Virus record (IMG/VR): IMGVR_UViG_2529292922_000010
From: a virus
Lineage: Duplodnaviria; Heunggongvirae; Uroviricota; Caudoviricetes
Reading direction: 5' to 3' (one strand)
Length of the DNA stretch: 64,000 bases
The notes under the pieces are model-generated. The model was not told the origin of the DNA. It saw only the letters and a list, made by a program, of their open reading frames with translations, and did no database searches. Position 1 is the stretch's first letter. Every line of letters begins with the position of its first letter. Positions 1 through 64,000 of this stretch are shown in pieces. The translations under genes were made by a program, and so were the position numbers.

Positions 1-41
1 GGTCTGAAGAGGAGTTTACGTCCAGCTGCGCATAAAAATCA

Positions 42-58
42 AGAATTATTAGAGCAAT
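42..58 (-). promoter_or_regulatory. C1 repressor operator-like site (inverted orientation)
   Basis: TTATTAGAGCAAT core, reverse complement of the P1 operator consensus ATTGCTCTAATAAATTT recalled from memory. Confidence 0.5.
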
Positions 59-124
59 AAATTTTGAGAGAAAAATCCCACTCCACCAGCCAAAAACTGG
101 ATTGTTTTTCATAGTTGTTTGACA

Positions 125-141
125 ATTGCTCTAATAAATTA
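125..141 (+). promoter_or_regulatory. C1 repressor operator
   Basis: ATTGCTCTAATAAATTA, 16/17 match to recalled P1 operator consensus, upstream of coi/c1. Confidence 0.65.
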
Positions 142-379
142 TAGTTTTGCCGCCGTTTCGTAATACGACTTTGGATTCACTATTTAATGTGTCTTCAGCG
201 TTGTAGAGCGGCTCAGAAGGAAATGAGCAAACAGGGAAACCTTATACAACGGCATTACAGCTATGCATTGCTCATCTTACACACAGCGCAATGTTGTTAG
301 ATTACCCCAGCATGGATCATGGGTGAAACAGTAGGTCAGAGCTTCAGGCTCTGTGTTGTCAATACAGTGAGGCATAATT

Positions 380-589
380 ATGGCTTTCATTCCACCAACC
401 ATCGACGACGTTAGACATTGCTCTAACGCTTTATCTGTAGACCCCGCCGAAACCGACGCTGCCCGCGCCATTGCTGAACACTACTCAAAGATATCCAATC
501 AGGAGTACCGCATCACCCAAGACGACCTGGATGATCTCACTGACACAATCGAATATCTCATGGCCACTAACCAGCCAGACTCACAATAA
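380..589 (+). CDS. coi: C1 inactivator Coi
   Basis: 69-aa ORF immediately upstream of c1; size and position match P1 coi. Confidence 0.7.
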   Translation: MAFIPPTIDDVRHCSNALSVDPAETDAARAIAEHYSKISNQEYRITQDDLDDLTDTIEYLMATNQPDSQ

Positions 590-699
590 ATGCACTAATA
601 AATCTATTATTTTCGTTGGATCCTTCTATAATGGTGGCCAACAACTCCCAGTGTAATCCGCTGTGAGTTGTTGGCCATGTCAATTCTGGAGGAGGATCA

Positions 700-1551
700 A
701 TGATAAATTATGTCTACGGCGAACAACTGTACCAGGAGTTCGTCAGCTTCAGGGATCTCTTTCTAAAAAAAGCTGTTGCACGCGCCCAACACGTTGATGC
801 CGCCAGCGACGGTCGTCCTGTACGCCCGGTTGTCGTTCTGCCGTTCAAAGAAACTGACAGCATTCAGGCTGAAATTGATAAATGGACTTTAATGGCGCGG
901 GAACTGGAACAGTACCCAGACCTCAATATCCCAAAGACTATTTTATATCCAGTGCCTAACATCCTTCGCGGTGTGCGTAAGGTTACGACTTATCAGACAG
1001 AAGCTGTGAACAGCGTCAACATGACCGCTGGCCGCATTATTCATCTGATTGATAAGGACATTCGCATCCAGAAAAGCGCAGGGATCAATGAGCACAGTGC
1101 GAAATACATAGAGAACCTGGAAGCAACAAAAGAGCTAATGAAGCAGTACCCGGAGGATGAAAAATTCCGTATGCGCGTACACGGCTTTAGCGAAACAATG
1201 CTGCGCGTCCATTACATTTCTAGTAGCCCTAACTACAATGATGGTAAATCAGTTAGTTACCATGTGCCGCTATGTGGTGTGTTTATCTGCGATGAAACTC
1301 TCCGTGATGGAATTATCATCAACGGTGAATTCGAGAAAGCAAAATTTAGCCTTTATGACTCTATAGAACCGATCATCTGCGACCGCTGGCCGCAGGCAAA
1401 AATATATCGCCTGGCAGATATTGAAAATGTAAAAAAACAAATTGCCATCACTCGCGAAGAGAAAAAGGTCAAATCAGCCGCATCAGTTACGCGCAGCCGT
1501 AAAACTAAGAAAGGGCAGCCAGTAAACGACAACCCCGAAAGCGCGCAATAG
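700..1551 (+). CDS. c1: C1 repressor of lysis
   Basis: 283 aa, strong RBS GGAGGAGG; N-terminus MINYVYGEQLYQEF and length match recalled P1 C1; consensus operators dispersed through the window. Confidence 0.85.
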   Translation: MINYVYGEQLYQEFVSFRDLFLKKAVARAQHVDAASDGRPVRPVVVLPFKETDSIQAEIDKWTLMARELEQYPDLNIPKTILYPVPNILRGVRKVTTYQTEAVNSVNMTAGRIIHLIDKDIRIQKSAGINEHSAKYIENLEATKELMKQYPEDEKFRMRVHGFSETMLRVHYISSSPNYNDGKSVSYHVPLCGVFICDETLRDGIIINGEFEKAKFSLYDSIEPIICDRWPQAKIYRLADIENVKKQIAITREEKKVKSAASVTRSRKTKKGQPVNDNPESAQ

Positions 1552-1575
1552 TTTCCATCCGGCATGGTCAATGAG

Positions 1576-3060
1576 TTATTCATTAAGCCATGCCAGAGCT
1601 TCATCAACCTGCGCTTCGTCTTCGACGCTAAGCACTTCATCCTGGGGAACATAATCCGCCAGCATAGCGAAACAATATGTATCCCAATGGTCTGGTGAGT
1701 GCAGGTTGAGTTTTTTCTTCATATCCTCCTTACTCATCACCTTCCATTGACCTGCGGAGTTAATCCCTACAGGGATTTTCGACGCTTCCTCAATAGTTTC
1801 ATTACCCTTATCCAGTCTCATACGACCAGATTTTACGGCCTCTGCGGCTTGAACGTTGGCATAAGCACGTTTATCAAAGTACAGGCTCTTATCTTCACGA
1901 CTATGCATCTTTTTACCCCAGCGTATACGCTGTACGGTAATACCATAATACTCGTACATCAGATCCGCCGTTGCTTTACCCAGCCCATCGCCGTCTATCG
2001 CTATGGTGATATTTGGGAATCGCTCAGGATTACATTCTGCGAAAATTTTGGCGGCAAGCTGCGTTTCTGTAACGTCTGTGTATTCCAGCATTCGATAGTT
2101 GATTACACGGCGTTTATTTCTCTGGCCGGACACCATCATGATATTGATAACGGACTTATCCCGTCCCGTACCACCAGCAACGTCCACACATGCAAGCCAG
2201 CCCCATCCTTTGGCAATCTTGACTTTCCGCCGCGTCGCACGTTCAACCTCATCACGTCCAAGAAGGAAGCCATCCTGTGATTTAGGGAATAGTCCGCGTA
2301 CCTTAATCATGTACATAGGGTTATCACGCCCGCCGTACTCCGCCAGCTTCATTTTGATAAATGCTGGCGTTACCAGCGGTGATTCCTCACTGTTAAGCGT
2401 GATCGCCGTATAAACGCCATCAGGGTTACCAGGACGCTTGGCCAGTTTATGGTGAGTATCGTAGAAATAGCCGCTTGGGCGTGTAGGCTGTGACAGTAAT
2501 AAGATGCGGTTATCCTGTCCGGTAAGAGCACCGGTGATGATACCGAAAGCTCTATCACTGACACCGGAGGCTTCATCGATAATATACAGAAGATGATCTG
2601 CGTGTTCACCGGCGAGAGCTTCTTCACTTCCCAGACGAAAGCCCTTCGGTACTACAGTCCATACACCTTTACCAGTAACCTCATAGAAAGCGGTTTCTGT
2701 CAGAACAAAATAATCAGCAAGCCATGGAAAACGGCTGGTGGCAGTAGCCCAGTTTATCTTGATGTACTTGAATATACCGGTCATTACCTGCTGAATTTTG
2801 TTCGCAACGATAATGGCGCGGGCACCGGGATACATGATTATGAACAACATGATCATGATAGAAGTCATGTCTGATTTCCCGGTACCGTGACCAGACGAAA
2901 CAGATGTCTTGCTACCCTGTTCCTGCACAGACTCAATAATCAGATCCTGCTGCCAGGTAGGTGTTTTGCCGAACAAAACATCAGCGGCAGCAATCCAGTC
3001 ATAACGATATAGCGCCACCAGCTCGCGCCAACGTGGATCCGTTACGCAACTTCTGGCCAT
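1576..3060 (-). CDS. pacB: terminase large subunit PacB
   Basis: 494 aa, Walker [11 protein letters not shown]-terminal nuclease-type acidic residues; immediately downstream of pacA. Confidence 0.9.
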
Positions 3061-4253
3061 TAATCATCATCCCCGTATAGCTTGCGGGTAACTTCTTCGT
3101 CTTCCTCCTCGTCTTCGTCCAGGTCTTGTTCCAGCCATGGGTCGTTTGATACACCTTCAGTATCAACATCTCCATAACCGCCTGTATCAACGATATCGGC
3201 GATTTCTTCCCTACGCTGCTCAATCCACAATGCGGCATCGGCGCGGCGGTTGGCGGCCCGTTCTCGCGCAACTTTGTCCAGATCTTCAAGAGAAGGGCCA
3301 CCGACGGCTGTTTGCCTTTCCTCATCATCGGTATTGGTCTTAGGAGCACGCAGATCGGCTTTGATTTGCTCCAGCATCAGGGGCGGCACTTTTCCGCCAT
3401 GCGCCTCGATGAATTCAGCTGCTTCCAGCACTGACCAGTTATTTTCACGCTTTCGTTCGTATGCCAGCTTAACAATGCCAGCTTGCCCCATAGATAAAGC
3501 GTGCTTTTCCGCCTCCCGGCTTTCTTTTCGATAGTTATTCCGGATGCTGTAAATGGTGTTGATCAGGCTGCTTATCTGCGCGGAACAGCTGTTTAGCATG
3601 CTCGCGATACGATATTCAGGCGGAGTCCCTTCATCATCGTCTTTTTGCTGATCGCGCATTTCCTGCACCAGACGAATACACGTATCCCTGGCGTTCTCCA
3701 GCATAAGGAGATGAGAGAGAGACTTTTCCAGAAGAGTGGTTTCCAGAACATCAGCCCCGGACCGACGCAACATAGCGCGCGCGGCCTTCCGCGCTTCAAC
3801 GTTATCTATCAGGTAATCGCCAGCTTCGAATTCAAAGCGTTCACCATCATCATCCAGGGTGTCGCGTTCCAGGCGATCACGTAAGGTCCGGTGGGCGCGG
3901 GTGATCACGTCATGATCATCAGAACGATCATTTATGCGCTTATTCTGGCGCTTCGCGTTCTCGACTGCGGCACTGACAACAGCATTAACTCTTTGTTTTT
4001 CAGCCATTTCAGCCACAATGTGATCACCTGCACGTTGATCATTAGCGTGATCAATGATCATGCTTTTTAGTGGTTTTCTGACAGGCTTATTTGGCTTACG
4101 GCTGTCCGCTGTTCCGGTGTCTTCTTTGAATGCACGGAGATAACGACGTGCGGTGTTTGGGTTGAGATTAAACTCGGCGGCATATTGTGCGATGGTGTAA
4201 CCACCATCTCGCGCCAGGCGAGCAAAATTCTTCTTGTGATCGTCCCAGGTCAC
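3060..4253 (-). CDS. pacA: terminase small subunit PacA (contains pac site)
   Basis: 397 aa, N-terminal HTH, acidic C-terminal tail, contains the GATC-rich pac cleavage region; size matches P1 PacA. Confidence 0.85.
3901..4060. other. pac packaging site: two clusters of TGATCA/G hexamers (3 + 4 GATC) flanking a ~90-bp spacer
   Basis: GATC at 3903, 3914, 3926 and 4022, 4037, 4049, 4056; matches the 7-hexamer Dam-methylated P1 pac architecture. Confidence 0.8.
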
Positions 4254-4339
4254 TTATGCTTCCTTTCGTATAAAACTCTTTTTGACGCGAGGGTAACGAA
4301 AGTCACATGTCAAAAGGCCCGGAACGGGCAAGCAATCAA

Positions 4340-4792
4340 TCAGATACGTGCGGATGTGGCATTACCGTAATGACGGTGCTGACGGACCACCTTATTGAAA
4401 AGTTGACGCGCCATCACCCAAGGCTGGTGCTCCCGGCGTTCCTTTTCGTCCTGCGTCATATAGAGTTCGTTCTGGAGTTTTTCATCAAACCGGCGCGGAG
4501 CGCGGCTGCGGCGAAAGAATTCAGGATTCAGAGAGTGGATCTGAAATCTACGTGGGCGTGTACTGTCATCAATCAAAACAGACGAATACTTAGACACAGC
4601 GATAGCCTTTAAGCGCAGATAAACATCGCGCTTATCGACATCCAGATGCGGGTATTCCTTTTCAAGAATTGCTGCGAGTTCTTTCGCTGATAGAAGAGAT
4701 TTAGTGCGGATCATGTAATCCGCAATCTCGTACGATGTTATTCGTGAGTGATTTATTTCCATGAAGTGGCGTCCCTGCCAGTTAAGTAACAT
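4340..4792 (-). CDS. lpa: late promoter activator-like protein (start probably at internal Met near 4762)
   Basis: about 150 aa; position between pdcA and pacA as in P1; C1 operator just upstream. Confidence 0.5.
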   Translation of the reverse strand: MLLNWQGRHFMEINHSRITSYEIADYMIRTKSLLSAKELAAILEKEYPHLDVDKRDVYLRLKAIAVSKYSSVLIDDSTRPRRFQIHSLNPEFFRRSRAPRRFDEKLQNELYMTQDEKERREHQPWVMARQLFNKVVRQHRHYGNATSARI

Positions 4793-4867
4793 CCTGTCAC
4801 CTACTGATTAGCCCATGTCAACTAATCAACGTCGAATATAATACCCTCGATTAAAGAAATAGCAATA

Positions 4868-4880
4868 CATTAGAGCAATT
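4868..4880 (-). promoter_or_regulatory. C1 operator-like site upstream of lpa
   Basis: CATTAGAGCAAT, variant of reverse-complement operator consensus. Confidence 0.45.
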
Positions 4881-5924
4881 TTATCTAACACTCGACGAAT
4901 GACTTGTGATAGCGCCGACTCCAAGCGCGTAATCAAAGAACAATCGTTGATGCATCGCCAGCCTACCGTGCGTCTTCTCCCAATTATCGCGGTCACGCTC
5001 AATATCACGCTGGCATGACTGGCACAGAGGAATAGCATAAATGTCATGCGCGCATAATCGACTATGACGAACGATATAAGGCGTAATGTGAGCGCCAGCT
5101 CCCGCAGCTCCACAGCCACAGCATGGACGGGAAGCCACAAAGTCCATGTACTCGGGCAATTTTAGCGATTGAAGTTTTGGTATCTTGAAATGCGCCATAC
5201 CTGGGTCGGAGTCAACATCCACAGGGCATACTTTTGCACGCATCGGCGCGGCGCGTTCTTCCATCATCTGAACATATGCTGTAGCGCGATCGTCATACGG
5301 GCGAATATCCGCCTCTTTCAGAGGTCCGCTATCCTGCGTTGCGGCTTTCATCTTATTTATTGATATACGGCAAACTTCTTCCGGCATCAGGTGCATCATG
5401 TTGCGCATGAAAGCCCACCAGCACAGTTCCTGAATACTTAAATCATGGCCATCTGAAAGCCCCATTTCCTGACGGGCGACATCCAGTATCCAGTTAACGC
5501 GATTATTATGCAGCGTTTCTTTCAGCTCATTAAAACCACGCATCCGGTAATGGTTATCGTGATGCCAGCACAACAACACCGCGCTATTGTCTCGTTCTGC
5601 GTGGACAATATGGTTGTCACACCAGCTACGATCTGCGGCCTGGCATTGCCCCTCTTTCCTGCGCAACCACGCCACCAGCGCGTCAATTCCACCAATACGG
5701 CGAAACAGTTCATCGCTGTTAAAAAACGGCTGCAACGCCTCATTTGTTGCCATAGTTTGCTCGGAAACAACGAGGCCGTCGTCCATGTGCTCGATTAACT
5801 CACGCGGCACCGGCTCCATAATAAATTTACGGCCAGCCTCCACCAGCTTTCTGACTTCCTGATCCACTTTGAATGTGGCGACGCCAAGCTCTTTTTGTAC
5901 AAAGGGAGTAATTACGGCTTTCAC
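4881..5924 (-). CDS. pdcA: hypothetical protein with Cys-rich C-terminal region (post-doc gene A position)
   Basis: 347-aa ORF; CCGCG...CQSCQ cysteine cluster; synteny with P1 pdcA. Confidence 0.5.
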
Positions 5925-5951
5925 ATCACACCTTTCATCACTGATTGGGCT

Positions 5952-6152
5952 TTATCTGCTGCCCGGCATTCTCTGTTTAAGCACAACCATTTCCTGACGG
6001 CATAACACAGCAATAGCAGTCCTGGCTCCAATTTGCTTACCAACCAGGTATTGCTTTACCTCGCGGCGACTCACGCCATCAAGAAGCATCTTTAACGCTT
6101 CACGGGACAATTTGTTGTATTTGCGTGCCATTAATCTACTCCGCAGAACCAT
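5952..6152 (-). CDS. pdcB: small basic protein (post-doc gene B position), start likely at MARKYNK
   Basis: about 60-aa ORF directly downstream of doc. Confidence 0.4.
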
Positions 6153-6516
6153 ACAATCTACGTAACGTGTCGGCGACAGAAGATACAGATATCTCGCCAG
6201 TCGCAGCGCCTACAGTAAGGTCTGCCAGTTCAGGTGAATCAAATACCTGCACCCCGTTACGGCGTAGAAATAACAGCGCACTGTTTAGCGCGGTACGCTT
6301 ATTGGCATCATTGAATATATGCCCTCTCGCTGTAGCCACCAGGTAGGTGGCGGAGACTTCGAAAAGGTCGGTGATCTCTTCGTAGGCAACTCTGGCCTGA
6401 ACTCTCCCGATAATGGCCTCTGCCCTACCCGGATCTGACATTCCCGGCAGGCCGCCGTAGCGGTTTATATTCGCATCATGAAGCGCAATAAGTTCTTCCG
6501 GTGATATATGCCTCAT
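6136..6516 (-). CDS. doc: Doc toxin (Fic/Doc family kinase, death on curing)
   Basis: 126 aa; sequence [17 protein letters not shown]...[16 protein letters not shown] essentially matches recalled P1 Doc, including the Fic motif HxFx(D/N)ANKR. Confidence 0.95.
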
Positions 6517-6737
6517 TATCGGTTAACCAGTTCCTTATTGGTGGATTCCAGGGTGTCAAACAGGGATGCAAATTCAGCATCCAGCGCCGCTTTTTTGTAG
6601 GCTTCGAAAGTAGCCTTGCTGACAATTACTGCTGGCTCACGGCCTCTGCGGGTGATTTCAACCTCTTCCCCGGCTTCAACATTGTTGAGCACTTCAGAAA
6701 GGTTGCCACGCGCGGTTCGGAAGTTAATGGATTGCAT
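6516..6737 (-). CDS. phd: Phd antitoxin (prevents host death)
   Basis: 73 aa from [16 protein letters not shown]; overlaps doc start by 1 nt; matches recalled P1 Phd. Confidence 0.95.
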
Positions 6738-6809
6738 AAACACCTCGTGTACTCGTTATGTGTACACAATTATAAACTTCACAGGCATAAAGCACCAGCA
6801 CTTTGCAGC

Positions 6810-7199
6810 TTAAATGACCGGACAATCATCAAATTCCCCACTTCGGGCATCATTGATGACATGAGTGATCACACCAAAAACAGCATTACTACCCGTGTAA
6901 CCATCGTCATCTACTGGTAACGCCTCTTTCTTCCCGGTGCTTAAATCCTCCAGGTGCTGGCGCGGATACTTCCTGTATCTCTTTATGCGATATTCACCCT
7001 CCATAGCGCACACAAGCAGCGAACCATCAACTGGAGTAAGCGAAGAATCAACCACCAGCAAAGCACCCTGCAATATTCCCTCACGGTGATGGCTATCAGC
7101 TGCCCGCATGAAGTAGGTTGCTGATGGATGTCTAATTATCTGCTGATCAAGAGAAATTCGGCTTTCAACATAATCCGCCGCAGGAGAAGGGAAGCCCAT
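6810..7199 (-). CDS. humD: UmuD'-like SOS mutagenesis protein HumD
   Basis: 129 aa, LexA/UmuD C-terminal peptidase-fold pattern, LexA box directly upstream, synteny next to phd. Confidence 0.8.
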   Translation of the reverse strand: MGFPSPAADYVESRISLDQQIIRHPSATYFMRAADSHHREGILQGALLVVDSSLTPVDGSLLVCAMEGEYRIKRYRKYPRQHLEDLSTGKKEALPVDDDGYTGSNAVFGVITHVINDARSGEFDDCPVI

Positions 7200-7217
7200 A
7201 GCGTTTTACCTCAAAAA

Positions 7218-7237
7218 TACTGTTTATCCGTACAGTA
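7218..7237. promoter_or_regulatory. LexA (SOS) box
   Basis: TACTGTTTATCCGTACAGTA = CTGT-N8-ACAG perfect palindromic arms, between divergent humD and the 7373 ORF. Confidence 0.75.
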
Positions 7238-7372
7238 TACATTAAAGAAGCACCTTTGGTGCAAACGCGTTATGTACATCAACCACCGCAGATGATTTTG
7301 TGCGCTTTGCTACTATTCATCACCAACGGATCAGCGTAACCTCATTGCCAATCAGTTAATAAGGAATTAGCT

Positions 7373-7945
7373 ATGCCTAATCGCATTCCTCTCGATCCTG
7401 TATTGCCCAAAAATTTTGACTGCACTCCTAACGAGAAACGCTCTAAAGCTCAGCTGGACGCCTGGTGGGACCATCCCTATGGGGTTACAGAACATGACGG
7501 GAAAATTGTTGTTTATTGTCTGAATGGTGGCGCGTGGGACCGTCCATCCGTGCTGGGTTTGGCAAATAACTATGATGAAGCCTGTGAACTTGCCGAAAGA
7601 CAGCAGGCTAGATGGGTAAAAACGCGGTCACAGCCGATATTTATGTACTCACAGGAACCTCCATTTGTGCTGGCGAGAATGCCGCAGCGACCGGATCATC
7701 AACAAGAAATTGTTGCTGAATTTTCCTCAATGGATGAGATGAATCTCTTCTCATTAAAGCAGGAAGAAAGGGATCGCGTCGAAGTGTCTCCAACTCTCGA
7801 CCACAACCGGATGAACCTGGCCCAACTCGCCTGGTACAGCAAAGAATTGGAGATGTCTATTGCCCGGCTTGAAAACGAAAAAGCCGCTATCCAAGCCCAG
7901 CATGAAGCTGTCATTGCCAGGATACGAGAAGTTCAAAACGGTTAA
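7373..7945 (+). CDS. hypothetical protein, probably LexA-regulated
   Basis: 190-aa ORF with RBS AGGAAT; divergent from humD across the LexA box. Confidence 0.5.
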   Translation: MPNRIPLDPVLPKNFDCTPNEKRSKAQLDAWWDHPYGVTEHDGKIVVYCLNGGAWDRPSVLGLANNYDEACELAERQQARWVKTRSQPIFMYSQEPPFVLARMPQRPDHQQEIVAEFSSMDEMNLFSLKQEERDRVEVSPTLDHNRMNLAQLAWYSKELEMSIARLENEKAAIQAQHEAVIARIREVQNG

Positions 7946-7951
7946 CTACCG

Positions 7952-8203
7952 CTATTTCTTTACGGCATCATCTTTCTGATATGCCGGATCGCTCCCTTTT
8001 GGCAACTGGAGGCTTAACTGCCGGTAGTGTCGTAGCCGTTCCATGAAATAGGTGCGCAGATTCTCTGGTTGCTCGCGGGCTACCTGTTCAGCTATGACAG
8101 GTATGTTCAATCGCTCTTTGTACGCCACACCGCTGGCAGCCAGATCAACGTTAACCTTATCCCGTTCTTCCTGACTTTTAGCTGCAATATTCCAGTCGCT
8201 CAT
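7952..8203 (-). CDS. hot: DNA polymerase III theta-subunit homologue Hot
   Basis: 83 aa; [32 protein letters not shown] resembles E. coli HolE. Confidence 0.8.
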
Positions 8204-8205
8204 AT

Positions 8206-8478
8206 TTAAGGCTCACATTTCCAGATGGTATTCTGAACACCCGAACCGGGCGCTAGATGAGGGTTAGCGTTCGCGCTATGCTGATATACTGCTTTAGACT
8301 TCCCATATTGCTGACAGGCTTTATCTGCGGTTTTTTGCAGGCTATCCAGGCCATACCAACCATCTGACTGTATGCTTACCTTTTCACCGTCGTTGTATTG
8401 CACCATTGCACACCCAGATATAGCCAGTATCGCGCCGACAATAACGCTTTTCCATAAAACTCTATGCAACATAGACAA
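8206..8478 (-). CDS. small lipoprotein
   Basis: signal peptide with lipobox LAISGC. Confidence 0.5.
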
Positions 8479-8782
8479 AAATCCCCTCTGTGAATTGAGG
8501 GGATTTTAGCATGGTGATCAGAGATCAGCTTTATGCAGAATTTTATCCACCAGCGATGTGATTTTTTCTGCCAGGTCATCATTACTTACCCAATCCTGGC
8601 GGGCAGCCAGAACGGGCGACAAGGCTAATATTAACTCTCGTCGTAATGATACGTTCCTTGCTACAGGCGGAATACGTGGTGCTGGTGGTGGTTTAAGCCC
8701 CTCGCTCCCTTGTATTTCTGGAGTATTCGGCTGATAGCCATTAGTTATTTTCGGCGGTATTGGACGAGGACGAAACATCGCG

Positions 8783-9148
8783 CTACCTCCTACACTCAGG
8801 GCAGGTGTTCCCTTCCGCAAAGTAGGGGAAACTGCTATCAAGTTCATCACACCATCTGCGATGCTCGTAGCACCAAAAAGCCTCCCACGGTAAACCAAAA
8901 GACTTCATCCACCGGGACACTCGATCTGGTATATCTGCTGGTGGCAGTTCTTCTGGCAATAATTTGCCTGATAATTCCCTTTCCGCCCGCGCCAGCATTC
9001 CTTTTAGACTCGCATTCTCTTTTTCAAGAATCTCTATGCGCGCCTGTAACTCAGCTTTCGTTGGCATGGCCCGCCTCATGCTTATCAGCCACCAGCGGCA
9101 ATAAAGCCCTGGCCATCTTATGAACCAATAGTGCATCAATAATGCCAA
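8783..9148 (-). CDS. hypothetical coiled-coil protein with C-terminal CPEC zinc-ribbon-like motif (start probably MPTKAEL)
   Basis: ORF; leucine heptads; CxxC at C-terminus. Confidence 0.35.
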   Translation of the reverse strand: MALLMHYWFIRWPGLYCRWWLISMRRAMPTKAELQARIEILEKENASLKGMLARAERELSGKLLPEELPPADIPDRVSRWMKSFGLPWEAFWCYEHRRWCDELDSSFPYFAEGNTCPECRR

Positions 9149-9701
9149 GCGTATGCCCCGGCTTAATGTTTAATGCCGCCTCAAGGTGACACCTTTCCAG
9201 GCCACTTTTCTCGGCTTGTTTATGATGATCTGGCGTAATAACGTCGCCCAAAACACGGCTAATTTTTTCTCGTAATTGCTGGGTGCCAGCACACTTGATC
9301 GCTGTATCGTGGATGCGGTTAACCAGTTCGCGATAAACATGCGGCTTAATTCGGATACGTTCACCGGTGACGCCCTTTCCTGGCGCTGGCACCGAACTAT
9401 CCGGAATATCCGGATAGTTGCCAGCCTCGTAAGCTACCCGCAGCCAGTGCATGAATGTTTCAGTGGACACACAACCGCAGTCCACATCGATTTTCGCGCG
9501 TTGCTGTTCCAGCCACTGCTCAAAATTCAATCTACACGTATTACTTTCATGTTGCTCTTTTTGTCTCAAGGCCAGCATCTGCTGGGCTATTTCCAATACT
9601 TCATCTGCCGTATATCCAGCACCGTGACCATACATTTCGATACGGGAAATAATCTCTGATATACGCTCTTCAGTGATTCTGGTCATTTCTTTTTGCGCCA
9701 T
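9051..9701 (-). CDS. hypothetical protein
   Basis: 216-aa ORF in leftward operon. Confidence 0.45.
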   Translation of the reverse strand: MAQKEMTRITEERISEIISRIEMYGHGAGYTADEVLEIAQQMLALRQKEQHESNTCRLNFEQWLEQQRAKIDVDCGCVSTETFMHWLRVAYEAGNYPDIPDSSVPAPGKGVTGERIRIKPHVYRELVNRIHDTAIKCAGTQQLREKISRVLGDVITPDHHKQAEKSGLERCHLEAALNIKPGHTLGIIDALLVHKMARALLPLVADKHEAGHANES

Positions 9702-10057
9702 TTCTTTTCACATTCCTTAGTCCATTTTTCAATGTTCATTTTGGCAATATCAGTCATTCCATCACCTAAGAAATACTTTTTCCGGTATGTCTTGCACTTA
9801 AACCACACTACAACAGCCACCAGCCAGAAAATAAAAGGCCATACAGCAATACCAACGACAGCCGCGATAAAGCCCAATAGCCATAAATGAAGCTCTCCAA
9901 CTTCTGTTTCCGGCAATATTCTTAAAGAATTAAACAGCAGGCTGAACGAATGGTCGTATGCATTGGCAGTATAAGACATGCAATCCATATAATTAAAGTC
10001 ATAGCCTGCGGCTGCCGCCCATAATGGGCGGTCAAGAAAATGTTTTAGTGTCATCAT
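9683..10057 (-). CDS. small membrane protein (2 TM helices, lysine-rich C-terminus)
   Basis: hydrophobic segments LWLLGFIAAVVGIAVWPFIFWLVAVVVWF. Confidence 0.45.
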   Translation of the reverse strand: MMTLKHFLDRPLWAAAAGYDFNYMDCMSYTANAYDHSFSLLFNSLRILPETEVGELHLWLLGFIAAVVGIAVWPFIFWLVAVVVWFKCKTYRKKYFLGDGMTDIAKMNIEKWTKECEKKWRKKK

Positions 10058-10063
10058 ATAAAT

Positions 10064-10453
10064 TTAAGGTTCAGACCAGTTATCTTCAATAGCAATGCTT
10101 AATCTTTGTAGCCATTCTGCTAATTTCAGCATTGCTTCTCTTTCGCTTAAACCACGAGGAAAATCATCAAGTGAAATTGTTGGCTTGAATCCCCCGTAAT
10201 TATCCATTTCAACTGTCAGATTTTGTTCCAGCACGGTATTTCTTACGCGGCTATTGTGCCGGAGCAAATATACTGAACGTGATTTATTGGTTTTGTGGTC
10301 TAGCTTATATTCGGTAAGTATCATCTGGCTTTTGCCATGACTATTACCTCTCCACATACTTACCTCACTTAATAAAACAACTCCATGCGTAGTTGATGAT
10401 TTTTTCCCACGTAATATAAATCTGCACTCCGGCAGTAAAACCAAAGCCAACAA
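10064..10453 (-). CDS. hypothetical protein
   Basis: ORF, start uncertain. Confidence 0.35.
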   Translation of the reverse strand: MLALVLLPECRFILRGKKSSTTHGVVLLSEVSMWRGNSHGKSQMILTEYKLDHKTNKSRSVYLLRHNSRVRNTVLEQNLTVEMDNYGGFKPTISLDDFPRGLSEREAMLKLAEWLQRLSIAIEDNWSEP

Positions 10454-10535
10454 TTGCTGAAAAAATCAAAACATTTACTTTTGACATTATAAATTTTCTC
10501 TCGGTGTCGTAGGTGATAGCACCATAATTGATAAT

Positions 10536-10787
10536 TTAGTGAGTTAGCAGTTCCATTTTTTGGATGATTTCCGCATGAGCATCATCGTTATCAACACTTA
10601 ACTCGTTTAATGCCTCTCGCACTACATCAACTTCTTCTGGTTGGAAGAAGTCATCTCGGTAGTCACCAAATAGAACCGAAACAAGCCTGCCACCAGCAAC
10701 ATCAAGATTGGCGCTAACAGGTGGCTCTTTACCATCCTCAAATTCGACTACAAAAGTTATTTTTCCCATCGTTACCACCAGCGACAA
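10536..10787 (-). CDS. hypothetical acidic protein
   Basis: 83-aa ORF. Confidence 0.4.
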   Translation of the reverse strand: MSLVVTMGKITFVVEFEDGKEPPVSANLDVAGGRLVSVLFGDYRDDFFQPEEVDVVREALNELSVDNDDAHAEIIQKMELLTH

Positions 10788-10851
10788 ATTGAATACAAAC
10801 CCAGTGCTGCCGCCATCACAATTCCTACCGTGGTGAATGCTTCAGGCCAGC

Positions 10852-12060
10852 TCATTGATTCACCTCCTGCGGCGGTTCTGGTAGCGGCATCCAGTGTGAC
10901 GGTTTCCACGACGCACCAGGAATTATCCACCCATCATTAGCGTCAGGATGCCCCGGGATGTAAGTAGCCCATTTCATTCGCCAGTCACCTTTCCTGTCAA
11001 ACTCCACGGCAACAAGAACGGCTGTTTTGGTATTCGGCATTCGCTCACTACAGCTTATCCAACCATCCGGAGTTACCGGAGAATTGCCATTTACCAAGTC
11101 AGCTCGAACATATAGCGTGTCATCATGGTGCTGATTGTGGCTGCACCACGTTAATTCGCTTAACTCGCCATCTTCTGGCCATACTCCAGCTGTTTGCAGC
11201 CAGATATGGGCTGGCGCATCCTGGCAAGGTGTATTAACTGGAAACTTGTAAGTTTGGCTTACAGGTTGGCTACCCTGAAGCATGGCAGCGTGGCAGGCAT
11301 ACTCAACGCCCTTAACTGCATCTGCGCAGTAGTTATAGCGATTGCATTCCACTAATTTCCGTTTGAGTTTTTCAATTGCCTGCGCGACATCAGCCTGTAT
11401 TACAGGAACTGGCGGAACGGCTGTTTGCTCTCGAACGTCATTAGTCGCTATCGGTTCTGCTGCCAACTGACTGGCATATTTGTTAATGGTAACGATAAGC
11501 TCTTGCTCAGCCTCATCCAGACAATCACCGATACCTCGCCTGTCACCGTCAAAATCATCGAAATCAGCACGAATCTTGGCAACCTTCTGGATTGCGGACA
11601 ACACCTCACTAGGAATTACCGGATAGTTGGTTGACGTTTCCGCGATTTCCCGAAAATTATTGGTTGACGAATTCTTGTTTTCCCGAAAGTTTCCGGACTG
11701 AAGCATGGCGGCGCGGCAGGCGTTCCAGCCATCAACATAATCAAACGTATTGCTATCGTCTGGCTCGATTTCATCCGGCACTACCGGCTCTGGTTGGATA
11801 GTGACGTTGGCAAAGGCAGCACGCAAACCGGCCTTAATTTCCTCTACTTCATCAGCGCCTAGCGATGAATCTGACAATGCGTGATGGAATGCGTAAGCCA
11901 TGTCGTCGTTTACTGCAACCGGTTCTGCTTCCAGCGATGCCAGAGCAATTCGTGCCAGTTCTTCCGCTTCTTCTGCTGGCAGTACAACGTTGCTACCAGG
12001 TCCGTATGTTTCGCGCCACTGCTTGATTGTCAGCAGTCGCTCTTTGGTAATAGTGGTCAT
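10852..12060 (-). CDS. hypothetical phage protein with DUF551-like C-terminal domain
   Basis: 402 aa; C-terminal W/P-rich motif (WIIPGASWKPSHWMPLPEPP) typical of DUF551. Confidence 0.5.
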   Translation of the reverse strand: MTTITKERLLTIKQWRETYGPGSNVVLPAEEAEELARIALASLEAEPVAVNDDMAYAFHHALSDSSLGADEVEEIKAGLRAAFANVTIQPEPVVPDEIEPDDSNTFDYVDGWNACRAAMLQSGNFRENKNSSTNNFREIAETSTNYPVIPSEVLSAIQKVAKIRADFDDFDGDRRGIGDCLDEAEQELIVTINKYASQLAAEPIATNDVREQTAVPPVPVIQADVAQAIEKLKRKLVECNRYNYCADAVKGVEYACHAAMLQGSQPVSQTYKFPVNTPCQDAPAHIWLQTAGVWPEDGELSELTWCSHNQHHDDTLYVRADLVNGNSPVTPDGWISCSERMPNTKTAVLVAVEFDRKGDWRMKWATYIPGHPDANDGWIIPGASWKPSHWMPLPEPPQEVNQ

Positions 12061-12572
12061 GCCGCGTTTCCTTCTTTCTTATTAACAATTACACCGTCAT
12101 ATATTTCATTAAGGTGCCCTCTCAACTCCATGCGCCTTAATGCAGATAACATGTAATCGCATTCAACCTGCTTATTTCCAGTAAATGGCTTATCGTCAGG
12201 ATTACCCCAACAGCAATTACCCTTGGGCCACCCATGTACTTTCCGTACTCTTCCGTTAACAACGTGAAGTAATCCCCAGCCAGGTGGTAAATCCTCAATT
12301 GAAATAATTCCAGGCTCACTAATAAAGAATCGCCAGTCGCCCATGCCAAGTGAGGGATTTTTACGGAAACGCTTTTTTCTATCTGCCAACAAGTCAGCAC
12401 GAGAACACTTCGCCTCTATCAGGCATGATGCTGAATTTCTGAATCCCATAGCATCTGGCTGTTCTCCGGTACTGGTTACAGCTATAAAGCGGTCATGAAA
12501 ACAAACCTTGAACCCGTTGCGCTTAAGGAACTTGTACGCAATTTGACAGAGTTCGCGGTGTGTTAACGCCAT
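12057..12572 (-). CDS. PD-(D/E)xK nuclease-superfamily protein (MmcB-like)
   Basis: motif PDAMGF...CLIEAKCSRAD (PD...E-x-K); start taken at MALTHREL. Confidence 0.45.
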   Translation of the reverse strand: MALTHRELCQIAYKFLKRNGFKVCFHDRFIAVTSTGEQPDAMGFRNSASCLIEAKCSRADLLADRKKRFRKNPSLGMGDWRFFISEPGIISIEDLPPGWGLLHVVNGRVRKVHGWPKGNCCWGNPDDKPFTGNKQVECDYMLSALRRMELRGHLNEIYDGVIVNKKEGNAA

Positions 12573-12913
12573 ATCACTCTCCTTTAGTGCGCAAATGGTT
12601 TTTCCAGCGGTTTTGCGCCGCGCTGGGCTTTTTGCAAAAACCACAATCCATCATCCCGTAATATTTCATCAACCCCATCCGTCGGTTGCTGAGTCTCACC
12701 CACTGCCAGACGCCAGGAGCGTTTCTACGAACTAACAGAATCTTTGCTTTACGGTTTTTCATCGCTTTGCTCTCCTGCGTCTCTTTGCTGCTCGTCGTGC
12801 CGCTGCAATACCGGTATGGCGGCGCTTTGGTGCCGGGATGATGTTCTTTGCAATTAGCGCAGAAGCCCAAAAACGAGTCGGATACGGTAACAAGCCGATA
12901 CATGCCACACGCA

Positions 12914-13561
12914 TTACTTACCTCCTTTGATGCGAATGCCAGCGGCGCGCTCGGCTTCACTTTGTTCCCAAAACCACTTGTGAAGCGCCATAAGCTTTTC
13001 GTCAATCGGTGCATATTTGCGATTAAAGTAGGCCTGAGCATCTTTCTCAGATTCGTCCGGTAATTCGCCAGGGCCAAACAGTGTGTTATAAATCCATGCT
13101 AGTCCGCTCTTAGCGTCGCCAGTTGCCTGCCATTCGATAATGGCAGCCTGCATGACCAGAATGTTTTTCCCGATTAATAGGTCCAGTTCTTTGTACCGGT
13201 TGCGGATGTATGCATTCTCGCTTTGTAATTTTGCGTTGCGCTTTTCTGAGGCTTCAAGTAACGCCTGCTTATCGCGTAGAGCTTCTTCCAGTTCAGCAAC
13301 ATGGCATTCACTATCAATAAGGTTGTTCTCTGCTGCTTCAAGCTCAACACGCAGCTTCCCAACCGTAAGCGCAATCTCCTCGTTCTCCTGGTCGCGGCGT
13401 TTGATGTATTGCTGGTTTCTTTCCTGTTCATCCAGCAGTTCCAGCACAATCGATGGTGTTACCAGCTCATGGAAAAGGTCCGCGTCAAATCCCCAGTCGT
13501 CATGCATTGCCTGCTCTGCCGCCTCACGCAGTGCCTGATAGTCAATTGTCATTCTCGCCAT
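12914..13561 (-). CDS. hypothetical coiled-coil protein
   Basis: 215-aa ORF. Confidence 0.45.
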   Translation of the reverse strand: MARMTIDYQALREAAEQAMHDDWGFDADLFHELVTPSIVLELLDEQERNQQYIKRRDQENEEIALTVGKLRVELEAAENNLIDSECHVAELEEALRDKQALLEASEKRNAKLQSENAYIRNRYKELDLLIGKNILVMQAAIIEWQATGDAKSGLAWIYNTLFGPGELPDESEKDAQAYFNRKYAPIDEKLMALHKWFWEQSEAERAAGIRIKGGK

Positions 13562-14217
13562 CCTTCACAGTTGTAATCACTACAGCCTTCAAAATCATAT
13601 GGGCTGTACTGCCAGGTTATTTTTCCGCAATGCGGACAATTCCAACGCACCTTCCCGCTTCGCGACTTCTTTCTTCTGTTCTGCTCTTTCAACCAGTCAG
13701 GCATGACCAAACCTGCGCCCTGAACCATTGTTCTGCGGTTAAAGTTATTGATATTGAACGTCCGGCGCTTTGCTGCATCAGCAATGGAAAATGGCAACCA
13801 AACTATTCCTGGTTCGTTTTTGTTGACGACGCTAAAGATGGTCGCTTTACTGAAGTCATCTGTTGGCAATCCACCGTGTTGAAGCCAGTAAACATCGTTG
13901 CCGTTCCAGCTACCTTTTTTGTAGGCCACATACTCAGTGCAATCTGACTCAATCAGGCTTTCTGTAGGGATGTACTGGCAATCAACGTGCCACACAGCCA
14001 TTGCATCCACACTATCGGCACAAACAGGCTGATCGATATCTCGCCCACAATTCCAGGCTTTTTGGGCTTCTTCCAGCGTGTAAATATGAGCGCGATCGAT
14101 ATCAGAACTGTAACCATTGCCGTTATGGCAATGGAATGAGGCGTTATTACCCACAGTTTCACGCAAGCACATCATGTAAAAACGGTTACTCACTGGTTGC
14201 CCCCTGAATACGCTCAA
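13549..14217 (-). CDS. hypothetical Cys-rich protein (C-terminal CPHC zinc ribbon)
   Basis: 222-aa ORF, start uncertain. Confidence 0.4.
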   Translation of the reverse strand: MSVFRGQPVSNRFYMMCLRETVGNNASFHCHNGNGYSSDIDRAHIYTLEEAQKAWNCGRDIDQPVCADSVDAMAVWHVDCQYIPTESLIESDCTEYVAYKKGSWNGNDVYWLQHGGLPTDDFSKATIFSVVNKNEPGIVWLPFSIADAAKRRTFNINNFNRRTMVQGAGLVMPDWLKEQNRRKKSRSGKVRWNCPHCGKITWQYSPYDFEGCSDYNCEGWRE

Positions 14218-14887
14218 ACTCGATTACCCACACCCAGGGATTAGCGTTCCAACTATCTTCGCCATAAATTGATTTCCATAGGCTACGGAAACCTGGGTAA
14301 TGCTTATCGCCAATGAGGGTCGATTCTGTTGGTGCGCCCTCAGCCCTTGCATCGCATTCGCTGATATCGTTCAACCGCTCAACGCGCACGTTGGTAATTT
14401 CCACCAGGATGCGTGATGCCCATCGCGGCATGTGAATTGATGGACGCCACCCACCATCAAACTTTTCATTCACAGTGTGAGGTTTCCAGTCGGCATCATC
14501 GGGTATCGACCATAAGCCGTAATCACCAGGCTTTTGCTCACAACTGGCCCGATAAATCCTTGCTGCGCTCTTCTCATCGCCACGACAAAGGTTGTCGTTC
14601 CAGTCCACACTGCAACCATCCTCATTGCCTAATATCGCCCATGTTTCACGAACCCAAATTCGATCGCCGACGATACCAAAGGGGCAATTGAAAACACTGC
14701 TTACACCATCAGCCCCGTACCACTGAAAACCTGCATCAATTTTTCTAACCATCACTGGTGCTTCTGGACCAACTTCCGCAGGCTGATTTTTCATTATCCG
14801 CCGCGTCTGCGTTTTCCTTCCTTCGAGGATGGCCCGGACCATCTCATCGTTGAAAATCATGCCGCGCTCTTTCACTTCGCCTTTCAT
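14186..14887 (-). CDS. hypothetical phage protein (N-terminal GRKTQTRR motif)
   Basis: 233-aa ORF. Confidence 0.45.
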   Translation of the reverse strand: MKGEVKERGMIFNDEMVRAILEGRKTQTRRIMKNQPAEVGPEAPVMVRKIDAGFQWYGADGVSSVFNCPFGIVGDRIWVRETWAILGNEDGCSVDWNDNLCRGDEKSAARIYRASCEQKPGDYGLWSIPDDADWKPHTVNEKFDGGWRPSIHMPRWASRILVEITNVRVERLNDISECDARAEGAPTESTLIGDKHYPGFRSLWKSIYGEDSWNANPWVWVIEFERIQGATSE

Positions 14888-14896
14888 GCATCCCCC

Positions 14897-14983
14897 TTAC
14901 CCATGCGCGACGATGCCGCCAAAAGTGATAGAGAACAGCCAGAAATAGATCGCGGCCATAATGATTTTGAATGCCGAGTTCAT
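14897..14983 (-). CDS. 28-aa hydrophobic leader-like peptide
   Basis: ATG preceded by AGGAG RBS; MNSAFKIIMAAIYFWLFSITFGGIVAHG; lies between a C1 operator/hairpin and the downstream gene. Confidence 0.3.
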   Translation of the reverse strand: MNSAFKIIMAAIYFWLFSITFGGIVAHG

Positions 14984-15011
14984 ATTTTCAGCTCCTGTGA
15001 TTGATTGGAAA

Positions 15012-15040
15012 CATGCCGCGCCTTGCGGCATGTTTTTATT
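15012..15040. terminator. GC-rich palindromic hairpin (terminator or leader structure)
   Basis: AAACATGCCGCGCCTTGCGGCATGTTTTT, perfect stem flanked by A and T runs. Confidence 0.5.
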
Positions 15041-15065
15041 TTCACTTTCTCTGTCTTAAAAATCA

Positions 15066-15082
15066 ATATTTATTAGAGCAAT
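15066..15082 (-). promoter_or_regulatory. C1 operator
   Basis: AATATTTATTAGAGCAAT = reverse complement of ATTGCTCTAATAAATATT. Confidence 0.65.
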
Positions 15083-15588
15083 TATTGTTGATGAAAAAGC
15101 GCATTTTCATACTCCCTGACCATTAACGTAAGCACGCCGTGCCTCCTGAAAACACGCGCCACTTCAATCTTATCTTCCAGCGCGAACGCGATTTTACTTA
15201 GACCAATTTTCTTAAGGAGATCAATCTTTGCTGGGCCGTCATTTCTGTCATCGGTGGCAGGACGCATAGATAGCAAAGGCTCAGCCCCGTTTGTTACGTA
15301 CTTCCGCAGCCAGGCTCGTGTTTTATCCCTTGCGATCTCACAGCGCCCGGTTACAAACCAGACCGTGTAAACGTTAAATAACTGGCGCACCATATCAATA
15401 ACTGGAGTGATGGGAGTATCGGTGTCACAGGCGAGATTAAACTCGTTCCAGTCCTTTGTTAATGCACCTTTACCTGGTGGCGGAAGCAAATGCAGTCTGT
15501 CTTCAGTTGCCTCTGATATTGTTCCATCAATATCGACTATGACGATATACGGACGTTCCTGGTGTGCGTGTTTATTGAAAATACTCAA
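15082..15588 (-). CDS. HAD-superfamily phosphatase (Pap-like acid phosphatase)
   Basis: motif I IVIVDIDGTI (DxDGT); 168 aa. Confidence 0.6.
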   Translation of the reverse strand: MSIFNKHAHQERPYIVIVDIDGTISEATEDRLHLLPPPGKGALTKDWNEFNLACDTDTPITPVIDMVRQLFNVYTVWFVTGRCEIARDKTRAWLRKYVTNGAEPLLSMRPATDDRNDGPAKIDLLKKIGLSKIAFALEDKIEVARVFRRHGVLTLMVREYENALFHQQ

Positions 15589-15661
15589 ATGCCCTCCTCA
15601 TTGGACGAAAAAAAATGCTGGTGGGCGCACTCCACCAGCATTAAAAGTGACACTGTAACTA

Positions 15662-16924
15662 TCAGCGAACGTAAATAGTGCCGCCGTTCTCTTTTTCCCA
15701 TGCATCGCTACGTGCATAGCAAACATCGAGAAGTCTTCTTGCCGCTGTTTCCTCTAAACCCAATTCGACAACCAACTGCTCATGACGGCGGGTAACCACA
15801 TCAAACAGGGTATGCAACCCTTTAGTTGCCAGTTCATCAATGAATTCCGGTTCGAACGGTAGCTCTGCATCTGCCAACATAACCTCTTGCGCCCACTCGA
15901 CACGACGGACCAGTTCCGGGCGGCGGCTTTCCATCTCTTTACAGATCAATTCATGGAAGAACTCTACCCAACCTTCCGGCTGGAACTCGCGGAAAATGGC
16001 CAACGGCTGGAAGTTTGGCATCAACCATTCGTTGATCCGGATATCAATGGCATAGCCCATGTCGCAGCAGAACTGATAAGCAAAGTCCAGCTTAGAAACG
16101 ATATAAGGACGCTCGTTATTGAACTCTTTAGGCGATGAGATCCCATAAGCCAGGAGGCGCGGGAAGAAGGAGATTTGCCCTAACGTCGGATGAAGTTTGC
16201 TTGCAGGGAAACGGCGCTCAGTAATGCCATACATTTCCTTCTTGAGCGTCGCAAATTTGGCATTCTCATTAACCAGCGCGGTAACCTCTGCTTTTTTATT
16301 AGCAAATGCCACGCGCGCTTCGCTTGCATCTTTAATAGTTTTTTTGAGCTGTTGGTTAAGGTCGGCGACCTGCTTACGCAGTTCCTGTCGCTCGCTTTTA
16401 GCTTTGTTATAGCGTTTCTCAAGGTTAAAAGGATCAAGTTTCATGATCTCTTTATATTGAGATTTTAGCGTTGAAATCTGTGAGTTCCGCAGTTCAACCA
16501 TCGCGGTCATTTCATTGAGTTTTGTTTCCAGCTCAATGCTTATACGTTCGGCATTATCAGCACGCTGGTTGGCGTCATGCGTCGCATCGTCGATCGCGTC
16601 CTGTTGCTGGCGTTTCAAATGTTCAATTTGCAGCTGAAGCTCTTCAATTTCTTTACCCTTCAGACCGAGATCCAACTGCATATTTTCAGCTGCATCTACC
16701 AGGGAGTTATGGCTATCAGCTTCTGCGTTATAAACATCAATAAGCTGTGCGTGAAGCATCTCCGCTGACTGAACCGCATTATCAAAAAAACGTGCTGTGA
16801 GGTCATCACAACTAACGCGGCGTTGCGCGGCCCGGATGTTCTGGATAATGGCCGGGATACCGGCATTCAGGACGTCAGGGATAGATACATTTTCGATTGA
16901 TTGGTTTTGTGCTGAAGTGCTCAT
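15662..16924 (-). CDS. hypothetical protein, N-terminal coiled coil
   Basis: 420-aa ORF. Confidence 0.5.
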   Translation of the reverse strand: MSTSAQNQSIENVSIPDVLNAGIPAIIQNIRAAQRRVSCDDLTARFFDNAVQSAEMLHAQLIDVYNAEADSHNSLVDAAENMQLDLGLKGKEIEELQLQIEHLKRQQQDAIDDATHDANQRADNAERISIELETKLNEMTAMVELRNSQISTLKSQYKEIMKLDPFNLEKRYNKAKSERQELRKQVADLNQQLKKTIKDASEARVAFANKKAEVTALVNENAKFATLKKEMYGITERRFPASKLHPTLGQISFFPRLLAYGISSPKEFNNERPYIVSKLDFAYQFCCDMGYAIDIRINEWLMPNFQPLAIFREFQPEGWVEFFHELICKEMESRRPELVRRVEWAQEVMLADAELPFEPEFIDELATKGLHTLFDVVTRRHEQLVVELGLEETAARRLLDVCYARSDAWEKENGGTIYVR

Positions 16925-16925
16925 T

Positions 16926-17144
16926 TCAAAGTTCCGTATTAGCTTGTGCTTCGGTCATTTTTCCTAAGTATGAAGGTGGAAGGACTACGCAATTTGTATC
17001 CAGCCCCTCACCCAGGGCAGCCTGTAAAATTCTGGCTAAGGAGAGTCTCTTGTTGCGATACCGGGTGATGACATGCCTGATATCGCCGGACGGCGTAACA
17101 AAGGCGATCAGCCAGTAGTGATATTTCCGTCGGAATGGCCACAT
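16926..17144 (-). CDS. small hypothetical protein
   Basis: 72-aa ORF directly downstream of the 17226 gene. Confidence 0.3.
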   Translation of the reverse strand: MWPFRRKYHYWLIAFVTPSGDIRHVITRYRNKRLSLARILQAALGEGLDTNCVVLPPSYLGKMTEAQANTEL

Positions 17145-17157
17145 AGTGCACCTTATG

Positions 17158-17174
17158 GATTGCTCTAATAAAAA
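17158..17174 (+). promoter_or_regulatory. C1 operator
   Basis: ATTGCTCTAATAAAAAA. Confidence 0.6.
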
Positions 17175-17210
17175 ACGTGATGAGTGTACATCACGTTTTA
17201 AAAATATGGA

Positions 17211-17224
17211 ATTATTAGAGCAAT
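17211..17224 (-). promoter_or_regulatory. C1 operator (inverted partner of 17158); the pair flanks a perfect palindrome AAAACGTGATG...CATCACGTTTT
   Basis: ATTATTAGAGCAAT. Confidence 0.6.
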
Positions 17225-17225
17225 A

Positions 17226-17927
17226 TTATTCTGATTCTTGCTCAAAAAACGCGCTAATGAGAGGAAGCCAATCCTCTGACACTTCACGCGGTCGCGGTTT
17301 GCCATGGAAGAAGATTATTCGGCAGTCTTTTGGTAATGCCCCATTCCCCCTGGAGTAGCGCGCACTTGCATATTTCGAACCAGGTTCCACAACATCGGCC
17401 TTGTAACTTACAAACCATCCCGGATACAGATCCTGAAATGCTGGTGTATCATCGCCCATAACCTTCCGTAAGAACCCCTGATCACCCCAGCATTCAGTAG
17501 TAACACAACGAGCAATCCAACCTTCCGGATCTTGCCAGAATGCACTCCAGATATGCGCTTTTACACTATTTGGTATCCACAGGGCACCGCTGCCACGATA
17601 TTGTGGATGGTAAAAATCCCTAAGCATGGTGAAGCTGGTTGGTGGATGCTCTAGGATTGGGCGTATATCACCGGCAATAACCGTGTCCAAATCCAGATAG
17701 AACAGATCATCGGTTATATCCGGTCGGAACAACTCTATTTTCGCCCACCAGCCACGGCACTTTTGCCACTGGTTGATCAATGGGACAACTTTGACGCCAG
17801 GTACATGTAAACGCTTCAGGTCTGTCAGGCAAATAATTTCATAGCCTTTTGGCAGTTGATTAACCAGCCACTGCACATCGGAAGCGTTATAGTCACCACC
17901 AGAGCGAAAAACTAAAGCAATCTTCAT
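17226..17927 (-). CDS. glycosyltransferase-like protein (DxD motif)
   Basis: 233 aa; [12 protein letters not shown] resembles nucleotide-sugar transferase DxD motif. Confidence 0.4.
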
Positions 17928-18616
17928 GCTGCACCATCACCTTTCACTTTCATCAATGTCAGGTTTCCGCAAAATACGGCACCAGTGTCGATATACTGCT
18001 GATTCCAGAATGTCTTCGGGCTTTTCACCGGAGTGTGACCAAAGATAAAACGATCTGCGCCCGAAATTTCGCCACCAATATCATCCATCGAATCACTGAT
18101 ACGCTCGCGCGCCCAGACAACGTTGAAAAGCGGCACCTCCTTACCGAATTGGTATTCATTATCCGGATAGTCGGCATGGGCTATAACGATAGTTTCTTGC
18201 CCGGTGTTCAACTCAATGATATAGGGCAGACGCTTTACCAGCTCCACCAGCGCCCAGGCTAATATTTCCTGATCAGTGTCCAGCATGAAGAACCATTGTC
18301 CGCCATTCATTAGCCAGTTATTCACGTTGCCATCTGGACTTAACGCATCAATCATCAGCCGCTCATGGTTCCCCATCACTGCCCTGAACCAGGGCATCTG
18401 CAATAGTTCCAGACATTCGACATTTTCAGTACCGCGATCGATAAGGTCGCCGACCGATATCAGTAAATCCTGCGCCGGGTCAAAATCCACACGATGGAGT
18501 TCGGACATCAGTCTGGTGTAGCAACCATGCAGATCACCAACAACCCAGACATTCCTGTATTTGGTACCGTCGATACGGTGATAAATTGTGGGTGCCATCA
18601 TGTATTCTTCAGCCAT
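17924..18616 (-). CDS. ppp: Ser/Thr protein phosphatase (PPP/lambda-phosphatase family)
   Basis: GDLHG, GDLIDRG, GNHE metallophosphatase motifs. Confidence 0.85.
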
Positions 18617-19224
18617 TCTTTAAGAGTCATCTGCGGAATACCTCCCATTTTCCCGCATGAAACAACGTCAATCTGTTCACGCGCAGACTGGAATAACAAA
18701 GGCAGGTGACTTAGATTTTTTGGCGTGCCGCCGGAGTGAACGCGTGGTTCTTGTGTAGCGTCAACGCCCACCAGGGCGACATGTTTGAATCCGATATGGA
18801 AAGCCAGGTTCAGAGCACCATATGCACTATTGCCGCTGGCAATTTCATTCTCATCTTCGCAAAGGCCGAAATGTGCGGACCAGCGCCACGCCCACCACTC
18901 GGGAGAATTCGTATTTTTTGGCTCCATGCCGCGTTCAGCCACACGACGGAAGCACAGAACGCCATCTCTGACTTCACGTTCTTTAACATCGGGTAGTGCC
19001 ATGCAATAACAAACACCACGGCGACGGCGGCCACGACCAACGCGCCGCATATTGTCTGGGGATGGATCAAGGGTGAAAAAATAAGAAGCGCGGTTAAGCC
19101 AGTCGATGGCCCCATTGACCGCTATAATCGGCACTCCGCGCGGCGCAACAAAGTTTGCGGCGCTTGGGCCACTGCCGACGATAATAACGCGATCACTGCC
19201 TCTAAATTTATTCTTGGGAAACAT
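18598..19224 (-). CDS. DUF115/sialyltransferase-like putative glycosyltransferase (paralogue A)
   Basis: N-terminal [10 protein letters not shown]...IIAVNGA motif; paralogous to next gene. Confidence 0.4.
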
Positions 19225-19784
19225 TGAATTGCACTGCTCCTACTTGCATTCAAAATATGTAAATCTGCGTGTTTTTTGCGGGTATCCAGGAACTGCTGTT
19301 GCCATTTTGAAATAGACACCTGCGTTGGATTCCGTAGGGCTTGAGGGTGCGCGCCATGCCAATGAAGGCCGTTTTGCAGAGAACAGTCATAGCCGACTAA
19401 TACCACTACTTCAGCCCCTGATTCAGCAGCCAGACTGATAGCCTGCGCGCCGCTATTTACCCCTTCCGCCGGTCCACAATATCGCCTGTACTCCAACGAA
19501 AATGATTTCGCCGCCGCCAGGTTGGCTGTCACTTTGCGGAATCTCCCTCCCGGTATGGTGGATCCGTATTGCTTCCACCATGACAAATCACCGGCGTATA
19601 AGGCATAAATGTCATCGAACATCTGCCAGGAATTGTTAACCGCGATGATTGAACAGCCAGTTTTTTCTATAGCAGCACAGTCCTCACGAGTGAGTGACGG
19701 ACCGCTACCGACACAAAAAACAGTCCTAGTCGCCCTGGGTGGTATGTTCATTCTCAGCTGCAAATTCAGCCTCCAGGCGAGCAT
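19122..19784 (-). CDS. DUF115/sialyltransferase-like putative glycosyltransferase (paralogue B)
   Basis: VFCVGSGPSL...IIAVNNS; shared NSG...LVGxD motif with paralogue A. Confidence 0.4.
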   Translation of the reverse strand: MLAWRLNLQLRMNIPPRATRTVFCVGSGPSLTREDCAAIEKTGCSIIAVNNSWQMFDDIYALYAGDLSWWKQYGSTIPGGRFRKVTANLAAAKSFSLEYRRYCGPAEGVNSGAQAISLAAESGAEVVVLVGYDCSLQNGLHWHGAHPQALRNPTQVSISKWQQQFLDTRKKHADLHILNASRSSAIQCFPRINLEAVIALLSSAVAQAPQTLLRRAECRL

Positions 19785-19947
19785 TCATTTCAGCGATTAC
19801 AGGGTCCACTACAGCATCTGTTTCCTGTTCATTACGCGGCATGACCGATGCCAGCGACTCATAATTAACCTTGGATGACACGATTATTCTCCCGATGTTA
19901 AAGTGCACTACCACAAAGAGTGTACATGCACTAATTAATTTATTATT

Positions 19948-20526
19948 TTAAGCGACATACAACCACTTATCGCCGTTCAATACATGCTCAATAGCCTCAC
20001 CCTTTTTAAGGCTTATGTATTCCAGAATGGCGGTTATCGCTTGTTCTGCACCATACGCAAGAACGACGTAGTAACCTTCCTCTCTAAGCCTGCGCATCCA
20101 GGCGATCTGCTCTTTCGTCGGGGCTTTACCATTTGGTTCTTTAAGCTCAATTCGCATGCCGTGATAAATGCCGCATGCTTTATCGAGACTCATGTCCGGA
20201 TAACCTTTTTTCTGCCCTTCAGCCTTCATTTTCCCGGCGGTTGCTTTTGAACGTTTCCCTCCGTTAGGCGTTGCATGCAACAGCTCATAGATGTCAGGGT
20301 GCTTGCGTTCGAAGTAATCAAAAATGAAAACCTGCTCGAAGTGCTCGCAATTTCCGTCGCGCAGGTCTGGGTTCTTTGCCAGTGCTGCAAGTGCCTTCGC
20401 ATGTGGAGAAACTTCTTTTACCGGCGCAAGCGATAAGAATGGATCCTTTTTGGTTTTTGGCCTGGACCGCCCCTTATTTCGACGCTCACTAAAAGCCTGA
20501 AACTCTTCCTCAGTAAAGCGCAACAT
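19948..20526 (-). CDS. VRR-NUC domain nuclease
   Basis: GYPDMSL...GIYHGMRIELK...QIAWMRRLREEGYYVVLAYG typical VRR-NUC (PD-(D/E)xK) pattern. Confidence 0.6.
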   Translation of the reverse strand: MLRFTEEEFQAFSERRNKGRSRPKTKKDPFLSLAPVKEVSPHAKALAALAKNPDLRDGNCEHFEQVFIFDYFERKHPDIYELLHATPNGGKRSKATAGKMKAEGQKKGYPDMSLDKACGIYHGMRIELKEPNGKAPTKEQIAWMRRLREEGYYVVLAYGAEQAITAILEYISLKKGEAIEHVLNGDKWLYVA

Positions 20527-20528
20527 AA

Positions 20529-34708: not shown

Positions 34709-34943
34709 ATGGCTTCAAATCCGTACGGCGAAGCATAAAAACGCGATTTGTTCCGCTCTGATTCCCAATGAGGCAAAAGCCTTCTTTCACCTTGATAGCC
34801 TGCAAGTTGTCGAGTTCACCGCTGGTTACACGGCTATCGAACTCTTTGCGGCTTATTAGCTCCATCTGCATCTGACGACTCCAAACAAATGCCCATTGAA
34901 GGGCGATGGCTGAATGGTACCGAAAATACGACATAAAAAACAA
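34587..34943 (-). CDS. hypothetical protein upstream of hrdC
   Basis: 118-aa ORF following C1 operator; overlaps hrdC 5' region so start/extent uncertain. Confidence 0.35.
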
Positions 34944-34958
34944 TATTTATTAGAGCAA
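34941..34958 (-). promoter_or_regulatory. C1 operator
   Basis: AATATTTATTAGAGCAAT. Confidence 0.65.
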
Positions 34959-35040
34959 TTTTGCAATAGCTGAACCCCATGTAGACCACAAACAACCTGA
35001 GCTAAAATAACGAAAATCAGAGCAAATAATTGGTGATGAC

Positions 35041-35325
35041 GTGGCAAGTATTGCAACAAAAGACAGCATTTGTTCGGGGCACGGAGGATTCCCATCCAGG
35101 CCTCCTGTAGAGAGTGAACCACTACTTAAAGTCAACGGAGTCGAAGTGTTAGTTGATGGTAAGCAATATGCACAGCATACCGATGGAAACAGTACGCACG
35201 GTGGGCAAGCTATATCAACCAGGGCATGGTTTACCGTCAATGGTAAAGGGATCGTATGCGTTGGTGACCCTGTTTCATGCGGATCTACCGTAGCGTCCGG
35301 AGACGGCCTGGTTCAGGTAAGTTAG
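35041..35325 (+). CDS. PAAR-like domain protein
   Basis: 94 aa; SICSGHGG...STHGGQ...CVGDPVSCGS pattern reminiscent of PAAR spike-tip proteins. Confidence 0.4.
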   Translation: MASIATKDSICSGHGGFPSRPPVESEPLLKVNGVEVLVDGKQYAQHTDGNSTHGGQAISTRAWFTVNGKGIVCVGDPVSCGSTVASGDGLVQVS

Positions 35326-35333
35326 GAGATATC

Positions 35334-36122
35334 ATGCTGGAAAAAGACTACCAGTTATCCGCATATAAAAAATTGGCCGCCGCCGGTGGGATGAAAACAC
35401 CTGGTGCCATAACATCGGCACGAAACAGTGCTAACACAGCAAAACTGCTTGCAGAAGAATTGACCGGATTAATTCTGGATACAATTGTCTATCCCGACAC
35501 TATTACCAGCTATGTTTCAACGATCAGAACAACCACAACCGGCTTAACGAACATTGGAGAACTGGCAACTAAGCACGCGGACCTGTTGGCTGGTTATGCA
35601 GATCTGTCAATGCTGCTTCAACTCGATATTGGTTGGGATGTTTACTGCCGTGCTAATGAGCGAGAAGTATCAGAACTGCCGATCTCTATTGCCATTGGTG
35701 ATGTGACTATTACTAAATCGCTTGAGGACGCTGTAAACGCGCTTAATACATCAAGTTTAGTCGCTGCTATGGGGGAGATTAACCAGACCCTTAACACTGG
35801 CTCAGGAAGCTCGTCAGGCTCTGGTTCAGGCGGCGGCACTGCCACTCCCCCACCAGCACTAACAGAAGAGCAAATTGAATCTCTGAAAGTAGCAACTGAA
35901 CAGTTTGGGGTTGTATTCAACCAGACAACAGCGCCCACAACTGCGTTACAACAGCAGTATGAACGAGCGAATGAAAGCGCCAATGTAGCCATAACTGCTT
36001 ATAACCATGCTATCGGTACTGCGCTTGCGGAAGCATCAGCAAATAAGGCCAGCACAGCCAGCGCAGTTGCTGCTTTGGTTCCTGATTCTGTTCTTGATGA
36101 ATTAAACAAAGCGGCACAGTAA
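35334..36122 (+). CDS. hypothetical protein with Ser/Gly-rich linker
   Basis: ORF 35277..36122, start taken at MLEKDYQ with RBS GGAGAT. Confidence 0.45.
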   Translation: MLEKDYQLSAYKKLAAAGGMKTPGAITSARNSANTAKLLAEELTGLILDTIVYPDTITSYVSTIRTTTTGLTNIGELATKHADLLAGYADLSMLLQLDIGWDVYCRANEREVSELPISIAIGDVTITKSLEDAVNALNTSSLVAAMGEINQTLNTGSGSSSGSGSGGGTATPPPALTEEQIESLKVATEQFGVVFNQTTAPTTALQQQYERANESANVAITAYNHAIGTALAEASANKASTASAVAALVPDSVLDELNKAAQ

Positions 36123-36161
36123 CAAAGGACTTCATTGATAATTTTTCTTCAGGAGGAAGAC

Positions 36162-36584
36162 ATGTCATTCTTTTCTACGTTAAAAACAGCTTTGTCTTTG
36201 AAGGAGAAACTTGCTGCTACTGGTGTTCTTGTTCTGATTTGCGCACTTGTTGGTGCTGGGTTTGCATGGGAACGTCATCAGCTAAAGCAAGCCATCGAGA
36301 AAATTGGCAGTCTTGATCAGGCTGTTAAGGAACGTGATAAGTCAATAATGGATCTTAACCAGACCATTGAGACGATGAACAAAGCAGAGCAACATTTTCA
36401 CAGCCAGGAAGTGAAAAATGAATCAGAACAAGCCAAATATGCTGACAGGCAAATGGAACGAAAAGCTGAAGTTCAGAAACAACTGGTTGCGGCGGGTAAT
36501 GTTCGCCAGCGCATTCCTGCTGACACTCAGCGGTTGCTCCGGGAGTCGATCAGCGAATTTAACGCCGACGCCGACAAAGGTTAA
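36162..36584 (+). CDS. type-II membrane protein with periplasmic coiled coil (i-spanin-like)
   Basis: RBS GGAGGAAG before MSFFSTLK; single N-terminal TM helix; coiled-coil remainder. Confidence 0.45.
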   Translation: MSFFSTLKTALSLKEKLAATGVLVLICALVGAGFAWERHQLKQAIEKIGSLDQAVKERDKSIMDLNQTIETMNKAEQHFHSQEVKNESEQAKYADRQMERKAEVQKQLVAAGNVRQRIPADTQRLLRESISEFNADADKG

Positions 36585-36750
36585 CCACCCTGCCCCCAAA
36601 AGTGCATTTATGTGCAGAATGCCAGAGTTTAGCAGTGAATATTTCGATGATCTGCCAGCGTATATCCTCGATACAGAAACGATGCTGATGGGGATTAACA
36701 GGAAGAATCGCAACGTTAATGATTACAACCGCGCTATCAGCGGTAACTAA
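36499..36750 (+). CDS. small proline-rich lipoprotein overlapping the previous gene in another frame (o-spanin-like)
   Basis: MFASAFLLTLSGC lipobox; overlaps 3' end of the 36162 gene by about 85 nt. Confidence 0.35.
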   Translation: MFASAFLLTLSGCSGSRSANLTPTPTKVNHPAPKSAFMCRMPEFSSEYFDDLPAYILDTETMLMGINRKNRNVNDYNRAISGN

Positions 36751-36761
36751 AAGGGATTTTT

Positions 36762-37154
36762 ATGTCTGATAAAGTAACAGTAAAGCAAACTATCAACAAA
36801 GCGACTTCAATCTACAAAATTGAGCACATCACTGTTGGCAAGCCAGGATCTGAACAATACCGTCATGCTTTCGAGCTTGCCGCTCAGCTTGGTTTAAAAC
36901 ACCCGGATTGCATTGAGCATGTATTTCCGACCTATGCTGATGAGCAATGTACTCATGTTCTTACCGAAGAGGATTTTTTCAGCACTGAAGAACGAGAAGG
37001 CGTTGATCGCTGCATTGGTGTGATTTGCTCTTCAGTGAGTTATGAGTTATTCCCTAATGTCCATGAAAATGGTGGTATTGGATACCAATTCCTGTACGAA
37101 GGCGATGAGCTTAAATGTTATGAACATGGTCTTCTTATCGAAAGCGTAGAATAA
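36762..37154 (+). CDS. hypothetical protein
   Basis: 130-aa ORF followed by hairpin terminator. Confidence 0.5.
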   Translation: MSDKVTVKQTINKATSIYKIEHITVGKPGSEQYRHAFELAAQLGLKHPDCIEHVFPTYADEQCTHVLTEEDFFSTEEREGVDRCIGVICSSVSYELFPNVHENGGIGYQFLYEGDELKCYEHGLLIESVE

Positions 37155-37169
37155 TACCCTTCCTTCCAA

Positions 37170-37192
37170 CCGGCTATGTTGGCCGGTTTATT
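37170..37192 (+). terminator. rho-independent terminator
   Basis: AACCGGCTATGTTGGCCGGTTTATT. Confidence 0.6.
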
Positions 37193-37197
37193 CAACT

Positions 37198-37267
37198 TAT
37201 CCACAGCATAGATCCAATAAACAGATCCCAAAGAGAACCTAGGAAGATCCAAAGAAGATCCCGGATC
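37198..37267. other. oriR core: DnaA box plus five GATC (Dam) heptamer repeats
   Basis: TTATCCACA at 37198; AGATCC-type repeats with GATC at 37211, 37224, 37246, 37257, 37264. Confidence 0.75.
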
Positions 37268-37308
37268 GCTGTAAGCCGCGCCGTTCATGGCCTGAAACGG
37301 GATCAACA

Positions 37309-37412
37309 TTGACTATACGCGATTTTATGTTGACTGTGTGCGATTTTATGTTGACTGCACGCGATTTATTGTTGACTATACGCGACAGAAACGTTGACTG
37401 TACGCGATTTTA
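37309..37412 (+). repeat. incC iterons (five ~19-bp direct repeats, TTGACTNTNNGCGATTTTA)
   Basis: five tandem repeats at roughly 21-bp spacing upstream of repA. Confidence 0.8.
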
Positions 37413-37488
37413 GAGCCTGAATATTCACAGCTGTTGATAACAGTCATCTAAATTAACGCCAGGCCGCGCCACACATGGAGAAACCACG

Positions 37489-38373
37489 ATGCCGGAAGAA
37501 AGTAAAGGCTTCCTTAGCGTTGAAGAAGTTGCAGGAAATACAGGAGAAATCCACAGCCTGAAGCCCAATAACAACAGCACTATACAACCTATCGCTTTGT
37601 TGCGCTTAGGTGTGTTTGTGCCAACCTTAAAATCTACCAATGTGGCACTACGTCGCGGATCGTCAGTTACTACAAACACAACGAACGCAACCGAAGAACT
37701 ATCAAGCCTTAAAATTGTTGAGCAGGAAGGCTATGAGGGAATTGAAATTCATGGCCCACGCCTGGATATGGATACTGATTTTAAGGTGTGGGTGGGCATA
37801 ACCTCCGCGTTGTTTGACTACGCACCTGATGATGACGGCATAATCACCCTGCCATTCTCCGAGTTTGCCGATCGATGCGGCTATCCACGTAAGCGCCTTT
37901 CAAAGGCGTTCCGTAAAAGTATTGATGACTCTCTGACACGCATTCAGCAGACAGTTGTCAAATTCCGCTTCCCGGCGGCAAAAGGTCATCTCAATAACAT
38001 TAACGTCAACTTGTTGGCATATAGCAGCCTGAATACCGAGCTTGATGTTATCGAGATCCAGCCGCAGAAACAGCTATCTGAACTTTACTATGTTGACTAT
38101 AAGCGAATCCTGAAGCTGAAGATGCTGGATAAGCTCGGGCGCAAAGAGACGGCCAAGGTACTGTATACATTCTTTGAGGCTCTACCCGCCAACCCGGCAC
38201 CTGTCAGCATTGAGCGCCTTAGAGCAAGGCTTAATCTCAAATCATCCGTTAGCGTGCAAAATAGCGTTATCAGAAAAGCCATGAAAGATTTGGAAGCTAT
38301 TGAATATCTTAAATTTTCAGAGATAAAAAACGGCAGGAAAATCGGCTTCCAGATCCATAAGCGCAATCCATAA
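37489..38373 (+). CDS. repA: plasmid replication initiator RepA
   Basis: 294 aa; conserved segments TIQPIALLRLGVFVP and GPRLDMDTDFK resemble P1 RepA; flanked by iterons. Confidence 0.85.
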   Translation: MPEESKGFLSVEEVAGNTGEIHSLKPNNNSTIQPIALLRLGVFVPTLKSTNVALRRGSSVTTNTTNATEELSSLKIVEQEGYEGIEIHGPRLDMDTDFKVWVGITSALFDYAPDDDGIITLPFSEFADRCGYPRKRLSKAFRKSIDDSLTRIQQTVVKFRFPAAKGHLNNINVNLLAYSSLNTELDVIEIQPQKQLSELYYVDYKRILKLKMLDKLGRKETAKVLYTFFEALPANPAPVSIERLRARLNLKSSVSVQNSVIRKAMKDLEAIEYLKFSEIKNGRKIGFQIHKRNP

Positions 38374-38375
38374 TA

Positions 38376-38630
38376 TTGACTATATGCGATAGCGAGAAGT
38401 TGACTATAGGCGACATTCGTTGACGCTGGTGGATTTTTGCTGGCGTCAATATTCTGCAAGTCGCTATTGAGATGGCTTTTAGGGTCATTTCATCGCGTAT
38501 AGTCAACGTTTCTCCCGACAATATCTTACATAGTCGATCTTTGGTGGAGTTAAATCGACTACAGTCAACTTTTGACTGTAGTCACATCGCGCATAGTCAA
38601 CTATTCACATTAACTTTCGCGTATAGTCAA
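38376..38630. repeat. incA iterons (about nine copies in both orientations)
   Basis: TTGACTATATGCGAT, TTGACTATAGGCGAC, CGCGTATAGTCAA, CGCGCATAGTCAA, TTGACTGTAGTCACA and others. Confidence 0.8.
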
Positions 38631-38665
38631 CATTTGCGCGGTTCTCATCAAGCAGTGGTATTGAT

Positions 38666-39475
38666 ATGCAAGAAGAGAAACAACACTACCTCTACGTTCT
38701 GGTGCCGGAGAATGGAGATACTTTTAAAATCGGCATTTCATGTGGTCCATTGGCACGGTTTAAAGGGCTACAAGTGAGTCCCGATTTTGCGCTTTCACGG
38801 GTCTATCGTGGTACGCGTTTGGCAATAGTTAATCTTGAGCGGGCTTTACACGCAACCTTTTTCCCCTGGAATGCGCCGTGGGAGAAAAGCGCTGGTGGCG
38901 GGCATACTGAATGGTTTACACGAGAGTGTCTTGATAAGGTTTTGGCTCATATCGAATATCTAAATGATATGTGGGGAGGGATTCTCGAGCGCATTAAGTC
39001 GAATGATTTACTTCAGCGTCCAGTAGATGCTGCCCGCTCTTTCGAAAAAGAGCTGGATGTTACTTCTATCGTGACTTTCAAAGATGACGCAGGAATGAGG
39101 GACGTGGCTTATGTCTCCATATCTGGCTATGAACCGGACGCGATCCGCGCTCAATGTGAATTGCTGAAAGCAATGTTTATGCTTCGGACTAAATATTCCT
39201 GGGAGACAAGGCGGGTGTGCTTCCCTATGGAAGAGTTAACCGCCACCATTGATTCCCAGCTTTACCACGATAATCCAGAGAAGTTTTTTAGCCTTTTAGC
39301 CGGTAATGGGCTTAACTGTGTGTCCGGGCTGGGGCGAAGTAGAATCCAACATGCCTCGCTCTTCGGTCCCTTCTTTTACGATCGACACGGGTACTTTGAG
39401 GCTGAACTTCCGGCGCTTACGCGTGCCATAGATACTATCGATTTCGAACGATTATTCGCTGCTCTTAGCAAATAA
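38666..39475 (+). CDS. T5orf172 (GIY-YIG-like) domain protein with unknown C-terminal domain
   Basis: N-terminal YLYVLV...FKIGIS...RFKGLQ...ERALHATF...GGHTEWF pattern typical of T5orf172/MUG113 domain; own terminator downstream. Confidence 0.55.
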   Translation: MQEEKQHYLYVLVPENGDTFKIGISCGPLARFKGLQVSPDFALSRVYRGTRLAIVNLERALHATFFPWNAPWEKSAGGGHTEWFTRECLDKVLAHIEYLNDMWGGILERIKSNDLLQRPVDAARSFEKELDVTSIVTFKDDAGMRDVAYVSISGYEPDAIRAQCELLKAMFMLRTKYSWETRRVCFPMEELTATIDSQLYHDNPEKFFSLLAGNGLNCVSGLGRSRIQHASLFGPFFYDRHGYFEAELPALTRAIDTIDFERLFAALSK

Positions 39476-39482
39476 CACTGAT

Positions 39483-39504
39483 GCCCCTGAACGGGGCTTT
39501 TTTG
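39483..39504 (+). terminator. rho-independent terminator
   Basis: GCCCCTGAACGGGGCTTTTTTGT. Confidence 0.75.
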
Positions 39505-39643
39505 TGCCCTCCTTGTAACTCTCAATCGTGCAAAATGAACCAAACATGCAGAGAATGCTATGTACAAGCATCTGTGCATACATTATTATTTTATGCAGCA
39601 TTTTTAATTAAATTCAAAAATACAGCATAAAGGATGGCTTTCG

Positions 39644-40840
39644 ATGAGTGATTCCAGCCAGCTTCACAAGGTTGCTCAAAGAGCAAACAGAATGCTCAAT
39701 GTTCTGACTGAACAAGTACAGTTGCAAAAGGATGAGCTACACGCGAACGAGTTTTACCAGGTCTATGCGAAAGCGGCACTGGCAAAATTGCCTCTACTGA
39801 CTCGAGCGAACGTTGACTATGCCGTGAGTGAAATGGAAGAAAAGGGTTATGTTTTCGATAAACGCCCTGCTGGCTCTTCAATGAAATATGCGATGTCAAT
39901 TCAGAACATCATTGACATATATGAACATCGCGGAGTGCCAAAATACCGGGATCGCTACAGCGAAGCGTATGTGATTTTCATCTCCAATCTTAAAGGCGGT
40001 GTGTCAAAAACTGTATCGACGGTTTCTCTGGCGCATGCAATGCGTGCTCACCCTCATCTTCTGATGGAAGATTTAAGGATTCTGGTTATTGACCTTGATC
40101 CGCAATCTTCAGCAACGATGTTTTTAAGCCATAAACACTCTATTGGTATCGTAAACGCAACATCTGCACAGGCTATGTTGCAGAATGTAAGCCGTGAAGA
40201 GCTGTTAGAGGAGTTTATTGTTCCTTCTGTTGTACCTGGGGTTGACGTTATGCCTGCGTCGATTGACGATGCCTTTATTGCATCCGATTGGAGAGAGCTG
40301 TGCAATGAGCATCTACCGGGTCAAAACATCCATGCAGTCCTGAAAGAAAATGTGATTGATAAGCTGAAGAGCGATTATGACTTTATCCTCGTTGATAGTG
40401 GTCCTCACCTTGACGCCTTCCTGAAAAATGCTTTGGCCTCGGCCAATATACTGTTTACACCTCTGCCGCCTGCAACGGTTGATTTCCACTCATCGCTTAA
40501 ATACGTTGCCCGCCTTCCTGAGTTGGTAAAACTCATTTCGGATGAAGGCTGCGAGTGCCAGCTTGCGACTAACATTGGTTTTATGTCCAAGTTGAGTAAC
40601 AAGGCAGACCATAAGTATTGCCATAGCCTGGCTAAAGAAGTGTTCGGTGGGGATATGCTTGATGTCGTCCTCCCTCGCCTTGACGGTTTTGAACGCTGCG
40701 GCGAGTCTTTTGACACTGTTATTTCAGCTAACCCGGCAACGTATGTTGGTAGTGCTGATGCATTGAAGAACGCGCGAATTGCCGCGGAAGATTTTGCTAA
40801 AGCAGTTTTTGACCGTATTGAATTTATCAGATCTAACTGA
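39644..40840 (+). CDS. parA: partition ATPase ParA
   Basis: 398 aa; deviant Walker A KGGVSKT; N-terminal HTH extension; matches recalled P1 ParA. Confidence 0.9.
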   Translation: MSDSSQLHKVAQRANRMLNVLTEQVQLQKDELHANEFYQVYAKAALAKLPLLTRANVDYAVSEMEEKGYVFDKRPAGSSMKYAMSIQNIIDIYEHRGVPKYRDRYSEAYVIFISNLKGGVSKTVSTVSLAHAMRAHPHLLMEDLRILVIDLDPQSSATMFLSHKHSIGIVNATSAQAMLQNVSREELLEEFIVPSVVPGVDVMPASIDDAFIASDWRELCNEHLPGQNIHAVLKENVIDKLKSDYDFILVDSGPHLDAFLKNALASANILFTPLPPATVDFHSSLKYVARLPELVKLISDEGCECQLATNIGFMSKLSNKADHKYCHSLAKEVFGGDMLDVVLPRLDGFERCGESFDTVISANPATYVGSADALKNARIAAEDFAKAVFDRIEFIRSN

Positions 40841-40856
40841 GGAGTAAGAAACCCCC

Positions 40857-41858
40857 ATGTCAAAGAAAAACAGACCAACAATTGGGCGAACCCTTAATCC
40901 TTCAATATTAAGCGGATTTGATAGTTCTTCAGCCTCTGGCGATCGAGTCGAGCAGGTATTCAAGTTATCAACTGGTCGCCAGGCCACATTTATTGAAGAG
41001 GTAATACCTCCGAACCAGGTAGAAAGCGATACCTTTGTTGATCAGCATAACAACGGGCGTGACCAGGCATCTCTTACGCCAAAATCATTAAAAAGTATCC
41101 GAAGCACTATTAAGCATCAGCAATTTTACCCTGCAATAGGTGTTAGACGGGCTACAGGGAAAATTGAAATTTTGGATGGTTCCCGGCGTCGAGCTTCTGC
41201 CATCTTAGAGAACGTAGGGTTGCGGGTTTTAGTCACGGACCAGGAGATCAGCGTTCAGGAAGCGCAAAATTTAGCGAAAGACGTTCAGACAGCATTGCAG
41301 CACAGCATTCGAGAAATAGGTCTGCGTTTGATGCGAATGAAAAATGATGGGATGAGTCAGAAGGATATTGCAGCCAAAGAAGGGCTGTCTCAGGCGAAGG
41401 TCACGCGTGCTCTCCAGGCAGCGAGTGCTCCGGAAGAATTAGTTGCCCTTTTCCCTGTGCAGTCGGAATTAACCTTTTCGGACTACAAAACGCTTTGTGC
41501 TGTTGGCGACGAAATGGGGAACAAGAATTTAGAGTTTGATCAGCTTATTCAAAACATATCCCCGGAAATAAACGACATCTTATCCATTGAAGAAATGGCC
41601 GAAGATGAAGTTAAAAATAAAATCCTGCGCTTGATAACAAAGGAAGCCTCACTACTCACGGATAAAGGTTCTAAAGATAAGTCCGTAGTTACTGAATTAT
41701 GGAAATTTGAGGACAAGGATCGCTTTGCAAGGAAGCGCGTGAAAGGCCGTGCATTTTCTTATGAGTTTAATCGACTTTCAAAAGAGCTACAGGAAGAACT
41801 CGACAGGATGATTGGGCATATCCTTAGAAAGAGCCTCGATAAAAAGCCGAAGCCTTAA
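40857..41858 (+). CDS. parB: partition protein ParB
   Basis: 333 aa; ParB/Spo0J-type box (GSRRRAS) and HTH; directly followed by parS. Confidence 0.85.
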   Translation: MSKKNRPTIGRTLNPSILSGFDSSSASGDRVEQVFKLSTGRQATFIEEVIPPNQVESDTFVDQHNNGRDQASLTPKSLKSIRSTIKHQQFYPAIGVRRATGKIEILDGSRRRASAILENVGLRVLVTDQEISVQEAQNLAKDVQTALQHSIREIGLRLMRMKNDGMSQKDIAAKEGLSQAKVTRALQAASAPEELVALFPVQSELTFSDYKTLCAVGDEMGNKNLEFDQLIQNISPEINDILSIEEMAEDEVKNKILRLITKEASLLTDKGSKDKSVVTELWKFEDKDRFARKRVKGRAFSYEFNRLSKELQEELDRMIGHILRKSLDKKPKP

Positions 41859-41862
41859 ACTT

Positions 41863-41949
41863 TCGCCATTCAAATTTCACTATTAACCTACTGTTTTTAA
41901 AGTAAATCCATCTAAAATTTCAAGGTGAAATCGCCACGATTTCACCTTG
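41863..41949. other. parS centromere (box A heptamers ATTTCAC, box B hexamers TCGCCA, AT-rich IHF region)
   Basis: TCGCCATTCAAATTTCAC ... AAATTTCAAGGTGAAATCGCCACGATTTCAC matches recalled P1 parS. Confidence 0.85.
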
Positions 41950-42062
41950 GATTTTACCTTCCTCCCCTACTCACGAAAAAAATAAAAAAATTGCTTGTCA
42001 CGAGAAAGTCAACAAGTGACTTTCAATAAAATCTCTTCCGAAAAGGGATTCACACAAGTGCC

Positions 42063-43790
42063 TTGTGTTTAAGGAAGAGTAAATTGAGTAACTTACGCGA
42101 ATACCAGAATCGTATTGCAGATATCGCAAAACGCTCTAAAGCTGTGCTTGGCTGGGCAAGCACTGCGCAGTTCGGTACTGATAACCAATTCATTAAAGAT
42201 GATGCCGCGCGTGCCGCATCTATCCTTGAAGCTGCACGTAAAGACCCGGTTTTTGCGGGTATCTCTGATAATGCCACCGCTCAAATCGCTACAGCGTGGG
42301 CAAGTGCACTGGCTGACTACGCCGCAGCACATAAATCTATGCCGCGTCCGGAAATTCTGGCCTCCTGCCACCAGACGCTGGAAAACTGCCTGATTGAGTC
42401 CACCCGCAATAGCATGGATGCCACTAATAAAGCGATGCTGGAGTCCGTCGCAGCAGAGATGATGAGCGTTTCTGACGGTGTTATGCGTCTGCCTTTATTC
42501 CTCGCGATGATCCTGCCTGTTCAGTTGGGGGCAGCTACCGCTGATGCGTGTACCTTCATTCCGGTTACGCGTGACCAGTCCGACATCTATGAAGTCTTTA
42601 ACGTGGCAGGTTCCTCTTTTGGTTCTTATGCTGCTGGTGATGTTCTGGACATGCAATCCGTCGGTGTGTACAGCCAGTTACGTCGCCGCTATGTGCTGGT
42701 GGCAAGCTCCGATGGCACTAGCAAAACCGCAACCTTCAAGATGGAAGACTTCGAAGGCCAGAATGTACCAATCCGAAAAGGTCGCACTAACATCTACGTT
42801 AACCGTATTAAGTCTGTTGTTGATAACGGTTCCGGCAGCCTACTTCACTCGTTTACTAATGCTGCTGGTGAGCAAATCACTGTTACCTGCTCTCTGAACT
42901 ACAACATTGGTCAGATTGCCCTGTCGTTCTCCAAAGCGCCGGATAAAGGCACTGAGATCGCAATTGAGACGGAAATCAATATTGAAGCCGCTCCTGAGCT
43001 GATCCCGCTGATCAACCACGAAATGAAGAAATACACCCTGTTCCCAAGTCAGTTCGTTATCGCGGCTGAGCACACGGTACAGGCGGCGTATGAAGCACAG
43101 CGTGAATTTGGTCTGGACCTGGGTTCCCTACAGTTCCGCACCCTGAAGGAATACCTGTCTCATGAACAGGATATGCTACGTCTTCGCATCATGATCTGGC
43201 GCACTCTTGCGACCGACACCTTTGACATCGCTCTGCCGGTTAACCAGTCCTTTGATGTATGGGCAACCATCATTCGTGGCAAATTCCAGACTGTATATCG
43301 CGACATTATTGAGCGCGTTAAATCTTCTGGTGCGATGGGGATGTTTGCTGGTGCTGATGCAGCATCTTTCTTCAAACAGTTGCCGAAGGATTTCTTCCAG
43401 CCAGCCGAAGACTATATCCAGACTCCGTATGTTCACTACATCGGTACCCTGTTCGGTAACGTGAAAGTGTACGAAGTACCTGCTGGTATTTGTAAGAACT
43501 TAACGACAGAGAACATTCAGTTCAGCTCGATGGATGTGCTGTGCTACGTCCGTGATGAAAATCCGGGTAAAGCAGGCTTCGTGACTGGTGATGCTGTCCC
43601 GGCCATCCCGTTCCAGCATCCGACCACTCCGGCGCTGGTCAACCGTACCACGCTGTGGGGTTCGGCTATCAATGATATGCACCCACGCAACGGCGCTGAT
43701 TACTTCACTCGTGTAACGCTGACAATGGCCAAAAAAGGCGGGCTTAACTTCATAAGCGGCGACACGATTGATGCCGGTGACTCTGAGTAA
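42063..43790 (+). CDS. major virion structural protein (probable major head protein; TTG or downstream start)
   Basis: 575-aa ORF at head of structural block, strong RBS AAGGAAGAG; position corresponds to P1 gene 23. Confidence 0.5.
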   Translation: MCLRKSKLSNLREYQNRIADIAKRSKAVLGWASTAQFGTDNQFIKDDAARAASILEAARKDPVFAGISDNATAQIATAWASALADYAAAHKSMPRPEILASCHQTLENCLIESTRNSMDATNKAMLESVAAEMMSVSDGVMRLPLFLAMILPVQLGAATADACTFIPVTRDQSDIYEVFNVAGSSFGSYAAGDVLDMQSVGVYSQLRRRYVLVASSDGTSKTATFKMEDFEGQNVPIRKGRTNIYVNRIKSVVDNGSGSLLHSFTNAAGEQITVTCSLNYNIGQIALSFSKAPDKGTEIAIETEINIEAAPELIPLINHEMKKYTLFPSQFVIAAEHTVQAAYEAQREFGLDLGSLQFRTLKEYLSHEQDMLRLRIMIWRTLATDTFDIALPVNQSFDVWATIIRGKFQTVYRDIIERVKSSGAMGMFAGADAASFFKQLPKDFFQPAEDYIQTPYVHYIGTLFGNVKVYEVPAGICKNLTTENIQFSSMDVLCYVRDENPGKAGFVTGDAVPAIPFQHPTTPALVNRTTLWGSAINDMHPRNGADYFTRVTLTMAKKGGLNFISGDTIDAGDSE

Positions 43791-43850
43791 TCAGGGGAAG
43801 TTCTCCGTTTAACATAGCGCCCCCGTGCGGGGCGCATAACAGGGAAAGTT

Positions 43851-45440
43851 ATGTCTCAATATTCAATTCAACAGTCATTAGGTAATGCATCCGGCGTCGC
43901 TGTTAGCCCGATCAATGCCGATGCGACGTTATCTACCGGTGTTGCATTAAATAGCAGCTTGTGGGCTGGTATTGGCGTATTTGCGCGTGGCAAGCCGTTT
44001 ACTGTTCTTGCGGTTACTGAGTCCAATTACGAAGATGTTCTCGGCGAACCGCTGAAGCCGTCTTCCGGCTCACAGTTCGAACCAATTCGCCATGTGTACG
44101 AAGCTATTCAGCAAACGTCTGGTTATGTTGTCCGTGCTGTTCCGGATGATGCGAAGTTCCCGATTATTATGTTCGATGAATCAGGCGAACCGGCTTACAG
44201 TGCGTTGCCATACGGTTCTGAAATTGAACTTGATAGCGGCGAAGCCTTTGCTATCTACGTTGATGATGGTGATCCGTGTATTTCACCTACCCGTGAGTTA
44301 GCCATCGAAACGGCAACAGCGGACAGCGCGGGTAATGAACGCTTCCTCTTAAAACTGACCCAGACGACTTCGCTCGGCGTGGTAACGACCCTGGAGACAC
44401 ACACTGTGTCTTTGGCGGAAGAAGCGAAAGATGACATGGGCCGCTTGTGTTATCTGCCTACGGCTCTGGAAGCCCGTTCTAAATATCTGCGCGCGGTTGT
44501 TAATGAAGAGCTGATTTCGACGGCGAAAGTAACAAATAAAAAATCGTTGGCGTTCACTGGTGGTACCAACGGTGATCAGTCGAAAATATCAACAGCTGCG
44601 TACCTGCGTGCGGTGAAAGTGCTGAACAATGCGCCGTACATGTACACCGCTGTTCTTGGCCTGGGCTGCTATGACAATGCGGCTATCACCGCATTAGGTA
44701 AAATCTGTGCAGATCGCCTTATTGATGGCTTCTTTGATGTCAAACCGACATTAACGTACGCAGAAGCACTACCAGCTGTTGAGGATACCGGTTTACTTGG
44801 TACCGATTATGTAAGCTGTTCTGTCTATCACTACCCGTTCTCCTGCAAAGACAAATGGACCCAATCCCGTGTGGTCTTTGGTCTGTCTGGCGTGGCGTAT
44901 GCGGCGAAAGCTCGTGGCGTCAAGAAAAACTCTGATGTCGGCGGTTGGCATTACTCACCGGCTGGTGAAGAACGTGCCGTCATTGCTCGTGCGTCAATTC
45001 AACCGCTGTATCCGGAAGATACCCCGGACGAAGAAGCAATGGTCAAGGGCCGTCTCAATAAAGTATCTGTTGGCACCTCTGGCCAGATGATCATCGACGA
45101 TGCTTTAACTTGCTGCACGCAGGATAACTATCTGCACTTCCAGCACGTCCCATCCCTGATGAATGCAATCAGCCGTTTCTTTGTCCAGTTAGCCCGACAG
45201 ATGAAGCATAGCCCGGACGGTATTACTGCGGCTGGCCTGACTAAAGGGATGACCAAACTTTTAGATCGCTTTGTCGCCTCCGGCGCTCTGGTGGCTCCTC
45301 GTGATCCTGATGCTGACGGTACAGAACCGTATGTGCTGAAAGTTACGCAGGCGGAATTCGATAAATGGGAAGTAGTCTGGGCCTGCTGCCCGACTGGCGT
45401 AGCCCGTCGTATCCAGGGCGTACCGCTGCTTATTAAGTAA
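43851..45440 (+). CDS. contractile tail sheath protein
   Basis: 529 aa, composition and size typical of myovirus sheath; position corresponds to P1 gene 22. Confidence 0.55.
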   Translation: MSQYSIQQSLGNASGVAVSPINADATLSTGVALNSSLWAGIGVFARGKPFTVLAVTESNYEDVLGEPLKPSSGSQFEPIRHVYEAIQQTSGYVVRAVPDDAKFPIIMFDESGEPAYSALPYGSEIELDSGEAFAIYVDDGDPCISPTRELAIETATADSAGNERFLLKLTQTTSLGVVTTLETHTVSLAEEAKDDMGRLCYLPTALEARSKYLRAVVNEELISTAKVTNKKSLAFTGGTNGDQSKISTAAYLRAVKVLNNAPYMYTAVLGLGCYDNAAITALGKICADRLIDGFFDVKPTLTYAEALPAVEDTGLLGTDYVSCSVYHYPFSCKDKWTQSRVVFGLSGVAYAAKARGVKKNSDVGGWHYSPAGEERAVIARASIQPLYPEDTPDEEAMVKGRLNKVSVGTSGQMIIDDALTCCTQDNYLHFQHVPSLMNAISRFFVQLARQMKHSPDGITAAGLTKGMTKLLDRFVASGALVAPRDPDADGTEPYVLKVTQAEFDKWEVVWACCPTGVARRIQGVPLLIK

Positions 45441-45449
45441 GGGAATACA

Positions 45450-46265
45450 ATGAGCAAAAACTTTTTTCAATCCGGGGCATTTTTGGGGAATGGACTGTCT
45501 CGTTTCGCTTTGAACTCTGATCCTGTGCAGCTGATGGAGTCTGCCCGAGCAAGCGCCGAACCGCCAACAGATCCGGTTATTAATAATAATCCGGAACCGG
45601 CGGCACAGACTAACGATAACGTTCCATCTGCCCCGGCTCCTGAGCAAATCCTGGAAGGGAAAGACGGTAAAGAATGGACCGTCGAACAGGCGCACCAGAT
45701 GATTCTGGAAGCTGCAAATCGAAGTGCTATGCAGAATGCGTTGAGTGATGCGGCCGACGCCGTTTTCGCCTGGGCTGATAGCGGTGATCTGACTTTCGAC
45801 TCCCTTGATGGTTTCGTTCAGGCTATCGCTGGTATCTCTGATGACGACGACTCCGAAGTTACAGAAGAACAGGACGATGCCTATAACGAAGCATGGGCAA
45901 ATGTTGCTGACTTCCTCGCAGCATGCGGTGTAGATGATGACCTGATCGAAGCACTGGCTGACGATGAAGACGACGACGCAGCTGCTGATGTTGGTGCCTC
46001 TATCGCTGGTTTAGATAGCGACGACCGCGACGAACTGGAAGCGGCGTTTGTTGTTGCTGGCACTTCTGATGAAATGCTGACTGAAGCATTTAAGAAGGTT
46101 GTTCGTAACGGTGAGATCAAACTCATCCGTAAACGCCTGCGTAAAAAACGTCTGACTGCGGCTCAAAAATCGGCGCTGAAAAAAGCGCGTCGAAAAGCCC
46201 AGACCGGCGCGGCAAAACTTGCCCGCAAAAAGTCAATGAAACTGCGCCGTAAGCGCCTTGGCTAA
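45450..46265 (+). CDS. acidic virion protein with strongly basic C-terminal tail
   Basis: 271 aa; Asp/Glu-rich body, C-terminal KRLRKKRL...KKARRKAQ...RRKRLG. Confidence 0.45.
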   Translation: MSKNFFQSGAFLGNGLSRFALNSDPVQLMESARASAEPPTDPVINNNPEPAAQTNDNVPSAPAPEQILEGKDGKEWTVEQAHQMILEAANRSAMQNALSDAADAVFAWADSGDLTFDSLDGFVQAIAGISDDDDSEVTEEQDDAYNEAWANVADFLAACGVDDDLIEALADDEDDDAAADVGASIAGLDSDDRDELEAAFVVAGTSDEMLTEAFKKVVRNGEIKLIRKRLRKKRLTAAQKSALKKARRKAQTGAAKLARKKSMKLRRKRLG

Positions 46266-46300
46266 AGGAGGAGGCCGGAGAACTCCGGCCTTTAACTTGA

Positions 46301-46882
46301 ATGGCACCTATTCCTTATGGGGTTTACAGCCAGGCTGACGGTGTATCGCCATATCTGAAAGTTACTTTAACGAACTCTCAGTACCAGGTTACCGGATATA
46401 TCAGCCAGGGAGCGGCAATGAACATGGCCCAGAATTGGGAAGCGCCGTTTACCGGTATGTCCATGGGATCTGTTGCTGGTGCCTTCAGTGGTTTTGCGCA
46501 GGTTGGTACTGAAACAACGTCGGTTGCCCGTTGGAACAGCTTAATGGTTTGGGAAGGGGGAACACCGCCGACTTTCACGCTGCCAGTAACTTTCATCGCT
46601 TTGTTTGACCCATTCACGGAGGTTTCAGGAGCTATCGCCGCATTGTCAGCGATGATTAGCCCGGAACTTAAAGATGCCAGTATTGGTGGTCGAATCCCGG
46701 AGCGTGTGACGCTAAACATTGGTCGCCGGATCAACATCATTGATGTCGCTATCCAGGACATAAGTTTCGATCTCGATGCGCCCAGGGACAGCAATGGGCA
46801 TTTCCTGAAAAACACCGTCAACCTCCAGTTGACCGGTTCTTCGATATATAACAGCTCCGATATTGTTCGGGCGTTCCAGTAA
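46301..46882 (+). CDS. tail structural protein (possible tube)
   Basis: 193-aa ORF in structural operon. Confidence 0.4.
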   Translation: MAPIPYGVYSQADGVSPYLKVTLTNSQYQVTGYISQGAAMNMAQNWEAPFTGMSMGSVAGAFSGFAQVGTETTSVARWNSLMVWEGGTPPTFTLPVTFIALFDPFTEVSGAIAALSAMISPELKDASIGGRIPERVTLNIGRRINIIDVAIQDISFDLDAPRDSNGHFLKNTVNLQLTGSSIYNSSDIVRAFQ

Positions 46883-46893
46883 AAGGATTTTAT

Positions 46894-47403
46894 ATGGGGC
46901 ACAATAACACTAAGGGAAACCGTAAATTTATTAAGGGCCGCTATACTGCCAACGCGGCCAAAGGCGAACGACTGGTATCTTCTGAATTCCAGCTCACTTT
47001 TGCAGGCCATGAAGATATCAGCGTACTGGTTCGCACGTCGCAAATTCCTGAAATGACCCGCGAGGATGTGGAGGACTATGGTCCGAATGGTGTGAAGTTC
47101 AACCAGCACGGTCCAATTCGAAACTCTGGGGAAATCCAGGTCCAGTGCGTGGAGACTATCGAAGGCGATATTCTTCAGTTCATTAAAGATCGCATTGCGG
47201 CGAAGGACTATGTTGATATCACGATGGCTGCTACCCCTGAATCCAAATCTTCCGGGGTTAACGCTGTGACAAAAGCTGCTACAACAATTGAAATGTTGGA
47301 CTGCAAAATCTACAGTGATGCAATCGACTTTAGTACCGAAGATGTGACTGCCGCTGTGCGCCCGTCACTTCGTATCGTCTACAACTGGATTGAGTGGGAT
47401 TAA
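46894..47403 (+). CDS. tail structural protein
   Basis: 169-aa ORF followed by terminator. Confidence 0.4.
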   Translation: MGHNNTKGNRKFIKGRYTANAAKGERLVSSEFQLTFAGHEDISVLVRTSQIPEMTREDVEDYGPNGVKFNQHGPIRNSGEIQVQCVETIEGDILQFIKDRIAAKDYVDITMAATPESKSSGVNAVTKAATTIEMLDCKIYSDAIDFSTEDVTAAVRPSLRIVYNWIEWD

Positions 47404-47422
47404 GAGTCATCCCTTGTATTTT

Positions 47423-47446
47423 AAAGCTCCTTCGGGAGCTTTTTTA
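47423..47446 (+). terminator. rho-independent terminator
   Basis: AAAGCTCCTTCGGGAGCTTTTTTATTT. Confidence 0.8.
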
Positions 47447-47519
47447 TTTGGAGAGGAAAGGGTGCATTGAGGATACCTGACACACGAAGAGTGGCGAGGA
47501 TCTCTCCCCGCCAGGTCTC

Positions 47520-47675
47520 TTACCTTTCAGATTCGTAGGCTGTGAAGACAGTGACCTCCGTCTGGCCGGTTCGGATTCGTACCTCGCAGAGGTCTTTCCT
47601 CGTTACCAGTGCCGTCACAATGACGGTTAAACAGATGACGATCAGAGCGATTAACATCGCTTTTTGCTGCTTCAT
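47520..47675 (-). CDS. hok: Hok/Gef-family type I toxin
   Basis: 51 aa MKQQKAMLIALIVICLTVIVTALVTRKDLCEVRIRTGQTEVTVFTAYESER, near-identical pattern to Gef/HokC. Confidence 0.9.
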   Translation of the reverse strand: MKQQKAMLIALIVICLTVIVTALVTRKDLCEVRIRTGQTEVTVFTAYESER

Positions 47676-47733
47676 AGCCTGCTTCTCCTTGACCTTTTGG
47701 TCGGTAAGAGGCTAATCTACGTATGCTAAGCAT
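47527..47733 (-). CDS. mok: Mok-like overlapping reading frame (translational coupler for hok)
   Basis: 68-aa ORF overlapping hok in another frame, as in hok/mok/sok loci. Confidence 0.5.
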   Translation of the reverse strand: MLSIRRLASYRPKGQGEAGYEAAKSDVNRSDRHLFNRHCDGTGNEERPLRGTNPNRPDGGHCLHSLRI

Positions 47734-47770
47734 AGATGTGGCCTCAGATTAATGTTAAGCGTCTTGCAGG
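47690..47770 (+). ncRNA. putative Sok-like antisense RNA region (approximate)
   Basis: inferred from locus architecture opposite the mok start; boundaries not determined. Confidence 0.25.
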
Positions 47771-47856
47771 ACGCGTAATGTTATCTGGGGCTTTCTTCTA
47801 TCTGCTTTTCGGGTAATGCCTGAAGCAGATAGCCTCAAGCACCCGCAACGATTGTA

Positions 47857-48156
47857 TCAATGTCTGGCTTTTTTTCTATAGAAATCACCTGGAAGGGTGA
47901 ATATCCACATCAGAAGAAATGTTGCAGCAAACATGATCCCTAATGGCCAGACCGCGCCAAAGAAAATCCATACTAAGATCTCCTCTGCTTGTTCTTTGCG
48001 GTCGATATCGACAAGCATTTTTCGGCTGATCATGTATACACAGAAGCCAATACAAACATATCCTGCAAAAGCGATCGCTAACTGTAAAAAATCAGATTGC
48101 ATCTCCGACCTCAAACTGAAAACGCCAGGTGACTCCAGATTAGAGCAATCTATCAC
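47857..48156 (-). CDS. small membrane protein (two TM helices)
   Basis: 99-aa ORF, hydrophobic segments; start may be internal Met. Confidence 0.35.
   Translation of the reverse strand: MIDCSNLESPGVFSLRSEMQSDFLQLAIAFAGYVCIGFCVYMISRKMLVDIDRKEQAEEILVWIFFGAVWPLGIMFAATFLLMWIFTLPGDFYRKKARH
48137..48149 (-). promoter_or_regulatory. C1 operator-like half site
   Basis: AGATTAGAGCAAT. Confidence 0.35.
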
Positions 48157-48998
48157 CCTCTAAATCCTGCCGGTATACCCCATTGTTCGTTATCTTTATT
48201 TTTGGCTAAAACCGCATTAAGAGCTTCGTTTACCGTCATGCAATGCGGCAAATTATCGAAGTTTGATACCCCGCCAATATCAGGAGAACGCTTGTTCTTC
48301 AGGTAAGCATATTTCCGCGCTGCCGCCTCTACTTTCTGCTTGAACTCATGTTTTTGAGCGCGTTTTTTGGATAACCGCAGATTGTCAGCCTTTGCTTTTG
48401 CCTCGGCGATCCATGAAGTCAGTTTTTTGAGGCTGGTCGTTTCGGCACCGCCGGAAACTGATCTTTTTGTTTTTTTAATTTGTGACTTCTTATTCTTTAT
48501 TGCCACGTCATCCTGACAGGGGGAGGGGGTATCATTTTGACATGGGGGTGTGGATAAAAAATTAAATAAAGCCAATGTCTTAGCGAGAACAGCTTTAACC
48601 TTGGTTGCCGCTGAAGAGATCTTTAATTTGCTTTCAATCAGCGCATTTTTGGCTTGTTGTGCGAAGGCCAAAAAGGATGGTGTAAACCGGTACAGGTTAG
48701 CGCGACGTTCACGGTGATCGCCGATAACAATCTCTACAGACAGGATTCCTTTGTTTACAGCTTCACGGAATGCACGAACGACGGTTGATTGGCTATAACC
48801 AGTTTCTGCCGCGATCAGGCGGTGAGGCTTGTGAATGAAGTATTCACTGGTTGTTGCCGCGAGATTTGCACATTGCGACAGGATATGCCCGGCGCTACGG
48901 GATAGACCGGAGTGTGTTACAAAGCAGGCCAATTCATAGCCAGAAAAAGTAAAATCGCTCATCGTTATACAGCTCAGGAAAGTGACTTTAGCCAGCAT
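48153..48998 (-). CDS. repL: lytic replication protein RepL
   Basis: 281 aa, basic C-terminal half; downstream of kilA under a C1 operator as in P1. Confidence 0.65.
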   Translation of the reverse strand: MLAKVTFLSCITMSDFTFSGYELACFVTHSGLSRSAGHILSQCANLAATTSEYFIHKPHRLIAAETGYSQSTVVRAFREAVNKGILSVEIVIGDHRERRANLYRFTPSFLAFAQQAKNALIESKLKISSAATKVKAVLAKTLALFNFLSTPPCQNDTPSPCQDDVAIKNKKSQIKKTKRSVSGGAETTSLKKLTSWIAEAKAKADNLRLSKKRAQKHEFKQKVEAAARKYAYLKNKRSPDIGGVSNFDNLPHCMTVNEALNAVLAKNKDNEQWGIPAGFRG

Positions 48999-49027
48999 TA
49001 CAATGCTGGTGGTTCTTACTACGTCTG

Positions 49028-49828
49028 TTAGCGCGTTGCCGCGACAGGTACCAGCACACCAGCATCAAGCAATCGCTTCATCAGCCACTGCTGACCTTTG
49101 CCGGTTATACGAGTCGTGAAAGAAATCCTGCTTCCATTGCTTGTATCGATCACGGTTTCTTTAAGGGTGAAATACCCACGGGATATGTATTCTTGTTTGG
49201 GGACGTTCCTGCGTTCACCGGTTGCGATCAGAATTCCGTTATCACGCAACCAGGTGAAGAGATAGTTTTGGCCCAGGCCGAGCACTTTGGCATAGTTGCC
49301 GATTAGAACCCCGCTGGCGGTAGCAACGCGTTCGGCGAATTCGACTTTAGGTGCATCCATAAGCATTTTTTGCTCCAGCCGTTGCTTTTGCTCTGCCAGG
49401 TCGGCAGCCAAACGGAGAGCTTCAGGGAGACTCTGCGGAATAGCAGGTTGTAATCTTCCGGCTCGATAGTCGATAAATGTCTGGTTTACCTTCAGCCGAA
49501 ACGCGGGAGAAATCCAGCCTGCGTACTCCACAGCGAGCAATTCATGGGCAAAAGTGCCGCCGCCACGGCCTTCGAACGAAACTATGCAATTCTGCATAGT
49601 TTCTTTTTCAAGCTCTTCGATGAGCTGTTTTGCTGACAGCGTTCTTAGCCATTGAGCTGGCGCTTTATGGGCACCGAGTCCGCTCGCTCTGTGTAGAGCA
49701 TTAAGGTTGTAACGGCCAGCGCGGTCGGTCGTAATTTCAACACCACAAATAACGGGCAGAGTGGTTGAAGGATCGACATTTTGATGAAGGTTTGATATAT
49801 TCATATCCGCATTGAATGTTTGTTGCAT
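49028..49828 (-). CDS. kilA: KilA (KilA-N domain plus antirepressor-like C-terminal domain)
   Basis: 266 aa; KilA-N-type N-terminus; C-terminal domain shared with Ant. Confidence 0.75.
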   Translation of the reverse strand: MQQTFNADMNISNLHQNVDPSTTLPVICGVEITTDRAGRYNLNALHRASGLGAHKAPAQWLRTLSAKQLIEELEKETMQNCIVSFEGRGGGTFAHELLAVEYAGWISPAFRLKVNQTFIDYRAGRLQPAIPQSLPEALRLAADLAEQKQRLEQKMLMDAPKVEFAERVATASGVLIGNYAKVLGLGQNYLFTWLRDNGILIATGERRNVPKQEYISRGYFTLKETVIDTSNGSRISFTTRITGKGQQWLMKRLLDAGVLVPVAATR

Positions 49829-49897
49829 TTTTTCTCCAAATTTGCATCAACCTTCAATCACCAGCTCGAAATGGTGATTCTTTGCACTTAGAAAACG

Positions 49898-49915
49898 AAA
49901 TTTATTAGAGCAAAT
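49898..49915 (-). promoter_or_regulatory. C1 operator controlling kilA-repL
   Basis: AAATTTATTAGAGCAAAT. Confidence 0.65.
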
Positions 49916-49992
49916 TTTTCTGACTCGATCCAGATCGGGTTGGACGATCTGCTCAGAAACCTGCCAGTTTGCTGGCAGGTTTTTTTCTTTTG

Positions 49993-51030
49993 TTAACCTA
50001 TTGCTACTGGTTTTAACAAACCAGCATCAAGTAGCTTGCGAGTTAACCACTGCTGGCCTTTACCCGTTAATTGGGGCGTCAGCCGTATCTGGTAGCCATT
50101 TTCATCATCCAGCACCACTTCTTTCACCGTGAAATACCCGGCGTTGATGTACTGTTGGCGCGGTACGTTTTTGCGCGCACCAAAAGCCATGAGAATGCCG
50201 TTCTGGCGCAACCATGAGAAAAGGGCGTTTTGCTTAAGTCCAACGACCTTTGCAAAGTTCCCGATCAGGATTCCATTAGCCACTGATACCCGGTCGGCAA
50301 AATCGACTTTAGGGGCTGCGGCCACCAGCTGTTGTTCCAGCTGCATTTTCTGTTCTGCCAACTCGGCAGCCAGGCGTAGAGCTTCTGGTAATGTTTGGGG
50401 GATCGATGGGGCAGGGGAGTTTGTCTGCTGCAATTCTTCCAGTTTGTCGATCAGCGAACGGCGGACCGCTTTTGACTCGCGCGCGGCGACTCGCAGGGCT
50501 TGTTTGAAAGTCATGGTTATGACAAGCATTGATGTTTTGTTCATTTTTTCCACTACACTTTTTGTGTAGTGCTCACCATCAAGCTCATCGAGTATTTTTT
50601 CGATGAATTTGTTGTTCCGAACCTCTGGTTCCCCACATAACTTACGCGCTTCATTGACCATCTTTAACAGTGTCAGGCTGTCGATTGTGTCTCCGGTGTT
50701 GGAGATAACATTCACTGCTGGTGATGGCGTAGCTGAAGCAACAGGTGCTGGTTTTTCAACATTCAAATTATTACCGGTCATTCTGCGCGCCTCCTTTCTC
50801 ATTTCTGCTGCCACTGTTGCGTAACGTAGACGTCCTTGTTCAATCAAATAATCCCTGATCTCGGCTATCAGTAGCCTGTTGATCACAGCCTTATCTGTTC
50901 GGGTATAAAAACGTCTGGTTATCATGAAATAGTTGGCAATTGCGCCGGGGATCTCCCGTGTCGGCATACAGGTTGTATGCAAAGCGATCGCTTCGGCTAT
51001 TTCATTACGGGTGACGAGAGGTGTTTTCAT
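49993..51030 (-). CDS. ant1: antirepressor Ant (Ant1, with probable internal start for Ant2)
   Basis: 345 aa; C-terminal domain paralogous to KilA C-terminus; preceded by icd. Confidence 0.75.
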   Translation of the reverse strand: MKTPLVTRNEIAEAIALHTTCMPTREIPGAIANYFMITRRFYTRTDKAVINRLLIAEIRDYLIEQGRLRYATVAAEMRKEARRMTGNNLNVEKPAPVASATPSPAVNVISNTGDTIDSLTLLKMVNEARKLCGEPEVRNNKFIEKILDELDGEHYTKSVVEKMNKTSMLVITMTFKQALRVAARESKAVRRSLIDKLEELQQTNSPAPSIPQTLPEALRLAAELAEQKMQLEQQLVAAAPKVDFADRVSVANGILIGNFAKVVGLKQNALFSWLRQNGILMAFGARKNVPRQQYINAGYFTVKEVVLDDENGYQIRLTPQLTGKGQQWLTRKLLDAGLLKPVAIG

Positions 51031-51248
51031 AAACCCCCCTGAACGTTGGCAGAGAAGGGGAGGCTCCAGTAACTAAGTGAATTGCGCGAGTCAGTTGAAA
51101 AACGGGCAGTAAAAATGCAGGGGCCATCAGGCAATTGAGAGCGTGCTTCGTCTTCAGTTGCTGCGATAACGAAGTGATAGTGGTGTTTTTTACAGGAATA
51201 GAAACGCCAGATGAATTCTGGGCGTGCGCAAGGATTGGCATTAACCAT
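51027..51248 (-). CDS. icd: Icd (interference with cell division), overlaps ant start
   Basis: 73-aa ORF ending in a 4-nt overlap with ant ATG. Confidence 0.55.
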   Translation of the reverse strand: MVNANPCARPEFIWRFYSCKKHHYHFVIAATEDEARSQLPDGPCIFTARFSTDSRNSLSYWSLPFSANVQGGL

Positions 51249-51249
51249 A

Positions 51250-51340
51250 GTTACGGCCTCACAATCAGGTTTAACAACCTGCTACCCGCTGCTAAACAGG
51301 TGGCAGGACGTGACGGGGTTAGCAGACTGGCGATTGTGAA
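51250..51340 (-). ncRNA. putative C4 antisense repressor RNA region (approximate)
   Basis: position between operator at 51566 and icd, as in P1 immI; boundaries not verified. Confidence 0.3.
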
Positions 51341-51565
51341 ACCAGCAGGCCGAAGCCTCCCCATCACGCCCCACCATAATTTGGGCGTAACGCGGTTTTA
51401 CGGACACAAAAATACCGCAATATCGGATATCTGCGGCTGTCCGCACAATCATTCAGGCTGCTAAACCCGGTCGCAGAATTTGCTACGACGGCGGAACTAT
51501 AAGCCTGAACGATTAAAAGGTCAATATGATGCGAAAAGATAGCATTCGCGACTTAAAAATACAAA

Positions 51566-51579
51566 TCTATTAGAGCATT
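51566..51579 (-). promoter_or_regulatory. C1 operator upstream of immI operon
   Basis: ATCTATTAGAGCAT variant. Confidence 0.5.
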
Positions 51580-51648
51580 ATCTGATTAGTAAATACACAA
51601 CTGGATCTAATAACCTCTTTTTTTTAAAGGCGAAAATATGTACCCTAA

Positions 51649-52323
51649 ATGAGTTATAAGGCAGGTGAGGTTATAATGAGAAAACTATTACTACCGTTAT
51701 TATTTATGGCTGGGACTGTTAATGCAGCATCAAGCGTAAAGGAGATTTGTACCGATTATACGAAATACCTTGGGCACGTTTACGGCTTTGCTGTCAGTCA
51801 AGACGAATCCATGCGCAAGAAGTTACTGTCAGATATGAAACGCCTTAAACTTTCTGAAGCGATGGTGCAGCAAGAACTGTATAAAGTCGCAACCAACGAA
51901 AATGCTAAATATCAATATTCTCGCCTGTTAAATCCCGACGCAAACGAGATCAATCGAAGCTCTTTCGATTATATGGTAAAGGCATGCGAAACCGCTCCTG
52001 ATTTTGCTATTCCTAGCTGGGGTGTGCTGGTGGCGAGCAATGCCGTTAATAAAGAAGACGTTGGAAGAAATGGCATTGATTCAATCAGAAACTCACCGGG
52101 AATGCGCCATCAAAACGTTCAGGGTACGCTTGAAGAACGGGCCAGGGGGCCGGGTACAAACTCCCCAATGGGAAACCTCTCCCCGGAGGAATTGCAAGAG
52201 TATAACCAACGGATGGAGCAGTATGAGAAAGCTGCACGCGAAAAAATGGAACAACAAAAAAACGGATCTCTTAATACTTTCCAGCAAGGTTTAAAAGCGC
52301 TTAATTTACCCTATGAATGGTGA
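51649..52323 (+). CDS. secreted protein (signal peptide) sharing a motif with Sit; possible superinfection-exclusion protein
   Basis: N-terminal signal peptide LLLPLLFMAGTVNAAS; internal RNSPGMR...VQGTLEERARG segment also found in Sit. Confidence 0.5.
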   Translation: MSYKAGEVIMRKLLLPLLFMAGTVNAASSVKEICTDYTKYLGHVYGFAVSQDESMRKKLLSDMKRLKLSEAMVQQELYKVATNENAKYQYSRLLNPDANEINRSSFDYMVKACETAPDFAIPSWGVLVASNAVNKEDVGRNGIDSIRNSPGMRHQNVQGTLEERARGPGTNSPMGNLSPEELQEYNQRMEQYEKAAREKMEQQKNGSLNTFQQGLKALNLPYEW

Positions 52324-52374
52324 ATATATGGTGGTTAACTAATTAAAATATTAATATCCAAAGGAGATAAATTA

Positions 52375-52851
52375 ATGCGCATCAAACGATTTTTACTAGT
52401 TATTGCTTTGCTTACTCCGTTTTCATCAATGGCAAATGTAAGCAAATGGTCAACCGGCGAGACTCATGGTGTTCGTTCTTATGCTGTTTCCAGCAAAGAT
52501 AATTATACGCTTACATTTGAGTGCGATGTTGGATTTAATAATACGGATCCCAATCAAGTAGGAACACGACTACTCACTCTCATGAAAACAGAACCTGGCG
52601 GTGAGTCATTTGATGCTAAAAAAGAACAAATAACGCTGAAAGTTGGTGATGATGAATATCCTATCAGTTCTATCGGTTCCTCTGTGGGTGATAGTTACTG
52701 GTATGGTTTTTGGTCAGATACCCCTGATATGGAAGTTAAAACATTCGATGCATACGTAGACGGAAAAAAAATCGCAACATTTACGCTACGTAAGGCCGCA
52801 GAGCTTTTCAACGCGGCACCTGAAGATGGCTGCCTGAAGCGCGCAAAATGA
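52375..52851 (+). CDS. secreted protein (signal peptide)
   Basis: MRIKRFLLVIALLTPFSSMA signal peptide. Confidence 0.5.
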   Translation: MRIKRFLLVIALLTPFSSMANVSKWSTGETHGVRSYAVSSKDNYTLTFECDVGFNNTDPNQVGTRLLTLMKTEPGGESFDAKKEQITLKVGDDEYPISSIGSSVGDSYWYGFWSDTPDMEVKTFDAYVDGKKIATFTLRKAAELFNAAPEDGCLKRAK

Positions 52852-52885
52852 CCTGTCACAAATGACTACTCGTAGAATCGGTTAA

Positions 52886-53476
<591 letters not shown>

Positions 53477-53486
53477 GGGGGCTGAT

Positions 53487-54098
53487 ATGGGGCTTAATGT
53501 TGCTTCAGTAAAGTCTTATGTATCTTCGGCATTAACGACGACATTATTTGGCTCCGGCGTTGGTGAGCGGGAAGTTGGTAAGCTGACGTCAATCATCATG
53601 AACAAAATGCTGTTCGCGCAAGGATGGCAGTTCTCTGTCGAAGTTGATGGTCTGGAGGGGGCAGACTTCTTTGCTAAAGACATTACCTACCACGATTACA
53701 GCATCGAATATGAAACGATTAAAATCGGCGGAGGGAATATCCTTCAGCCAACGGAGCGTTCGCCTGGGCAGATAACAATGATGGTCAGGGATACCGTTGA
53801 TGGCCTCGTTTTGGACTGGTTTAAGACGGCAAAAGGTCGGGTGATCAATCCGGACGGTACCGGGAATATACCGTCTAAATATTTGCTCAATGTGCGTATT
53901 TATCGGTTGCTGTCCTCCGGTTTAACCAAACTGGAAAATGAGATGACGGTATTCCCGGTCACTACCGGCGATGTCACCTATGCGCGGGATCAGGTTACGG
54001 AATTTAAGTCATTCCCAATGACCTTCGCATTGCACAGCACGTTTAACCAATCCTCAAGTTCTTTAGCTTCCCTTCTGGGCTTTAGTTTTTCTCTTTGA
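53487..54098 (+). CDS. tail structural protein (possible tube)
   Basis: 203-aa ORF with RBS, upstream of the tape-measure-like sit. Confidence 0.4.
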   Translation: MGLNVASVKSYVSSALTTTLFGSGVGEREVGKLTSIIMNKMLFAQGWQFSVEVDGLEGADFFAKDITYHDYSIEYETIKIGGGNILQPTERSPGQITMMVRDTVDGLVLDWFKTAKGRVINPDGTGNIPSKYLLNVRIYRLLSSGLTKLENEMTVFPVTTGDVTYARDQVTEFKSFPMTFALHSTFNQSSSSLASLLGFSFSL

Positions 54099-54112
54099 AT
54101 TAAGGAGCAAGG

Positions 54113-54994
54113 ATGCTTTTACCTCTTTTCCCGCTACCATCGCGGCCAACTGAATTGATCCAGTTCCGTCAGCCAAATATTGCTGATGCGATGCGTTTCA
54201 ACTCGATAACACCGGAGGAACAAGAACAACAGACAACGGCGTATTTAAAAGCCTTGCTGGCTGAACCCGCGAAATATGATCCCCTGACATGGACGGCGCA
54301 GGACCGGATTACCGCGTTATGGTGGATATTTACTGGCTCCCGTGAAACACCGGTCGAGACATTCACCTACACCTGTAAACATTGCGGTAAAGAGCATTAT
54401 TACGATTGCGATATGAATGCTCTGGCTGAAGATATCCAGGTCCTGGAAGTGGAACCGTTCATTGACGATATTGAGGTGTCTGTAGAGGGCGTGCCTTATC
54501 AATGGCGTATCGTGCCGCTTGATGGTTGGGCAATGGAAATGCTGGAGATGCGCCGTGCAGCATTGCCACCTGAAGACGACGCGGAATTCAAAGAAGCGAT
54601 CGTTGATTTGCGTTTTTGGGAATTCGCTTATCAGTGTGAACTTTATAACGATGTTAGCGGTACTCGTGAAGAGCAGGCTGAGCGTCGTTATGAAACGATC
54701 AAACGGATGGCCATTGATACTGAATTTATGAAGCTGGCGGCACACATCCGGCTGGCTCATGAAAAGCTCGAACATGGTTTACCGTGCTACATCGATAAAG
54801 GCGAAATGCGTCTTCGTCTCCCGCCGCACAAATGCCCAAACCAGGATACAAAGGAGTCCACAGAGGGTGCGTATACCCGTCTGTGGGTGCCCTTTCGGGC
54901 TACCGACTTCATTCCACAGGTGGGGATTGAAAAGCTATCAGACCTTAGTGTCCAACCTGGTTTTGTATGGGGGTATACCGATTCAGGACGCTGA
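54113..54994 (+). CDS. tail assembly protein
   Basis: 293-aa ORF. Confidence 0.4.
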   Translation: MLLPLFPLPSRPTELIQFRQPNIADAMRFNSITPEEQEQQTTAYLKALLAEPAKYDPLTWTAQDRITALWWIFTGSRETPVETFTYTCKHCGKEHYYDCDMNALAEDIQVLEVEPFIDDIEVSVEGVPYQWRIVPLDGWAMEMLEMRRAALPPEDDAEFKEAIVDLRFWEFAYQCELYNDVSGTREEQAERRYETIKRMAIDTEFMKLAAHIRLAHEKLEHGLPCYIDKGEMRLRLPPHKCPNQDTKESTEGAYTRLWVPFRATDFIPQVGIEKLSDLSVQPGFVWGYTDSGR

Positions 54995-55075
54995 AAGGCT
55001 CACTGAATCCTATGCGTTTTTCCTGTTGGAGAAACTGGAAGAAAAACTTAAACCGAAGCGGTAGGCGATAAGATC

Positions 55076-58000
55076 ATGGAAAGAAAAAACGCCAACATTG
55101 ACGATGTGATAAGGACGGTTGAAACCGCCAGCGCAAAAGAGCTGGAAGAGCTTGCAGGTATTCGGGAAGCCGTTGAAGATTTGAAAGGTGGGCGAGTTGC
55201 TACAGTTGATCCTGTCTCTCGCAGTGTGTCGGCATTAAATCGCACAATCGAAAATTCCCGGCCAGACTTTGTGGCCAATGCGCCATCAGTGGACCCTATT
55301 GTTGAGGCAATGAAACGGCTTAATTTAGGGGACGTTTCTCGTGTAGTTCAGGAGGATGTTGCTCTACAGGAACCGCAGGCCAAATCAACTACGCGAAAGG
55401 GTAAAAAACGACGCAAGAAGGCTATAACAGAAGATGTAAAGGCGCAACGGACCGAAGCAGCCGAACACGCTCGCGAAATGTTCGGTCAAAAAGGCGGTGC
55501 GCAAAAAAGCCAAAACCAACGCGATGCGCGTGGTCGTTTTATTGGAAAGTCAGGGAGTAAGGCCGCAGCGGAAGATGCCCGTGCTGAACGTGCTGAAAAG
55601 GCCAGGCGCAAAGAGGATGATGAGCGTCTAAATGCTGAATCAGGTTTATTAAAAAAACTGTCAAAAGTAGCTGAAGGCATAGGTAACCCTTCAGAGACTC
55701 GTGCCGTCGATGCGTTAGGTTATGCCGTTGCTGGTCCATTGTGGGCAGCAGGGAAGGAGCTTGGCGGGATATCAAAAGAAGTTGGTGGATCGCTTAATGG
55801 TGCCAGAAAGTCTATTGCCGATGTGATTCGTGGCAATGACGATAACAGCCGTAGAAAAGGTTTTTTTAGGCGTAAATCGCAAAATAGTGCCGATGTCGTT
55901 CAGGTTAACACCCAAAAACGGACGGTTCAGGAACTTCAGGAGCAGACCAGCGAAATTAAAGAGGGCAATGACAAGATTCTCCGCGCCCTTGATCAGATAG
56001 CCAAAAACACCGGGAAAAAGAAGGGCGGCTTGCTGTCCAAACTATTTAGCCTGTTAGGGAAGGGGGCCGGTGGCGTCGCGTCGTTGTTAATGGGGCGTGG
56101 CATGCTGAAAAAAGCTGGAGCACTCGCTTTTGGCGCTCTGGGGGCAAAGAAACTTGTAGGAATGCTACGCGGTGGTGGCAAGAAGACTCTCGCCCATGAA
56201 GGCGGAGATTTGGCTGCCCGGGCAGCAGGTAAACTTGGATTAAAGGCAGTTGGTAAAGGGGCGTTACGCGCAATTCCCCTAGTCGGCACAGTGGCTGGAG
56301 GTATTTATGATGCGGTAACCGGTTGGAATGATACAGAAGCGCAACGTCGAGCGTTTGGGCTTAAATCAGGACAAGATCCATCATTCCAGCAAAAAGCCGC
56401 TTATACGTTAGCTAATGTTCTTGATATGGGGGGACTGGTATCTGGTATTAGCAGCGCCATTGGTGAGGTTCTCAAATCACTTGGATTTGAGGATATCGGC
56501 AATATGTTGCAATCATTTTCGACGGAAAGTATTGCCCAGGCCATTGATAGTGGGATTACCAACTTAGAAACATATATTTCTAACCTTGGCGACACCATTT
56601 CTACCAAGTTCGATGATTACACAGCAAAGATTGGTGATGCTGTTTCAGCATGGTTTAGCGATACATCTAATAAGCTGCTTGAAAAGCTGGATGCCATCAA
56701 AGACTTCTTTACTGTCGATAACCTGAAACAGGTTTTCAGTGATGCAATTGATAGTGCAATTGATTTCATTAAGAACCCAGGGAAACATATTAAAGAGGCG
56801 GCTGGTAATATTTGGGATGGGGTTAAAAATTTCCCCGGTAAAGCATTAGATGCAGCGGTTGATGCCGTTAAAAATACCCCTGCGGCAATGATTGTATCAA
56901 AAATACCCAATCCGATCGGCGAGGCTAATGCGAAAGAAATCACTCCAGAGTTAAAAGCTCCGGTTAATAGCCACCAGGAGACATCTGATTCTAAAACTGA
57001 ATCCGATGCCAAACAGACTAATATTGTTACCCGCGTGATAAATGCGGCACTGGACACGGCGAAAGATAGCAATAAAACAGTTAAAGAAACTGCTAATCAG
57101 ATTATCAATGCAAATGCCGTAGAAACGGGCAATAGCGCGTTGCAGAAAATTGATAAAGCTATTGGTCAAAATAGCTCGTCATCATCGTCGCTTAATACCA
57201 CTGGCACCAGGAATGACATTCAGAAAGCTGCGGATACCTACAACAATGGCAACTTGGATGTAAAAGTCGGAAGTCTTGGCGCTGAAGGTAAGGCAAATCT
57301 CGATAAGTTGGCTCCGTATTTTGCCGAACTAGAGAATAAATACGGTCTTCCAGAAGGCACTCTTTACGCGATTGCTGCAACTGAATCTGGTGGTAATCCG
57401 TATGCAAAATCCCAAACCGGTGCTCTGGGGATGTTTCAGTTCACGGGGATTGCTCGTGAAGAGACTGGCTTAGCTGAAGGTGAATCGTTTGATCCTGTGA
57501 AATCGGCAGAAGCTGCGGCTCTTCTCATGAGCAAATATCTGAAGCAAGCCAATGGAGACTTAAACGAGGCCATCACTGCATATAATGCTGGGTTTGGCAC
57601 TATCAATAAGTGGAAAAAAGGCACAGGTGACTTATCGAAAGAAAACCGTGAGTACGCGATCAAGGTCAATACTCATCGTGCTCGCTATTTAGGTGGTGAA
57701 ATCTATACACCTGGAGCAGGAGCACAGGGTGGGGCGCAATATGGAGTGAGGGGACCACTGCCTGATAACGCTGTTATCGATCAGTCTACTGGCCTGGCGT
57801 TTACCCCTGGTGATAGCCCGTTTGAGAAAGGCGGTCTGGTAGACAAAATTGGCAATGCTGTTGGCGTTAACGATCTGGTCAACAAATTCATGAATGGCCG
57901 GGGTATGCGTCGGGAAGTCGTTCAGGGAACGCTCGAAGAACGTGCACGAGGGAAGGGGACCGCAACAGCAGCTGGCAATGTGTATGTTGATACTCCGATG

Positions 58001-58468
58001 CCAGTTGAAGAGGCGCGTCCGGTGGCCAGCAACTCAAGTTACTTTGACCAACTCGGCGCACAAATGGGGATTGATGGACTATTTGATAAACTCCGCAACT
58101 CGCCGGGGATGCGGAAAAATAATGCGCCTGAACCAGCCTCCACGTCCCAGGTGACGACTGCCGCCAACGATTTGCAGCAACCAACCGGTCGTATGCAGAT
58201 AGACGGACAGGTTATTAGTGACCTTGGCGGCTCCGGTGCCAAGCCGACAATGCAGTTGGCTGATAATACCGTTTCACTTGATGGTGAAACGAAGCGGCTG
58301 TTTGCGCAGATGACCTCATTGCTTGCCAGGATTGAAGAGCACACTAAAGACTCGGCGAAAGGCCAGGGAACTGTCGTAAAGGTCAGCACGCCTCAACCGG
58401 GCGTTATGCGCACGGTGCCACTGTCAATTGATGATCCGTTGATGAATGACTACGCGAGAGTTGATTGA
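55076..58468 (+). CDS. sit: tape-measure-like injection protein with lytic transglycosylase domain (Sit)
   Basis: 1130 aa; Gly/Ala/Lys-rich repeats; SLT motif LPEGTLYAIAATESGGNPYAKSQTGALGMFQF. Confidence 0.85.
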   Translation: MERKNANIDDVIRTVETASAKELEELAGIREAVEDLKGGRVATVDPVSRSVSALNRTIENSRPDFVANAPSVDPIVEAMKRLNLGDVSRVVQEDVALQEPQAKSTTRKGKKRRKKAITEDVKAQRTEAAEHAREMFGQKGGAQKSQNQRDARGRFIGKSGSKAAAEDARAERAEKARRKEDDERLNAESGLLKKLSKVAEGIGNPSETRAVDALGYAVAGPLWAAGKELGGISKEVGGSLNGARKSIADVIRGNDDNSRRKGFFRRKSQNSADVVQVNTQKRTVQELQEQTSEIKEGNDKILRALDQIAKNTGKKKGGLLSKLFSLLGKGAGGVASLLMGRGMLKKAGALAFGALGAKKLVGMLRGGGKKTLAHEGGDLAARAAGKLGLKAVGKGALRAIPLVGTVAGGIYDAVTGWNDTEAQRRAFGLKSGQDPSFQQKAAYTLANVLDMGGLVSGISSAIGEVLKSLGFEDIGNMLQSFSTESIAQAIDSGITNLETYISNLGDTISTKFDDYTAKIGDAVSAWFSDTSNKLLEKLDAIKDFFTVDNLKQVFSDAIDSAIDFIKNPGKHIKEAAGNIWDGVKNFPGKALDAAVDAVKNTPAAMIVSKIPNPIGEANAKEITPELKAPVNSHQETSDSKTESDAKQTNIVTRVINAALDTAKDSNKTVKETANQIINANAVETGNSALQKIDKAIGQNSSSSSSLNTTGTRNDIQKAADTYNNGNLDVKVGSLGAEGKANLDKLAPYFAELENKYGLPEGTLYAIAATESGGNPYAKSQTGALGMFQFTGIAREETGLAEGESFDPVKSAEAAALLMSKYLKQANGDLNEAITAYNAGFGTINKWKKGTGDLSKENREYAIKVNTHRARYLGGEIYTPGAGAQGGAQYGVRGPLPDNAVIDQSTGLAFTPGDSPFEKGGLVDKIGNAVGVNDLVNKFMNGRGMRREVVQGTLEERARGKGTATAAGNVYVDTPMPVEEARPVASNSSYFDQLGAQMGIDGLFDKLRNSPGMRKNNAPEPASTSQVTTAANDLQQPTGRMQIDGQVISDLGGSGAKPTMQLADNTVSLDGETKRLFAQMTSLLARIEEHTKDSAKGQGTVVKVSTPQPGVMRTVPLSIDDPLMNDYARVD

Positions 58469-58824
58469 TGGCCAACAATAACGAAATTGATCCTTTGCTG
58501 ACGCTGGAGTTATCCGGCGTAAAAACGTATGAGTCCCAGGAGGAGGCCTGGGGCGCTCGTTTATATGAGTGGCTAAACACTTATCAGGGTGAGGTATACG
58601 GAGATCCGTCATGGGGCAATGTTTTACCGCAGTTTAAACACGAACCGACCAACTTGTCGCATGTTCAAATTGCGGTTGAGGCAATGCTTTTGCAAAAACT
58701 GACGGTAGATTTACCCGACATACCGATTTCTGGCTTGTCAGTAGCCGAGGGAGATGCTTTTGATAAGTTGAAAATATCCATTCGTATCAGGGATATAACT
58801 ATCACACAGGACGTGGTGCTATGA
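58465..58824 (+). CDS. baseplate wedge protein (gp25/GPW-like)
   Basis: 119 aa, size/position typical; overlapping start with sit stop. Confidence 0.45.
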   Translation: MMANNNEIDPLLTLELSGVKTYESQEEAWGARLYEWLNTYQGEVYGDPSWGNVLPQFKHEPTNLSHVQIAVEAMLLQKLTVDLPDIPISGLSVAEGDAFDKLKISIRIRDITITQDVVL

Positions 58825-60254
58825 GTAAAACAACACCTACTAAAGACAGTATTCGTGCAGAGTTTGAAGAGCTTGTCGAGAAAGATTCATTCTGGTCGAA
58901 GTTTGTCGGCTCTCAATTTGTCTCGATGCTGACATTGTTTATTACCCAGATTGTCTACAGGTGCTTTCAGTATGCCGATGCGGCGCTGGCTGAAGGCTTT
59001 ATATCGACCGCGACGCGGCGTTCTTCTATCCTGGCAGCGGCAGAAACGAATAGTTACGTTGGTACCAAGCCAACACCGTCATCGGGGATGATTGAGATCA
59101 CCGCCACAAGTGAAGATGCCCCAGCGGTAATCCCCAAAAATATGCCTTTAATATCTGACGACCAGTATCCTTACATGACTATGGATGTATGCAGGTTGGT
59201 TGACGGCACCGGTACGGTAGAAGTGGCACAGTTGGAAATCCAGGAGGTGACATATACCGTTACGGCAGCCAAAGAATTTCTGGAAGTCGTGTTATCAAAG
59301 GCTCTCACTGCTGTCTGCTATAAGCTGGAAGTATTCGTGACGACCGATGGTAAGACCACGCAGTGGTCTTCCAGCACTATGTTCCGGTTAGCCGGTAGTA
59401 AAAGCCAGGTCTACGTTGAGTTTTATAAACCATCCGAGCAGTTGGGGGTTCGATTCGGTGATGGGCTAATTGGGCAAATACCGCCAGAAGGCTCGACCAT
59501 TACGCTTAAGGTATGGTGCACCAACGGCGATATAACCCTGGTTGCTGGCCAAAACCTGACGCCTGTCGATTCTGCGGCTAATTTAGCTAATTTGATTTCA
59601 GTTAAGACAACGACACCTATAACCGCAGGTACCGATGCCGAAACAACGGAGATCACACGTAACCGTGCACAATATTACCTTGCCTATGATGATCAGGTCG
59701 TATGGGGCGGGGACTATACGTATTTTCTGGTGCGTAACATCCCGGGACTGTCCTGGGTAAAGGCATGGGGCGAAGGCCAGCAAGAGAAATTAGATGGTGC
59801 TTATAATGTTCGGAATATCAATAAGATATTTATTTCAGGATGGCATCCAAACAAAAGCCAGTCAGAGCTTGAAGAAATGATCCTGGCTGCCTTTAAGAAG
59901 GTGCCGAATGAGTTGAACAAGAAATTCTCGTATAAAGAGGTCAGAAAACTCCCCTTTAAGATCACCATCACTGGGCGGATATCGGCAAGCCTGACCATTG
60001 AGAACGTGACTGATGAGCTGAAGTCGGCACTGGAAACAAAATTTGGGCGTGACTCAACTTTCTTTGATCCGAACCGTGTCGGCAAGTACATCCTAATCAA
60101 GAAAAAAGACGTTTGGGCATTTATCGAAACGCTGGGTTATTTCCGCGACTTTTATCTGGAATTTGTCGAGTGGAATGAGTCCAACGGCTTTTACGATTTC
60201 GTTTATCTGGATACAGAAAACTCCACCTTTAATATTTCGTATGAGGAGGAGTGA
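58821..60254 (+). CDS. baseplate J-like protein
   Basis: 477 aa following gp25-like gene. Confidence 0.45.
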   Translation: MSKTTPTKDSIRAEFEELVEKDSFWSKFVGSQFVSMLTLFITQIVYRCFQYADAALAEGFISTATRRSSILAAAETNSYVGTKPTPSSGMIEITATSEDAPAVIPKNMPLISDDQYPYMTMDVCRLVDGTGTVEVAQLEIQEVTYTVTAAKEFLEVVLSKALTAVCYKLEVFVTTDGKTTQWSSSTMFRLAGSKSQVYVEFYKPSEQLGVRFGDGLIGQIPPEGSTITLKVWCTNGDITLVAGQNLTPVDSAANLANLISVKTTTPITAGTDAETTEITRNRAQYYLAYDDQVVWGGDYTYFLVRNIPGLSWVKAWGEGQQEKLDGAYNVRNINKIFISGWHPNKSQSELEEMILAAFKKVPNELNKKFSYKEVRKLPFKITITGRISASLTIENVTDELKSALETKFGRDSTFFDPNRVGKYILIKKKDVWAFIETLGYFRDFYLEFVEWNESNGFYDFVYLDTENSTFNISYEEE

Positions 60255-61090
60255 TGCAGCGTTCCTGGTTTAATAACCGGCTTACATCAGCTAAGCAAAA
60301 GTCATTACTTTATAAATCATTGGCTGATTTGGTTCAGTCAATGATGGACACCTTTGTTGACCCATGGTTGGAGCGAATTACCAACCGGAAGTCTATTTTC
60401 TCCATGAGCAAGGAGGATCTGGAGACTAGGACAAATGAACTTGGCCAGTTTTTTACTATCAGAACGTCGAATTCATCTTCCGTTCCGATGTTGTTACAAC
60501 AGCGGTTTGATGAGATCCATTTTAAGGGTACTGAACGCCCTATAAACCAGACAATTTATCGCGAATTTAACGGTATATCGGTTTTATGGGATCCCATATA
60601 TGCTCCGGTGGACTTTGAACGTCATCCCTATGGCACGGTCCTGATTCCAGAAAGCACACTGGAAACCACCGGCGGCACATTCGGCGAGATGTTTCTGACT
60701 TCCAGAGGAATGATCAGTATTCCCATAAACGACCTGGCCCGGACAATGGGTATTACTGGAACGATAGATCAGTCCGCAATTACAGAAGAAATTCTCAGAA
60801 AGTTTAATCAGTTCGTAAAGCCTCTACTGCCACTGCATATAGTGTTTGATGGGCTTACGCTCTATTTGTCGGTTGTTGTAAATGAACAGGCCGACATGAT
60901 CACTTTGAATGAGATTTCTGATACCGAAAAAGCATTCTGCTGGTTTGAAACTTCGGATACAACTTCGCTTACTGAAGTTACGTCGATTAACGCCCCGATC
61001 ACTGCAACGCCGGGCGGCACTATTGTGAAAGCAACGCCTACGTTTGATCGCACCCGCGCAGATGATTTGCTGTTGGATAGCGATGCGTGA
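60251..61090 (+). CDS. baseplate protein
   Basis: 279 aa, translationally coupled. Confidence 0.4.
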   Translation: MMQRSWFNNRLTSAKQKSLLYKSLADLVQSMMDTFVDPWLERITNRKSIFSMSKEDLETRTNELGQFFTIRTSNSSSVPMLLQQRFDEIHFKGTERPINQTIYREFNGISVLWDPIYAPVDFERHPYGTVLIPESTLETTGGTFGEMFLTSRGMISIPINDLARTMGITGTIDQSAITEEILRKFNQFVKPLLPLHIVFDGLTLYLSVVVNEQADMITLNEISDTEKAFCWFETSDTTSLTEVTSINAPITATPGGTIVKATPTFDRTRADDLLLDSDA

Positions 61091-61168
61091 CAATCACCCC
61101 GTCCGCAGGGCGGGGTGACAAGTTACTTATCTTACAATGAGGCTTCACAACATTGATTAGGGAAAATC

Positions 61169-61603
61169 ATGTCTGACGTCTCAACAAACCTCTATAAGAG
61201 TCAGTTGTTGGACTATTACTATCAGCGGCGCGCTGAATCGTCCATTAACAAAGGCTCTCGATTTTTAATCAGCAAGGCCGTTTTCGGTACCAGTTCACTG
61301 GTTACTAAGAAAGGAGATGGCACTTATGAGATTGGAGAACTGCCAAAGGCTTTCGATCTGGCAGAACTGACCAGTCAATTTTGCACCATCAACCTCGTCC
61401 CAACCTACTCAGGCGGGATAATTACTGTCCGAATGGACCTTGATCAAAGTCAGTTGCAGGAAGGGAAAAACTACCCATTCAACACTCTGGTTGTTCTGGA
61501 TAACGAGAATAAGCCAATCGCCATTATTTGTGTCCAGGAAGACTCGCTGTATGTGGGCAAAACATATACCGCAGTTATGGCCATAAACTCGACTACAGCA
61601 TAA
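61169..61603 (+). CDS. tail-fibre-associated protein (P1 R position)
   Basis: 144 aa immediately upstream of tail fibre gene. Confidence 0.45.
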   Translation: MSDVSTNLYKSQLLDYYYQRRAESSINKGSRFLISKAVFGTSSLVTKKGDGTYEIGELPKAFDLAELTSQFCTINLVPTYSGGIITVRMDLDQSQLQEGKNYPFNTLVVLDNENKPIAIICVQEDSLYVGKTYTAVMAINSTTA

Positions 61604-61614
61604 GGATATGCTTG

Positions 61615-63471
61615 ATGAATGACGTTACAGTTGTTACATCGGTTACTTACCCATCACCCGAGTCGTTGGCTCTGGTGGCTGATGTGCAATACCACGAACC
61701 ATATCTGTCAGCCGCTCTAAACCGAAAATTCAGGGGAATTGTTGACCCGGGATTTTATGCTGGTTTCTTGCCTAAGCCTGGCGGTGGGATGAACCTGTTA
61801 ATCACCTCAGTGGATGGAGATAAAACCGCTGGCGCGGCGTCAGTGGATATTGGTGAATTCTACCAGGTAACTATTCAGCATCGTAAGGATATCTCTCTTG
61901 CACTTAACGCAGGCAAGAAATATGCAATTGTGCTGAAGGGAAGATACCTTCTTGGAGAAGATACCTATCAGGTTAATACCGCGTCACATATTCATGCAGC
62001 TGAATTTGTTGCCAGAACCTATACCGATTCATATCAGTTAGGTGATGGGGAACTGCTGGTTTGTACGGTGAATATCCCTGCTGGCGTATCTACCATTACT
62101 CAAGAGATGATTGATACATCCGAGCGTATCAACCGCACGATCGGCATTGATATTTCAGACTCTGTAACCAGTACCAGAAGTGATGTTGCTGCGAGTTCGC
62201 TGGCAGTTAAAAAAGCCTACGATCTGGCGAAAAGCAAGTATACGGCGCAGGATGCAACCACGACACAAAAAGGGATAGTTCAGCTCAGTAGCGACACCAA
62301 CAGCACTTCTGAAACATTAGCTGCAACTCCAAAAGCGGTTAAAGCTGCATACGATCTAGCAGCCGGAAAGGCACCATCCAGTCATACACATCCCTGGAAT
62401 CAGATCACTGGTGTGCCAACAGCTTCATTGACAGCGAAAGGCATCACTCAGCTCAGTAGTGCCACTAACAGTACGTCCGAAGTGCTGGCCGCCACACCGA
62501 AAGCTGTCAAGGCTGCATATGATTTGGCTAACGGGAAGTATACAGCCCAGGATGCAACCACGACACAAAAAGGGATAGTTCAGCTCAGTAGCGACACCAA
62601 CAGCACTTCTGAAACATTAGCTGCAACTCCAAAAGCGGTTAAAGCTGCATACGATCTAGCAGCCGGAAAGGCACCATCCAGTCATACACATCCCTGGAAT
62701 CAGATCACTGGTGTGCCAACAGCTTCATTGACAGCGAAAGGCATCACTCAGCTCAGTAGTGCCACTAACAGCACGTCTGAAGTGCTGGCCGCCACACCGA
62801 AAGCTGTCAAGGCTGCATATGATTTGGCTAATGGAAAGCAAGCGGCAGACGCTACGCTCACTGCTCTAGCGGCACTAGCTACAGCAGCAGATAAACTCCC
62901 TTATTTCACAGGTGTTGATCGTGCCGCGTTAACTGCATTGACAAGTGTTGGACGCGCCATTCTTGGTAAGACCAGTATTCAGAGCGTTCTTGATTACCTT
63001 GGTTTAGGGGAAGGCTCGGCGCTGCCCGTTGGTGTACCTGTTCCATGGCCCTCAGCCACACCGCCAACGGGGTGGCTGAAATGCAATGGTGCAGCATTTT
63101 CTTCTGAAAAGTACCCAAATCTGGCAAAGGTTTACCCTACTAATAAATTGCCGGATCTACGGGGCGAATTTATTCGCGGCTGGGATGACGGGCGGGGGAT
63201 TGACTCTGGCCGTAATTTATTATCTGCACAGAATGATGCAATTCAGAATATTGTTGGTTCTTTCGGGCGTACTCAGCTTTTTAGAGATGTACTTAGTTCA
63301 GGGCCATTTAGTCAACATGGTCAAGTATTATCTACAGGCCTAAAGGAAACGGAAATTATTGAGGGTTATGGCTCTTATAACTGGACATTCGACGCCTCTC
63401 GCTCAGTTCGTACAGCATCTGAAACCCGCCCCCGTAATATTGCATTTAATTACATCGTAAGGGCGGCATAA
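61615..63471 (+). CDS. tail fibre protein (S-like) with collar-type receptor-binding C-terminus
   Basis: ATG at 61615 in frame of ORF 61528..63471; repeated T-x-x-KGIVQLSS fibre motifs; C-terminal PWP...GWLKCNGAAFS...LPDLRGEFIRGWDDGRG...NIAFNYIVRAA. Confidence 0.85.
   Translation: MNDVTVVTSVTYPSPESLALVADVQYHEPYLSAALNRKFRGIVDPGFYAGFLPKPGGGMNLLITSVDGDKTAGAASVDIGEFYQVTIQHRKDISLALNAGKKYAIVLKGRYLLGEDTYQVNTASHIHAAEFVARTYTDSYQLGDGELLVCTVNIPAGVSTITQEMIDTSERINRTIGIDISDSVTSTRSDVAASSLAVKKAYDLAKSKYTAQDATTTQKGIVQLSSDTNSTSETLAATPKAVKAAYDLAAGKAPSSHTHPWNQITGVPTASLTAKGITQLSSATNSTSEVLAATPKAVKAAYDLANGKYTAQDATTTQKGIVQLSSDTNSTSETLAATPKAVKAAYDLAAGKAPSSHTHPWNQITGVPTASLTAKGITQLSSATNSTSEVLAATPKAVKAAYDLANGKQAADATLTALAALATAADKLPYFTGVDRAALTALTSVGRAILGKTSIQSVLDYLGLGEGSALPVGVPVPWPSATPPTGWLKCNGAAFSSEKYPNLAKVYPTNKLPDLRGEFIRGWDDGRGIDSGRNLLSAQNDAIQNIVGSFGRTQLFRDVLSSGPFSQHGQVLSTGLKETEIIEGYGSYNWTFDASRSVRTASETRPRNIAFNYIVRAA
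62236..62835 (+). repeat. 2 x 300-bp near-perfect tandem duplication inside the tail fibre gene
   Basis: 62236-62535 and 62536-62835 differ at only about 5 positions. Confidence 0.9.
62987..63012 (+). other. hix/cix-like 26-bp crossover site 1 (within tail fibre gene)
   Basis: TTCTTGATTACC-TT-GGTTTAGGGGAA versus recalled hixL TTCTTGAAAACC-AA-GGTTTTTGATAA. Confidence 0.55.
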
Positions 63472-63490
63472 AAACGTTGGTTTGGGGGAA
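63465..63490 (+). other. hix/cix-like crossover site 2
   Basis: GGCATAAAAACG-TT-GGTTTGGGGGAA spanning the stop codon of the tail fibre gene. Confidence 0.5.
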
Positions 63491-63958
63491 GGCTCAGCAT
63501 TGCCCGTTGGCGTGCCCGTTCCGTGGCCCTTAGAAACACCGCCAACGGGGTGGCTGAAATGTAACGGAGCAGCATTTTCTTCTGAAATGTATCCCAAACT
63601 GGCAAAGGCCTACCCCACCAATAAATTACCGGATTTACGGGGAGAATTTATTCGCGGCTGGGATGATGGGCGCGGGGTGGATGCGGGACGTGCTTTATTG
63701 AGCATTCAGACAGGAATGCTGGAAAAGCACCGACATATTGTTGTAGCCAATGATGGTTACGACACAAAAGATGAATGGGAGCTGGCGACAATTTTCAAAA
63801 AAACATACACACAAGGACGGGGGCTTGATGCCTCAAATACAGGAGGGAATTTGATTCCATCACCGACACTTCATTCTCGAGGGAGTATTGGTAATACTGG
63901 CGGGAGTGAAACCCGTCCACGAAATATCGCATTTAATTACATCGTAAGGGCGGCATAA
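63479..63958 (+). other. silent alternative tail-fibre receptor-binding cassette 2 (promoterless, +1 frame relative to S)
   Basis: encodes GLGEGSALPVGVPVPWP...GWLKCNGAAFS...RGEFIRGWDDGRG...RPRNIAFNYIVRAA; conserved ends, divergent middle versus S C-terminus. Confidence 0.7.
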
Positions 63959-63977
63959 AAACGTTGGTTTAGGGGAA
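63952..63977 (+). other. hix/cix-like crossover site 3
   Basis: GGCATAAAAACG-TT-GGTTTAGGGGAA. Confidence 0.5.
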
Positions 63978-64000
63978 GGCTCGGCGCTGCCCGTTGGTGT
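63966..64000 (+). other. start of alternative tail-fibre cassette 3 (truncated by window end)
   Basis: GGTTTAGGGGAAGGCTCGGCGCTGCCCGTTGGTGT identical to cassette start in S. Confidence 0.6.

Follow-up and report, generated by a model that had tools for sequence, protein, structure and literature searches.

The window analysed here is a 64,000-nt stretch, the first 64 kb of the draft whole-genome-shotgun contig AIEX01000036.1 (assembly GCA_000249095.2). Its right end carries the tail-fibre genes R and S, whose features are collected in Table 1. Pfam PF26881 (Phage_P1_tail_fiber_R) is recorded for a gene identical to R, and the position of R matches that in the P1 record M81956. The first 728 nt of S share 93-94% nucleotide identity with S of P1 and P7. 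Pfam finds PF03406 in five stretches of S with 291.3 bits against a gathering cut-off of 22, together with PF07484 and a C-terminal Collar domain. Residues 109-154 of the solved Mu fibre protein S (5yvq, 9ki1) align with one repeat module, and the tip is similar to the solved T4 gp37 tip (2xgf) and to 9cuy, a 'short tail fiber'. A sequence-only reading had placed a large repeat in the tail-fibre shaft of a P1-like phage. The identity to P1 and P7 S, the PF03406 matches and the upstream gene R bear out this placement, and the homology of the N-terminal part to P1 gpS with R directly upstream marks the gene as S of a P1-like phage (Punavirus). The host element is a P1-like IncY phage-plasmid of the p15B/Min type.

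Table 1. Features of the R-S region, numbered from the first nucleotide of the 64-kb window.
Feature	Position	Strand	Description
Gene R	61169..61603	+	ORF; P1 tail-fibre protein R homologue; directly upstream of S
Tail-fibre gene S	61615..63471	+	618 aa; P1-like N-terminal part, array, linker, variable tip with Collar domain
a0 (AVKKAYDLAKSK)	62203..62238	+	3' half of a fibre module, truncated; bounds the array on the left
U2, copy 1	62239..62370	+	132 nt, 44 aa; one PF03406 module
U3, copy 1	62371..62538	+	168 nt, 56 aa; APSSHTHPWNQITGVPTASLTA linker and one PF03406 module
U2, copy 2	62539..62670	+	
U3, copy 2 (terminal)	62671..62838	+	terminal-type markers AGC..TCT..AATGGA
Conserved linker (QAADATLTAL...SVLDY)	62839..62998	+	bounds the array on the right; closes the constant part of S
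Crossover-site-like TTGGTTTAGGGGAAGGCTC	62999..63017	+	junction of constant and variable parts; encodes YLGLGEG
Expressed variable tip cassette	63018..63471	+	Collar domain; similar to 2xgf and 9cuy
Silent alternative tip cassette	63477..63958	+	direct orientation; starts at the second crossover-like site
Third cassette	from 63964		runs off the window

Several other elements were noted in the window. Rfam places a C4 antisense RNA (P1 immunity) with a1/b1 targets at 51296-51502 and a sok-type antitoxin RNA at 47670-47844, both consistent with a P1-like prophage-plasmid. Three tRNA genes, for Met (cat), Thr (tgt) and Asn (gtt), lie on the minus strand at 28363-28438 and 30439-30592. A 21-nt tandem repeat of 4.9 copies (consensus TTGACTGTACGCGATTTTATG) occupies 37309-37412, just upstream of the ORF at 37489-38373; this repeat probably represents the replicon iterons of the plasmid. 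Upstream of R, and separating it from the preceding baseplate-region gene, the G+C-rich inverted repeat TCACCCCGTCCGCAGGGCGGGGTGA at 61092-61122 occupies the place of the late promoter Ps region of P1, and may be a terminator or a regulatory hairpin.

The constant part of S ends at the TTGGTTTAGGGGAAGGCTC site, which has the same position as cix in P1 S. The crossover-like site TTGGTTT(A/G)GGGGAAGGCTC occurs at 62999, 63477 and 63964, that is, in three direct copies against none expected by chance. The downstream tip cassettes encode about 150 aa each with a Collar domain, and each starts at such a site. Further cassettes lie past the window on the same contig (L009, 4858-7857), as they do in a second isolate (L008, 4868-7791), and the cassette order differs between these two isolates with the same S gene. 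Some cassettes of the near-identical plasmid p1506-2 are inverted, and this plasmid also has a gene for tail-fibre assembly and, next to the cassettes, one for a 'recombinase family protein'; no recombinase gene of this kind lies inside the window, which stops at 64000. Judged by its sequence organisation, the cassette region is probably a p15B Min-type multiple-inversion system, not a simple P1 C segment.

We then inspected the repeat upstream of the linker. The S-gene array is the only large tandem repeat that Tandem Repeats Finder reports in the 64-kb window (62236-62838, period 300, 2.0 copies, 98% matches, no indels, score 1164). The segments 62236-62535 and 62536-62835 stand head-to-tail and are identical at 294 of 300 positions, so that the near-identical 300-bp direct repeats of the sequence-only reading are confirmed. 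Copies 1 and 2 differ at 62244 (G/A), 62247 (G/C), 62472 (T/C), 62478 (C/T), 62532 (C/T) and 62535 (G/A), leaving perfect runs of 8, 2, 224, 5, 53 and 2 nt, the longest being 224 nt. In the frame from the ATG at 61615, all six differences fall at third codon positions and are synonymous; hence the two 100-residue protein copies are identical. At 98% identity over 300 nt, a chance origin is impossible. Each copy encodes the two fibre motifs that had been read from it, QKGIVQLSS...TPKAVKAAYDLAAGK and AKGITQLSS...TPKAVKAAYDLANGK, and lengthens the protein by 100 residues within the S frame, as had also been proposed. The array has the make-up of a coding VNTR, at least two head-to-tail copies of a unit whose length is divisible by 3, with its two 300-nt copies. 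Weaker similarity begins already at about 62203, where a0 resembles the 3' end of the 300-nt unit, and the phase in which the repeat had been described is therefore arbitrary but valid.

Each 300-nt copy is composed of two PF03406 modules, U2 (132 nt) and U3 (168 nt). U2 encodes YTAQDATTTQKGIVQLSSDTNSTSETLAATPKAVKAAYDLAAGK, and U3 encodes the APSSHTHPWNQITGVPTASLTA linker followed by KGITQLSSATNSTSEVLAATPKAVKAAYDLANGK. The common form of the array is a0-U1-(U2-U3)n, with or without a final U4, followed by the linker; U1 and U4 are 132 nt each, and n is the number of 300-nt U2+U3 units. U1 sits between a0 and the first U2 in most relatives, and a terminal U4 is present in some. The window array has n = 2 and has lost U1. 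Its a0 is identical at 36 of 36 nt to the 'repeated element a0' of the P1 record M81956. The first 19 nt of U2 copy 1 are of the U1/a1 type (TATACGGCG...), a trace of the lost U1. The 3' 90 nt of U3 copy 1 carry the markers AGT..TCC..AACGGG and are identical to the U1 3' half of p1506-2 (90/90). At the right anchor, the linker matches at all 158 nt in 10 of 11 relatives compared and differs at 1 of 158 in NZ_JBRWUK010000002.1. Among the modules, the 90-nt 3' halves of U1, U3 and U4 agree pairwise at 82-86 of 90 nt, and the 3' half of U2 agrees with them at 63-67 of 90. On this divergence U2 is an older paralogue, and the divergence of its 3' half accounts for exchanges being mostly in the 300-nt register.

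The U3 linker contains a His-Thr-His segment (SSHTHPW) that occurs once per 300-nt unit, at 62380-62388 and 62680-62688, and is invariant in a 30-sequence alignment. T4 fibre proteins carry metal-binding His-x-His motifs. SSHTHPW recalls these motifs, and by this analogy the copy number would set the number of putative metal sites in the shaft. An AlphaFold2 monomer model of S, built on the 30-sequence alignment, was unusable (mean pLDDT 33.6, pTM 0.25); it gives a weak hint that the TPKAVKAAYDLA segments might be helical.

The array was compared with that of an independent assembly, GCA_012777275.1, in which a 94.5-kb contig encodes the same 618-aa protein. The array DNA is identical in the two. 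Only two nucleotides differ over the whole S gene, both outside the array, and the downstream cassettes follow in a different order. An exact-protein look-up found the window allele only in these two WGS draft assemblies, and the window a0/U2 junction was present in no record of 5,426 complete E. coli genomes or PLSDB, the best match reaching 97.5%. An assembly artefact is made less likely by the identical array in the independent assembly, and from this sequence comparison we conclude that the window allele is real. Two copies is strictly a lower bound, because internal units are identical and a short-read collapse also leaves 'first plus last'; a draft contig could under-count. It is conceivable, then, that the true unit number differs, for example that three or four units were collapsed to two. 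The draft origin of the contig would allow this, as would internal copies that are identical in multi-copy alleles and longer than short reads, and exactly one 'first' and one 'last' copy are what is seen. Nevertheless, we regard a miscount as quite improbable: the same array stands on the 94.5-kb contig of GCA_012777275.1, the six markers are arranged as expected of a genuine recombinant, and real two-copy alleles exist in complete genomes.

Relatives were compared with the window over 3158 nt of flanking sequence, 3000 nt to the left and 158 nt to the right. With no flank mismatches at all, CP044439, CP041630 and p1506-2 have n = 1, pUSDA5905_1 and pPEC399_2 have n = 2, and the window and GCA_012777275.1 have n = 2 and no U1. 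CP088789.1 has n = 3 with a single flank mismatch. More distant flanks accompany n = 4 in CP088508 (12 mismatches), n = 0 in pD72-mcr1 (a0-U1-U4; 10 mismatches), n = 3 plus U4 in p779-3 (9 mismatches), and n = 4 plus U4 without U1 in NZ_JBRWUK010000002.1 (9 mismatches). The survey was extended with a flank-only BLAST query against the 5,426 complete E. coli genomes, which matched 500 records; array lengths were taken from the 57 best records having both flanks at an identity of at least 99.4%. These 57 best complete plasmids, with flanks 99.4-100% identical, hold about 15 array lengths from 264 to 1766 nt, and the length is divisible by 3 in 54 of them. Eight records with 100% identical flanks have arrays of 432, 731, 732 or 1332 nt, sizes that are not always uniquely decodable, since 1332 nt equals either U1 plus four units or four units plus U4. 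An evenly spread sample of records reached n = 6, and about 30% of the P1-like records sampled have this array type. Among the 120 best protein homologues, a ranking that favours long arrays, n runs from 1 to 6, and irregular U3-U3, U2-U2 and U1-less orders also occur.

The comparison with related P1-like genomes that the sequence-only reading had called for thus yields 0-6 copies of the 300-nt unit on conserved flanks, as expected of a VNTR. Its alternative of a length-variable locus is strongly supported by this range among near-identical relatives. The window repeat is one allele of an array varying from 0 to 6 copies, an ordinary length polymorphism.

Some S genes are irregular in other ways. 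CP041630 (NZ_CP041630.1) has an internal duplication at 5057-5365, in which the linker ending in ...SVLDY is joined directly to the HPWNQITG of U3 and is followed by a second linker; the region past its crossover site is garbled. This duplication is either a product of illegitimate recombination or an assembly problem. In two P1-like phage genomes (ON470617.2 and ON470615.2), S across the array is annotated as several 'tail protein (Fragment)' pieces, which suggests frameshift errors or a mis-assembled array. S is annotated in fragments in the two best phage matches, vB_EcoM-813R1 and vB_EcoM-673R5, and these therefore give no proof that particular alleles function in virions.

The differences between copies carry information on how the window allele arose. 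In all arrays compared, every internal copy terminates in the U1-type AACGGGAAG, and AATGGAAAG is confined to the end of the last copy. On sequence grounds this pattern reads as the mark left by exchange between U1 and U3 within their 3' halves. In the window, the differences at 62472, 62478, 62532 and 62535 are exactly the U1-type versus terminal-type U3 markers, and the U3 3' half of copy 2 equals the terminal U3. The remaining two, at 62244 and 62247, mark a U1/U2 hybrid at the 5' end, which follows from the loss of U1. Use of the six differences as a clock for the age of a duplication was rejected, as each matches a pre-existing difference between paralogous modules; being inherited from the parental modules, they do not date the event. 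Events of this kind are recurrent, since three two-copy alleles with identical flanks have three different crossover points (T,C in the window; C,C in pUSDA5905_1; C,T in pPEC399_2).

A single step suffices to obtain the window allele from a sequenced relative. Removal of 432 nt from the three-copy allele of CP088789.1 reproduces window positions 62215-62838 with 0 mismatches in 624 nt. The deletion runs from the a0/U1 junction to the first of the U3/U2 junctions, and its crossover lies within CAGGATGCAA. By this exact match, a one-step contraction is at least as likely and as parsimonious as a fresh duplication, and the window allele may be a contraction.

A fresh duplication in situ would instead start from an a0-U1-U2-U3 ancestor such as that of p1506-2, and would proceed by two events. 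First, U3 and U1 would cross over unequally in their 3' halves, adding 300 nt; in a second step, involving the 5' ends of U1 and U2, U1 would be deleted, a loss of 132 nt. The single-copy plasmid p1506-2 fits as a starting point: over the 3158 nt of flanks it has no mismatch, the 3' half of its U1 equals the U3 3' half of window copy 1 (90/90), and its U3 matches copy 2. However, two events are needed against the one exact deletion from CP088789.1, and the route through the sequenced two-copy allele of pUSDA5905_1 leaves 2 mismatches. We therefore consider a fresh duplication rather unlikely. Of the very recent in-frame duplication that had been put forward, the in-frame part stands; 'very recent duplication' has to be revised, because the differences pre-exist between modules U1 and U3 and between two types of junction, and a 432-nt deletion is sufficient.

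With its module anatomy, copy-number polymorphism, recombinant junctions and exact derivation read directly from the sequences compared, the feature is very probably an allele of an in-frame coding minisatellite that is hypervariable and lies in the constant, shaft-coding segment of a P1-like gene S. As to mechanism, we infer that whole 300-nt units, and occasionally units of 132 or 168 nt, are gained or lost when modules misalign, either in homologous exchange or through replication slippage. The first step would use the 23- and 53-nt perfect stretches common to the 3' halves of U1 and U3, and later steps could use the 300-nt perfect repeats. Since the length of each module is divisible by 3, no product loses the frame. 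Arrays that differ on identical flanks could also stem from exchange of alleles between co-resident P1-like plasmids instead of change in situ. A Chi-hotspot explanation was dropped, there being no Chi sites in 58000-64000.

The array sits between the conserved N-terminal part of S and the linker before the tip. Each unit would add 100 residues, consisting of two fibre modules and the His-x-His linker, to the trimeric shaft; fibre length would change, and the baseplate-binding N-terminus and the receptor-binding tip would be untouched. Any effect on fibre length or host range is likewise inferred. In E. coli, resistance genes are commonly carried by P1-like phage-plasmids, and it is the S fibre on which the host range of these elements depends. 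Conceivably, diversifying selection acts on the copy number, such that the length of the shaft adjusts how far the tip reaches across layers of O-antigen or capsule, complementing tip swapping by the downstream invertible cassettes. The extreme length diversity on near-identical backbones points in this direction, as do the frame kept in 54 of 57 alleles between conserved N-terminal and tip-proximal flanks and the fact that the array shares its gene with a putative multi-cassette system for switching tips. Frame preservation is nonetheless automatic with modules divisible by 3, and a recombination-prone array under neutral drift yields the same pattern; such selection on length thus seems unlikely. 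Still more doubtful is the fuller proposal that the array is a selected fast-switching 'length rheostat', in which the tip is changed by inversion and the reach by homology-driven steps of 100 residues. Were it true, the same fibre gene would be diversified along two axes, matching hosts of different O-antigen or capsule depth, and expansion and contraction would possibly be boosted by the phage's own recombination-enhancing functions.

Irrespective of selection, the shaft array changes much faster than the sequence around it, with 0-6 units on near-identical backbones. It can serve as a typing marker for P1-like plasmids, and it makes short-read assemblies of gene S unreliable. The alleles also constitute a natural series of fibre-length variants, usable for adsorption tests on smooth or encapsulated hosts.

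The array reveals no new kind of system, and its closest counterpart is in P1 itself. The elements a0, a1, b1 and b2 of P1 gene S (M81956) are tandem shaft modules in the same gene and at the same position, upstream of the crossover site. P1 a1 corresponds to the window-type module U1, with 102 of 132 nt identical. P1 b1 and b2 are copies of a different, 222-nt unit and are old, with 139 of 222 nt identical. P1 lacks the 300-nt U2+U3 unit of the window, whose copies are 98-100% identical and vary in number. Repeat amplification in gene S is thus already annotated for P1; next to the old b1/b2, the window array is young by sequence divergence, and polymorphic. For P1 and p15B, Sandmeier, Iida and Arber reportedly described in 1992 amplified sequences that form mosaics of repeated elements. 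A full-text literature search found no description of copy-number variation of the S array.

The Min-type operon of p15B, of the Pin/Cin/Gin family, resembles the window in having short tip cassettes at crossover-like sites past a constant S, the p15B sequence itself being outside the comparison. The Min-type system swaps tips by site-specific inversion, and the array is a separate, homology-driven length polymorphism upstream of it. At the level of modules, the unit of the window is made of two PF03406 (Phage_fiber_2) repeats of the kind found in Mu S, P2 H and lambda Stf. In most members of this family, the modules are diverged paralogues, in contrast to the near-identical DNA copies in the window. 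Large coding tandem repeats are also known from the alpha C/Rib proteins of group B Streptococcus, the adenovirus fibre shaft, and T-even gp37 with its motif-mediated recombination. These proteins belong to families unrelated to S, and their repeat number has documented functional effects. As in the window, their units are in-frame and tens to about 100 residues long, the number changes by homologous misalignment, and an exposed fibre or adhesin changes its length and keeps its ends.
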